Shown here: piece after piece, positions 1 to 64,000 of the stretch
Position numbering within the stretch: position 1 is the stretch's first letter
Layout of the letters: the number at the start of each line of letters is the position of its first letter
Assembly (NCBI RefSeq): GCF_004010195.1
Contig: NC_057734.1
Span: forward strand, 44,167,606-44,231,605
Origin: Chiloscyllium plagiosum
Lineage: Eukaryota
DNA length: 64,000 nucleotides
Direction: 5' to 3'
The notes under the pieces: generated by a model
Told to the model about the DNA's origin: nothing
Databases searched by the model: none
What the model saw: only the letters and a program-made list of their open reading frames with translations
Position numbers and translations under genes: made by a program

Positions 1-170
1 GCGAGGTACGGACATCAGAGGATTACTGAGGAATAGAAGAACATCATCTGCATAAAGGGTAATTTTATGTTTACCTGTACCAATCCTCGGGGCCGTTATA
101 TTAGGATCAGCTCGTATAGCTTCTGCTAGTGGTTCAATTATTAGCGTAAATAACAATGGCGAGAGGGGCA
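1..170 (-). mobile_element. L1-clade LINE ORF2 reverse transcriptase fragment
   Basis: Translates PLSPLLFTLIIEPLAEAIR..KITLYADDVLLFL (YADD motif). Confidence 0.85.
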
Positions 171-2650
171 AGTACACCAGTTAATCAAGTCATTAGACAT
201 AATCTTCTGCAGTAACATTTAGAGTCCAGAGAGGAGGAACTTGAATTACAAATCGCCGAGCCTTAGTATCGCAAGATTCATTGAACATAAAAACTACATA
301 AACTAAACCCACTACAGTTAAGAAACCTACACAGCTATCAAAGATTATGTACAATAAAAATCAAAAACAAACCAACATATGAAGCATCAGTGGCGCTGAA
401 TAGGGGAACTCATCCCCTGCCCAAAGGGAGCACCTATGCATCCCAGAAGCCAACTTCCCATCCTGCTGCCAATACTGCAGCCAGATCACTTAAATACCTG
501 AACCAGGCATAAACTGCCCATAAATAAGCATCCAGCCATCCCAACCGTTATCACTCCTCCTAGCTAGAGTTGCACCACAAACACAAGCAGAAAAGAAGGA
601 AAATACACTATGAAATAACAATATGAACAAAGACATTTAGACGAGAAAGGGTAAGTTACCCACCCATCCTTTGGTATAACTTAACATAGAAATTGCATGT
701 ACACATCCCAAATGCCCCCGAACATAGTTTAGACCAGATTATTACCAATAAGAAGAACAGGCAAAGAAAGCCCTGACCAGACCTCCTCTTTTTTTTGAAG
801 AAAAACAACACTACTATTTGTACATACGAAATTTTTCAAATTAAGTTAATTGGTCCAGAAAGTCTCTTGCCTTCTCGAACGTGTCAAAGAGATGTACAGA
901 TTCATTTAAGGTGATCCAAACCACTGCCAGATATCTCTCTGTCTTCTCTTGACACTGTCATGGGATTTTTGGATCACTGCCATTGAGAAGTCCTGGAAGA
1001 ACATAATCTTACAGTCCTCGTAAACTCGGGCTTTTGGATTCTTCCCCTCGATCTGGAAGCTTCCACAATTCTCTCGTTATCTGTATAGTGATGAAACCGC
1101 ACCAAGATAGCAAGAGGACGTTGGTCCAGACCTGACTTCCATGCCATGACCAGTGAACCCTCTCAATCTTCAAGCCTCACATTCCAGCCTCCAAGTCATG
1201 AAATTTCGGCAACCATCCTCAACAAAAATCCATCAGCTGCTCACCTTTCTTGTCCACTGGCAGACCGACAATCTGATGATTTTTTCTTCTGCCCCTGTTC
1301 TCGAGGTCATGAACATGGTCAAGCAACCTACAGACCTGCGTCTCCAGGGCCTGGATCACATCCTTGAAGGAACTGGTATCAACTTCCATCACTGCGACTC
1401 TGTAGTCTACCCCCTCCGTCCTATTCTCCAGGTTTCCCAGCTGCTGTTCATGCTTCTGCAGCATGATAGAGATCGGGGCCAGCTTCTCCTCTATCTGCTT
1501 GCTCAATATCTCGAGAGATTCCATGAGCTCCTTCATCAGGACCTCATAAGAAATTGAGTCCAAGGGTCCTGCAGCCTGGGCCACGGGCCGGCATTGGACA
1601 TACTTCCTCCTTTCTTTGGAATCCCTCGACTGCAAAAACCAAGGTAGGTTGCTCACTGATCGTTTCCCAGGGCTCCACGATCTTTCCAGTATCCCAGGAT
1701 ATCACAGTGGTCTAGGTACAGTGGGTGACGGCTTCGTCCTACTGGCGATGCAGGGCATAGCAGGGCAACATGAACTTCCTAGATCACCGCCATCTTGGAT
1801 CCCTTGTCTGGTCGTCTTTAACAATGGAAAGCAGCACAATTTCCAATCTTAACGCAAGAACCTTGGACAAGATTTTAAAATCAGAAATTAAAAGTGAAAT
1901 GGGTCTATAGGAGGCACATTCGTCTGGGGTCTTCCCTTTCTCAAAGATAAGAGAAATATTAAACTCTTAACAATGGTGGGAAGCGATTGTGGCTGTATTA
2001 TACATGTCTAACATCGGCCCCGACAATACATTTATAAATTCTTTGTCAAACTCACTAAGAAGACTGTCAGGGCCAGGCACCTTCCCACTCTGCATCTGCT
2101 TCACAACCTCCTGTACCTCTTGCACTGTTAAAGGGCATTAAGGAAATACACCTGTTCAGGGGTAGCATCTGGAAGATCCAGGTTCTTAAAGAAAGATTCC
2201 ATCTTAGCCCATCCATCCTCACAATGTTCAGTCTGGTATAGTTCCAAATAAAATTTCTGAAATGGAGCATTAATATCTTTAAAATTGCAAGTGACAATTC
2301 CTGTCCTGTCCCTAACTGAAGTAATGGATTGGGGAGCATTCTTTTTCCTGCCAAGATATGCTAGTTCCTTGCCCGGCTTGTCACCATTCTCAAACAGTCT
2401 TTGTTTTTCAAAAGAAGGTTCCTTCCTTGCTATTTGAGTGATCATGGTATTCAAGGTGGACCGACGAGCTGTAACCCACTGCCGCTTAGCCAGCAATGGC
2501 CTATCAAAATATGCCTTCTTGGCTGTCCTTAGCCATGCCTCAAGCAGGCGTCACTGCCCCTGCTTCTGTCATTTCTGACTGGCAGAATAAGAAATAATGA
2601 TCCCCGTCATCAGCCTTAGCAGTCTTCCAAAGAATAAATGGGTTACTGCC
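171..2650 (-). mobile_element. Decayed L1-clade LINE composite (5' UTR, ORF1, ORF2 start, abutting a second ORF2 fragment)
   Basis: ORF1-like coiled coil with LENRGRRKN (1219-1656). ORF2 linker motifs FENGDKPGKELAY and FQKFYLELY (2128-2496). Confidence 0.85.
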
Positions 2651-2659
2651 CATATGTGC

Positions 2660-3822
2660 TCAGCAAGCGTATATTCCAGTGAACAGGAAGGACTGTCAGA
2701 AAAAGGGTAACCTCCCATGGGTGTCTAAGGAAATAAGGGAGGTTCTCACATTGAAAGAGAAGGCATACAAAGTGGCCAAGAGCAGCAGGAAGTTTGAAAA
2801 TTTGGTCAATTTAAATGTCAAAGGAAAGCCACAAAAAGAGCTGCATAGAAAAGTAAGATAGAACGTGAGAGAAAAAAAACTAGCACAGAATATAAAGGCA
2901 GATAGATAAGTTTCTATAAATATGTAAAACGAAAAAGAATGGCTAAAGTCAATATTGCTATCTTAGAGGATGAGAAGGGGGCATTTAGTTCTGGGATTTG
3001 AATGAAATAGCTAAGGCATTGAACAGGTATTTTGTATCAGTCTTCATCATGGAATACACTAATAACATGCCAGTAATTGACAAAGAGATGAAGGTAGGTG
3101 AGAATCTTGAAATAATCATTATTATGGAAGGTGTAGTGCTGGGCAAGCTAATGGAGCTAAGGATAGACAAGTCTCCTGGCCCTGATGGAATGCATCCCTG
3201 GGGTCAGTATTGGGACCGCAAATATTCACAATTTATAAAGATGATTTGGAGAGCAGTGTGTCAAAGTTTGCAGATGACATTAAGATGAGCGGCAGAGTAA
3301 AGTGTGCAGAGGACAGTGAAACTTTGCAGAGGAACATAGATACTGTAAGTGAGTGGCCATGGGTCTGACAAATTGAATCCCATGTTAATAAATGTGAAGT
3401 AATCCATTTTGGCAGGAGTAAGAGTAAAAAGTTGCAACATGCTGTTATGTAGAGGGACCTAGATGCCATTGAGCAGAAATCACAGAGGATTGGTCTGCAG
3501 ACACAAGTAATTAAGAAGGCAAATGGAATTTTGTTCTTCATTGCTAAAGGATTGAGTCCAAAAGCAGAAAGTTTATGTTGCAGCTGTATAGGTGATGATG
3601 AGGCCACACTTGGAGTATTGTGCGCAGTTTTGGTCTCCTTACTTGAGAAAAGATATACTGACATGAGAGGGGGTGCAGAGGAGGTCCACTTAGGTTGAAT
3701 CCAGAGTTGAGGGGGTTGGTTTATGAGGACAGACCGAGTAGACAGGGATTATATTCATTGGAATTCAGAAGAATGAGTGGGGAACCTTATAGAAACATAT
3801 CAAATCATGAAGGGAATAGATA
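2660..3822 (+). mobile_element. CR1-type LINE fragment (internally deleted paralog of 43600-46378)
   Basis: KSPGPDGMHP and KFADD-like motifs. Aligns to 44430-46120 with deletions. Confidence 0.85.
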
Positions 3823-4082
3823 GTGATGTTCTCACTTGACTATTAATGCAGAGATCAAAGTAGTGCTCTGGGGACTGCATTTCAAATCCTGCCATGGTAA
3901 ATTTGAATTTCAATGTAGATCTAGAATTAAGATTCTCATGGTAGCTCTTGTCAAGGTAATTATCCATTGGATTCACTGAGACCTTTTAGGGGAGGACACT
4001 GATGTCCATACCCAGTCTGGTCTGCATGTGACTGCAGACTCAGAACAATGTAGTTCATTCTTAACTATAAACACTGACCAGT

Positions 4083-4567
4083 TCACTGGCCACTTGGGTG
4101 TTTCCTTTCTTCCTGGTCGTGGAAACTGAATAAAGATTCATGCACCTTGTGTCTTTCACTGTATCTCACACCTGCACACACACAACATGGATGCTGGGGG
4201 AAAAATAAACAAGGGAAATACGTGGTGTCCAACAACACCCTGTAGTTGTTAAGAGAGAGGTGGGCGCCGCAGGGAGTGGAGTGTATTATTTCCCCGTCCA
4301 ATTCTATTTCGATTTAATCCCTGTCCTCCCCTTCACTGTTTGATCACACAGCATTGTCCTTTGATGTGAAGGGCACTGCTTGTCACTAGCCACTCGGGTG
4401 TTTCCTTTCCTCCTGGTGGTGGAAATTTGAATAAAGATTCGTGCACCTTGAATCTTTGACTGTGTCTCACACCTGCACACGCACAACATGGGTGCTGGGA
4501 AAAAAATAAGCACTACCGCAGTTAAGCGGTAGAGTGAGGGTAAAAAAAAATAAAAAAGGAGTTAAAA
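4083..4567 (+). mobile_element. Non-LTR retroelement 3' end with ~125-bp internal direct repeat and A-rich tail
   Basis: TSD AAACACTG(A/G)CCAGT at 4069-4082 and 4568-4581. Absent from the paralogous site near 46810. Confidence 0.7.
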
Positions 4568-5151
4568 AAACACTGGCCAGTGACACTCACATCTTGTGAA
4601 TGATTTTTTTTTAAAAAAAAGCCTTCTATCACCACCCACCACTTCTTCGCGTTAAGGTCATCACATCTTGCCAAGTCCACCTGGATCCTGTGTGGGATCC
4701 TGTGAAAGGCTCTGTTGGAAGTTTAGAATTTTATGCTTTCCGAAGTTACTGCAGTCGAAACAGTCTTCAGCAGTAACTCCTCGACAAGCAGTCAACTGCC
4801 GACTCATTAACTCACAGAACCAGTGATCATATTTTTACAATCTGTGATTGCAATTGCAATTTTCAAGAATACAAAACTTCATATTTTTGCAACAGATTTA
4901 AATGATTTTCAAATGTATTGCAATCAGCTGGAAAAAAAAGATTATCACAGGCTAACACTGCTCATATTGCTCTTCTCGCTTTGAAATTTTACAATTCTTT
5001 AATAGGATGTGGATATCAATGGCAAGACCAGCCTTTGTTATCCACCGCTCCCCCCCCCCCGCCCCCAACATTGCCCTTGTGGTCAATGGCTGTTTTGGCC
5101 TTTCCAAAGTGCATTTAACAGTCAACCACATTGCTGTGGGTCTGGAATCAT

Positions 5152-5228
5152 ATGTTGGCTCAACCAGGTATGAACAGCAGATCTCCACCATTTGGAGATC
5201 TGCTGTTCATACCTGGTTGAGCCAACAT
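5152..5228. repeat. Perfect 36-bp inverted repeat with 5-nt loop
   Basis: ATGTTGGCTCAACCAGGTATGAACAGCAGATCTCCA-ccatt-TGGAGATCTGCTGTTCATACCTGGTTGAGCCAACAT. Confidence 0.95.
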
Positions 5229-5687
5229 CGATGTGTTTAGACAAGTATATTTGTCATAACACATCTGCACCACATATGGGACTTAAACCCAGACAAACGG
5301 ACACTATAACTTCGCCACAAAACCATAACGTTCATGGGTGATGCTGCTTTATTTTTGGCAGTGCCTCAGTATGTTGGACCTTTGGCTTAGACTGACAATG
5401 AGCTTTGGCGTCCTCTGATGGTGCTAAACCAAACTTCATGAATAGAAGTATGTTCTAACATTACATCAGAAAATTATTTTTGCATTTGCTGAAATTTATT
5501 AATAATACTTATTCAGCTCTCTGGTGACTCTTCAGTATGCTTTGATTGTTCATTCCTTAATTACATTTACCAATCTAAACAGTAGAAACATTGATTTTGA
5601 GTAACAAATATATTACAGCAAATGTCCCTGTAACAATAGATACTGAGTACTGAATGGGTTAAAAATTGAGGAGATCAGATACTAGAA

Positions 5688-5868
5688 ATGATTTGGAGAT
5701 GCCGATGTTGGACTGGGGTGTACAAAGTTAAAAATCACACAACACCAGATTATACTCCAACAGGTTTTTTTTGGAAGCACTAGCTTTCTGAGCGCTGCTC
5801 CTTCATCAGGTCACAACCAAATGTTGTGACCTGATGAAGCTAGTACTTCCAAATAAACCTGTTGGACT
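5688..5868. mobile_element. Penelope-derived inverted-repeat element with minimal hammerhead core
   Basis: - strand CTGATGAAGGAGCAGCGCTCAGAAAGCTA (5781-5809). A partially deleted inverted copy follows. Confidence 0.6.
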
Positions 5869-7285
5869 TCTCACCAGGCACTAAAAAGACATGCTTTAGT
5901 GTAGAGGCTAAATCACTATGTCGAAGTAGGGATGTAACTGAATGCACTGTCGATACGTTTTGGAAATCTGAAGATCTTGAGTCTGTGTGATTTACATCTG
6001 AAATTCTGATGGCAATGTCTTGAGAGCACGATATACAGCATGTATTTGGGAAGAAACATAATCAGCCTGAGTACCGAAAGTAAATTCCCTATGTTTTCTT
6101 CCAATTTCCCACGTGGACACAAGTGCAAGCTTAGCTCAAGAACAGCAGAGGCCCTGTCTCTGAAGTATCTGTAGATCTGTTGTGAAGCCATGGTGGAGTA
6201 TCAGGAGAATTTGTATAAAACGCTACAGTCTCTCCATCTGATGTAGTGAGCAAAGTTCACCCTTCCCCTCTAAAGCTTCTACCAGTGACCATTGAATAGC
6301 AAAGTTGCAGAAAAAAGAACCACAGCATTTTTGACTTCTTGGTTGTGGATGATTTGTTGGGAGGGGATTCATCATCTGCAAGACCCTAGCCTTGTGGAGG
6401 TGCCTTTTTGGACGAGAGGAAGGAAGGGGGTGCTTTGCAAAAATTCTGATAGCTATGTCGTGGAGCCAACCCCTGACATATTGTCCCCCCCAGCTGTATT
6501 TCTCCCCATAAGTGCGCTGAGTACACAAATGTCAATCCACCTGGCAGTGGTAGGATGCTAATTGAGGCACCGAGGAGTTAATTAAGCAGCATTTTCCTGT
6601 CAGCAGGGAGACCCGACTGCAATTATCTGGACCTCTACAGGGTTATGTTAAAAGCAGGGGAAAGTTCTAAGGCAGCACATGAGAAGCAAATACAGTCATA
6701 TGGAGGTATTATCACCGCAGATTGATGCCTCAAGTGTTTTTATTTCTTGTCATGCTTTCATGTCTATGCCTGGGTGCTGCTGACAAAGTCAATATTTGTT
6801 GCCCATCTCTAATGGCCCATGAAGTGAAAGGCTTTCTGGGTCATTTCAGAGGTCAGTAAGAGTCAGTCGCTTCGCTGTTGTTCTGGAGTCACGAGCAGAC
6901 CAAACCAGAGAAAGGATCCTTTTTTTTCTATAAGGGCTATTAGTAAACCAGAGGGATTTGAAAACATTTGGTAGCAGTTGTTCTGGTCACCATTACTGAG
7001 ACTAGCTCCGTATTCTACATGGTGTAATTGAATTGAATTGAATTTCTCAAGCTGTCGTCTGCACTTGCCCATAACATTAATGTTGGAAGGCTAGTCCGGA
7101 AAAGTTAGCACGAGGCTGTTGAGTTGTCGTATAAACTGCTGGCCACACCCTCTTATTTTCACTCTCTGACTCCTTCTTCACTTTCTCTTATTTTGCTTTC
7201 CATTTATATTTTATCCGATCAGCTAGGCCAAAGTTCCTTATTGCCCCATCCAGGCGTTAAAATTGAGGCAGACTGCAGTTTCGAA

Positions 7286-7452
7286 GAGTGTGGTGCTGGA
7301 AAAGCACAGCCAGTCAGGCAGCATCCGAGATGCAGGAGAATCAACGTTTCGAGCATAAGCCGTTTATCAAGAATTCTGCTGAAAGGCTTATGCTCGAAAC
7401 GTCGATTCTCCTGCTCCTCACATGCTGCCTACGCAGCTGTGCTTTTCCAGTG
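7286..7452. mobile_element. Penelope-derived inverted-repeat element (degenerate hammerhead cores)
   Basis: Inverted arms CTGGAAAAGCACAGC..GCTGTGCTTTTCCAG around CTGCTGAAAGGCTTATGCTCGAAACGTC. Related partial copies at 10550-10692 and 47470-47530. Confidence 0.6.
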
Positions 7453-7967
7453 ACTCCAGACCCACAGCAATGTGGCTGACTTTTAACTAGCTAATTAAGG
7501 ATGGGCAATAAATCCTGACCTAGCTCGTGATGCACACGTCCAATGACTAAAAAAAAATCCTGATCTTCCAGTGGCCTTCCGGATACAACACGTGTTCATC
7601 ACTGGAAATTTGATTTCAATTTGATATGTTCCGTTTAAAGTTTTGTTTTTGACACAATAACATGAAATGCCTCTTTCAAATGGGCCATTTGACTGGCAGC
7701 TTTTGTTGCACTTTCTTTTATATTTTTATATCATTTATCAACACAGAGATCACAAATGTTGACATTTCTGTCAGTGCAATCTAACCATGATTCTAAACAA
7801 GTTGAACAGAACCTCCTTGCAGTTGAATCTCATCCCTTTAAGAAAGCCTGTGTACGGGCTCTGCATTGGGTAAAATGTTACTTTATGTATTAATCAATAC
7901 TAGTTTCAAAAAGAGGCAAGATCATGCCAGTGGGCCTGATAATGAACTGCTTGGGGTCAGCTGTGAT

Positions 7968-8263
7968 GATTACTTACAGTGTGGAAATAAGCCTTTCGGC
8001 CCAACAAGTCCCCACCAACCTGCTGAAGCGCAACCCACCGAAGCGCAACCCCCCCAGACCTACCTAACAGCACGGGCAATTTAGCATAGACAATTCACCT
8101 AACCTGCACATTTTTGGACTGTGGGTGGAAACCGGAACACACCCACGCAGACACGGGAAGAACGTGCAAACTCCATGCAGTCAGTCGCCTGAGGTGGGAA
8201 TTGAACCCGGGTCTCAGGATGCTACGAGGCAGCAGTGCTAACCCCTGTGCCACCATGCCGCCC
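7968..8263 (-). mobile_element. HE1-type tRNA-derived V-SINE
   Basis: tRNA A/B boxes plus the V-domain core GGAGTTTGCACGTTCT..GTGTCTGCGTGGG. Absent from paralog B. Confidence 0.85.
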
Positions 8264-9305
8264 ATACATGATGTTGGTTTGCTGACACTGGTGGAAAATT
8301 CAACACACTTGGAAAACTCACTTGGTCTCTAACTAGAAACCGTGATGCATTTGAAAGATTTTTTTTCTTCTCTGTCATTCTGTTTAATTAGCAAGGCAAT
8401 CAAAAAGGAATTGCCATTTTGGGATTGGAGAGTGTAAAGAAATGACCAACTTTATATAGCGCAGTTCACAGCTTTGGATCGTGACCAGGTTTCACCGCCT
8501 ATAAAATACTTTCTAACTGTGGTCTCAACTCCATATTGTCACCTACCGTTGATCTATCTTGTTCAGCCTTAAAGCATCCAGTGATCCAGCCCAACAGTGC
8601 TCTCTGGAGAAGGGAAATTCCAAAGGATCTGAGAGAAAAACAAGCCCTCATTTTCGGCTTAAGTAGATGACCTCTTATTTTTACACTCTGTCTCCTTCTT
8701 CAGGTCCACCTCAAAATAACATCTCACCACTTCTGTTAACTTTTCTTATTGTTTTGCCTGAACTCCTTCCTGACCGACTTTTAAAAAAATAATCTAGACG
8801 CCAATGTTTAAATATTTGAATATTTCTCTGTATTTTTCGCAACTGTTTAGCATACGGGTCCCCTCGCAGGAAGAGGAGAAGAATGCGCAGGAAAATATCA
8901 CAAATCCAGCAGCTCTTGCAAATCCATAAGCTAATAATAAAGTATCAACTATTGGAGGTACACACACTGGAGTCAGTCGATGTCTGCCTGTCAGCCATCC
9001 CTTTCTGACTCTTCCTGTGAAATCCTTCTGGTGCATTTGCCCCTCATGTTGTGAGCTATACAACATTTTGCGTACTCAAGATATTTGTTATTTAATCAGG
9101 TCGAATTGTAAGACATTGATACAGTGCACGGAAATTAAATGGCGTTATTTTGCTTAAAGATAGGAAGGTCAAAACCTTGAAGTAATCAACATTGTAAAAT
9201 TGGATGGGATTCAAATTAAGAAACAAATTATGAAATGGAAAGTTATTTTTAACAGTAATACAGAAAATACAACATTTGTAACAATAAAGCATTTTAACAT
9301 CTTCA

Positions 9306-9634
9306 TCAAATGCAGCTTGATTTCCTGATGCTTTGCTCAAGTGTGGAGCTGAGGGTCTGGTGTTGCACCCCGCAGGAGTAAAGCTCGTGTGAGGTCCATT
9401 CAGAAGCTGACAGAGTGAGGTAACTCCTTACACTGTATGTCTGGTCAGAGTCCTGTAGGGTTGAGCTCGTCTGGACGCCGGTCTGCCTGACTTTGCCGTC
9501 CACACTCCACACCAGCGTCACCGACTCCGGGTAGAAATGACTGACCATACACACCAGCGTCGCCTCGTTGGCTCCTGCAATTTGCTGTTCTTACGGGAGG
9601 AGGAGCAACACTGTGGGCTTGCTTGGCTGACGAC
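9306..9634 (-). pseudogene. IGLC: IgL cluster A constant exon with premature stop
   Basis: About 97% identical to the cluster B C exon (10 differences counted). TCA changed to TAA at 9591-9593. Downstream poly(A) hexamer reads AACAAA (9084-9089). Confidence 0.93.
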
Positions 9635-12600
9635 CTAGAAGCAAAAGGCCAAACACTCCTTGTGAGTTCACTTACACATATGAATTATAAACAGTGTCAA
9701 ACCCGTATTTAAACACCGAATATATCTGATTCTGAGCTGTAGAGACCTGCACTTGCCATGGGTTTATATTTCTGAGAAATTTTACTTGGATACATATATA
9801 CTCATTAGTAAGTTCAACAAACATGTACAAAGCCGAATATCCTTAAACTGCAACTAGAAAACGAAGCGTTCTGTCACTCAGTCTTGCCGAAGAGTCTGAA
9901 AATTGCTGTTGTTACGCAGACATATTTACAATGGGCTAAAAAATGTATCTGATTATTTTGACGACTAGCTCTCAAAAATCGATGTACATATTGGCAAGGA
10001 GGAGTGGTTCTTTGTAAAATAGTACAGCATTTGACACTGGGGGGCTGCATTTTGAGAGCACTGCAGCATCAAATGCTGTGTTTCAGTAAGATGGTGGTCA
10101 TGACATTCGACTAAGAGGTGAAAGGACCCCAGTTCAAAATCAGGCCAAAATCATCAATGCTACTCTTGTTTGGGGTTGCTGTCGTGCAGTGGCAGCATCC
10201 CTACCTTTTGAGGCTAGGGGTCCAGTTTTAAGTCCCATTCATTCGGGTAGTGTGTAATAAACAGACACTCTGCTTGCTGGCAATCAGGGAAATAAAAACT
10301 GGCACAAAGTCTTTTGTATTCACAAACACAGAACTTGCTCGGAAAACTCAGCAGATCTAGAAAAACTGAAGAAGGGTCACTGGAACTTTGAACATTCTTT
10401 CCAAAGACGCTCCACGTTCGCAGTCCCCAGTACTCACTAGCTGAACATTTCATGATGAGCACCCTTAATGTATTTGCGTGGACAATTTCAAGCATAAAAT
10501 ACGTCTAAACTACAGGCATGTTATTTTAAACCCGACTGCTTTGTGACAGAATCGAAGAATGTGATGCTGGAAAAGCACAGCCGGCCAGGCACCACGAGAA
10601 GCAGGAGAATCGACGTTTCGAGCATAAGCTGTGCATCAGGAAAAAAACCCTCTTTGACTCTGATCTCCAGCATCTGCAGTCTTCACTTTCTGCCTTGTGA
10701 CAGAGACTGGCTTCCATTTCAAATTGCGTAGCAATGTGTACAGACTTCCACGAACATCAAGCAAAGACAACTTTCTCCAAATTGTATATTTGACACACCC
10801 TTAGTCCGGCCCGTCTGAACTGATGTGAAACTAAAAAAATGTGACATTTATTTCAACTGCAATTTACATGATTTAATTCAAGTACTTCAAAAGTGTACTT
10901 CCTGGTAATGTGCGCTGATATCTGAAACCATTAATCATTTTTGAAGAAAATTGAACCATTATGCTTCAGGACGTGATATAACCACAAGTGAACTTCCAAT
11001 TACAGGAGACTTATGGATATTCAGACATGTCGGCAATTAAATAAGGTGAAGTATAGCAAGTTGCGTTAGAGCTCTGTGATGCAGTGTTCCGATCTCCTAT
11101 CTATTTCAGGGGTGTATAAACACACTTCGAAACAAAAATTATCTGCAACGATTACACCAATTCGATTTTTGAACCAATACCACCGAATATTATCAATATT
11201 GAATCGTCCTTCACAACGACTTCTAAATTGCGTTAGTTATATTTTATATTGATTGTCCCAGTATCACTCGGCTGAATTTTATTCACTCCTATGAAGACTA
11301 CTGACCACTAGCAATGCCAAAACAAAGTTAGGCAGAATTATCTGGAGGGGATCATCAGTTGTGCATGGTTATTCCTTTCTCTGAGAGGCTCACGCGAAAA
11401 TTACCGAACTCATTTACATAGATACGCCTGTGACTGTAACAGAACCATTTTCTAAATTATTTGTGTTAACTCTAAACAGAATATGGGTTTTCCATTATTA
11501 ATATTCCCTAGCGCAAGGTCTTTGATCTGCAAATCCTAAGCTACATTTTCCAATTTATCGTTTCCTTACCAATAAAACACGTCACCGGGATCACTGTATC
11601 CAGCCCAATCGGCCAATTATTGCCGAATTCTACTGAGGGGCCCGATTTTCTGGAGATTAGCCAAATCCAAGATCCACATTTAGACCCAAATTACAGCGCG
11701 GGATCAGGAATGTCGCTGCGAGAGTTTATATTTCACCCGAATTCCCCGTTTGAAAGTCAGGATCTGCCTCCACCACAGCCTTAGGCAGTACATTCCCGAT
11801 CCTGAACACACCGCGTCTAAAATGTTTCTCCTCGTGTCGCCTTTGGTTCTTTTGCGTTTCACTGTAAGTCTGTGTTGTTTGGTTTGCCACCATACCAGCA
11901 ACGGGAACGATGTCCCCCAGTGAACTCTGCCTAGACATTGCATGGTCCTGGACGTCCCTATCAAATCTTGTCAGCTCCTCATTTTCTTTCAGGAGAACAC
12001 TCTGCTTCTATAATCAATCTGCATCACTGAAGCTCTGAACAGTGGAACCATTTTCATGCACGTTTTCTTTACACATCTCTAAAGCCCTCACAATCCCTGC
12101 CAACTTGATCCTAAAGCACCTGTTGTGGCCGATTTAGTGTGTTATGAAAGTTCATGAAAACTTCCTTGCTTTTGTAATCGTTCCTCCTATTTTTAAGCCC
12201 AGGATTCCGAAACTCTTTTTTTTAAGTTAAAAAAGCTCAACCCGTCCTGTCTTTAAAGATCTCATCTTGTGCCCACAAATTCCCGTGCCTGTCTCTGTTC
12301 CTCTGTCCACTGTAGAATTCCATTCATTTTTCCCCCATTACCCTTCCTTACACCATGACCTCCGTGCAATGTCCTCGGCCTGTCATCACACTAGTCATTC
12401 TTGAAATTCAGTGTTATCTTCCGTCCAACTCACAGCACTCCCAAGTTTTTGCATCAGGCTAACGTTGCAATTGTGCACAGTATACCAAAGCCCACTTTAT
12501 TCCTATAGATCAGTAAGCAGCAATCTCAGGGGGGCTTCACTACATACATTCCTATAGCCCAGAAAGTAACCCATTCACCGTGATTCAGTATTCTGTCTTT

Positions 12601-13785
12601 CAACCTGCTCGCTAGCGACGCTGTTCCTTTTCATCCATGGCTCCCTTGGACTGGCACTGTCGGTGTCTGATTTCTCCAGGTTAGGAAAAGACCCGCACAT
12701 TTCTGCCTGGTAACAGCAACAGTTTAATCCTGTTTCACGTTAGAAGATCCATGGGATATTATTTCCTTGAAATTAGAGCAAGACCAGTGTAGGGGCTGTT
12801 TCTGGGACAAGTTCCTTGCCGGGATTCCTCTGGGGGCCTGAAGATAATCCAATTCTACCTGCCGATGTGGAACATGGTCATGAAACCACCCCGTGGTTTG
12901 GTGCAATTTACACGAATGGTCTGCAAATGGAAACAACGTTGACCCCCGTTTCTACATGGGTTAACTTCTTGGGTTTGAGCAGAGCTAGGCCAAAGGCAGA
13001 TATTTTACTAGCCCATGGGGGTAGTGTTGGTGTGGGAGGGGTGCCATGGGATTCATGGAGTATAACGTGTTGGTTGAATCCCCCGATTGTTTCCTATCAA
13101 CATTGGCTTTTCCAAGACGGATCTCCAGTTGTTAATGGTTACCCGCTCATGCAGTGGTGGGAAATGGAAGGTAGAATTAGCCCCCAGTCAGCATTGCCGT
13201 GCCATTTTTACTGGAGGTAAGCCCTCAGTCGATGTGCTTGCAGCAACTTTAGGCAGACTGTATGAAATTTTGTGGGGATCATCTCATGATATAGCTCTCT
13301 ATTTGACTCTCTGCTCTCACCTCTGCTCCTGGAGGCTGCCCCTATCCCCCCGCTCCTCACTGACGCCGACTCCATGGTAAATCCATGAGTGCTGGAGAGG
13401 AAGCGCCGCTGCGCCTAACATTAAGCCAGCGAGTGCGCGACTCAAACAGGAGGGCTCGGGACCCGGAGGTATTCCCTTCATCTGCCTGTAAAAATAAACT
13501 AATTTCTCGTCTCTAGGTCATTGAATCACTCGGACGGACGTTTGGGGTACTTGAGGATTGGAAGAGGTTTGGAACACGACTGAAATATCAAGTTGCAGTT
13601 AAGTGAAACTCGCAGTTCCAACGTGAAAACGAGTTTCAATTTCCATCCATCACCATGTTTCAAGCTATTTGAATTTAAACCGCCATATCATTGATTATTG
13701 GAGAACATGGTAGGACTCCAAAACGAAGCTTCTTAATATTTTAAAAACGCCTGACTCATTAAATATATAACATACTAATCAACCT

Positions 13786-14773
13786 GGTATTTTTTTTTGA
13801 GGACGTAACTCTGAAGATGGACGAGGGAGATCCAGTAGATGTAGAGTACCTGGATTTTCAGAAAGCTTTTGATAAAGTCCCAAATAGGAGGTTAGTGAGC
13901 AAAATTAGGGCGCATGGTATTGGGGGAAAAGTACTAACTTGGACTGAAAGTTGGTTGGCTGATAGGAAACAAAGAGTAGTGATAAATGGCTCCATTTTGG
14001 AATGGCAGGCAGTGACCAGTGAGGTACTGAAGGGATCACTGCTGTGACTGCAGCTTTATACAATATATGTTAATGATATAGAAGATGGTATTAGTAATAA
14101 CATTAGCAAATTTGCTGATGATACTAAGCTGGCTGGCAGGGTGAAATGTGAAGAGGATGTTAGGAAATTACAGGGTGACATGGACAGATTAGGTGAGTGG
14201 TCAGATGCATGGCAAATGCAGTTTAATGTGGATAAATGTATGGCTATCCACTTTGGTGGCAAGAACAGGAAGGCANNNNNNNNNNNNNNNNNNNNNNNNN
14301 NNNNNNNNNNNNNNNNNNNNNNNNNNNNNNNNNNNNNNNNNNNNNNNNNNNNNNNNNNNNNNNNNNNNNNNNNNNNTAGGTTCACGAGGTCACTTCCTGG
14401 AATGGCGGGATTACCTTACACTGAAAGACTGAAGCGACTGGGCTTGTATTCCCTTGAGTTTAGAAGACTGAGAGGGGATCTGATTGAGACATATAAGATT
14501 ATTAAAGGATTGGACACTCTGGAGGCAGGAAACATGTTTCCGCTGATGGGTGAGTGCCGGACCAGAGGACACAGCTTAAATATACGGGGTAGACCATTTA
14601 GGACAGAGATGAGGAGAAACTTCTTCACCCAGAGAGTGGTGGCTGTGTGGAATGCTCTGCCCCAGAGGGCAGTGGAGGCCAAGTCTCTGGATTCATTTAA
14701 GAAAGAGTTGGATAGAGCTCTCAAGGATAGTGGAATCAAGGATTATGGAGACAAGGCAGGAACAGGATACTGA
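13786..14773 (+). mobile_element. CR1 LINE RT/C-terminal fragment inside the J-C intron of cluster A (contains a 100-N gap)
   Basis: YLDFQKAFDKVP, KFADDTKL and RRLRGDLIETYKI motifs. Absent at the paralogous site near 54025. Confidence 0.9.
14276..14375. other. Assembly gap (100 N)
   Basis: Run of N. Confidence 0.99.
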
Positions 14774-15559
14774 AATTTCAGCTACAGATCGACTTTTCCT
14801 TCTGTAATATCAGTGGCTCTTAAGATCAGTTCATCACAGTTTTAACCTGAGCGACAGCATGGGGCTATGGTGACAGATCCAAATGTAGTTTAGGATTACC
14901 TCATCATTTGCTGGTGGTAAATGATAGATCACCTCCGTCTCCCACACACACACTGTACATCTCATTCAGTACAAGCAATGTATTTGGTTCGTAAGAGTGC
15001 AGGTCAACCCATGATCACTGAATGTGTAGAAGGAGCAGTGATGGAAAGAGGGCAAATTCTCAGAACATTGCTCAGCATTGAGTCCCCCACTTTGACGCCG
15101 CTATGAGCGTCCTCCTTGATTGTGTGACAGGCTGGAGCTACCAAAGGGAACCAGGTAGACAGAGAATGCATTCAACATCGAGTTACTTCTATATAGTGTG
15201 TCAGTTAGTTCAGTTGCCTGGATGGCTGTTAAGCGGGGGTTCAATTTTTGGACCAGTTGAGGTTACCATGAAATGTCCAGCTTTTCAACCTCTCCCTCAC
15301 CTGATGCCTCTCAGGTTAAACCAGCTCCACTTCTCTCTCTCTCTCGCTAATGTGTGAACCGTCCTCTGGGAACATTATTCTTTTCACATCGCATTATAAT
15401 TTTAATTTTAAAAAAAAGATCCTATAGTTTGTTTGTTGTAACAGCGGGCAAATCAGATTCAGTCTCAGGACCAATTTTATAGGAAATTGACAAAACAAAC
15501 ATTGCGTTTACATGCCGAATAGCAATTTGATTTAGAGGCGTATAGAATAAGTCACTTAC

Positions 15560-15904
15560 TCAGAATATTCAGCTTGGTTCCGCTCCTGAAGTACCCGATG
15601 TAGCTTTCGTCATATGAGTAACAGTAATAATCGCCAGCGTCCTCCGGCTGCACGTTAGTGATGGTCAAATATCCCACGTTGGTTGATTCTTCTTCCAGGC
15701 CGATAAATCTCTCCGAGAAACCCTCACCTCTGTCATCGGTCCCATACAGGATAAATCTTGGGGCTCTGTCCCGTTTCTGGTGGTACCAAGAAATATAGCT
15801 TTCTGAAAGGTCGATTCCGTGGACTGTACAGGTCAGGCGAATAGTTTCTCCAGGTGTTGTGGACTCGAAAGCTGGTTGGACCAAGCGGACCTCCGCGCTC
15901 GTGT
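15560..15904 (-). pseudogene. IGLV: IgL cluster A germline-joined VJ exon (open frame, J motif FRSG)
   Basis: 345-nt exon with intact splice sites and ~25 differences from cluster B. CDR3 is YSYDESYIGY. Conserved FGXG is changed to FRSG. Confidence 0.92.
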
Positions 15905-16069
15905 CTGTAAAACAGATAAACTATTTCATGATTAAAATCCACCGGTAAAACGAAAACCGTTCGACAACGTAACATTCAGATCATATCAGATTCTGGATTA
16001 GGCCTAGGCTTTATTTTAAAGAAAAATTCCTAACGCTAAAGAAATTACAAGTATTTCGATGACACTTAC

Positions 16070-16110
16070 AAGTCAGACCAATTGTGAGCAAAAGCAGACG
16101 TGACGGTGCT
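16070..16110 (-). pseudogene. IGL: IgL cluster A leader exon with start codon deleted
   Basis: Retains ..LLLLTIGLT T|GTAAGT, but alignment to cluster B shows a ~17-nt deletion removing AATGGCCGTTACTCTTG, which includes the ATG. Confidence 0.85.
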
Positions 16111-16154
16111 GTTGAAGTATGAATATCCAACGTTTCGGATCAGTGAATGTAAAC

Positions 16155-16238
16155 TTTTATATCAAAGGCTGGAACAACTTAAATATCACCGTCTTATTAA
16201 ATATGCAAATATATTGTCGTCCCGAAAGCGTCGATTGG
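16155..16238 (-). promoter_or_regulatory. IgL cluster A promoter: TATA box, perfect octamer, CCAAT box
   Basis: TATAAAA 16155-16161, ATTTGCAT 16203-16210 (light-chain orientation), CCAAT 16234-16238. Confidence 0.82.
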
Positions 16239-19200
16239 CCATCCGAGCAGTTTCCAGGTTCTTGTAGCCAATTGTATCAGTCACAATGATTCCAAACAGC
16301 AAAGTCACACGATAGAATTCAGCTTGTCCACTCTCCCTCCTCCTCACTGAGACGTTCCTCTTTATATTATCTCTGTGACTTTAACAAAAATCCAAAGGCT
16401 AAAATATTTCCAAGCTAATATTTTGTAAAACCTAAAATTTGATCATATTTTATATTTTAAATCCCTTATAATTCGCATTTGCAGTCGCGTAATGTATTTA
16501 ACAATTTTGTCATTAAAGCATTGAAATTGATTCCTAATTCAAAAATGAATGAATATATCAACGTTAGTACTGTTTACTTTGCACTTAAAATATGTAGTGG
16601 GCAATTTTTAATCGTGTGGGAAGTGCAAAGTACTGCAAATGTAATTTACTGGTAAATTTATAAAATTCTAATCTTACTTTTCTTAAAATAATTAGTGCAT
16701 AATGGCGGATGAATTGAATTCACTCATCTGAAATATCCAAGATTTAAAACATTTAATTTGTTAACTCTCTCTATTTTTGCCCTTGCTGTCACATTGCTGC
16801 AATGCTCCTTTAATTCACAAATTTCCAGCAAAAAATTAATTGTAAAATTTCTGGGCTTTCAGGCATCGATATTGGTACAAAGGGTAACTCTTTCACGAAT
16901 TGACCTCTCTTATATGTGTCAAAGGGTAACATTCACGAGTTATTGCTAAACAACACAGATATTTCGCCAAAGGAATGAAAGGGTATAGGTTTGATGCTGC
17001 CTGTAGGGCGCCATCGCGGAAATAGGGCCACAACAAATCCCGTTTATGACGAATTTCCAAACGTTGTAAATCGAATAGTAACAAAAGATCGGTCTTTTGA
17101 ACTGAACAAATTGTTGTTCGAGTGATTCTGTGCGTAACGTCTTTAAGTCGTAGTTCTCGGAGCTTCAGAATTGTGTGCATTTACGTTAGCATTGAATAAA
17201 GTTGGCTATTTGGAATTTAAAGCGGGTAAGAGAAATATTATTGTAAATCGTCGAGATTTGTGAGGGGTTCATATTTTGCTTGCAGTCCTCTGACTTAGAT
17301 GCTGTCTTTGTCACCATTTTTAGAACGGGAAATCCCCGGACAGAAGCTGTTCAGAGATAAGCAATTCAGTCAGCCTTTGGTAAAGCACAAAATAAGCAAA
17401 TGTCAACGATATATTTAGTGTTTCTATGTGTATACGCTGTTACACTGAAGTCGGATATTCTGCAAGTATAATACACGATAACCTACTTATCTAACAGTAT
17501 CTTCTTGCAACTTTTATCGTGCAATAAATGACCTTCAGTCGTGAGATTTTTGTGTCATTTATTGTTGAAGTCAAAATTGCCCTCCTTTACATGTGTTTCA
17601 ATATAGTGTAATGAGCTACAAAATAACGGGCTACATTTCAGTGGGATGTATCACTGCTTTGTTGATGTGTTTAGAACCTTTGCTGCATTGTTTGACTGGA
17701 CAGAACTGATCAGACAAATGAACCGCCCAGATAAAAGCAAATAATCTCCCCACATTTCCACGCAGTTTGTATTAGAAGGAGGTCTGATCGAGGGCAAATA
17801 ATTTTCGTGTTGGATGTGGCTCTACACACCGGGGTTAAACACTGTAACAAAAGCAAAGTATTGGAGATTCGAAATATGCTGGAGAAACTGAGCAGCTCTG
17901 GCGGCATCTATTGAGGAAACAACCGCTAACGCTGTCTCTTATTCAAAAGATTATATTTCTGAGTTCTGAAGAATCCAATTGGATTGGAAACATTATCCTT
18001 GTTTTTATGCATGGTGCTCCCTGAACTGCGGAGCTTCTCCAGCATTTTCTGTTCTTCTTTCTGCCAGAGGAGCTGTTTACAATGCAGACACTTCAACATC
18101 GCACACGAACAACTGGCTAATTCTCAATTTCAGCAGCACTTCGCATTCAGCAACACTGCTTTAACAATATGACAAAATGCGGTAGTTATAGCATATACTC
18201 TCGACCCTTAAGATTCTGACGGGTTGTTTTTCTTTAGTGGACTATTATTTCAGAATACTGAAGTTACTATATGGATGTGTCTTCCGCTCTATCTCCCTTC
18301 ACTGCTTCATTTTACAAGGTGTGAGTCTCAATCTGCCTGAATGCAGCAATTATATTACCTTGATGCTTCTTTACTAGTTTGTCTTGTTTGGATTTGTAGG
18401 GCTGAACGGTTGAAAAGGGACTCTTGGAGAACTGCTTATTCATTGCCAAAGAAATCCAAATCGGAACGCCAATTGTCAATGTCAAATCCAGGAACAGAGG
18501 CGCCTCTGGACAAACTCCTTCAGCAAATGCGCTCTTGGTCTTCCCCTCTCTAAGGCGAACAAACCCGGTTTCTCAAATTTATCCAGGAATTGAAGTTTCT
18601 AATCACTAGGCCAATGCTCAAAACTCTTTTCTGAATGAGGTTGAGTGGGTCCACAACCACCCGGCAATTTGCGGCTCAGAACTGAACACGATACGGCAGC
18701 TGAGGCCAGACAACGCTTTATGAAGTTACACCATAAACTTTTTAGTTTTATACTTTGAGACTCTTTATAGAGCCCAGGATCTGTGTCAGTTCTAACTGCT
18801 TTCTCAGTCGGCCCTACGACTTTCAATGATTTGTGCACCTCTGCTCCAGGGCCCCTAATGCTATAGAAATATATTTTACAGCCTTTTCATTATTTTCCTG
18901 CTTCACTTTTCTATGAAAATCTTCATCGCTCCACAAATGCTGCCAGACTTTCTGAGTTTTTTCAGCATTTTTTGTTTCGACCGACAGCATTAGTCTGAAC
19001 CTCTGAATTATTCAGCAAGTCATGTTACCATTAGTCCCTGTCTCCACTAAACAAAAATCAATAAGTAGTCATTATCGTAATCACTATACTAATTCCTATT
19101 TTTTTTCTGGACACGCATATTTACATTTTCATTCATTTTCTCATTATCTCTCCTTTCACAACTTACACCTGTCTTCGATTTTCTGCAAAGGTATGTAAGC

Positions 19201-21988
19201 AGTTTCAATATTTTCTACGTCTGCTCACTCCTCCAAGTTAACTATGATCAGTTTCTCTTCGAACTCCATTTTCATGTTGCTGTTTCAAAGATTTCCTCCA
19301 TAAAGTTTCATGGTTTTCCCACCAAGATCAGTAAAGCCGAAGCAGGCCAAATAACCAATCACGTTAATTCTTATTTAAAAAGTAACCGGCCCACTACCAA
19401 GCCTCCAACTGAGTTTTCATTAATTCCAGAGGTGCGACCTTCATTAGGTAAAGGTTTGTTTCTGGTTCTTTTCCTGGACAACGTATATCCTTCCATTTCC
19501 CTTTGATTTATAATTATAGTTTCACTAAAGTCGACTGTGTTTTATTTCTTCGTGTTAGTTCCTTGTATAAATGTAATTACTGCCAATTACTGGAAATTGA
19601 CTTATTTGTTGAAGTTTTCTATCGTGCATACATCAGGACAACTTTAAAGAATACCAGTTTATGGGAAGACCAGTATTTATAATGTATAAGAGGGGCGTAC
19701 TGATTGACGGGCATGTGGAATCTGATCAGGAGAGAAGCTGCCAGAGGCAATGCACCAGATCATGGTGACTGGTAGTTAACTGCCAGAGCATTTTGTAATG
19801 TAATACCAAGTAGGTTGACTTTACTTGATTAAGACATCACCCTGAGAAATGAACAAGTGAATCACTGTCACCTATTCTGTTCAGCTGAAAAAGGAGCAAT
19901 GCAGGTAAATGTTCTCTTTGCTGGCAAGCAACAGGGCGTCCTGTATTAAAATATGTAGCCTCTGGTACACGTAAGTGCCCCATATTTTGAGCTCAATCTA
20001 TAATCCAAAATTGGTCGCTCTGCAATTCTTGACAAGCTTGGGAATATCTAGTAAATGTTGTCCAGTTGCACGATTAAATCCAATGTTAGATTGTGTGATG
20101 TAGGATATGCAGGAATGGATTGATTGTGCATAATCAGTACCTTACATGCTGCAAACAGCCAAAAGGATCCATTGTTTCACATCACCCACCATTTGTTGGG
20201 ATGCATGGGCAATATATCTGATATCTGGTAAAAAATTTCTACAAAGTTTGTTTTTCTAGAAGTACACACGTTCTGTGTTACTACATGATTTAGAATTTTG
20301 TTTTTATTTTAGTAGCAAAGGGAATGAGGTTTCGAATGTCGGTTTAGGGGCAGTTTACTTTTCAGAAAGAAAAGGGGGATTTAATCTTTTTTGCACTTTA
20401 CACTGAGTTTCCTTCACTAGGTAGTTGATTTATAGATTCTTAAGGGGGTTGACAGGGTGAATGTTGAAAGGATATTTCCTCACTTACGACAACTTTGAAA
20501 TGGAGATATTGTTTCAAAAGAAAGAGATGTTAATTTAGGTCAGATTACAAGAGGAATTTCATTCCTCAGAGGGCTGAAAGTCTTTGGAACTTGTTGCTAC
20601 AGAGAACTGGGGGTGCAGAGTCCTTATGGATGTATAACGCTGAGATAGATAAATCCTTGATCAATAGGGGAATCAAGTGTAATGGAGAAAACGAGGAAAG
20701 CGCATGTGAGAAAGTTTGGATTAGCCGTAATCCCATTGAATGGTGGAGCAGAGTCAAGAGACAGAACGGCCTACACCTATTTCTGTTTCTTCTGGACTCA
20801 TCCTCTTTTTGAACAGTTTCAATTGTTTCATCTGTCAATATTCCAGAATTACTTTCTTGTTGTGATTCAACTGACTTTAAATGATTCCAGAATTATCATC
20901 ACTGTGTCTTACTCTCATTTCGGCATATTGAGCACCTTTATTTTTTTCAGAAAAAAATTGCCTTGGCTTCAATCCTGGATTTCCCACATATCATTTTCAG
21001 TCTGCATCCTCATTTCTTATTCACCTTTTAACTAAAGGCATTTTTTGTTTTTGCCTTTATGTAAAAGTTGACAGCACTACTGTCTCTTTGCTGGAACATT
21101 TGCTGAACTGGTCCCACGATAATTTCCTCCACATACATGATATCTCTTTTTAATCCAATATTAATTCAATTTTCACCATGAGGTGCAACGATCTCTCCTT
21201 CAAATATGATACCACGAAACAATCCATACTCCATTAACTATCTGTGCAAATAAATTCACACTAACTCCTGACTTTTTTATTTCCTTCCTGACAAGTTTAA
21301 ATGGAAATCTCTTGTCGCTGATATCTGAATAAGAAAAATGCTGTTTCTCAATTTATAATGTCAAAATATAACTCAAACTTTTGTAAAGCTCTTTGTTGCT
21401 TTGGTGATGACGCTCCAAATCTCCACTCCATTAACAATGAACTGACTTCAAAGAAAAAAGTAAACGATATTTTCAGATGATATCTATCGATTTCTATCAT
21501 TAGAAATAGAACCAGAAGTAGGGCGTTCCATCCCTTGAGCCTGCTTTGCCATTCAGAAGGGTCATAGCTGATTTGACATTCAGCACATCCACTTCCCTGC
21601 ATTCTCCCAGAACTTGTGATTCCCCTGCTCATCGACAATCTATCTATCTCAACCTTATATATAAAGACTCCCCCGCTTCCCACCCCTCCCCAAACAGGTC
21701 GCTGTAGCCAGCAGTTCCAAAGACTCACAACACTCATGTCATCTTAAAATGTCTCCCCTTTATTCTAAGATTATGTCCTTTGCTCCTACACTGTCCCATA
21801 ACGGGAAAGCATCTACTCAGCATTTACCCCATCAAGGCGCTTAAGAATCCACCCAGAGAGTTGCTCATAAGACAATTCCCCCATACTGGGAATCTTCCTA
21901 GTCAGTTAAACAGAAATTAATGGAGAAACTCAGCATCTGTGGGGGAGAAAATAGAGTTATCGTTTTGGATCCAGTGACATTTCTTTGT

Positions 21989-22294
21989 TGCTGTGGTTCT
22001 GTTCGCCAAGCTGGAAGTTTTTGTTGCAAACGTTTCGTCCCCTGGCTAGGCGACATCATCAGTGCTTGGGAGCCTCCTGCGAAGCGCTTCTTTGATGTTT
22101 CCTCCGGTGTTTATAGTTTATATGACCACTATAAACACCGGAGGAAACATCAAAGAAGCGCTTCGCAGGAGGCTCCCAAGCACTGATGATGTCGCCTAGC
22201 CAGGGGACGAAACGTTTGCAACAAAAACTTCGAGCTCGGCGAACAGAACCACAGCAACGAGCACCCGAGCTACAAATCTTCGCACAAACTTTGA
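21989..22294. mobile_element. Palindromic Penelope-derived element with hammerhead motifs on both strands
   Basis: 131-bp inverted arms (21987-22117 / 22128-22258) with 2 mismatches. 12-bp TSD ACATTTCTTTGT. Contains CTGATGA..GAAACGT. Confidence 0.75.
22180..22219 (+). ncRNA. Minimal type I hammerhead ribozyme motif
   Basis: GCA-CTGATGA-T-GTCGCCT(AGCC)AGGGGAC-GAA-ACGT-T-TGC: stem I GCA/TGC, stem II, palindromic ACGT stem III. Confidence 0.6.
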
Positions 22295-24494
22295 ACATTT
22301 CTTTGTCCCAATGAACCTTACCTGAATTGACATCCTTCCTGAAATAACGGATACAAAGCTGCTCATTGTACTCCAACTGTGGTTTCACTATCATCTCGTA
22401 AAGCCGCAGTAAGATTTCCTGACACTTTTATTCCAAACTCTTTGAAATAAGGGCCAGTAATCCATTAGCTTTCCTGATTACCTGATGTACCTGTGTATAC
22501 GTCTTCTGTGATATGTGTATAACTACGTCCAAGTTCCTTGTGTTGCAGCTTTCTGCAGTTCTCCATTTAAGTAATGCTATGTTCTTTGGCTTTCCCTTCA
22601 AAATGAACAATTTTACATTTTTCCACATTATACTTCATTTGCCAAGCTTTTGCCCAATGACTTAACCTCTCAAAATTTCCCACTGAACTGTTTGTGTCCT
22701 TTTAGCAACTTGCTTTTCCATCTATTTTTGTGTTGTCTGCAGATATAGCGACAGTGCATTTGCTTCCTTCCTCCAAGTCATTGATATGAATTGTAACAGA
22801 TGTAATCTTATCACTGAGCACTGTGGAAATCCACTAGTTGCATGTTGTCAACCTGAAAAACAGCCATTTATCTCACTTGGTTTCCGACATTTATGGACAG
22901 AATAAATCCCCTCAAAATGTATGAAGAAGATATTCAAGATCCTACCTTTTTCTTACCTTAAAGGCAAGTGCCAGAACTTGGGATTGGATGCAATTTGGTT
23001 GGTCAAACTACCAGTATTCACGCAAAACACACTTTAGTCATACATAATAATCAAAACATTGACAAAATAAAAATAATAGAGAACAACTGGCTTAACTATC
23101 GAAATGCATAACAAAGTGATATATATATATATAAACTACTGCTACTTAACTGTTCCATTATAGTAACGTCCCATAAACACATCCTTGGCAAAGGCAAGTT
23201 CTGTCAAGTAGGCTGTCTCCAGTAGGAGGACAAACATTCAGAGAAAACTCTGAGAGAGGGACATAGCAACACGGATAGATGTACTGCAGCTTCCAAACCC
23301 GGCTTCAAGACCCCAACAAATGTTACTGAAGGTTAAAGCTGAAATCACAACCCTGGTTCTTTGGAAGCTGGACCCCATCATTTCAGACTGCTTTTGATGT
23401 TACAAAGGCATCACAAAGTACAGTAAAAGGAGGTTTGGGGTACATGAAGACCAAATAACAAGATTTTCATATGGAGGCATGGGGCACAGCTGAGACATTC
23501 ACATTTGTTTACAAAGGAAGAAGGTAATTAGATTAGATTAGATTAGACTAGATTCCCTACAGTATGGGAAACAGGTCCACTTCAACCGTCCAAACAGTAA
23601 CCCACCCAGACTCATTACCGTACCCTATATTTACCCCTGACTAATGCATCTAACACGATGGGCAATTTAGCACTGCCAATTCACCTGACCTGCACATCTT
23701 TGAAAGAGAAGATAATTCATACCCTTAAAGGGTTCAGAATCAATAAGAACGAGAGATTGTAGAGGTAGACTGCCACAAAGTGTGATATGGTACTGGACCT
23801 GTAATGATACATCCAAGAATACTGAGGGAAGTAAGGATGGAAATTGCTGAAGCGCTGGTCATTTTCAGTCTCTCTTCGTGTCTAACGGCTGAAGAATTGG
23901 AAATGTTCAAAAAATTTCAAAACATATGCCTGACACAGGCCATTCATTATTCACCTCTAGATTCTACGTTGCATGGCTTTCTTCCTGTATAATAAACCCA
24001 TTTTGAACTATTCATATTTCTTGTCATACCATACCCAGCATTTAGCACTCTCTTGGCTCGTCCTTGGCTAACTCTTTTTATGACTGTACCCCTTTCTTTC
24101 TCTCTCTCCCCCCCCCCCTGTGCCCCCCCCTCCCCTCTCTGTGTATGTGTGTGCCCTATTCCCATGCACTCAAATTCCATCTTCCTCCCCATCCCATCAT
24201 TAACATAAATATCACCCTTTTCCCCGTTCTCACGCATGAGCAACAAAAGATTAGAGTGCGTGGACAGATCATAATCGAGAAAGCTGATCAGAGGCTATCC
24301 TTTTTTATGTGTCGATCTGAATATACAGTTGAGGGTAGATGATGCTGGAGGACTTCAGAATGTCTGGCAGCATGTATGGCGAGAAAACAGAGTTAGCATT
24401 TCAGGCCAGAAGAACCCTTCTGGAGTGAGTTACTCTTAGCCTCTTATCTGCTCTTGCTGCCATTGTAATTATGTAGTCTGTTTTTGGTCAATTT

Positions 24495-25665
24495 TCTTTT
24501 TATTTCAAAAATATTCCTGATTCATAATACAATCTTTATATGTTCACATACTCACTAATATAACATTGTATATTATTTACATATGGAGAACAGATAAATG
24601 TTGGAGTGTGACTTTCTTGGCAGTTCCAACAAACTAGCCCAAGGGGTTTCTTACATATGAGAGATGCTATTTGCATATATTAGAGGCAGCGGCAGGAGAC
24701 GGTTGGGGTGGTGGTGGTGGTGGTGGTGGGGATGGGGGTGGGGGGTGGGTTGGCGGAACGTCCAGTAACTAAATGCACCCCTCCTAATTGTACGTCGGCC
24801 GATAAACCTCAGTTGTTCCTCACTAGGCCTCAGCTGCCCCAAGCTTTAGTGCATCCCACAGCACATGCTGGACCTTCGAATGTGCCATTCTGCATCACTC
24901 AGTTAAGGTCTCCGCGTTGGAAGACCAACAACTTTCAGGCGTAGGAAAGAGTGTCTTTCACCAAGTTTATGGTTCTCCAGGTGCAGTTGATGTTTGTACT
25001 GGTGTATGTCCTGGGGAACAGATGGCAGCAGCTTGGGAGGTACCTCGATAAAAATCAATGCATCTCTTTCCAGATCTTCTTTGACAATCATTTTCCAATA
25101 GGAGAGGTGTGACAGTCTCAGCATCCACTCCCCCACCCCCTGCCCTTTCAGCTTGCAGTGACACACAGAATGCAGGCTCACATGAAAGGTCTAACAGATA
25201 GTGCTCTTCTCACCACCAGCCAATCGATGTCTTCCTGCTGATTGGAAAGTTTTGGCGGTAAGACTTTCTGCCAAACAACTTTGACAGTCTGCTCAGGGAA
25301 TCAGCCAACAGGATGCATCTCTCATTTTCCCAGAGATTCTCCAGGATGCTACCTGCTAACAATTTTCTGATGGATTTGTGGTCTGGGGTATTTTTCTTTG
25401 TGAATTTCGCCAGGAAGAACAGGTGCCACATAACGGTCCAACTACTTGAAGTTTTCCGCTGTTCAGATGCCAGATCCATCTTTCATAATACCAGGGACAG
25501 GGAGAACTGAAGTATATAGTGCAATCTGGTGTTTGCATATGGAGGATTTATGCACTGCTTGATGCAGCCACACACAAAGATGGCCATTTGAATGAGGGGG
25601 GATGCTGGCTACATTCTTATCCCCCTTTTCCAGAGTTTTGTACATGGAAACCTTGAACGCGCACA
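24495..25665 (-). mobile_element. Tx1-type (L1 superfamily) LINE 3' fragment
   Basis: Frameshifted ORF2 C-terminus (MYKTLEKGDKNV.., KFTKKNTPDHKSIR.., ETVTPLLLE zinc-knuckle region) followed by an A-rich 3' end. Confidence 0.7.
24706..24729 (+). repeat. (GGT)n microsatellite
   Basis: ggtggtggtggtggtggtggtggg. Confidence 0.85.
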
Positions 25666-26059
25666 TTTTTTTCTAAAATTCTGTTCCGTAAATATCTGAT
25701 GGACAGTTTCAAAGCAACACTAGGTGATTGAATTCGAATAGGTTTCTTCTAAGGCAACCATCGGGTTCTTGTGGAAGAGTGGTACTGTCATGTGCCACCA
25801 GGTCCAGAGGTGCATAATATACACGCATGAATGCGCTGAAGAGAGGGCAATGTTGCACTACATACACTTGTTCACAGCAAACCAAACGCCCTCTCCCAAC
25901 AGAATGTTTTAATCGAAACATTCGAAGGTTGTGTAAAGCACATTTCAATCGAAATATTAACAACTAAATATATTTGTATTCAAATTAACAGTCATTAGTT
26001 ACATCAGACCTTAGATGCTTCAGTTTTTAAAATGTATGCTTCTTTTGCACTCATGGAAG

Positions 26060-27140
26060 ACAGGGCGAACTAGCCATTTGGATATAGAACTGGTTTGAAG
26101 GTGGAAGGCAGAGGGTTGTAGTTCAGGGTTGTTATTTCAGACTGGAGGCCTGTGACCAGTGGGGTTCCATAAGGATCGATGCTGGGTCCACTGCTTTTTG
26201 TAATTTATATAAATGATTTAGATGTGAACATAGGAGATATAATTAGTAATTTGCAGATGACACCAAAATGAGAGGTGTAGTGGACAGCCAAGAAGGTTAC
26301 CTGAGAGTACAACTGGAACTTGATCAAATGGGCTAATGGGCTGAGCAGTGACAAATATATTTAATTTAGATAAATGTGAGATGCCACATTTTGGAAAGGC
26401 AAATCAGAGCAGGACTTATACCCTTAATGGCAAAGTCCTGGGTAGTGTCGCTGAACAAAAAAGATGTTGGAGTGCAGGTTCTTTGAAAGTGAATTCGCAG
26501 TTAGATAACATAGTGAAGAAGGCCTTTGGTATGCTTTTCTTTATTGGACAGATCATTGTGTGTAGGATTTGGGAGGTAATGTTGTGGCAATAAAGGACAT
26601 TGGTTAGGTCATTTTTGGAATTTTGCGTGCAATTCTGATCTCCCTTCTATCGGAAGGATGTGAAACTTGAAAGGGTTTAGAAAAGATTTACAAGGACGTT
26701 GCTAGGATTGGAGGATTTCACGTGCAGGGAGATGCTGAATAGGCTGGGGCTGTTTTCTTGGAGCGCAGGAGGCTGAAGTTTATAAAATCATGAGTGGCAT
26801 GGATAGGATAAATAGACAAGGTCTTTTCCTTGGGTGGAGGAACCCAGAACTAGAGGGCAGAGGTTTAGGGTGAGAGGGGAAAAAATTATAAGGGACCCAA
26901 GAAGTAGGTGTTTCATGTAGAGCGTGGTGCATGCATGGGCTGAGGTACCAGAGAAATTGGTGGAGGGTGGTACAATTACAACATTTACAAGGCATCTGGA
27001 TGGGTATGTGAATAGGAAGGGCTTAGAGGGTTATGGGCCAAGTGCTGGCAAATTGGACAATATTAGGTTAGGATATCAGGTCATTATGGACAAGTTGGAC
27101 CGAAGGTCTGTTTCCGTGCTGTACATCCCGATGACTCTCT
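26060..27140 (+). mobile_element. CR1 LINE 3' fragment
   Basis: Decayed RT C-terminus and CR1 3' UTR ending ..ATGACTCT. Confidence 0.85.
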
Positions 27141-27574
27141 CAATCTATTTGCCTTATAGTGAAATAATCTGTAGTCTTGGGTGTCCTCAAAGATCGTCCA
27201 TCCGGTTCACCACGCTGCTCCAGCCTTGTGACTGTACATTAGTCAGAAGGAAAGAGGTCAGCAGCGAACACAGCCTCTGCTCCCCTGCACATCTGCTGTC
27301 CCTCGCCTCACTTTTATTTACCCGTGACTAGCTATTGCCGCCTATACTTCTCCCTGTGATCCCTTCATACTCCGGCTCTCTCCACGTTTTCTCTCTTTAT
27401 GTTTCTCTCTCTCTCTCAGGGTTCCTAACAAGCACAAAGAGTGAAAAGCAGACAGTTCCATATCATTGACATCAACGAGGTAAAAACAATGACTGCAGAT
27501 GCTGGAAACCAGATTCTGGATCAGTGGTGCTGGAAGAGCACAGCAATTCAGGCAGCATCCGACGAGCAGCAAAA

Positions 27575-27606
27575 TCGACGTTTCGGGCAAAAGCCCTTCA
27601 TCAGGA
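27575..27606 (-). ncRNA. Minimal type I hammerhead ribozyme motif (Penelope-associated)
   Basis: TC-CTGATGA-A-GGGC(TTTT)GCCC-GAA-ACGT-C-GA, with a GUC cleavage triplet. Confidence 0.7.
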
Positions 27607-27689
27607 ATAAAGGCAGAGAGTCTGAAGCGTGGAGAGATAAGCTAGAGGAGGGTGAGGGTGGAGCTAGGCAGGTCGGACAAGTCCGGACA

Positions 27690-27829
27690 NNNNNNNNNNN
27701 NNNNNNNNNNNNNNNNNNNNNNNNNNNNNNNNNNNNNNNNNNNNNNNNNNNNNNNNNNNNNNNNNNNNNNNNNNNNNNNNNNNNNNNNNNNNNNNNNNNN
27801 NNNNNNNNNNNNNNNNNNNNNNNNNNNNN
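27690..27829. other. Assembly gap (140 N)
   Basis: Run of N. Confidence 0.99.
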
Positions 27830-30800
27830 TAAAGCGCTCTGCTAGGAGGCGTCCAGTCTCCCCAGTGTAGAGGAGACCGCATCGGGAGGAACGGATACAA
27901 TAAATGATATTAGTTGATGTGCAGGTAAAACTTTGATGGATGTGGAAGGCTCCTTTAGGGCCTTGGATAGAAGTGAGGGAGGAGGTGTGGGCACAGGTTT
28001 TACAGTTCCTGCGGTGGCAGGGGATATTTGTCTTTCAACACACAGTACCCCGAGTATCAGACAGTTCGACAGCCCAGATTCAAGGTAATTTGCGAAAAGA
28101 AAACAACAGTGTAGAGAAGGAGGAAAAATAAGGGGCGATTATTTTTCTACGATTGCAAATATAGTGGCTAACAGATGGTGAAGGAGCACTTGATAATAAC
28201 TTAGAAAGGACAATAGCCAAATACCTGAACGCAGGGGATATGGGAGGAAATCGATAGAGAGGAGCCCGGGTTCTAACTGAATAGTTCTTTCACAGAACAG
28301 AGACATGGAAGATGATTGAATTGAGCTTCGTCTGTCCAGAATGACTGCATGATCAAATGTCCCTATGAGAAAGTAGTTTTTATTTTCTTTTTGAGTGCAA
28401 TATTATTAATCTGTTGGAAAAAGATACCATTAGTTACTTATAAAACTTTGCAAATGATAACAGAAATTACTTTCAATGATGACATGTCATGACTGTGCAA
28501 TGATAATGCAATAAATATTGCAAAGACGGTTAACGTGGCAAATTTAAATGGACACATTAATGCAGAATGTCGCCGTCAGAAGGCTCGCCACCCATGCTGA
28601 TCAACTGTCGCCAGAAACATAAACCTGCTGGTGTGCTACTTCGGCATTAATCAGAATGCGAGCCATTTTGAATTCCATTAACACTTGGTCAACACAAGAA
28701 AACCTCCCATAGGTGTAGTCTTTCAAAGCTTCTGAGAAAAGTCCTGAGAAGACCGAAAAGACATGCAGTAAGTGTCAGTATCTTTTCCTTTACTCTCTGG
28801 ATCAAGGATTCATTAAAGTTAACATAGCATCCATCTTAAATTTCGATCTGTATCAGACAGATACAGATTTTAGTTAGACCTCCAAGAAGAACTGTGAGAG
28901 ACACCATCCGGGAGACACCATTAGGGAGAGAACTGGATCTCATCAGGGAATCGAAAAAAGGAAATCCAATGAAAGGATTGTTGTACTGAATCAGGCTACT
29001 AAAGGTCACAATGTGCAATGCCAGAAAGCAAGATCAAGGAGCCTGCATTCGGTCCCAAAAATTGTTCTGCTCAGTGCATCAATGGGAGAAGCTTCCGATT
29101 ATTCAACTACAGAAGTCATTGCGTTTGGTGACTTCACTTTTCAAAACTGTTCACCTCAGAAAGAACAATCTTCAACCGGGAACATATCTGATCACAGTTT
29201 TACACCTTCGAACTGAACAGAAACCCGTTACTTGGAAACCACTGAATCTCTATTATGCAATAATATCACAATAGCACCGTCAAAGTACCTGTATTGGAAA
29301 CCACGTGGCCCTCACCCAAAATTGGCCTTACTTTTATCTTATAAGTATCTCCTGAGCTGTACATACTTTTATACCATTGTACCAGAATTTTGTCAATAAC
29401 TATTACACTTTACTAACTAACTCCAAGCAACAGTTTGCTAATAACGTGATCATTGTCTTGTTTGGATTTAAAGCTTTGCTGCTATTCGTTATTTTATAAT
29501 TGAAATATCAGAAGAAAGTAATTAGGATTGAACGAACTGCACAAACTTGTAGGTCACCGAACACGCTGCAGACATGCCTATTGTGGTCATTATTGATGGA
29601 ATCGTTCATTCTTCCTCTTCTGCATGCCTTTTAGTTGGACAATGGAAATGTTGTGTCTTTCAATTGTTCGTAGACATTATATTTGTGTCATAAAGTATTG
29701 TGGGGTTATCGAAATAATAAGAGTTCGAATTAGTCAATTCAGAGTTTTATTGGGCCCATTCTATAGAAGAATCCACCTGGTCACTTTCCCCCAACCTCTT
29801 CCCCTTGCCCTGCAATTTTCTGACTCGCTGGTGCATAGCTAAATTTCTTTGAAGGTATTGACTGTTCTCATTCCCATCCCTCCAGTGGCATGATCACTTG
29901 CACAAAGAAAAACCCTCTTTAATCACATCTTCGCTTTAGATCTTACCACAACCTCTAAAGTTGTGTCCTCTACCTTTTGTATCATCAATTAACTGCAACA
30001 ATAATCATTTGTCTACTTTGTCTAAAATTAATATTTTCCTGTACATTATCTTGTACAATTCGCATCTCTTCCCAGTTTCTGAACTCGATGAAACCCAATA
30101 ATCCGTCTGTTTTTCGGGGATGGGCACCCATTGCCGGCAGTGCCACCGAGGTCTAAATCCCACAAGCAATAAAACATACCTTAACATGACCCTAATATTA
30201 AACCGCCAGGGGGCAGATCTGGGAATTCTGAGGCGGCCCGGAAGAGCTGGCAGTGCACATCAACGTCACAAGCTATTTCCAACAGGTTTACTCCCTAACT
30301 GTAGACTTGCAGAGAATTATAACCTTTTCATACTTTAACCACGGCTTTACAAGAAACTATCAAATCGAGCAAGCGATTGGTATTGTCAATTGAAGCTTGT
30401 GAAGAATGAGGCAGAGACATGAAACTCTGACAGCTCGGTCTCAACACATGATATTCCATTGGGTGATATTTCGTGGTTGCTATCACGGGAATTTTTGCTT
30501 GTAAAAATAGAGAAGTCGGAATGAACTTACATTAGTATAGCGCCGATCACGGCCTTGGAACATCCGGGGGCACTTTACGGTTGCATCCTGTTTGGAAGGA
30601 AAGCCACGATGGTGACGGAAGAAACATGGAAGCTTTTGTTTCTCCCTCAGCAAGGCTCCTCAAACACAGATGATCAGTTAAGTTGTCCGAAGGGATTTTG
30701 GGAAGCTGTCAGTCCTTCCCCTCCATCAACCCTGTCTCAATGATATTAATTATATCATACCCCCTAATATTAATCAATACCCTCAACTCTCCTGCATAAC

Positions 30801-30899
30801 TCACAAGTCCCCTTACATTAAAAAATATCAACCTTTGCCATGCTTTCTTGTGCCTTCACTTGAGTATATATGATTTTCTTTCCAGACTGATTTATTTCA

Positions 30900-32082
30900 T
30901 ACAACATAGAACATTATAGCAGTACAGACCCTTCAGCCCTCAATGTTGCACTGCCCTGTACAATCAATCTGAAACCCATCTAGCCTACACCATTCCATTC
31001 GCATCCATATGCTTATCCAATGACCATTTAAGTGCCCTTAATGTTGGCAAGTGGCTTCCATGCCCCTACTACACTTTGAGTAAAGAAACTACCTCTGACA
31101 TCTGTCCTATATCTATCATCCTTCAATTTGAAGCTATGCTCCATTGTGCTAACCATCACCATCCTAGGAAAAAGGCTGTCTCGGTCCACTCGTTCTAACC
31201 CTCTGATTATCTTACATGTTTCAATTAAGTCATCTTTCAACCCACTTCTCTCTAACAAAAACAACCTCAAGTCCCTCAAACTTTCTTCATAAGATTTTCC
31301 CTCCATTCCAGGCAACATCCTCGTACATCTCCTCTGAACCCTTTCCAAAGCTTCCACATCCTTCCTATAATGCGGTGACCAGAATTACATGCACTACGCC
31401 AAGTGCGGCCGCACCAGAGTTATATACAGTTGCAACATTACCTCATGGTACCGAAACTTGATCCCTCTACTGATAAAAGTTAACACACCGTATGCCTTCT
31501 TAACAGGTCTATCAACCTGGTGGCAACTTTGTGGGATCTATGTACATGGAACACCGAGATCTCTCTGCCCATCTACACTACCAAGAATCTTACCATTCAC
31601 CCAGTACTCTGCATTCCTGTTGCTCCTCCCAAAGTGAATCACTTCACACTTTTCTGCATTAAACTCCATTTGCCATCTTTCAGCCCAGTTCTGCAGCTTA
31701 TGAATGTCCCTCTGTAACCTGCAGATCATTCAGCACTATCCACTACTGCAATGACCTTGGTGTCATTCGCAAATTTACGAATCTATCCTCCTACACCCTC
31801 ATCCAGGTCGTTTATAAAAATGACAAATTGCAGTGGACCCAAAACAGACCCTTGCCATACACCATTACTAACTGAACATCAGGATGAACATTTCCCATCA
31901 CCCACCTCCCTCTGTCTTCTTTCAGCTAGCCAATTTCTGATCCAATCTACTAAATCGCCCTCAATCTCATGCCTCCGTATTTTGTGCAGTAGTCTACCAT
32001 GGGGAACCTTATCAAATGCTTTACTGAAATCTACATAAATCACATCAGCGGCTTTACCCTCATCCACCTGTTTGGTCACCTT
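30900..32082 (-). mobile_element. CR1 LINE 3' fragment
   Basis: YVDFSKAFDKVPHGRLL, NWAERWQMEFNAEKC and LERVQRR motifs. Confidence 0.88.
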
Positions 32083-32689
32083 CTTTCTTTCAATATTTGT
32101 CTGTACATCACCCCTTATTGTACTCAGTATCCCAGCCCCACTCAAATAAGTTTAAATCGTCACCAACAGCACTAGAAACGCCCCTGTAAAGCTGATGGTC
32201 CCGTTTGAATCAAGTCTAACACATCATATTGTTCAAGTCTCACCTTCTTGAGAAAAGAAGCCAGTGAGCCAGCATTCAAAAGCATTCCCTCCCGGCCCAA
32301 CTCTTAAGCTACACATTTGTCCACTTTGTCTGGTTATTCCTTTCCATGATGTCGGCAGTAATCCAGAAATTATAAGCTTGAAAATTTCTGCTTTTCAATA
32401 TGCTACCTCGATCCTTAACGTCTTGCTGCAATGTCTCATCCTGCTTTATTCCCATGAGGTTGGTAATAATGTGAACTATGTCCACTGACTCTTTCCTACC
32501 TGCACCCAACGTTCAGACTGCCATGCACCCTTCCAGTGGATCTCCTTTAAACACTTTGAAGTGCAAGCAGAAGTGGACACAATAATCTATCTGTGGCCTA
32601 ATCAATGCTTTCTACAGCTACAACATAACGTCCCTGCTCTTATAGTCTATGCCATGACTGATAAAGGCAAGTGCCTGGGTGCCTTCTTT

Positions 32690-35600
32690 CTTATAGATAC
32701 ATTTATGGAAATAAAAAGATTATTTTAGAAAATTGCAAAATTACAACAGCAATAAACCAACAAAAACACGATTCTTTTTATATAAAACAAAAAAAAAGCA
32801 ACAAGGAACAGCAACGCCAACAAAACACAACAGTACTCATGTACAAGATGAACAAATCAGTGAAGGCAATAAATAAACAAATAAACAAACAAATAAATAA
32901 AACAGCTCAGCACAACAAAACATTAGCTCCTGATCTTCAAGAGCATTGATTATTACACATTAATCTATTCAAAATTCTTCATTCGAGGGCATCAAGTTCA
33001 TTCAATCAGATTGTCATGGCTGCACATAAGCCTTAGTTAAGATGGCAGTTAAATCTACACCCAGGTTGTCCAAATATAGCCGACGTATCTTATAAAGATT
33101 TTCAGTTTTTCGGTGTACCATATTCATAAGGATGTCCTACGCCAACCCGACAGACCCAGGGGGTTCTCACAAAATGTGAGAATATTAAAAAGTTTTTTCC
33201 CATGAGCATTCAAGGAAGATAAATTGGGTAGGCCCAGGAGAACAGAGATAAGATCCCTCTTAACTTCAATTCCCAAGACCCTCTCCATTTTTCCTACCAC
33301 AGCACACCAATATGTATGGACCCTGCAGCAAGACCACAGACAATGAGTGAGAGTAATGGTACTTATTTTACATTGAGGACATAATGAAGATACTCCCACC
33401 TTAAATCTTGCGAGGCAGTTTGGGGCCAAATGGGCCCTATACAGAATCTTTAGCTGCATGGCCTGGGTCCTATTACAGATCAAAATCTTTCTCTCATTTT
33501 CGTAAGTGTCCTTCCATGTCTCCGTAGAGATCTCAACCCCTAGCTCTCTCTCCCACACCCCACAAAGCCGATCGACGCCTTCTGAAAGAACACCCCCCTC
33601 CACATGCACACACATATGATAAAGATTACTTTTAGCATGATACACCCTTTTCTCCGTGACAGATCTGCAGGAGTCAGTCAAAAGTGTGGTCCCTTATGGA
33701 ATAAAATCCCTGACCTGAAAAGAATGATACAGGTCTCTGCTAGCTTAACCATACATAGGGGTTATGTAATCAAAGAACATAATTATTTCACCTTCAAGTA
33801 AATCACCAAAACAAGAGATTCCCCTAGCTGCCCAAGGCTTAAACCCAGGGTCCATTATCCACAGCCGAAAGCCCAGCGTACAACTATAGGGGTAAGAAAA
33901 GACATTTTGGATTTGTTACCCTCACTCAGCGGCATTGCCCTCCATGCTTTGAACGTAGTAATAATGATCAAATTACAACAATATTTCGTATCTGTCTTCA
34001 TTTTATCTAAGAACAACTGGCTAATGAGGGGACATTTTACCTGGGGGGGGCTCAATATCGAGCCACGTTGTAGCCGGCCCTCACAATCCCAGTCACAAAC
34101 AAAAGATAAAAGGAAACTTAGTTCATATCTTTTAATATCCGGGAGGTCCACTTTCCCCCAACCCCTGGAGCAACTGCAATTTAGCCAGCTTGATAAGAGG
34201 TTACCATCGGCGCCAAATAAAGGAACTAAACCAACCATTAAGTCTCTGGAATGTTTGCCTAAGAAAAATTAAGGGGAGCATTCGTATAGGGTATAACAAA
34301 CGGGGAAGGACATTCATTTTAAGAAAAGTTATTTGGCTGAGCCAGGATATTGGAAATGTCTCCCACTGCTGAAGATCTTCCTTAATTCTGTCAAGCAAGT
34401 GGGCAAAATTGGTCTTAAGCAACTGATCAAAGGCAGGAGTAACAAGGATGCCTAAATAAAGAAAACCCCCTGTGACAATTTTGAGAAATTAATCTTAAAA
34501 CCCGGAAAGGAGCAAGATGAATTGATACATTGTATCAAATAGGGTACCAAGACCACTGGATTTGACAAAAAGACAAGAACATCATTTGCGTATAACGTGA
34601 TCTTATGCGATTTTGATCCAACTTCCGGGGCATCTATATTAGGATCCTTGTGGATAGCTAATAGCTCAATCACCAATGTAAAAAGTAATGGTGAGAGGGG
34701 ACAGCCTTGCTGACTGACTGTCCCTACAGATCCCTACAATTACTAGATCTCAAACCTTGGTGAGAAGTGCCACCAGAGGATCACTACAGAGGACTCTCAG
34801 CTACCTAATAAAAGCCTCTCCTAAACCAAATTGTTCAAGGGTATAAAAAGATATGGTGACTTGACCTGATCAAAAGTCTTTTCTGCATCCAAGGAAACCA
34901 CTAATCCCTGAACTGCTGCTGGCACGCTTGAATCATATTCAGTAACCTCCTGACATTATTGGAGGATCTATGGCCTTTTATAAAACGGGTCTGGTCGTCT
35001 TTTTGTTTAAAGATATTTTTATTGAAAAATAGATTCTTAAAATTTTACAATAAATACAAAACAATACAATTCAAACAATACAAAGAAAGAACACCAAAAA
35101 ATGTAAAATACCCAAATTGTTCTGATGTACAAATGTATAAATATGCATATTTTAAAAAAAAACCAACTACCTAGCTAAATAGATAATAACTAACAACAAA
35201 CCAATAAATGATAATAATACAGCTCAGCCAAACAAAACACTAACTCCCGAAAATCGAGAACATTAATTTTCACATATTCATATGTTCGCAGCTCCCCCTC
35301 TCTGGATATTGAACTCATAAAGCACAATCATTACAGCTATATAGAAGCCCTTATTAGTCTGGCAGACAAATTTGTATCCAGGTATTCCAATAAGGGCCGC
35401 TATGCCTTATGAAAATTCTCAGTTTTGTGGTGTACCATACTTGTGAGAAAAATCGAAGGGGATATACTCCATAACAATCTTCCGCCAATCCAACAGGCCT
35501 GGGAAATTTTCAGATACCCAACCTATCAAAATATTCTTTCTTGCGCAGGAAATGAGGATGTTGAAAGTTTTTTTTCTTTTGTGCATCTACATGGAACGCA

Positions 35601-38600
35601 CTGGGCAGCCCAAGAAGAAGAGAGGTCGAGTCCTTCTCCACCCTTACACTCAGAATCCCCTCCGTTGCACCAGCCACAGTGCTCCAGTATCTTTGAGGCC
35701 TACCACAGGGCCAAAGACAATGGGCAAGAGTGCCCGTGCCAACTTTACGTTTGGGACAGGATTAAGTTTTGGCAAGCGATCCAGAGCCAAGTGGACCTTG
35801 TGGAGAATCTTCAACTGTAAAGCATGGGTCCTATTGCAAATTGATATCTTCCTTGCATTTTCACAAATATCTTCCCATGCCTCTGAGGACACCTCAACAC
35901 CTAATTCTGTCTCCCACACCCTGCAGAGTCTGACTGGCTGCCCTGCGAATTGATGATATAAAGTGCCGACAGAAAGTGTACTCTTCGCACTGAGCACCCT
36001 CCTCTCTATGTTGGATTTGTAGGGATCAATCAAAAGTGTAGCCTTTTTAAAAAATAATATCCCTAACTTGAAAAAAAAGGAAGAAGTCCCTGTTAAATAA
36101 CTCGTATTGCTGTTGCAACTGATCAAAGGACATCATTATGTCTCCCTCAAATAAATCACCCATACACGACACACCCCTAGCTGCCCAATGTTTGAATCCT
36201 GAATCCATCAATCCCGGTTGAAAATCCGGCATACCCATTATAGGTATAAAAAAAAGATATTTTGCCAATATTGCCTTCACTCTGCTGAATTGCCCTCCAT
36301 GCTTAATAGTATTGATAACTATTGGGAGATGGCAATGTTTCTTAACTGTCCTCATTTTGTCCAAAAACAGCAAAATAGTAAGGAGCACCTTGCTTGAGAG
36401 GTTTCTATATCTAACAATATTGAAAGAGAGTCCCCACAAGCCCAATCACTCACCTAAGATAAAAGCGAGCTTAATTGATAGTTTTTAATGTCTGGGTGAT
36501 CTACTTCCCCCAGTCTGTGAGGCAATTACAGTTTAGTGAATTTAATAAGGGGCCACTTACGCTGCCAAATAAACATTTGCTTATTGAAAATCATGGGAAG
36601 CATCTCTACTGGGTACAACAGATGGGGAAGAATATTCATCTCAATAAACACTATCTGACCTAAACATAAGACTGAAAGCACTTCCCATCTTTGAAGGTCT
36701 TGTTTGATTTTGTTGACTAACTGAACAAAATTAGTTTTAAACAACCGATCAAGGACTGGAGTAAGAAATATGCCCAATTACATTTAAAAATCCACTTAAA
36801 TGGGAATCAAGATTCGTCCTCAAGACCTAGCCTATCTCGCCAGGAAAGGTATGCCCCTCAATCCATAAAGTCGATTAGGGAAGGGTCTGGAAACCTTACA
36901 TGTGATTCCAAAAAGATTAATGTGACATTCCAGAGATTTTACTCTGAATTATACCAATCTGAGGGTTGGGAAGAGGGGTGGGCCCAGATAGAGTCCTTTT
37001 TCAAAGATTTGGAGCTTCTGGGTGTGATCCCCGAACAAGAGTCTTTTCGCAATTGGCTTCTTTTAGAGATGGTGGGAGACAATCATACTCTACAAGTTAT
37101 TGAACGTGTTGAGCACTGGGGCCTGACAATATGTTTATAAATCCTTATAGAATTCTCTGGGAGGTCCATCAGGACCAAATGTCTTTCCACTCTGAAGCTG
37201 CTTCACAGTCTCTTGCAGCGCTGCTCCAAAAAGGGGCATTGGGAAAAAACTCTTGTTCGGGGGTCAGACCCGGGAGTTCCAGATCCTTGAAAAAGAACAC
37301 CCCTCTTCACAACCCTCAGATTGGTATAATTCAACATAAGATCTCTGGAATGCCACTTTCATCTTTTTGGAACCACATTAGGTTCCCAGATCTTCCCCTA
37401 GTCGACATGATGGCTTGAGGGGCACTCCTTTTCCTGGTGAGCTATGCTAGGTACTTGCCCGGCTTGTCATCATGCTCACATACCCTTGGTTTTGCGAAAG
37501 TAACCTCCTTCTTTGCTGTCTGCATGAGGATGGAATTCAATGCTGACCACAGCGCCGTAATCCTCTATAGCTTGGCCAATGAGGGTCTGTCAAAGTAAGT
37601 CATCTTTGCTGCCTTCAACTATGCTTTGAGGAGATGTTGCTGCTCGCCCTTCTGCCGCTTCTTAACTAACCCCCTGGCAGAGCCTTTGGCAGTTTCCCAA
37701 AGGATGGACGGGCTATTAACTGAGCCTGAGTTAATGTCTAGGAATGCCCTAAATTCCTTAGAAAATTATCATTCTTAAGGATAAAGGGATCCATTCGCCA
37801 GTGCCACGGGCCGACTATAGTGTCCTCAATCTTAACTAACAGGTACACTGGAGCGTGATTGGAGATGGTTATATTGCCAATCGTATGAGATGCCACTAAA
37901 TCCAGCGTTGCCATGGAGGGATCGGAAAAAAAATCAATCCTGTGACATCTGTGTGGATTGGGAAAAAAAAGTAATCCCTGCCTGTACAGCGGAGATGTCT
38001 CCAGATGTTCACCAAACCTAACTCCACACACAGATCGATTAATTGTTTAGTTTGTACAGACAGCAACGGAGGCCTTTGTGTGACCTGTCTACCCATGGGA
38101 TCCATGAGACAATTAAAATATCCCCCTATAATGATATACCGGGACTCAGTTTATATAATGCATCTACCAAGAATTTGATGGGATGGGCCAGAGGGCAGTA
38201 AACATTTAAAACACTATATTATTCCCCGTTTATCAGGGCTTTGAGATTACAAACCTCCTATGTGTGTCTTTTACGCACTCTCATAACTTAAATGGGAGAG
38301 TCCTCATAACCAATGTAGCCACTCCCCTACTTCTGGTATTAAAAGATGAAAAGTAAACCTGATCAAAGCCATTCTGCTGTAGTTTCAAATGTTCCCTATC
38401 ATCCAATTCTGTCTCCAGTAATAAAGCAATATCCACCTATTCCTTTTTAAGACTCAAAAGTACCTTCTTCACCTTAATTGGTGAGTGACTCCCCTTGATG
38501 TTCCAGGTACACCATTTAATCAAATCATTTGCCATGACCTTCTGCAGTAACATTTAGATTTCAGAGAGGAGGAATTCAAATTACAAATTGCCGAACCTTA

Positions 38601-41600
38601 GTGTCGCAAGGTCCATCGAACATAAAAACTACATAAAGTAAACCTAGTACAATTAACAAACATGCGGAGCTATCAAAGATTATGTATAATAAAACCAAAA
38701 AACAAATCAACATACAAAGTGCCAGTGGTGCTGAATAGGGATACTCATCCCCTGCCCAATGGGGGCATCTACACATCCTAGAAGCCAGCTTCCCATCCTG
38801 CTGCCAATAATACAGCCAGGGCCTTTAGATACCTGAACCGCACATAAACTGTCTGTAAGTAGGCATCTAGTCATTCCAACCATTATCCCTCCTCCTAGGT
38901 AGAGCTGCACCGCAAACACAAGCAGTAAAGAAATAAAATACATCATGAAATAAAAATATGAACAAAGAAACTTAGAAGAAACAGGATAAATACCCCAGCC
39001 ATCCTTTGGTATAACTTAGAAATTAAAAGTACCCATCGCAATTGCCCCCAAGCATGCTTTAGACCAGATTATTACCAATAAGAAAAGGAAAAGAAAGCTC
39101 CGACCAGCCTTACTCTTTTTTAAAAAAGAAAAACAGAGACATACCCAAGCAATACTACTATTTGTACATACTAAATTGGTCAGATTAAATTAATTTGTCC
39201 AAAAAGTCTCTTGCCTTCTCCAACGTGTCAAAGAGATGTACAGATCCATATAAGGTGATCCGAAGCACTGCCAGACATCTCAGAGAGTACTGGATCCCAA
39301 GCTCCCTCAGTCTTCTCTTGACACTGTCATAGGATGTTCTTTTCTGGATCATTGCAGTTGAGAAGTGCTGGAAGAACAAGATCTTACAGCCCTCATACTC
39401 TAGAGCTTTTGGATCCTTCTCCTGGATTCTGGAAGCTTCCACAATTCTCTCTTTATCTGTATAGTGATGAAACCGCACCAATATAGGATGAAGATGTTGG
39501 TCCAGAGCTGACCTCTGCGCCATGACCCAGTGAGCATTCTCAATCCTCAAGCTTCTCACTCCAGCTTGCAAGTTAAGTAATTTCAGTAACCAGTCCTCAA
39601 TAGATTCCACCAGCCGCTCACCTTCCTTACCCTCTGGCAGGCTGATGATCGGAGTTATTCTTTACCCTGCCCCTGTTCTAGAAGTAATCAACCTGATCAA
39701 GCGACTTACAGACCTGCATCTCCAGGGCCTGGATCTTATCCTTGGAGGAACGGTATCAGCTTCCACCACTATGGCTCTGTGTTCTACCTCATCCATCCTT
39801 TTCTCCAGGTCTCCCAGCTGCTGTTCATGTTTCTGTAGTAGATAGAGATTGGGGCCAACTTCTCCTGTATCTGCTTACCCAACATCTCGTGAGATTTTGT
39901 GATCTCCTTCACCAGGACCTCAAAAGAAATCAAATCCGAGGATTCTGCAGGCTACGCCCTTTGCACGGTCCCGTGATGTACCTCCTCCCTTCTTTGGCAT
40001 CCCTTGGCAAAAACAAAGGTAAGGTGCACCCCGACAATTTCCTGGGACTCCACGACCGTTCCAGAATCCCAGGGTTATCGCAGTGGTCAGGGTACAGTGG
40101 GCTAGGACTTTGTCCAACTGGCAATGCAGTGCGGAGATCTGCAACGCGATCTTTCTCGATGGCCACCATCTTGGATCGCTCATCTGGTCGTCTTTAACAA
40201 TGGAAGGCAGCACAGTTTCCAATCTTAACGAAAGAACCTCCGACAAGATTTTAAAATCAGAATTTAAAAGTGAAATGGGTATTTAGGAGGCACATTATTT
40301 CATGGTCTTCTCTTTCTTCAGGATAAAATAAATATTAGACTCTCTTAAGGATGGTGGGAAGCGATCATGGCTGTACGACTAATTATACATGTCTAACATC
40401 TGACCTGACAATATATTTATAAATTCTTTGTAACACTCACTAGGAAGACCATCAGGGACAGGCGCCTTCCCACTCTGCGTCTGCTTCATAGCCTCCTGTA
40501 CATCTTGCACTGTTAAAAGGGCATTAAGGAAAAACACCTGTTCAGAGGTAACATCTGGAAGATCCACGTTCTTAAAGATGGATTCCATCTTATCCCATCC
40601 ATCCTCACAATGTTCAGACTGAAATAGTTCCTAACAAAATTTCTGAAATACAACATTGATCTTTTTAAAATCGCAAGTAACAAATCCAGTCCCGTCCGTA
40701 ATTGACGTAATGGATTGGGGGACATTCTTTCTCCGGGCAAGATGTGCTAGATACCTGTCCAGCTTGTCACCATGCTCAAACAGCCTTTGTTTCACAAAAG
40801 AAAATTCCTTCCTTGCTGTCTGCATGAGCATGGAGTTCAAGGTGGACCGACGAGCTGTAACCCGCTGCAGCTTAGCCAGCATTGGCCTATCAAAATATGC
40901 CTTCTCGACTGTTCTGAGCTATGCCTCAAACAGGCGTTGCTGCTCCCGCTTCTGTAGTTTCTGACTGGCAGAATCAGAAATAGCGATCTCCGACATCAGC
41001 CTTAGCAGTCTCCGAAAGAACAGAAGGGTTACTGGCCGTATTCTGGTGGCTAAAAGTACCTTAAATTCATTAAAGAAATATTCGATGCACTTACTGCCTT
41101 TAAAAATAAAGGGATCTATTTACCATTGCAATCTCTAAATGTACTGCAGCATGTTCAGGAATAGTAATATTTCCATTTGTGCAAGTCCCAAGGACAATGC
41201 AGGAGTTACGGAAAGATCAATCCTAACTTGACATTGAGCAGATTAGAAAAAAAACATAAAGCTCTTACCCATTGGGTGGAGACGCCTCCAGACATCCACC
41301 AATCCCAATTCCACACATTATTCCATTAGTTGGCTAGATTGCCAAGAAAGTGTTGAGGGGCCTGTAGGCATTCTATCCAACGCGGGATCATAAGGCAATT
41401 AAGTAAGTTTGCAGATGGCACAAAAATTGGTCGTGTGGTTGTGTATGAGGAAGAAATCCTACGGTACAGAAAGACATTGACAGGTTAGTCAGATATACAA
41501 ATCAGTAGTAGGTGCAGTTTAACCTGAAAAATGACAGGTGATGCAACTTGGAAAAATATATGACAAAGGGAGCACTTAATACATGAGAGAACTCTTGGAA

Positions 41601-43275
41601 TCTCAGAGGAGCAAAAGGACCTTGAGGTGCGTCTCCACAGATCCCTGAAGGCAATAGATCAGAATCATGATATGATTCTGAGGCAGGGATCCAAGATGGC
41701 AGCGCTCTGAAAGTGCTGCTTTGCTGGGCTATACATCTCAGCTCAGGTAAAGTAACACTTTCACACTCCCTACCACAGTTATTTCTGTGAAATTCGGTGT
41801 TTAAAGAGCTATAGACCGTAGACAATTTTTATTTTACAAAGTCGGTTCTATAATAATCCACCACAACTCAAGAGCCATCAATTTGGAGAATGAATCGATC
41901 AAAAAATTAAGGGGATGCACCAGGGGATAATAAACAATGAATGTACATGTACCATACTCTTCTTCATGTATTGAGGCTTTAAGAATGACGAACCGCCTGT
42001 ACTCATTTTTAATCTGATCTCGCAACTTAAATGGAAGATTCTTCCTAATAAGTATGGCCACTTCTCTACTCTTAGTGTTGAAAGAGGAGAAATACTCCCG
42101 ATCAAACCTACCTTGCTGCAATTTCAGATGTTCCTTACCATCAAGGTGAGTCTCCTGCAAAAGCGTAATGTCCACTAAGACTAGAAAGCACCTTTTTCCT
42201 CTTAACTGGCGAATGGCTTCATCTTATCTTCCAGGTAAACCATTTGAGGGCACAATTAGCCATTACTCTCGATAACAACATTTGAACTCCAAAAAGGATG
42301 AATTCGACTTACCAATTGCTGAAAACAAAAAAAGTCTCATGAAGCCTAAAAATTACAGAAACGAAAACTAACATACCAGTAACTACATATACAAAAAAAC
42401 CAACAAACGAAACCAACTATAAAGCACTTAGTAAGGGGCCCTATCCCCTGCCCACAGGAGCACTCACATATCCCTAAAACATTTTCATAACTCGTCCAGC
42501 TTGAGTCGCATCCCAGACCCAAGCCAAAAAAGAAAGGAAAAAAATTCACATAGAAATTAAACATAGGCACTCTACACATCCCGAAATAAACATCAACAAT
42601 CATTGATATCAGGAAAAAAATCAGCAATACTTTCTTAAAGAAAAGGAAAGAGAGGAAATTAAAAAAAGAGACGCTATTGTCTGCATCCTTTAAGTCATCC
42701 AGTCTATTTTCTGAAGAGTCAAATGAGTGCCCATAGTAAGTGAAACAAAATAAGGACAACTCAATGAATACTCGATACCAAGGTCTCTCAGTCTTCTCTT
42801 GGCTTCATCAAAGGACTTCCTTTTACGAATCATAGCCGCAGAAAAGTCCTGGTAGAACATTCTCCTGGAATCTTCATGGGTTAAGGCCTGTGGATGCTTC
42901 CCCTTCATTCTGGAAGCCTCCATAACGGTAACTTCTGCTCAATCGAAGACTCAAACATTTCTTATAGTTTTACAAACTCTGCAGCCAGGGCTTGATAGGT
43001 AAGTGACTCTGTCAGACCAGCGGAGGGGGCTGCAGCTGCTGCCGCGGGTACGTCCGATGTCTCAGGTGAGTGTCCCATGTGTTGGGACTTATTTGTCATA
43101 TTTCTTTAATAGAACAAACCTTGTAAACAATTTGTATAGGGTCTATAGCTCTTCAAACGCCAAATTTCACAAAAATAATTGAGGTAGGGAGGGTGAAAGT
43201 GCTACTTTGTCTGAGCTGAGATGCGGAGCTCAGCAAAGCAGCACTCTCAGAGCGCTGCCATCTTGGATCCCTGCC
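32690..43275 (-). mobile_element. Island of several nested, decayed L1-clade LINEs
   Basis: Two ORF2 3' ends with A-rich UTRs (32690-35000, 35000-36830). APE endonuclease start MANDLIKWCTWNIKG (~38535). ORF1 remnants (39185-39990, 42690-43100). LLQETHL motif (~42150). 5' ends with CAAGATGG. Confidence 0.85.
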
Positions 43276-43560
43276 TCATGGATCATACCATGATTCTGAA
43301 CTATTGCCTTCAGGAATCTGTGGAGATGCAGCCCAAGGTCCTTTTGCTCCTCTGAGATTCCAAACAGTCTCTCATTCATGAAGTGCTCCCTTGTCTTATA
43401 TTATTGCAAATTGCATCACCTGTCATTTTTCAGGTTAAACTGCACCTACTACTGATCTGTGCATCTGACTAACCTGTCAACGTCTTTTTGTACCGTAGGA
43501 TCTTCTTCCTCATAGAAAACCACATGACCAATTTTTGTGCGTTCTGCAAACTTACTTAAT
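41398..43560. repeat. Diverged ~450-bp inverted duplication (41398-41850 vs 43110-43560)
   Basis: Both arms contain the same CR1/L2-fragment-to-L1-5'-end junction (GAGGCAGGGATCCAAGATGGCAGCGCTCTGA). Confidence 0.85.
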
Positions 43561-43599
43561 ATCCTGACCCTCCACATTGTCTACAATGGAAATCATGAG

Positions 43600-46378
43600 G
43601 GTAAGAAAGCTAGCATAACGACACTTTACTTGAATACTCCGAGCATTTTTAACCAGATCGATGAGATAATGGCACAAATCATTGCGAATGAAGATTATTT
43701 AGTAGCCATTACAGAAACATGGTTACAGGATGGTCATGACTGGGAGTTAACGATCCAGAGGTATTAGACTATTCAGAAGGACAGACGGAAAGGTAAGGGA
43801 GGTGATGTAGCTTTGATATTCAAGGACACCATCAGGTCAGTGCTGAGAGAAGATATAGGTTCTTTGGAGAATAAGGTTGAATCCATTTGGGTGGAAATTA
43901 GAAATCCTAAGAAGGAAATGTCACTGATAGGCGTAGTCTTATACGTCACCAAATAATAGCATCACATTGGGACGAGCAATAAAGTAGAAATAACTAATGC
44001 CTGTAAAAATGGTATGACAATTATCATGGGGGATTTTACTCTACAGTATTTACTTTAGCAATTCTTTTTCAAAGTAGCCTTGAGGAGGAGTTCGTTGAGT
44101 GTATCCATGATAGTTTTCTTGTACAGTATGTAATGGAATCGTCGAGGGTGCAAGCTGTCCTAGCTCTGGTCCTGCGTAATGAGACAGGAATAATTAATGA
44201 CTTCATAGTTAGTGATCCTCTTGGAAGGAGCAATCACAGTATGGTTGAATTTAGAAAACAGGTGGAGAGTGAGAAGATAAAATCCAATACCAGAATCCTA
44301 TGCGTAAACAAGGGAGACTATAATAGAATGAGGGAGGTCTTGGCTTTGGTAGACTGGAACCAAAGACTTTGTGGTGGGACAGTTGACGAGCAAGGGAAGA
44401 CTGTCAAAGCAATTTTTCAAAGCTCTCAGCAAAAGTACATTCCAGTAAAAAGGAAGGACTGTCAGAAAAGGGGTAACCTGCCTTGGGTATCTAAGGAAAT
44501 AAGGGAGGCTATCAAATTGAAAGAGAAGGCATACAAAGTGGCCAAAAACTGCAGGAATCTAGAAGATTGGGAAAACTTTGAAGGTCAACAGAAAACCACA
44601 AAAAGAGCTATATAGAAAAGTAAGATAGAACATGAGAAAAAAAAAACTACCACAGAATATAAACACAGATAGAAACAGTTTCTATAAATATGTAAAATGA
44701 AAAAGAATTACTAAAGTAAATATTGTTTTTTTAGAGGATGAGAAGGGGCATTTAGTTATGGGATATGATGAAATAGCTGACGTATTGAACAGGTATTTTG
44801 TGCGTGTCTTCATAGTGGCAGATGCTAATAACATGCCAGTAATTGACAAAGAGATGAAGGTAGGTGATGACCTGGAAACAATCATCATTATGGAATAGGT
44901 AGTGTTGGGCAAGCTAATGGAGATAAGAATGGACAAGTTTCCTGGCCTTGATGGAGAGTGTCTCAGAGTACTAATAGAGATGCACTAGTGGTAATTTTCC
45001 AAACTTCGCTGGATTCTGGGGCAGTCCAGCAGATTGGAAAGCAGCAGATGTGACACCACTATGTAAAAAGGGAGGAAGACTAAAGGTGGGAATTATAGAC
45101 CAGTTAGCTTAACTTCTGTTGTGGGGAAGATGCTTGAGTCTATTATCAAGGAATAGATCTAGATAGCAAGACATCTAGATAGAAATTCGACTGTTGGGCA
45201 GACGTAGCATGGGTTCATGAAGGTTAATTCATGCTTTAAAAATCTTTTGGAATTCTACAAAGACAATGCAAGCATGGTGGACAATGGGGATCCAATGAAT
45301 GTGGTGAACAGAGATTTCCAAAAGACCTTCAACACAGAGATTTCCAAAAGGCCTTCAACAAGGTGCCACACAAGGGTCTGCTGCATAAGATAAAGATGCA
45401 CGGCGTTATGAGTAAAATATTAGCATGGATAGAGGATTGGTTGACAAGCAGGAAGCAAAGAGTGGGGATAAATGAGTGCTATTCTGGTTGGCAATCAGTA
45501 ACTAGTGGAGTGCCTCGGGGATCAGTGATGGGACAGCAAGTATTCACAATTAATATAGCTGATTTGGAGTGCAAAGTGTCAAAGTTTGCAGAATACATTA
45601 AGGAAGTGTGCAGAGGACTGTGAAACTTTGCAGAGGAACATAGATCTTTTAAGTGAGTGGCAATGTGTCTGACAAATGGAATACGATGTTAATAAATGTG
45701 AAGTAATCCATTTTGGCAAGAGTAACAGTGAAAAGGGTTCTTACTTGATTGGTAAAAAGATGCAGCATGCTGCTATAGCGGGAACTAGGTATCATTGTGC
45801 ATGAATCACAGTGTTGGTCTGCAGACACAACAAGTAATTAACAAGGCAAATGGATTTTTGTCCTTCATGGCTAAAGGGATTAAATTTGAAAGCAGGGAAG
45901 TTATGTTGCTGCTATGATGATGAGGCTACGCCTAGAGTAATGCATGCAGTTTTGGTCTCCTTACTTGAGAATAGATATATTGGCATGAGAGAGGGTGCAA
46001 AGGAGGTTCACTAGGTTGATTCCGGAGTTGGCTGCGTTGGTTTATGAGGATAGACTGAGCAGACAGGGATCACATTCATTGGAATTCAGAAGAATGAGAG
46101 GGGAACCCTATAGAAACACACAATACCCAGAGAGTTGTAAGCTATGGAATTCTTTACCCACTGAAGTAGTTGATGCTACTTTAGCAAACATTTTTAAAGC
46201 TAAGATAGATTTTATGAACAATCAAGGAATTAAGGGATATGGTGAGAGAGTGGGTAATTGGTGCTGATTCCACGAAAAAATCAGCCATGATCTTATTGAA
46301 TGACAGAGCAGACTGGAAAGACCAAATTGCCTACACTTGCCAAATTGCCAAATTGTTCCTAGTTCTTATGTTCTTATG
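43600..46378 (+). mobile_element. Near full-length decayed CR1 ORF2 (endonuclease + RT) with TTCTTATG tail
   Basis: VAITETWL, DPLGRSNH, NYRPVSLTSVVGK and KAFNKVPH-like motifs, with many stops and frameshifts. Confidence 0.88.
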
Positions 46379-46379
46379 G

Positions 46380-46612
46380 TGGGCGGCATGGTGGCACAGT
46401 GGTTAGCACTGCTGCCTCACAGCGCCAGAGACCCGGGTTCAATTCCCGCCTCAGGCGACTGATTGTGTGGAGTTTGCACGTTCTCCCCGTGTCTGCGTGG
46501 GTTTCCTCCGGGTGCTCCGGTTTCCTCCCACAGTCCAAAGATGTGCAGGTCAGGTGAATTGGCCATGCTAAATTGCCCTTAGTGTTAGGTAAGGGGTAAA
46601 TGTAGGGGTATG
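46380..46612 (+). mobile_element. HE1-type V-SINE
   Basis: GGGCGGCATGGTGGCACAGTGGTTAGCACTGCTGCCTCACAGC..GGTTCAATTCC plus V-domain. Confidence 0.88.
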
Positions 46613-47879
46613 GTAAAGTCCATGGTAAATGATGGACTTTGAATTTCAATGCAGATCTAGAATTAAGAGTCTCATGATAGCTCATGTCAAGGTAATTATC
46701 CGTTGGGTTCAGTGAGACCCTTTAGGGAAGGAAACTGATGTCCTTACCCAGTCTGGTCTACATTCAACTGCAGGCTTACAGCAATGTAGTAGATAGTTAA
46801 TTATAAACACTGTCCAGTGAAATCCACATCATGTGAATGAATTTTTAAAAATAGCCTTCTATCACCACCCACTGTCTCTTCGCACAAAGGTCAACCCATC
46901 TTGTGAAGTATGCCTGGATCCTATGTGGGATCTTGTCAAAGGCTCTGTTGGAAGTTTAGAAATTTATGCTTTCCAAAGTTACTGGACTTGAAACAGTCTT
47001 CAGCAGTGACTCCTCAACAAGCAGTCAACTGCCGACTCATCAACTCACAGAGCCAGTGATCATACTCTTACAATCTGTGATTAGAATTGCATTTTTCAAA
47101 AATACATAACTTCATATTTTTGCAACCGATTTAAACGATTTTCAAATGTATTGCAATCACCTGGAAGAAAGATGATCTCATACTAACAGAGCTCATATTG
47201 CTCTACTTGCTTAGAAATTTTGATATTTTTTCATAGGATATGAATCTCATTAGCAAGACCAGCCTTTGTTATCCCTCCCTCATTGCCCTTGAGTTGAGTG
47301 GCTGTCTTAGCCTTTTCAAAGCACATGTAACAGTCAACCACATTGCTGTGAGTCTGAATCATATGTTGGCTCAACCAGGTATGGACGGCAGATCTCCACC
47401 ACTGGGGGCATTGCGCTACCTGTAACATTTTAAGTTTTTACAGCTTTTTTTTTAAAAAATGTCAATCTTGTCTTTTTCAGCACCAAACTCTTCGACTCTG
47501 ATCTCCAGCAACTGCTGTCCTCCCTTTCTCCTAGCAGACTGCAGTGCCCAGTGTTGACTGTTTATCTTGTGTTTTCATTGGACATTACAGCTAGAGAGCA
47601 CCAGTGAACCTAATGTTCATTACTCATCTCCTTAAATGGAATGGCTTGTGTGGCCATTTCATAGACAGACGCGAGTCAACTGCATTACTGTGGATCTTCA
47701 TTCACACGTAAGCCAGACTGGGTAAGGATAGGTGATTCACCTCCCTAAAGGCCATTAGTGAGACAGATGAGAGTTAATGATAGAAAAATGACTGTGTCCA
47801 CCATCAGCAATGTTGAGACTGGCATTCAAACTCAGATTTTTAAATTGAAATCAAATTCCATCAGTTACTTTTTGATTAG

Positions 47880-48862
47880 TCATAGAGTCATAGAGATGTA
47901 CAGCATGGAAACAGACCCTTTGGTCTAACCTGTCCATCCCGATCAGATATCCCAAACCAATCTAGTCCCACCCGCCAGCGCCCCGTCCATATCCCTCCAA
48001 ACACTTCCTACTCATATACCCATCGAAATGCCTATTAAACGTTGCAATTGTACCAGCCTCCACCACTTCCTCTGGCAGCTCATTCCATACACGTACTACC
48101 CTCTGTGTGAAAACGTTGCCCCTTAGGTATCTTTTATATCTTTGCCCTCTCACCTAAACCTATGTCCTCTAGTTCTGGACTCCCCAGCCCCAGGAAAAGG
48201 CTTTGTCTACTTATCCTATCCATGCCCCTTATAATTTTGTAAATCTCTGTAAGGTCACCCCTCAGCCTCTGATGCTCCACAGAAAACAGCCCCAGCCTGT
48301 TCAGCCTCTCCCCATAGCTCAAATCCTCCAACCCTAACAACATCCTTGTAAATCTTTTCTGAACCCTTTCAAGTTTCACAACATCTTTCCGATAGGAAAA
48401 AGACCAGAATTGCACGCAATACTCCAACAGTGGCCTGACCAATGTCCTGTACAGCCGCAACATGACCTCCCAACTCCTGTACTCAATACTCTGACCAATA
48501 ACGGAAAGCATACCAAACGCCTTCTTCACTATCCTGTCTATCTGTGACTTCACTTTCAAGGAGCTATGAACCTGCACTCCAAGTCTCTTTGTTCAGCAAC
48601 ACTCCCGAGGACTCTGCCTGAACTGCTGTGTTCTTCCAGCACCACTAATCCAGAATCTGGTTTCCAGCATCTGCAGTCATTATTTTTACCTTACCATTAA
48701 GTGTATAAGTCCTGCTAAGATTTGCTTTCCCAAAATGCAGCACCTCACATTTACCTGAATTAAACTCCATCTGGCACTTCTCAGACCATTAGCCCATCTG
48801 ATCGAGATCCTGTTGTAACCTGAGGTAATCTTCTTCGCTATCCACAACACCTCCAATTTTGT
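47880..48862 (-). mobile_element. CR1 LINE 3' fragment with a nested Penelope terminal fragment (~48612-48690)
   Basis: LYRTLVRPLLEYCVQFWS..LERVQKRFTRML (ORF 48134-48577) and an (ATGACTCT)n tail. Confidence 0.88.
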
Positions 48863-49239
48863 TTGATGTGAATTAATTCCACGTCCTCCGAATGTTAGAC
48901 TAGGCCTTAGATTTATTAATTCCGTGACCATATCTCTAAATTGCCATCTCCAAAATCTCTTACTTTGTCATTTTTACCATTTGGACAGTGTTGGCCAACC
49001 TTCCTTTGGGCTGTCTCAGTTAGTATTATAGACTCAGAGAGTCATAAAACACAGAAACAGATTCTTCGGTCCAGCACATCCATGCCAACAAATTTCCAAA
49101 CTAAACTCGTTCCATTTGCCTGCATTTGGCCCATATCTTCTTTGTTCTCTTATGTCTGAGTGCTACCCATCGGCAAACACAAAGGATGCCAACTATTGAC
49201 TAGCACTAGGAAGGTTATGTGCTGTTGTAAACATGTTAT

Positions 49240-49530
49240 TAATCCAAAGACTCAAATAATGTTCTGCACCCCAACGGCAGTTGGTGGAATTTGATCTCAA
49301 CATTAATCTGGAATTAAGAGCCTAATGATGACCAAGGAACCATTGTCAGTTGCTTGAAAGCTCAGCCAAGTTCACTAATTTTGTTTAGGGAAGGAAGTTG
49401 CCATCCTAACCTGGAATAGCCTCCATGTGATTTCAGACTCTCTGCAATGTGGCTGACCTTTAACTAGCCTCTGGCTTATGAGGGGTGGGGAATAAATGCT
49501 GGCCTAGCTAGTGATACACATGTCCAATGA
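49240..49530 (+). mobile_element. Deu-domain SINE (SacSINE1/AmnSINE-like); other copies at ~3840-4070, 6770-7070, 46640-46840, 47620-47865
   Basis: Core GTTCACTAA..TTTAGGGAAGGAA..GCCATCCT.ACCTGG..CATGTGA.T.CAGAC..GCAATGTGG.TGAC. Confidence 0.65.
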
Positions 49531-50802
49531 CTAAAACAAGATTCCTGATCTTCCAGAGGCCTTCCAAGGTTAATGGATAAAACAGTCCATGTTCACCACT
49601 GGAAATGTGATTTCAATTTGATATGTTCCATTTAAAGTTTTGTGTTTGACACAATAACATGAGATGCCTCTTTCAAATGGGTCATTTTACTGGCAGCTTT
49701 TATTGCACTTTCTTTTGTCTTTTTTCATTTCTTTTATCAACACAGAGATCACTAATGTTAACATTTCTGTCAGTGTAGTCTAAACATGATTCTAAACAAG
49801 TTGAGCGGAACCTCCTTGCAGTTGAATGTCATCCCTTTAAGAAAGTCTGTGTATGGGCACTGCATTGGGTTAAAATGTTACTTCGTGCTTTAACCAATAC
49901 TGGGTTTCAAAAAGAGGCAAGATCATGCCAGTGGGGCTGATAATGAACTGCTTGGGATCAACACTCCGAAAGGTGATGATGTTGGTTTGCTGACACTGGT
50001 GGAAAATTCAACACGCTTGGAAAATTCACTTGGTCTCTAACAAGAAACTGTGATGTATTTAAAATATCCTTTTCTGCCCCGCCTCAATTATTTCTTTAAT
50101 TAGCAAGGCAATCAAAAAGGGATTGCCATTTTGCGATTGGAGAGTGTAAAGAAATGACCGACATTATATAGCGCAGTTCACAGCTTTGGAACGTGGCCAG
50201 GTTTCACCACCAATAAAATACTTTTTAAACTGTGGTCTCAACTCCATATTGTCACTCCATTCATTGCCTGTTAATCTATCTAGCTCAGTCTTAGAGCATT
50301 CAGTGATCCAGCCTAACAGTGCTCTCTGGAGAAGAGAATTCCAAAGAATCTGAGAGAAAAACAATCCTCATTTTCGGCTAAAGTAGATGACTTCGTATTT
50401 TTACATTCTGTCTCCTTCTTCAGGTCCCCCTCAAAATAGCACCTCACCACTTCTGTTAACTTTTCTTATTGTGTTGCCCACCTCCTTCCTGACCGACTTT
50501 TTTTAAAAATCTAGAAGTCAATGTTTAAATATTTGATTTTTTTTCTCTGCATTTTTCATAACTGTCTAGCAGACGGATTCCCTCGCAGGAAGGGGATAAG
50601 GATGCACAGGAAAATATCACAAATCCAACAAACTCCTGCTAATCTATAAGCTAATAGAAAGTAGCATCTATTGGAGGTACACACTGGAGTCAGTCGGTAT
50701 CTGCTTGTCAGTCTCATTTTCTGACACGTTCACTGTGAATCCTTTATGGTGAATTTGGCCTTCATGTTGCAAGATATAAAATATTTTGCGTACTCATAAT
50801 AT

Positions 50803-50808
50803 TTTATT
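50803..50808 (-). terminator. Polyadenylation signal of cluster B
   Basis: AATAAA on the - strand ~217 nt after the C stop codon, with an adjacent ATTAAA at 50810-50815. Confidence 0.65.
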
Positions 50809-51024
50809 ATTTAATCGGTTCTAAGAATAAGAAGTTAAAACAGTACACGCAAATGCAATGGCATTATTTTGCTTAAAGATATGAAGGTCAAGCACCCTTA
50901 CTTTTCAAAAAGTGATCAACATTGTAAAATTGGATGGGATTCAAATTAAGAAACAGGGGCAAATTATTTTTAACAGGTAATACAGAAAATACGTTTTTAA
51001 CAATAAAGCATTTTAACATCTTCA

Positions 51025-51353
51025 TCAAATGCAGCTTGATTTCCTGATGCTTTGCTCAAGTGTGGAGCTGAGGGTCTGGTGTTGCACCCCGCAGGAGTAA
51101 AGCTCGTGTGAGGTCCACTCAGAAGCTGACAGGGTGAGGTAACTGCTTACACTGTACGTCTGGTCAGAGTCCTGTAGGGTTGAGCTCGTCTGGATGCCGG
51201 TCTGCCTGACTTTGCCGTCCACACTCCACACCAACGTCACCGACTCCGGGTAGAAATGACTGACCATACACACCAGCGTCGCCTCGTTGGCTCCTGCAAT
51301 CTGCTGTTCTGACGGGGGGAGGAGCAACACTGTGGGCTTGTTTGGCTGACGAC
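51025..51353 (-). CDS. IGLC: Ig light chain cluster B, constant exon (C1-set, lambda-like)
   Basis: Acceptor TTTCTAG|GT in phase 1, matching the J donor. RQPNKPTVLLLPPS..ATLVCMVSHFYP..W..YSVSSYLTLSASEW..YSCGVQH..KSSCI*, with the penultimate Cys for heavy-chain pairing. Confidence 0.96.
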
Positions 51354-54300
51354 CTAGAAACGAAAGGCCAAACACTGCTTGTGAGTTCACTTACTCATCT
51401 GAATTATGAACTGTGTCAAACACTTACATTTAAACACCGAATATGTCTGACTCTGAGCTGTAGAGACCTGTACTTGCCATGGGTTTATATTTCTGAGAAA
51501 TTGTATTTGGATACAAATAACATGAGCACGTTCAAGAACATGTACGAAGCCGAATTTCCTTAAACTGCACATGGAAAGCGAAACCTTCTGCCACTCAAAG
51601 TCTTGCTGGAGAAGACCGGAGAGTCTGAACATTGCTGTTGTGACGCAGATACATTTAGTTCGGTTTTTTAAAAAAAGTCTCTGATCATTTTGAGGAACTA
51701 GCTCTCAAAAATCAATCTATATATTGGCAAGGAGGAGTGGTTCTCTGTGAAATAGTACAGAGTCTGACTCTGGGAGGCTGCATGTTGAGATCACTGCAGC
51801 TTCAAACGCTGTGTTCCAGTAAGATTGTGGTCATGACATTCGACGAAGAGGTGAGAGGAGCCCCTTTCAAAATCATGCCCAAAATCATCAATACTGCCCT
51901 TGTTTATGGTGTTTGGGGTAGTTGTGGTGCAGTGGCAATATCTCCTTTCTTAGACTAGCGGACTCAGTTTCTAGTCCCATTCATTCGGGCAGTGTGTAAT
52001 AAACAGACACTCTGCTTGCCGGCAATCAGGGCAATAAAAATGAACAAAGTCTTTTCTATTCCCAGACAAAAACCGAAATTGCTCCGAAAAATCAGGTCTG
52101 GCAGAACTGAGGAAGGGTCACTGGAACATTAATTCTGCATTCTTTCCAAAGGTGCTCCACATTCGGAATCCCCAATACTCACCATCTGACTATTTCCTCA
52201 TGAGCATCCCTTATGTAGGGGTGTGGACAATTTCAGCAGAAAATAGGTTTATACCAAAGGCATGTTATTTCACACCTGACTGCCTTATGACAGAAACTGG
52301 CATCGGTGTAAAATTGCTTAGCCATAGCTCTGTGGACAGACGTCCACTGATATCAAGCAAACATAACTTCCGCCAAATTATAAATTTGCCACACTCTCAG
52401 CCCAATCAGTCTGAATTGATGTGCAGCATAACATTTGTGATATTTATTTCGACTCCAACCTACTTCATTTAAATATTTTATAGATGTACTTTCTGGCGTG
52501 TGCTGATATCTGAGATTGTTGGTCATTTTTGAGGATGTGATATGATCACGAGTCAATTCTGAATTAGAGGAACTTTGCTTCGGATATCCAAGCGTGTCGG
52601 GAATGAAATAAGGTAAAGTGTAATAAGTTAAATTAGAGCTCTGGGATGCAGTATCCCGATGTCTGAGTCCGTGTTCAAATCCTACCTGCTCCCAGCGTCC
52701 ATAAAACACTTCGATGCAAAAATGTCTGCTACAGATTGCATCAATTCAATTTTTTAAAATCAAATACCACTGAACCCTGTGAGAATGGAGTGGTCCTTCA
52801 TGAGGACTGTTCAATTGCTTTGATTGAATCGCCCTGTTGAATTTTATTTGCATCTATAAAAACTTCTGAATATTCCACCACTAGCAATTTCTGAACAAAG
52901 TTGGGCGGAATTATCTGGAGGGGATCATCAGTTGTGTATGGTTATTCCTTTCTCTCGGAGGCTCACGAGTAAGTTACTGAACATCTTTGCATTCTTACGG
53001 TAACCTTAGCAGGAATGTTTTTAAATTGTTTGTGTTAACTCTAAAACTGAGGATGAGTTTTTCGCTATTAATATTTCCTAGCGTAATGTCTTCGACACAG
53101 TAAATCTCAAACTACATTATCCAATTTATCTTGTTTTGATCAATAAAAAAACGTTACCAGGATTACCGTTTCTGAATGGTTTCCCTTCATGTTCCTCAAG
53201 GTTTGAGCAGAGATCGGCTAAAGGCGGGTATTTTACACACTCATGGATTTGGTGTTGGTGTGGGAGGGGTGACATGAGGAAATTTGGAATGTAATATGTT
53301 GGTTGGGTTCTCGATTGGTTCCCGTCAACATGAGCTTTTCCCGGACTGTTCTCCAGCTGTTAATGGATTCCCCCCACCCCACCCCATCCCACTCCCCAGG
53401 TAGCAGTGGGGAATGGAGGGGAGACTTGGCTCCTATTTGGCATAGCAATTCCTTTTTTTTAAAATTGGAGGCGAGCAGACCCCTAAGTCTATATGCCCAA
53501 GGCAAGTTTAGGCGGATCATATGAAGCTTTGTGGGGATCGCTTCAAGATGTAGCTCTCCAACCGCCTCACAACTTTCCTTGAAGGCTGCTCCCATTCCCC
53601 TGCTCCTCACTGATGCTGACTGGATGGGAAATCCATGGGCGCTGGAGTGGGGGCCAAACAAGCGGCCACTTTGCATAACGAGTACGCGGTGCAGCCAGGC
53701 GGGCTGGTGACCCTGCAAAACTAACTTAATCAGTGGTCTTTCAGTCACTGAATGATCCGGGCGGCCGTTTGGTATAGTCGAGGACTGGAAGAGGCTTGGA
53801 ACACGACTGAAAGATCAGTTTACACTTGGTTAAGGAAGACTCGCAGTTCCAACGTGAAAACGAATTTCAGTTTCCAAACACCATCGCAGTTCAGACTACA
53901 GTATTTGGATTTAAACGGTCACATGTTTTTGATTATTGGAGAACATGCTGGGACTCCAAAAAGAAGCTTCAGTAGGTTTTAAAAATATCTGACCTATTAA
54001 ATATATCACATACAATCCAACCTAATATTGAAATTTCAGCTATAGATCGACTTCTGTACTACCACTGGCTCTTAAAATCAATAAATAGCAGTTTTAATCT
54101 GAGTGACAGCATGGGGCTGTTTAGCTAAAGTGACCGATCTGAATGTTGTTTAGGATTACCTTACCATTTGCTGGTGCTAAAACAGTAGCTCGCCCCCGTC
54201 TTCCATTCACACACTGTACATCTCATTCACTACCAGCAATAAATTTGGTTCGTAACAGTGCAAGTCGACCCATAATCACTGAATATGGAAAAAGAGCAAT

Positions 54301-54777
54301 GATGGAAAGAGGGCCCATTCTGAGAACATTGTGTCCTCCAGTTATAAGCTTCCTCTTTAATTGTGTGACAGGGCAGTGCTACCAAAGGGAAACAGGTATA
54401 CAGAGAATGCATTCAACATTGAGTAACTTGTACATAGGGGTCGGTTAGTTCAGTTGCTGGACGGGTGGTTAGCGCAGGTTCAATTTTTGAACAGATCGAG
54501 GTTACCATGAAGGTCCCACCTTTTCAACCTCTCCCCTCACCTGATGCCTCTCAGGTTAAACCAGCACGACCTGTCTCTCTCTCTCTTTCTAATATGTGAG
54601 CCGTCCTCTGGGAGTGTCACTCTTTTTTACATAGAATTGGTTTGTTTGTTTTAACAGCTGGCAAAACAGATTCAGTTTCAGAGGAACAATTTTGTAGGAA
54701 ATTGACAAAAGAAACATTGCATTTAAATTCGGGATCCGAACAAGTAATTTGATTTAGAGGCATAGAGAGGCACTTAC

Positions 54778-55122
54778 TCAGAACATTCAACCTGGTTCCG
54801 CTACCGAAGTACCCGATGTTGCTTTCATCGTATGAGTAACAGTAATAATCGCCAGCGTCCTCTGCCTGCACGTTAGTGATGGTCAAATATCCCACGTTGG
54901 TTGATTCTTCTTCCAGGCCGATAAATCTCTCCGGGATACCCTCGCCTCTGCTATCGGTCCCATACAGGATAAATCTTGGGGCGCTGTCTCGTTTCTGATG
55001 GTACCAAGAAACATAGCTTTCTGAAAGGTCGATTCCGTGGACTGTACAGGTCAGGCGAACAGTTTCTCCAGGTGTTGTGGACTCGGAGGCTGGTTGGACC
55101 AAGCGGACCTCCGCGCTTGTAC
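54778..55122 (-). CDS. IGLV: Ig light chain cluster B, germline-joined VJ exon (lambda-like)
   Basis: Acceptor TTTTACAG|GT. Translation EVRLVQPASES..LTC..WYHQK..DAGDYYC-YSYDESNIGY-FGSGTRLNVL. Donor A|GTAAGT. No RSS or spacer between V and J. Confidence 0.96.
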
Positions 55123-55281
55123 CTGTAAAACAGATAAAACATTTCAAGATTAAAATTCAAACGATAAACATGAACGACGACATTGTGTTCAGATCAAATC
55201 AGACTCTGGATTAGGCGTTTGCTTTAATTTTAAAAATGTTCTTAATGCTAAAGAAATTGCAAATATTTCGACGACACTTAC

Positions 55282-55327
55282 AGGTCAGACCAATTATAAG
55301 CAATAGCAGAGCAAGAGTAACGGCCAT
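55282..55327 (-). CDS. IGL: Ig light chain cluster B, leader exon (MAVTLALLLLIIGLT, phase 1)
   Basis: ACAATGG start context, hydrophobic signal peptide, 46-nt exon ending T|GTAAGT. A 159-bp intron leads to the VJ exon, and the frame is continuous (T|GT = Cys). Confidence 0.92.
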
Positions 55328-55374
55328 TGTGATGGCACGATGAAGCAGGAGTATTCGGATCAGTGAATGTAACG

Positions 55375-55458
55375 TTTTATATCAAAGTCTTGAACAACTT
55401 GAATGGCACCGTCTGATTAAATAGGCAAATATATTGTCCTCCCGACATTGTCGATTGG
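55375..55458 (-). promoter_or_regulatory. IgL cluster B proximal promoter: TATA box, variant octamer (ATTTGCCT), CCAAT box
   Basis: On the - strand: TATAAAA 55375-55381, ATTTGCCT 55423-55430, CCAAT 55454-55458. Spacing is the same as in cluster A. Confidence 0.75.
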
Positions 55459-55692
55459 CCAACCGAGCAGCATCCACGTTCTTGTAACCAATTGCGTCAG
55501 TCACAACAGGAAATTCTCGCGATAGAATTCAACTTGTGCACACTCCCTCCTCCTCAATCAGATAATTCCCTTACATTTTCGCTACGACTTTAACTAAAAT
55601 TCAAAGACTAAAATGTTTCAATGCTCATATTTAGTAAAACCTCACATTTGATCAATGGCTATATTTTAAATCAATTGCCTCATATAATTTAC

Positions 55693-55700
55693 ATTTGCAT
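55693..55700 (+). promoter_or_regulatory. Perfect distal octamer (reverse orientation) upstream of cluster B
   Basis: ATTTGCAT on the + strand. The homologous site in cluster A (16477-16484) reads ATTTGCAG. Confidence 0.4.
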
Positions 55701-58700
55701 TAGGGCCATGTATTTAACAATTTCGTCATTTGAATCAATAAAGTTGATTACTAATTTTAGACTAAATATATCAGCGTTAGTACTGTTTATTCTGTGCTTA
55801 GAATATGCGGTGAGGCACCAAGCGCTATTTTAAACTTGCGGAAAGTGCAAAAGTGCCGCAAATATCCTTTATAGGTAAATTTATAAACTTCTAACTCTTT
55901 ATTTATTTTTTAATCAGTCAGTGCAACTCGTTGAGGGCCCCTCTGTGGAATGGCCGATGGATTGAATTCACTCATCTGAAATATCCAGGATTTAAAAAAA
56001 CATCGTTAGCTTTCTCCATTCCCCCCTTTCTGTTATATTGCTTGAATGCTCCTTTAATTTATACATTTCCAGCAAAAATTGTGTTGCAAAATTTCCGGGC
56101 TTCCAGGCATTGATATTGGTACAAAGGTTAATCCTTTCACGAACTGACCTCGGATCTCGGTGTCATGGGGTAACATTCACAAGATATTGCTCATCAACAT
56201 AGATGTTTCGCTGATATGGAAGAATGTATATTTGATGTTTACTATAGGACATCATTGTGGAAATGGTGCCACTGCAAATTCATTTATGACGAATTTCTAA
56301 ATGTTGTAAATCGAATGTTGACAAAAGATCCATCTTTTGAGTTGAACAAATTGTCGAGTGATTCTCTGCTTTAAGTTGCAGTGCTTGGGACTTGGGTTTT
56401 CTATGCATTCACATTAGCATGGAATAAATTTGGAATTTAAAGGATGCAGCATTAATATCTTTGTAAAGTATGAGTATTTGTGAGGGGTTCATGTTTTGCT
56501 TGCAGTCCTATGCTTAGATGTTGTCTCTGTAACCATTTATAGAACGGGGAATCCCCAAGCAAGAACTACTCAGAGTTAACCAAGGCTGTCTGCATTGCTT
56601 AACTACAGAATAAGCAAATATTGAAGATATGTTTAGTGTTTCTACATATACACGCTGTGACATTGAAGCAGGATATTTTACGTGCATAATGCATGATAAC
56701 ATACTTTTCTAACATTACTTCTTGCACCTTCTATTGTGTAATAAAATTGCACTCAATCATAACTTTTTTGCCATTCATGGTTGAAGTCAATATTGCTTCC
56801 ATTACACGTGTGTTCAATGATAATGCAATGACTCACAAAATAGCGGCTGTATTTTAGCTTTCTCCATTTTCCCTCTTGCTGTTATATTGCTTGAGTGCTC
56901 CTTTAATTCATACATTCATTCACCCACCACTCCCAGCCAAATTTTGTTGTGTAATTAATCTTTGCTGCATTCATTGAATGGCCAGACCTCATCAGACAAA
57001 TGAGCCGACCAGATGACAGAAAGTAATCTACCCATATTTCCACGCAGTTTGTATTCTAAACAGGTCTGATCGAGGGCAAATGACTTTCATGATAGATGTG
57101 GCTTGTCACATTGGGTTAAACACTATAACAAAAGCAAAATGCTGCCGATCCAAAATACAAACAGAAATGCCGTAGAACCTCAGCACGTCTAGTGGCGTTT
57201 CTTGAGGAATAACCAGTTAATGTTTCAATTTCAATGTGTCTCTTCTTCAAATGATTTTTTTAAAGTTCTGAACAGTCCCATGAGACAGGAAACATTAACT
57301 CTGTTTCTCTGTACAGGTGCTGCCAGACCTGCTGAGCTTTTCCAACATTGTGTTTTAAATTTCTGCCAGGAGAGGTGTTTATAAAGCAGATGGGTAAACT
57401 TACCGCACCAGCGAATGGTTTGATGTCAACTTAAGCCAGACTTTGACTTAGGCAATATTGCCTTAACAATGTGATAAAACTCATGAAATACAATACATAT
57501 AGCATATACTTTAGACCCCAAAGATTATCATTCCGATAGTTTTTTTTTGTTATACTATTATTTCAGAATTCTCAAGTTACTTTTTTTGTCACCAATTCGA
57601 ATTCTCTCCACTCCTTATTTTTAATAGTTGTGGGTCTCAATCTGCTTGAATACTCAGGCACTCTGAACGCGGCAATCCCATTATTTTGCTGTGTATTTAC
57701 TAGTTTGTCCTGTTTGAATCATGTAGAACTGGACGATTGTAAAGGGACTCTGGTAGAACCGTTTATTCATTGCAAAGAAATCCGAAACTGAACGCCAAAT
57801 TATCAACGTCAATTCATGAGTAGCGGCCTCTCTCGACAGGATTGTTCACCAAATGTGCTGTCAGTCTTTCCTTTTTTGAGGCGAATAAACCCGGCTTTGG
57901 AAATTTATCGAGCAATTAGAGTCTCCAATCACTAGACCAATTCTCAATACTCTTTTCTAAATCAGGTCCAGTGGTTCAACAACCACTACTGTATGTGAAT
58001 CAGAATTGAACACAATATGGCAGTTGCGGCCCGACGAGTGCTTTATGAAGTTATACCATACGCTCCTTAGTTTTATAATTTTAAGACTCTTTAGAAAGAC
58101 TAGAACCTTGATTAATTTTTAAATGCTTTCTCAGTCTGCCCCGCCACTTTCAACGAATTGTACACATCTACACCCAGGCTCCTGATCGTGTGAAAATATA
58201 TTTTTTACACTTTTTTTCATTACTTTCCCACTTCATTTTCCGAACCAAGTCCATAGCTGCACGCCTTTCTGAATTAAATTGCTTGTGCCTGTGCCCACTC
58301 GTTCCATACCATTTTCACTATTCACAATAATTTCATGGTTTGCGTCTTCAGTACATTTTGGAATTAACGCTGTACACCCAAGCCTAGGACATTGATTTTT
58401 TTTTAAAAAAAGTTATTTAAACAAATTGTCCTCAAACTGAGTGACGTGCCAGGCTTGTTCAGAATCAATCCCGTTGCCATGGTTCTGGAGTTGTGTGCAG
58501 GCCAAGTCAGGTATAAACAGTAGATTTTCTTACCAGAAGTACATAAGTGAACCCAGTGGTTTCTTACAACGCCTTTATATTTTGATGACCATTGTTTACA
58601 GTGTCAGCTTTACTCTGAAAATGTATTTTTCCATCTAAATTTCACGCTGCCACAGTGAGATATGAATTCATAATCCCACAATATGAGCAGGGTCATTGGA

Positions 58701-59571
58701 CCTGATATGTTGATTCTGTTTTCTCTCTACTTATGCTGCCAGACCTGCTGGGTTTACACAGCATTTTGTTGTTTCTACCCACAGCATTAGCCTGGGTCCA
58801 TGAATTACTCAGCAAGTGATTTTACCATTAGTTATTGTCTCCACTCAAAATAAAATCAATAAACAATCATTATACCTTTCTATTTTTTCGGACACATGTA
58901 TTGTATTTTCTTTCATCTTATCATCTCTCTTTTCACAACATGTCAGTTTTTGGGTTCCTGCAAAGATATCCAAAAGCCCCTTGTTACTATGGTGTTAAGG
59001 TTCCACATGTCTACTCCCTTAAGAATGAACTGACTTCCAACAAGGAATTAAATCAAGTTTTCAGATAACATGTACATTTCTATCATGAGAAATAGCTACA
59101 GGAGTAGGCTATTGGATTCCATGAACGTGCTGGATCATTCAGTTGATCATGGCGGATTTGACATTCCTTAAGTCCACTTTCCTGTATTTCCCCAGCCCTT
59201 GATTCACCTACACATCTATTTATCTCAGCCTTATATATAAGAATTCCAAAGTATCACAACCCTCTGAGAGAAGAAAGTCTTCCCCATATGATCTTAAATT
59301 CGCTCCCCTTTATTCTGAGATTATGTCCTCTGGCCTTAGACTCTCCCATAAAGGGAAGCATTCTCTCAGAATTTACCCTGTCAAGGTCCTTAAGAATCCA
59401 ATCAGGGATTTGCTCATAAGAGAATCCTTCCATACAGGTATCAACCTGGTGACAAGAACAGAAATTGCAGGAAAACTCAGCAAGTTTGGCAGCATCTGTG
59501 GAGAGACAGCAGAGTTAATGTTTTGGGTCCAATGACCCTTCTTCATCCAAGTGAACCTTGTCTGAACTGTT

Positions 59572-59903
59572 TAGATTTAGATTAGATTTAGATTTAGATT
59601 AGATTACAGTGTGGAAACAGGCCCTTCGGCCCAACAAGTCCACACCGACCCGCCGAAGCGAAACCCACCCATACCCCTACATTTACCCCTTACCTAACAC
59701 TACGGGCAATTTAGTATGGCCAATTCACCTGACCCTGCACATCTTTGGACTGTGGGAGGAAACCGGAGCACCCGGAGGAAACCCACGCAGACACGGGGAG
59801 AACGTGCAAACTCCACACAGTCAGTCGCCTGAGGCGGGAATTGAACCCGGGTCTCTGGCGCTGTGAGGCAGCAGTGCTAACCACTGTGCCACCGTGCCGC
59901 CCA
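59572..59903 (-). mobile_element. Young full-length HE1-type V-SINE with (AATCT/AAATCT)n tail
   Basis: Near-identical to 46380-46612 in reverse orientation. TAGATT repeats at 59572-59605. Confidence 0.9.
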
Positions 59904-60514
59904 CTGTCTCCAATGAAATTACATATTTCCTTAACTAAGGGGACCAAAACTGCACATAGTACTCTCACCACCATATCATACAATCGCAGTATGATTCCCT
60001 GACCCTCATATTCCAACTTCCTCGAAATAAGGGCAAGCTTTCCGTTTGCCTTCCTGATTACCTGCTGCACTTGTGTACTAGCTTTTTGTGATACAGGTAC
60101 TCCCAAGTCCCTTGTGTTGCAACTTTCTGCAGGTCACCATATAATTAATGCTTTATACTTTTGTTCCTCCTTCAAAATGAACAGTGTCACCTCTTCCTAC
60201 ATTATACTCCAATTACTTAACCTATCAATATCTCTCTGTGAACTGTTTGCATCCACCTAGCAACTTGCCTTTCGACCTGTTTTTGAATTGTCTGCGAATG
60301 TTGCTATAATACATTTGCTTCCTTCCTCCAAGTCATTAATATGCATTGTAACAGATGTCGTCTCAGCATTGGGAGCTGTGGAATTTTATTGGTTACAGGT
60401 TGCCAACCTGAAAAAGAATTTTTCATATCACTTGGTTTCCTGTGGTTATGGACCAGACGAAACCCCCTCAACATATATTATAAGATAGCCTACATCTTAA
60501 CTTCTCCTTAATAT

Positions 60515-60825
60515 GGGGGCGGCACAGTGGCTCCGTGGTTAGCACTGCTGCCTCACAGCACTAGGGCCCCGGGTTCGACCCACACCTCGGGTGATTGCCT
60601 GTGTGGAGTTTGCACATTTCCCCCGTGTCTGCGTGGGTTTCCTCTAGGTGCTCCGGTTTCCTCCCACAGATGTGCAGGTCAGATGAATTAGCCATGCTAA
60701 ATTGTCCATAGTGTTAGGTGCATTAGTTAGAGGGAAATGGATCTGGGTGGGTTACACTTCAGAGGGTCGGTGTGGACTGGTTGGGCCGAAGGGCCTGCTT
60801 CTACATTGTAGGGAAGCTAATCTAA
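60515..60825 (+). mobile_element. HE1-type V-SINE
   Basis: tRNA head, V-domain and CTAATCTA tail. Confidence 0.85.
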
Positions 60826-61689
60826 ATGCAAGTTGCAGGCACTGCAATCAGATGCAATTCAATTGATCAACCCACCAGTCTTGACGAAAAATTCTCTTTG
60901 TTCATTGACTTAACTGTAACTCAATCGAAATGCTTAACAGAATTATATAAAAACTGTATAATTATATAAATTATATAAATAATTAAATATTCCAATATTG
61001 CGTCATCCCATAAACACACACTTGGCAAATGTAAATTCAGTAAAATAGATTTCCTTGCATACAACTCTCTACTCCGGGAGGTAAAAGCTACCATCAGGAG
61101 AAAACTCTGAGAGTGAATTGCAGGGAGAGATGTGCTGCAGCTTCGAAACCCATTTTCAAGATCGCAGCAAAACAAAAACAAATCTTGGTAGTCTGGGAGC
61201 TTGACCCGTCAATTTCAGACTGCTTCTACTATTGCAATTAAATAAGAAGAAAACTCAAGGCCTCACAAGGTTCAGTAAAAAAAAAGGTTTTCGTACGTAA
61301 AGGCCAAGTAAGATTTACACAAAGAGACATGAGCATAGTTGAGACATTCGCATTTGTTTAAAGAGGAAGACGGCCATGGTGAAAGAGAGGACAATTCCAG
61401 CACGTGTTTGGGAATCAATAAGTCTGAACAGGCAGACTGTCATAAGGTTTGATATTTCACTGGACCACTTGTGATACATCCAAGCATACTGAGGGATGTG
61501 AGACTGGAAGTTACTGAAACTTTGGTTATTTCAGTCTTTCTTGGTGTTCAATAGCTGAAGAATCGGAAATGTTCAAAAAAGTTGGAAAAATATACACAGT
61601 AGGGAATCTCCTAGGAACAATAATTAGGGATGAATTTAATTGTTACTTGTGCAAATGTGATTAAATTAGGATAATCTTGGCCCAGACAT

Positions 61690-62078
61690 TCACAAAGGCG
61701 AACTTCCCATCTAGAGAATCCATCTTCCAGGCCCTCTGTCAAGGAATGGCTGCCAGCATTCTTAAAGATCCATCCCACCCTGGCAATGTTTTTCTATAAC
61801 CTCCACCATCGGGGAGAAGGTACAGAAGCCTGAACACACGCACCAGCCAGTTTCGCAACAGTTTCAAACCCACTTTTGTCACAATACTGAATGGACTCAC
61901 AAACTCTTAACATTCACCTTTACCTGTTTCTTTTTTGTTTTTGCTGCTGTTTACCTATTATTTACTTATCTATGCTACTTAACTCTGTGATCTGCCTGTA
62001 TTGCTCGCAAGACAAGACAAAGTTTTGTTCACTGTGTCTCAGTACACGTGACAATAAATTAAAATTAATTCAATTCAG
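61690..62078 (+). mobile_element. Rex1/Babar-type LINE 3' fragment
   Basis: ILKDPSHPGN..PPSGRRYRSLNTRT..FRNSF-like translation and an (AATTC)n tail. Confidence 0.65.
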
Positions 62079-63712
62079 TTAATCTATATTGATTTGTTAA
62101 CAGCATATTGTGTTTAACTGAAATGTTGGATTATTCTTTTGAAGAGGCAACAAAAAGGTGTTTTTAATTTTAAAAAATGCATTTACATGATAAAGGTTTC
62201 ACTGGCTCGGCCAGCGTCTATTGTCCACTGTTAATTGCCCAGAGGGCAGTTAAGTGGAAATCATATTGCTATGGATGCATACGTAAGTCAGGCCATGTAA
62301 TTAATGAACCAAGTGGGCTTTTTCTGAGAATCAACAATGGATTCATAGTCAACATTAAACCCTTTATTCTAGATTTTTATTGAATTCTAACTCAACCAGT
62401 TGCCATGGCAAATTTGAACTCAGATCCCCAGAACATTTCCTGAGTAATACCACTCAGCCATCACCTTCCCTAAAGGCGATGTAGATAGTGCTGTTAATGT
62501 GGTGTACATGAACTTCCAAAAAAAAAAACCTTTGATACAATGGCACACAACAGACTCTTCAGCAAGGTTAGAGTTCATCGAAAAATCAAGACAGCAGCAT
62601 CATGTATACAAAATTGGCTGAGTGATAGGTTAACACATGGATTTGGGATTGGACTAAGGTTTGTAGTGAAGTTCACCAGATGTCAATATTTGGACCCTGT
62701 CCCTTCCTGACGATATTAATGACCTTGGTATTAATATGCAGGGTGTATTTCAATGTTTGAGAATAATACAAAATATGGAAGATTTGTGAATTGTTAGAAA
62801 TACACAATTCTACATTTGCAGACATATAACATCATGACAATGTTGGCAGCAGGGATCACAGCACAGTCCTTATGGAGATGAAGTCCCATTATGATGAATA
62901 CACATCATGTTGTGAGGTATTACCATGATATCAATCTAGAGTTATTTAGAATAGTGCTATCAATTCAACACTGGATAATAAAGCAGTGTTATGAAGAAAT
63001 TCCACTAGCTGAATTATATTCCACGAGAATATGTGACCTCATGGCCCTGCAAATATATATATTTACTAATATCATCAAACCAGGGTACCAGCACTGTTCA
63101 AATTAGGTGAATAACGTAGGGACATGATGAAGCATCTAAAAATAATGCATTGTGATTCTTCAAGACGACATTATGTTGCATGTCAAACAATGCATAGATC
63201 ATGTTAAATGCAGGGATAAGCAATCTTACAGCCAGTAGATCAAATCACAGCTCTGAAGCTTGTTATATCAAGTCATAAACAGCTTGTTGAGGGCAAGAGT
63301 GGGCTTTCAAATATTTCAACATGCATGATGCTGGTTGGAATGGTAAGGGGAGTATGTTTTTGCAATCACTTTCAACCAGAGGTTTCAAGTGATTGATTCA
63401 ACTCAGATTTTCCTGCTGAACTCCTTGGAATTATAAACAGTTGGCTTCAGACAATTTGAATCACTACAGATAATATCAAGAAATGCTGAGTATACTGGAT
63501 ACAATCCCAAGAAAATTCTGGTTGCAGTTCCAAGGAATGAAGTCCAAGAATTAGTGTTTCCTATTTAAAATGTCCCACTGTAGCTGCAGCACTGACCTCT
63601 GTTAGACAAAACACAATATTATCGAGGTATGCAGGGCAATTCCAATTCAGCCCATTTCATCCTATCATTGATGGAAACGTCACCTAGAGTGCTATCAGTT
63701 GTTGCTCATTAT

Positions 63713-64000
63713 TATAGAATCCCTACAATGTGAAAACAGGCCCTTCGGCCCATCAACTCCACACCAACCCTCTGAAGAGTATTCCACTCAAACCCATTTC
63801 TCTACAATTACCGCTGACCAATGCACCTAACCTACACATCCCTGAACACTATGGGTAATTTAGCACGGCCAATTCACCTAAGCTTCCCATCTTTGAACTG
63901 TGGGAGGAAACTGGAGCACCCAGAGGAAAGCGGAGACACAGGGAGAATATGCAAACTTCACGCAGAGAGCCGCCCTAGACTGGAATCGAACCTGGATCCC
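63713..64000 (-). mobile_element. HE1-type V-SINE (runs off window); a partial 3' copy also at 23527-23703
   Basis: Reverse-complement V-domain and 3' tail. Confidence 0.8.

What the first reader, a model, noticed from the sequence alone, without database searches (positions are those of the whole stretch)
51025..55327. Intact germline-joined (pre-rearranged) VJ light-chain gene: a RAG-independent, invariant antibody chain
Seen: V runs straight through a 10-aa CDR3 into J (YYC-YSYDESNIGY-FGSG) within one 345-nt exon. There are no heptamer/nonamer RSS, yet the leader-V and J-C introns are retained, so this is not a retrocopy. Established: cartilaginous fishes have cluster-type Ig loci, and germline-joined L-chain genes are known, notably in the lambda/type II isotype. 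Inference: this gene encodes a fixed-specificity light chain that could diversify only by somatic hypermutation or conversion, and whose allelic exclusion cannot depend on rearrangement.
Basis: partly seen in the sequence, partly recalled or inferred. Interest (0 to 1): 0.7.

Follow-up and report, generated by a model that had tools for sequence, protein, structure and literature searches.

The report
Pre-joined shark lambda antibody light chain
This is an intact, transcribed shark antibody light-chain gene inherited with its V and J pieces already joined, the long-known normal state of shark lambda light chains, so it is ordinary apart from belonging to an old side branch of that family shared with chimaeras.

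Summary
Observation confirmed. Minus-strand leader (46 nt), 345-nt VJ exon and 329-nt C exon, with GT-AG introns and no recombination signal, give a 239-aa chain identical to a RefSeq model. It is not an assembly artefact: near-identical junctions occur in two other shark species, and the exact junction occurs in contigs of 4 of 8 public runs laid. J-C splicing is seen. Isotype is lambda (type II/NS3): V+C trees group it with sandbar-shark lambda (97/93) and reject kappa, sigma-2 and a lambda-2-like chain; SMARCB1, BCR and MIF lie 4-7 Mb away. All 10 V exons of this cluster are joined, as reviews state for every shark lambda gene, so the phenomenon is textbook. 'Invariant' and 'RAG-independent' overreach: hypermutation was untestable here and the join likely arose by germline RAG action. 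Modest additions: the gene belongs to a divergent lambda subfamily with its own C domain, present from elephant shark to bamboo sharks; the window holds a second, pseudogene copy that is a mosaic of its neighbours; paralogues differ mainly in CDRs. The scan earlier noted a joined kappa gene elsewhere in this genome.

The parts
55282..55327 (-). Leader exon (46 nt, ATG at 55327, GT donor), gene B = the finding
   Evidence: spliced leader joint skipping 159 nt, CT..AC on + strand, 0 differences in a contig of run X1
54778..55122 (-). Joined VJ exon, 345 nt (end of leader, FR1-FR3, CDR3, J)
   Evidence: contigs with 0 differences in X10, X11, X12, X14
54809..54838 (-). Fixed CDR3, 10 codons, no RSS
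54778..54808 (-). J part (FGxG motif) and GT donor at 54777
51354..54777 (-). J-C intron, 3424 nt, GT-AG
   Evidence: skipped in X10 contig (depth 218) and 3 X15 reads
51025..51353 (-). C1-set constant exon, 329 nt with stop; penultimate cysteine
50803..50808 (-). AATAAA polyadenylation signal
   Evidence: poly(A) loose ends at 50784 in 22 X15 reads, which mostly carry the paralogue's letters
55375..55460 (-). Proximal promoter: TATA-like box 54 nt, octamer with one mismatch 103 nt, CCAAT box 133 nt before the ATG
   Evidence: motif consensus recalled; function untested
55693..55700 (+). Perfect octamer 373 nt upstream, absent as a perfect site in paralogues A and C
15560..15904 (-). Gene A (pseudogene) joined VJ exon, 345 nt, 320/345 identical; FGSG changed to FRSG
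16070..16100 (-). Gene A leader remnant: 17-nt deletion against gene C removes the start codon
9306..9634 (-). Gene A C exon, 319/329 identical, in-frame stop near its start

Best explanation
It is an intact, spliced, germline-joined V-J-C minicluster gene of the cartilaginous-fish Ig lambda (type II/NS3) isotype, which likely supplies B cells with a ready-made light chain that would pair with a rearranged heavy chain. Shown: exon layout, open frame, no RSS, same junction in several samples and related species, J-C and leader splicing, lambda placement by tree and by neighbouring genes. Inferred: an ancestral split V and J were joined once in a germ cell by RAG before sharks and chimaeras parted; copies then duplicated and their CDRs diverged in the germline (replacement changes 0.257 per site in CDRs against 0.038 in framework between genes B and C); in a B cell the gene needs only transcriptional activation, any further diversity would come from AID hypermutation, and exclusion would act on transcription or H-L pairing rather than on rearrangement.
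For: Gene model and ORF, identical to P0016/XP_043571257.1. 10 of 10 V exons found on G000:C25:44.14-45.25 Mb are in-frame joined with 0 RSS. Junction YSYDESSIGY in C. punctatum P0014 and YSYDDSYIGY in H. ocellatum P0019; full-length joined models in Stegostoma, Rhincodon, Mustelus, Heptranchias, elephant shark. Exact junction in contigs of X10, X11, X12, X14 (4 of 8 runs laid, 2 studies); J-C joint in X10 at depth 218 with 0 differences in the VJ part; C-exon loose end at the J donor in X12. V+C tree: clade of 20 chondrichthyan rows with sandbar lambda, 95/91 and 97/93; AU rejects family+kappa (p 0.007), family+sigma-2 (p 0.007), family+lambda-2-like P0226 (p 1.2e-5). SNF5, Bcr and MIF domains on C25 at 48.2-51.1 Mb; that these flank human IGL on 22q11 is recalled. 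Reviews: all shark lambda genes joined. CDR-biased replacement, Fisher p 1e-6.
Against: Only 48-53% (V) and 56-57% (C) identical to sandbar lambda; single-domain trees do not firmly join it to classical lambda (V: unresolved; C: 84/86; not joined in the quick tree), and chondrichthyan lambda does not group with tetrapod or sturgeon lambda. No nurse-shark NS3 sequence was among my rows. On C alone the AU test did not reject family+P0226 (p 0.104). CDR pN is not significantly above pS (p 0.77), so positive selection is not shown. Runs X10-X14 have no library type on record; no protein, H-L pairing, tissue or hypermutation was shown. In single-cell run X15 most of 180 reads carry the paralogue C letters; X16 gave 0 reads. 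The proximal octamer has one mismatch.
Confidence: 0.9

Rival explanations
1. The assembly captured a somatic B-cell rearrangement; the true germline is split.
For: Blood-derived assemblies can hold rearranged alleles (general knowledge); no run of certain germline DNA was laid.
Against: Three paralogues and 7 further cluster genes are all joined; near-identical CDR3 in two other species; exact junction in 4 of 8 runs from 2 studies; an X14 contig runs from the intron into J and overlaps one covering CDR3, both with 0 differences.
Confidence: 0.01
2. It is the missing cartilaginous-fish orthologue of the lambda-2 isotype, or a separate isotype.
For: Own C lineage (94; 99/98 with the neighbouring subfamilies); only about 50-59% identity to classical lambda; Guselnikov 2018 left lambda-2 in sharks open; C-only AU p 0.104.
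Against: V+C AU rejects grouping with the one lambda-2-like protein I held (P0226, p 1.2e-5); the two published lambda-2 V regions I read have a short CDR1 and a CACHGC junction start, both absent here (compared by eye); it lies inside the lambda cluster, 63 kb from classical-type V L006. The label lambda-2-like for P0226 is mine, by eye, and its V is partial.
Confidence: 0.04
3. The VJ exon was never split: a relic of the pre-RAG single-exon V domain.
For: No split lambda gene is known in any cartilaginous fish; the family is joined in a holocephalan too; PMC12227049 raises an ancient link for shark lambda.
Against: Lambda sits among rearranging kappa and bony-vertebrate lambda genes, so a never-split state needs repeated RAG insertions at one place; CDR3 lengths of joined lambda genes range from 5 to 13 aa, as independent joins would give; germline joining by RAG-like activity is documented for shark kappa.
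Confidence: 0.03
4. It is a transcribed but non-antibody or non-pairing gene (UrIg-like secreted protein, or bystander transcript).
For: RefSeq's 'lambda-1 light chain-like' label is also given to UrIg2 and sigma-prime genes; bystander lambda transcripts in kappa-positive cells were reported by Iacoangeli 2017 (recalled; paper not held).
Against: Single C1 domain, L-chain length, retained pairing residues (Tyr after FR2 Trp, Gln, Pro of APRF, Tyr before Cys, Phe of FGxG) and terminal cysteine (sequence; roles recalled); framework and C under purifying selection; best natural-length PDB matches are antibody light chains.
Confidence: 0.04

Closest known systems
Cartilaginous-fish Ig lambda (type II; nurse shark NS3; sandbar shark lambda, P0065/P0070)
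   Same: VJ-C minicluster, joined in the germline, no RSS, same clade in V+C trees, same genomic cluster as classical-type genes (L005, L006).
   Different: Separate subfamily: V 48-53%, C 56-57% identical to sandbar lambda; own C lineage; 10-11 aa acidic CDR3.
[quoted passage not shown]
   Same: Identical 239-aa sequence.
   Different: Automatic label, not diagnostic of isotype; no statement on joining or function.
Elephant shark light chain cDNAs AFK11423.1, AFM88275.1 (P0288, P0289) and model XP_007906701
   Same: Same subfamily (99/93), joined junction shared by genome model and cDNAs but for one residue.
   Different: About 60% identical; 11-aa CDR3.
Germline-joined NS4 (kappa) genes of nurse shark (PMC2193156) and joined type I (sigma-2) genes of skate (PMC2192082)
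   Same: Inherited VJ join; CDR-biased replacement among germline copies (abstract of PMC2192082).
   Different: Other isotypes; NS4 joins are recent and have split relatives, this join is ancient and has none.
UrIg/UrIg2 (PMC12227049)
   Same: Single-exon VJ domain with split leader.
   Different: Those have several C exons and are not light chains; this gene has one C1 exon.

Membership tests
Ig light chain | Split leader, one VJ domain with Cys-Trp-Cys and FGxG, one C1 domain, terminal cysteine | tested here: met
Ig light chain | Spliced transcript | tested here: met
   J-C joint in X10 and X12, leader joint in X1; library type of these runs not on record
Ig light chain | Made in B cells and paired with a heavy chain | not testable with these tools
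   no tissue labels, no protein data
Chondrichthyan lambda (type II/NS3) | V+C clade with labelled shark lambda chains | tested here: met
   95/91, 97/93; labelled rows are sandbar shark lambda; no NS3 row
Chondrichthyan lambda (type II/NS3) | V and C each group with classical lambda on their own | tested here: inconclusive
   V unresolved; C 84/86, open
Chondrichthyan lambda (type II/NS3) | Germline-joined VJ, minicluster layout | tested here: met
Gnathostome lambda locus | Linkage to genes that flank tetrapod IGL (SMARCB1, BCR, MIF/DDT; recalled) | tested here: met
   3 of 3 marker families on C25, 4-7 Mb from the gene; identified by Pfam domain only
Chondrichthyan lambda (type II/NS3) | Diversified by somatic hypermutation (recalled for NS3) | tested here: inconclusive
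   contigs drop rare variants; only 3-6 raw reads per V position; AID hotspots 7/93 CDR vs 12/240 FR, p 0.43
kappa (NS4/type III) | Clade with kappa chains | tested here: not met
   AU p 0.007; V 38-44% identical
sigma-2 (NS5/type I) | Clade with sigma-2 chains | tested here: not met
   AU p 0.007; V 30-32% identical to own-genome sigma-2
lambda-2 | Clade with ray-finned-fish lambda-2 | tested here: not met
   one proxy only (P0226): V+C AU p 1.2e-5, C alone p 0.104; junction motif of published lambda-2 absent

The most novel reading that the evidence does not exclude
Shark lambda is two ancient lineages, and this gene marks an unrecognised subtype with its own C domain that has been kept joined, in a few copies, from chimaeras to bamboo sharks; its CDRs are retuned in the germline by mutation and exchange between tandem copies, giving an inherited, innate-like antibody specificity, on a locus that is the positional orthologue of tetrapod IGL.
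Probability: 0.3. Interest if true: 0.4.

Novelty: new member of a known kind. Interest (0 to 1): 0.15.

Why it matters
As a germline-joined shark lambda gene it adds little: the state is the rule for this isotype. Its use is practical: a fixed template with two close paralogues makes hypermutation and rearrangement-free exclusion easy to measure in a laboratory shark. The side results (two deep lambda lineages, linkage to SMARCB1/BCR/MIF, mosaic paralogues) would refine light-chain history if they are not already in papers I could not read.

Tried and rejected
No RNA holder was on record in the run search; run types X10-X14 are unlabelled, so none is used as a germline-DNA test. X16 gave 0 reads (no test); X3 held only a C-exon contig with 6 differences; X1 did not cover the junction. 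Somatic mutation could not be measured. NOD (Notch) search as a chromosome-9-paralogon marker: 3 hits, on C8, C11, C30, none on C25; one marker only. The careful 114-row V tree did not finish; the quick tree was used; 10 proteins were dropped by the domain regex, among them sandbar P0060; 5 long-branch or mis-split rows were left out or re-cut. PDB and Atlas searches gave only generic light-chain matches. AID-hotspot enrichment and CDR dN/dS above 1 were not significant. Criscitiello & Flajnik 2007 and Iacoangeli 2017 are not held. No fold or complex job was run: the fold is not in question. Earlier-findings search near this place returned nothing.

Full report
Observation. My RSS scan found 0 sites in 50700-56300 and 0 in the 10 cluster loci, but scored in 8 of the other 20 loci, which include split kappa and IgH genes; it also found the V-side RSS of split sigma and sigma-2 genes. 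The protein is identical to stored protein P0016, a RefSeq model labelled Chiloscyllium plagiosum 'lambda-1 light chain-like'. That label is not diagnostic, since NCBI gives it to UrIg2 and sigma-prime genes too (supplement table of PMC12227049).

Surroundings. The window is G000:C25:44167606-44231605. A V search gave 10 close hits on C25 between 44.14 and 45.25 Mb, all joined in frame to a J; a C search gave 11 there, one partial. Three genes form the finding's subfamily: B (the finding), A (same window, 39 kb away; start codon lost in a 17-nt deletion, stop in C, FGSG changed) and C (26 kb beyond the window; intact, P0015). A is a mosaic: upstream, intron 1 and the start of intron 2 side with C (204 sites A=C against 75 A=B), the VJ exon sides with B (29 against 14; Fisher p 7e-7), and the 3' part sides with B (156 against 89). 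Synonymous sites in V are split 7 to 7, so the excess is in replacement sites; unequal crossover or conversion in the germline is inferred, not shown.

Germline or artefact. Near-identical junctions occur in C. punctatum and Hemiscyllium; joined family members occur in Stegostoma, Rhincodon, Mustelus, Heptranchias and elephant shark, where two cDNAs match the genome model's junction but for one residue. Of 8 runs laid, 4 (X10, X11, X12, X14; two studies) hold contigs across the whole junction with 0 differences; X1 and X3 do not cover it, X16 gave nothing, X15 has 4-6 reads there of which most carry paralogue C letters (checked by hand at five sites). One of these runs could be the assembly's own animal. 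A one-off somatic join is excluded for practical purposes.

Expression. X10 holds a 350-nt contig joining J to C (skip 3424, depth 218, 0 differences in VJ, 2 in C) and covers exons only; X12's J end continues into C-exon sequence at depth 594; X1 holds the leader-V joint with 0 differences. Library types and tissues are not on record, so this shows splicing, not B-cell expression. Hypermutation could not be measured.

Isotype. With labelled rows (sandbar lambda, cat kappa, horn-shark sigma-2, paddlefish true lambda matched by eye to the Guselnikov supplement), V+C trees without CDR3/J put the family (99/93, elephant shark basal) in a 10-row group (100/99) that is sister to classical lambda (100/98); the two form a chondrichthyan lambda clade at 95/91 (42 rows) and 97/93 (39 rows). 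AU tests reject family+kappa and family+sigma-2 (p 0.007 each) and family+P0226, a lambda-2-like paddlefish protein (p 1.2e-5). Against: single-domain trees are weaker, C alone does not reject the lambda-2 grouping (p 0.104), identity to classical lambda is only 46-59%, shark lambda does not group with tetrapod lambda in my trees, and I held no NS3 or curated lambda-2 sequence. Independent support: SNF5, Bcr and MIF domains lie on C25 at 48.2-51.1 Mb; that SMARCB1, BCR and MIF/DDT flank human IGL on 22q11 is my recall. PMC12227049 places a shark lambda cluster in the chromosome-9 MHC paralogue (passage); in this genome NOD domains are on three other contigs and I saw no lambda-type gene off C25 among the 150 scored candidates per search, so that statement is not reproduced here, on thin marker evidence.

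How it likely works. Shown: it is a ready-made VJ-C unit that is spliced. Inferred: it was joined once in a germ cell by RAG, as reconstructed for shark kappa genes (PMC2193156, passages); varied CDR3 lengths of 5-13 aa among joined lambda genes fit several such joins. Since then copies diverged mostly in the CDRs: B against C, replacement 0.257 per site in CDRs, 0.038 in framework (p 1e-6), synonymous 0.21 in both, so relaxed or positive selection cannot be told apart; across 10 family members CDR3 differs at 54% of positions against 15% in framework and C. The same pattern was reported for joined skate type I genes (PMC2192082, abstract). In B cells the chain would pair with a rearranged heavy chain; hypermutation of NS3 genes (Lee et al. 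2002, title seen in a reference list; content recalled) and exclusion at the surface level (Iacoangeli 2017, title seen; content recalled) are the expected further steps.

What is known. Three papers state that all cartilaginous-fish lambda genes studied are germline-joined (PMC5192425, PMC4279169, PMC12227049; passages); NS3 V is used as a non-rearranging Southern control (PMC2435157, passages). Seven paper searches showed no paper on lambda subfamilies of bamboo sharks or on this synteny, but I read only passages of eight papers, the two key primary papers are not held, and supplements of most were not seen, so novelty of the side results is open.

Verdict. Real, intact, transcribed, correctly described; an ordinary member of a known kind in a divergent old subfamily. 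Interest 0.15.

Noticed in passing
window 9306-16100 (-): Second copy (gene A), a pseudogene with a perfect proximal octamer; mosaic of paralogues B and C. A Hemiscyllium model (P0019) with the A/B-type V also lacks the normal leader, hinting that the loss is old.
   Followed up: partly
G000:C25:44135494-44141887 (L061, L062): Third copy (gene C), intact, different CDR1-3; gives most of the reads in single-cell run X15.
   Followed up: partly
window 55423-55430 and 55693-55700: The finding's proximal octamer has one mismatch while A and C keep it; B alone has a perfect distal octamer in the other orientation, and is still transcribed.
   Followed up: partly
window 55282-55304, runs X11 and X12: A leader variant 6 nt longer, in frame, absent from the assembly: allele or unassembled paralogue.
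   Followed up: no
G000:C25:48.2-51.1 Mb: MIF, SNF5 and Bcr domain genes 3-7 Mb from the lambda cluster, suggesting positional orthology with tetrapod IGL rather than the chromosome-9 paralogon named in PMC12227049.
   Followed up: partly
P0226 (paddlefish, MBN3279082.1): Looks by eye like published lambda-2 in C and V, though PMC5985310 reports lambda-2 lost in Acipenseriformes; the model seems broken.
   Followed up: partly
L073 (G000:C45:12.48 Mb) and L080/L081 (G000:C101085): Two further joined VJ plus C1 genes on long branches near sigma-2, with counterparts in C. punctatum (P0208) and Heptranchias (P0275); fit none of the four isotypes cleanly.
   Followed up: partly
L011, L015, L017, L019, L028, L029: Joined kappa genes: in frame (L011), with a stop in J (L017) or out of frame (others, on unplaced contigs).
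   Followed up: no
L071 (G000:C39:27.806 Mb): Joined sigma-2 gene with a 6-aa CDR3 beside a split sigma-2 gene (L069).
   Followed up: no
G000:C25:44256230 (L036): Intact classical-type lambda C exon with no V found by pattern in the 25 kb before it.
   Followed up: partly
G000:C9:2.0-4.3 Mb (L020, L023): Large array of joined VJ-like exons with very short CDR3; earlier scan notes read such arrays as paired receptors.
   Followed up: no
window 14276-14376, 27690-27829 and 1-48600: Two N gaps (one inside gene A's intron) and many decayed LINE-type fragments.
   Followed up: no
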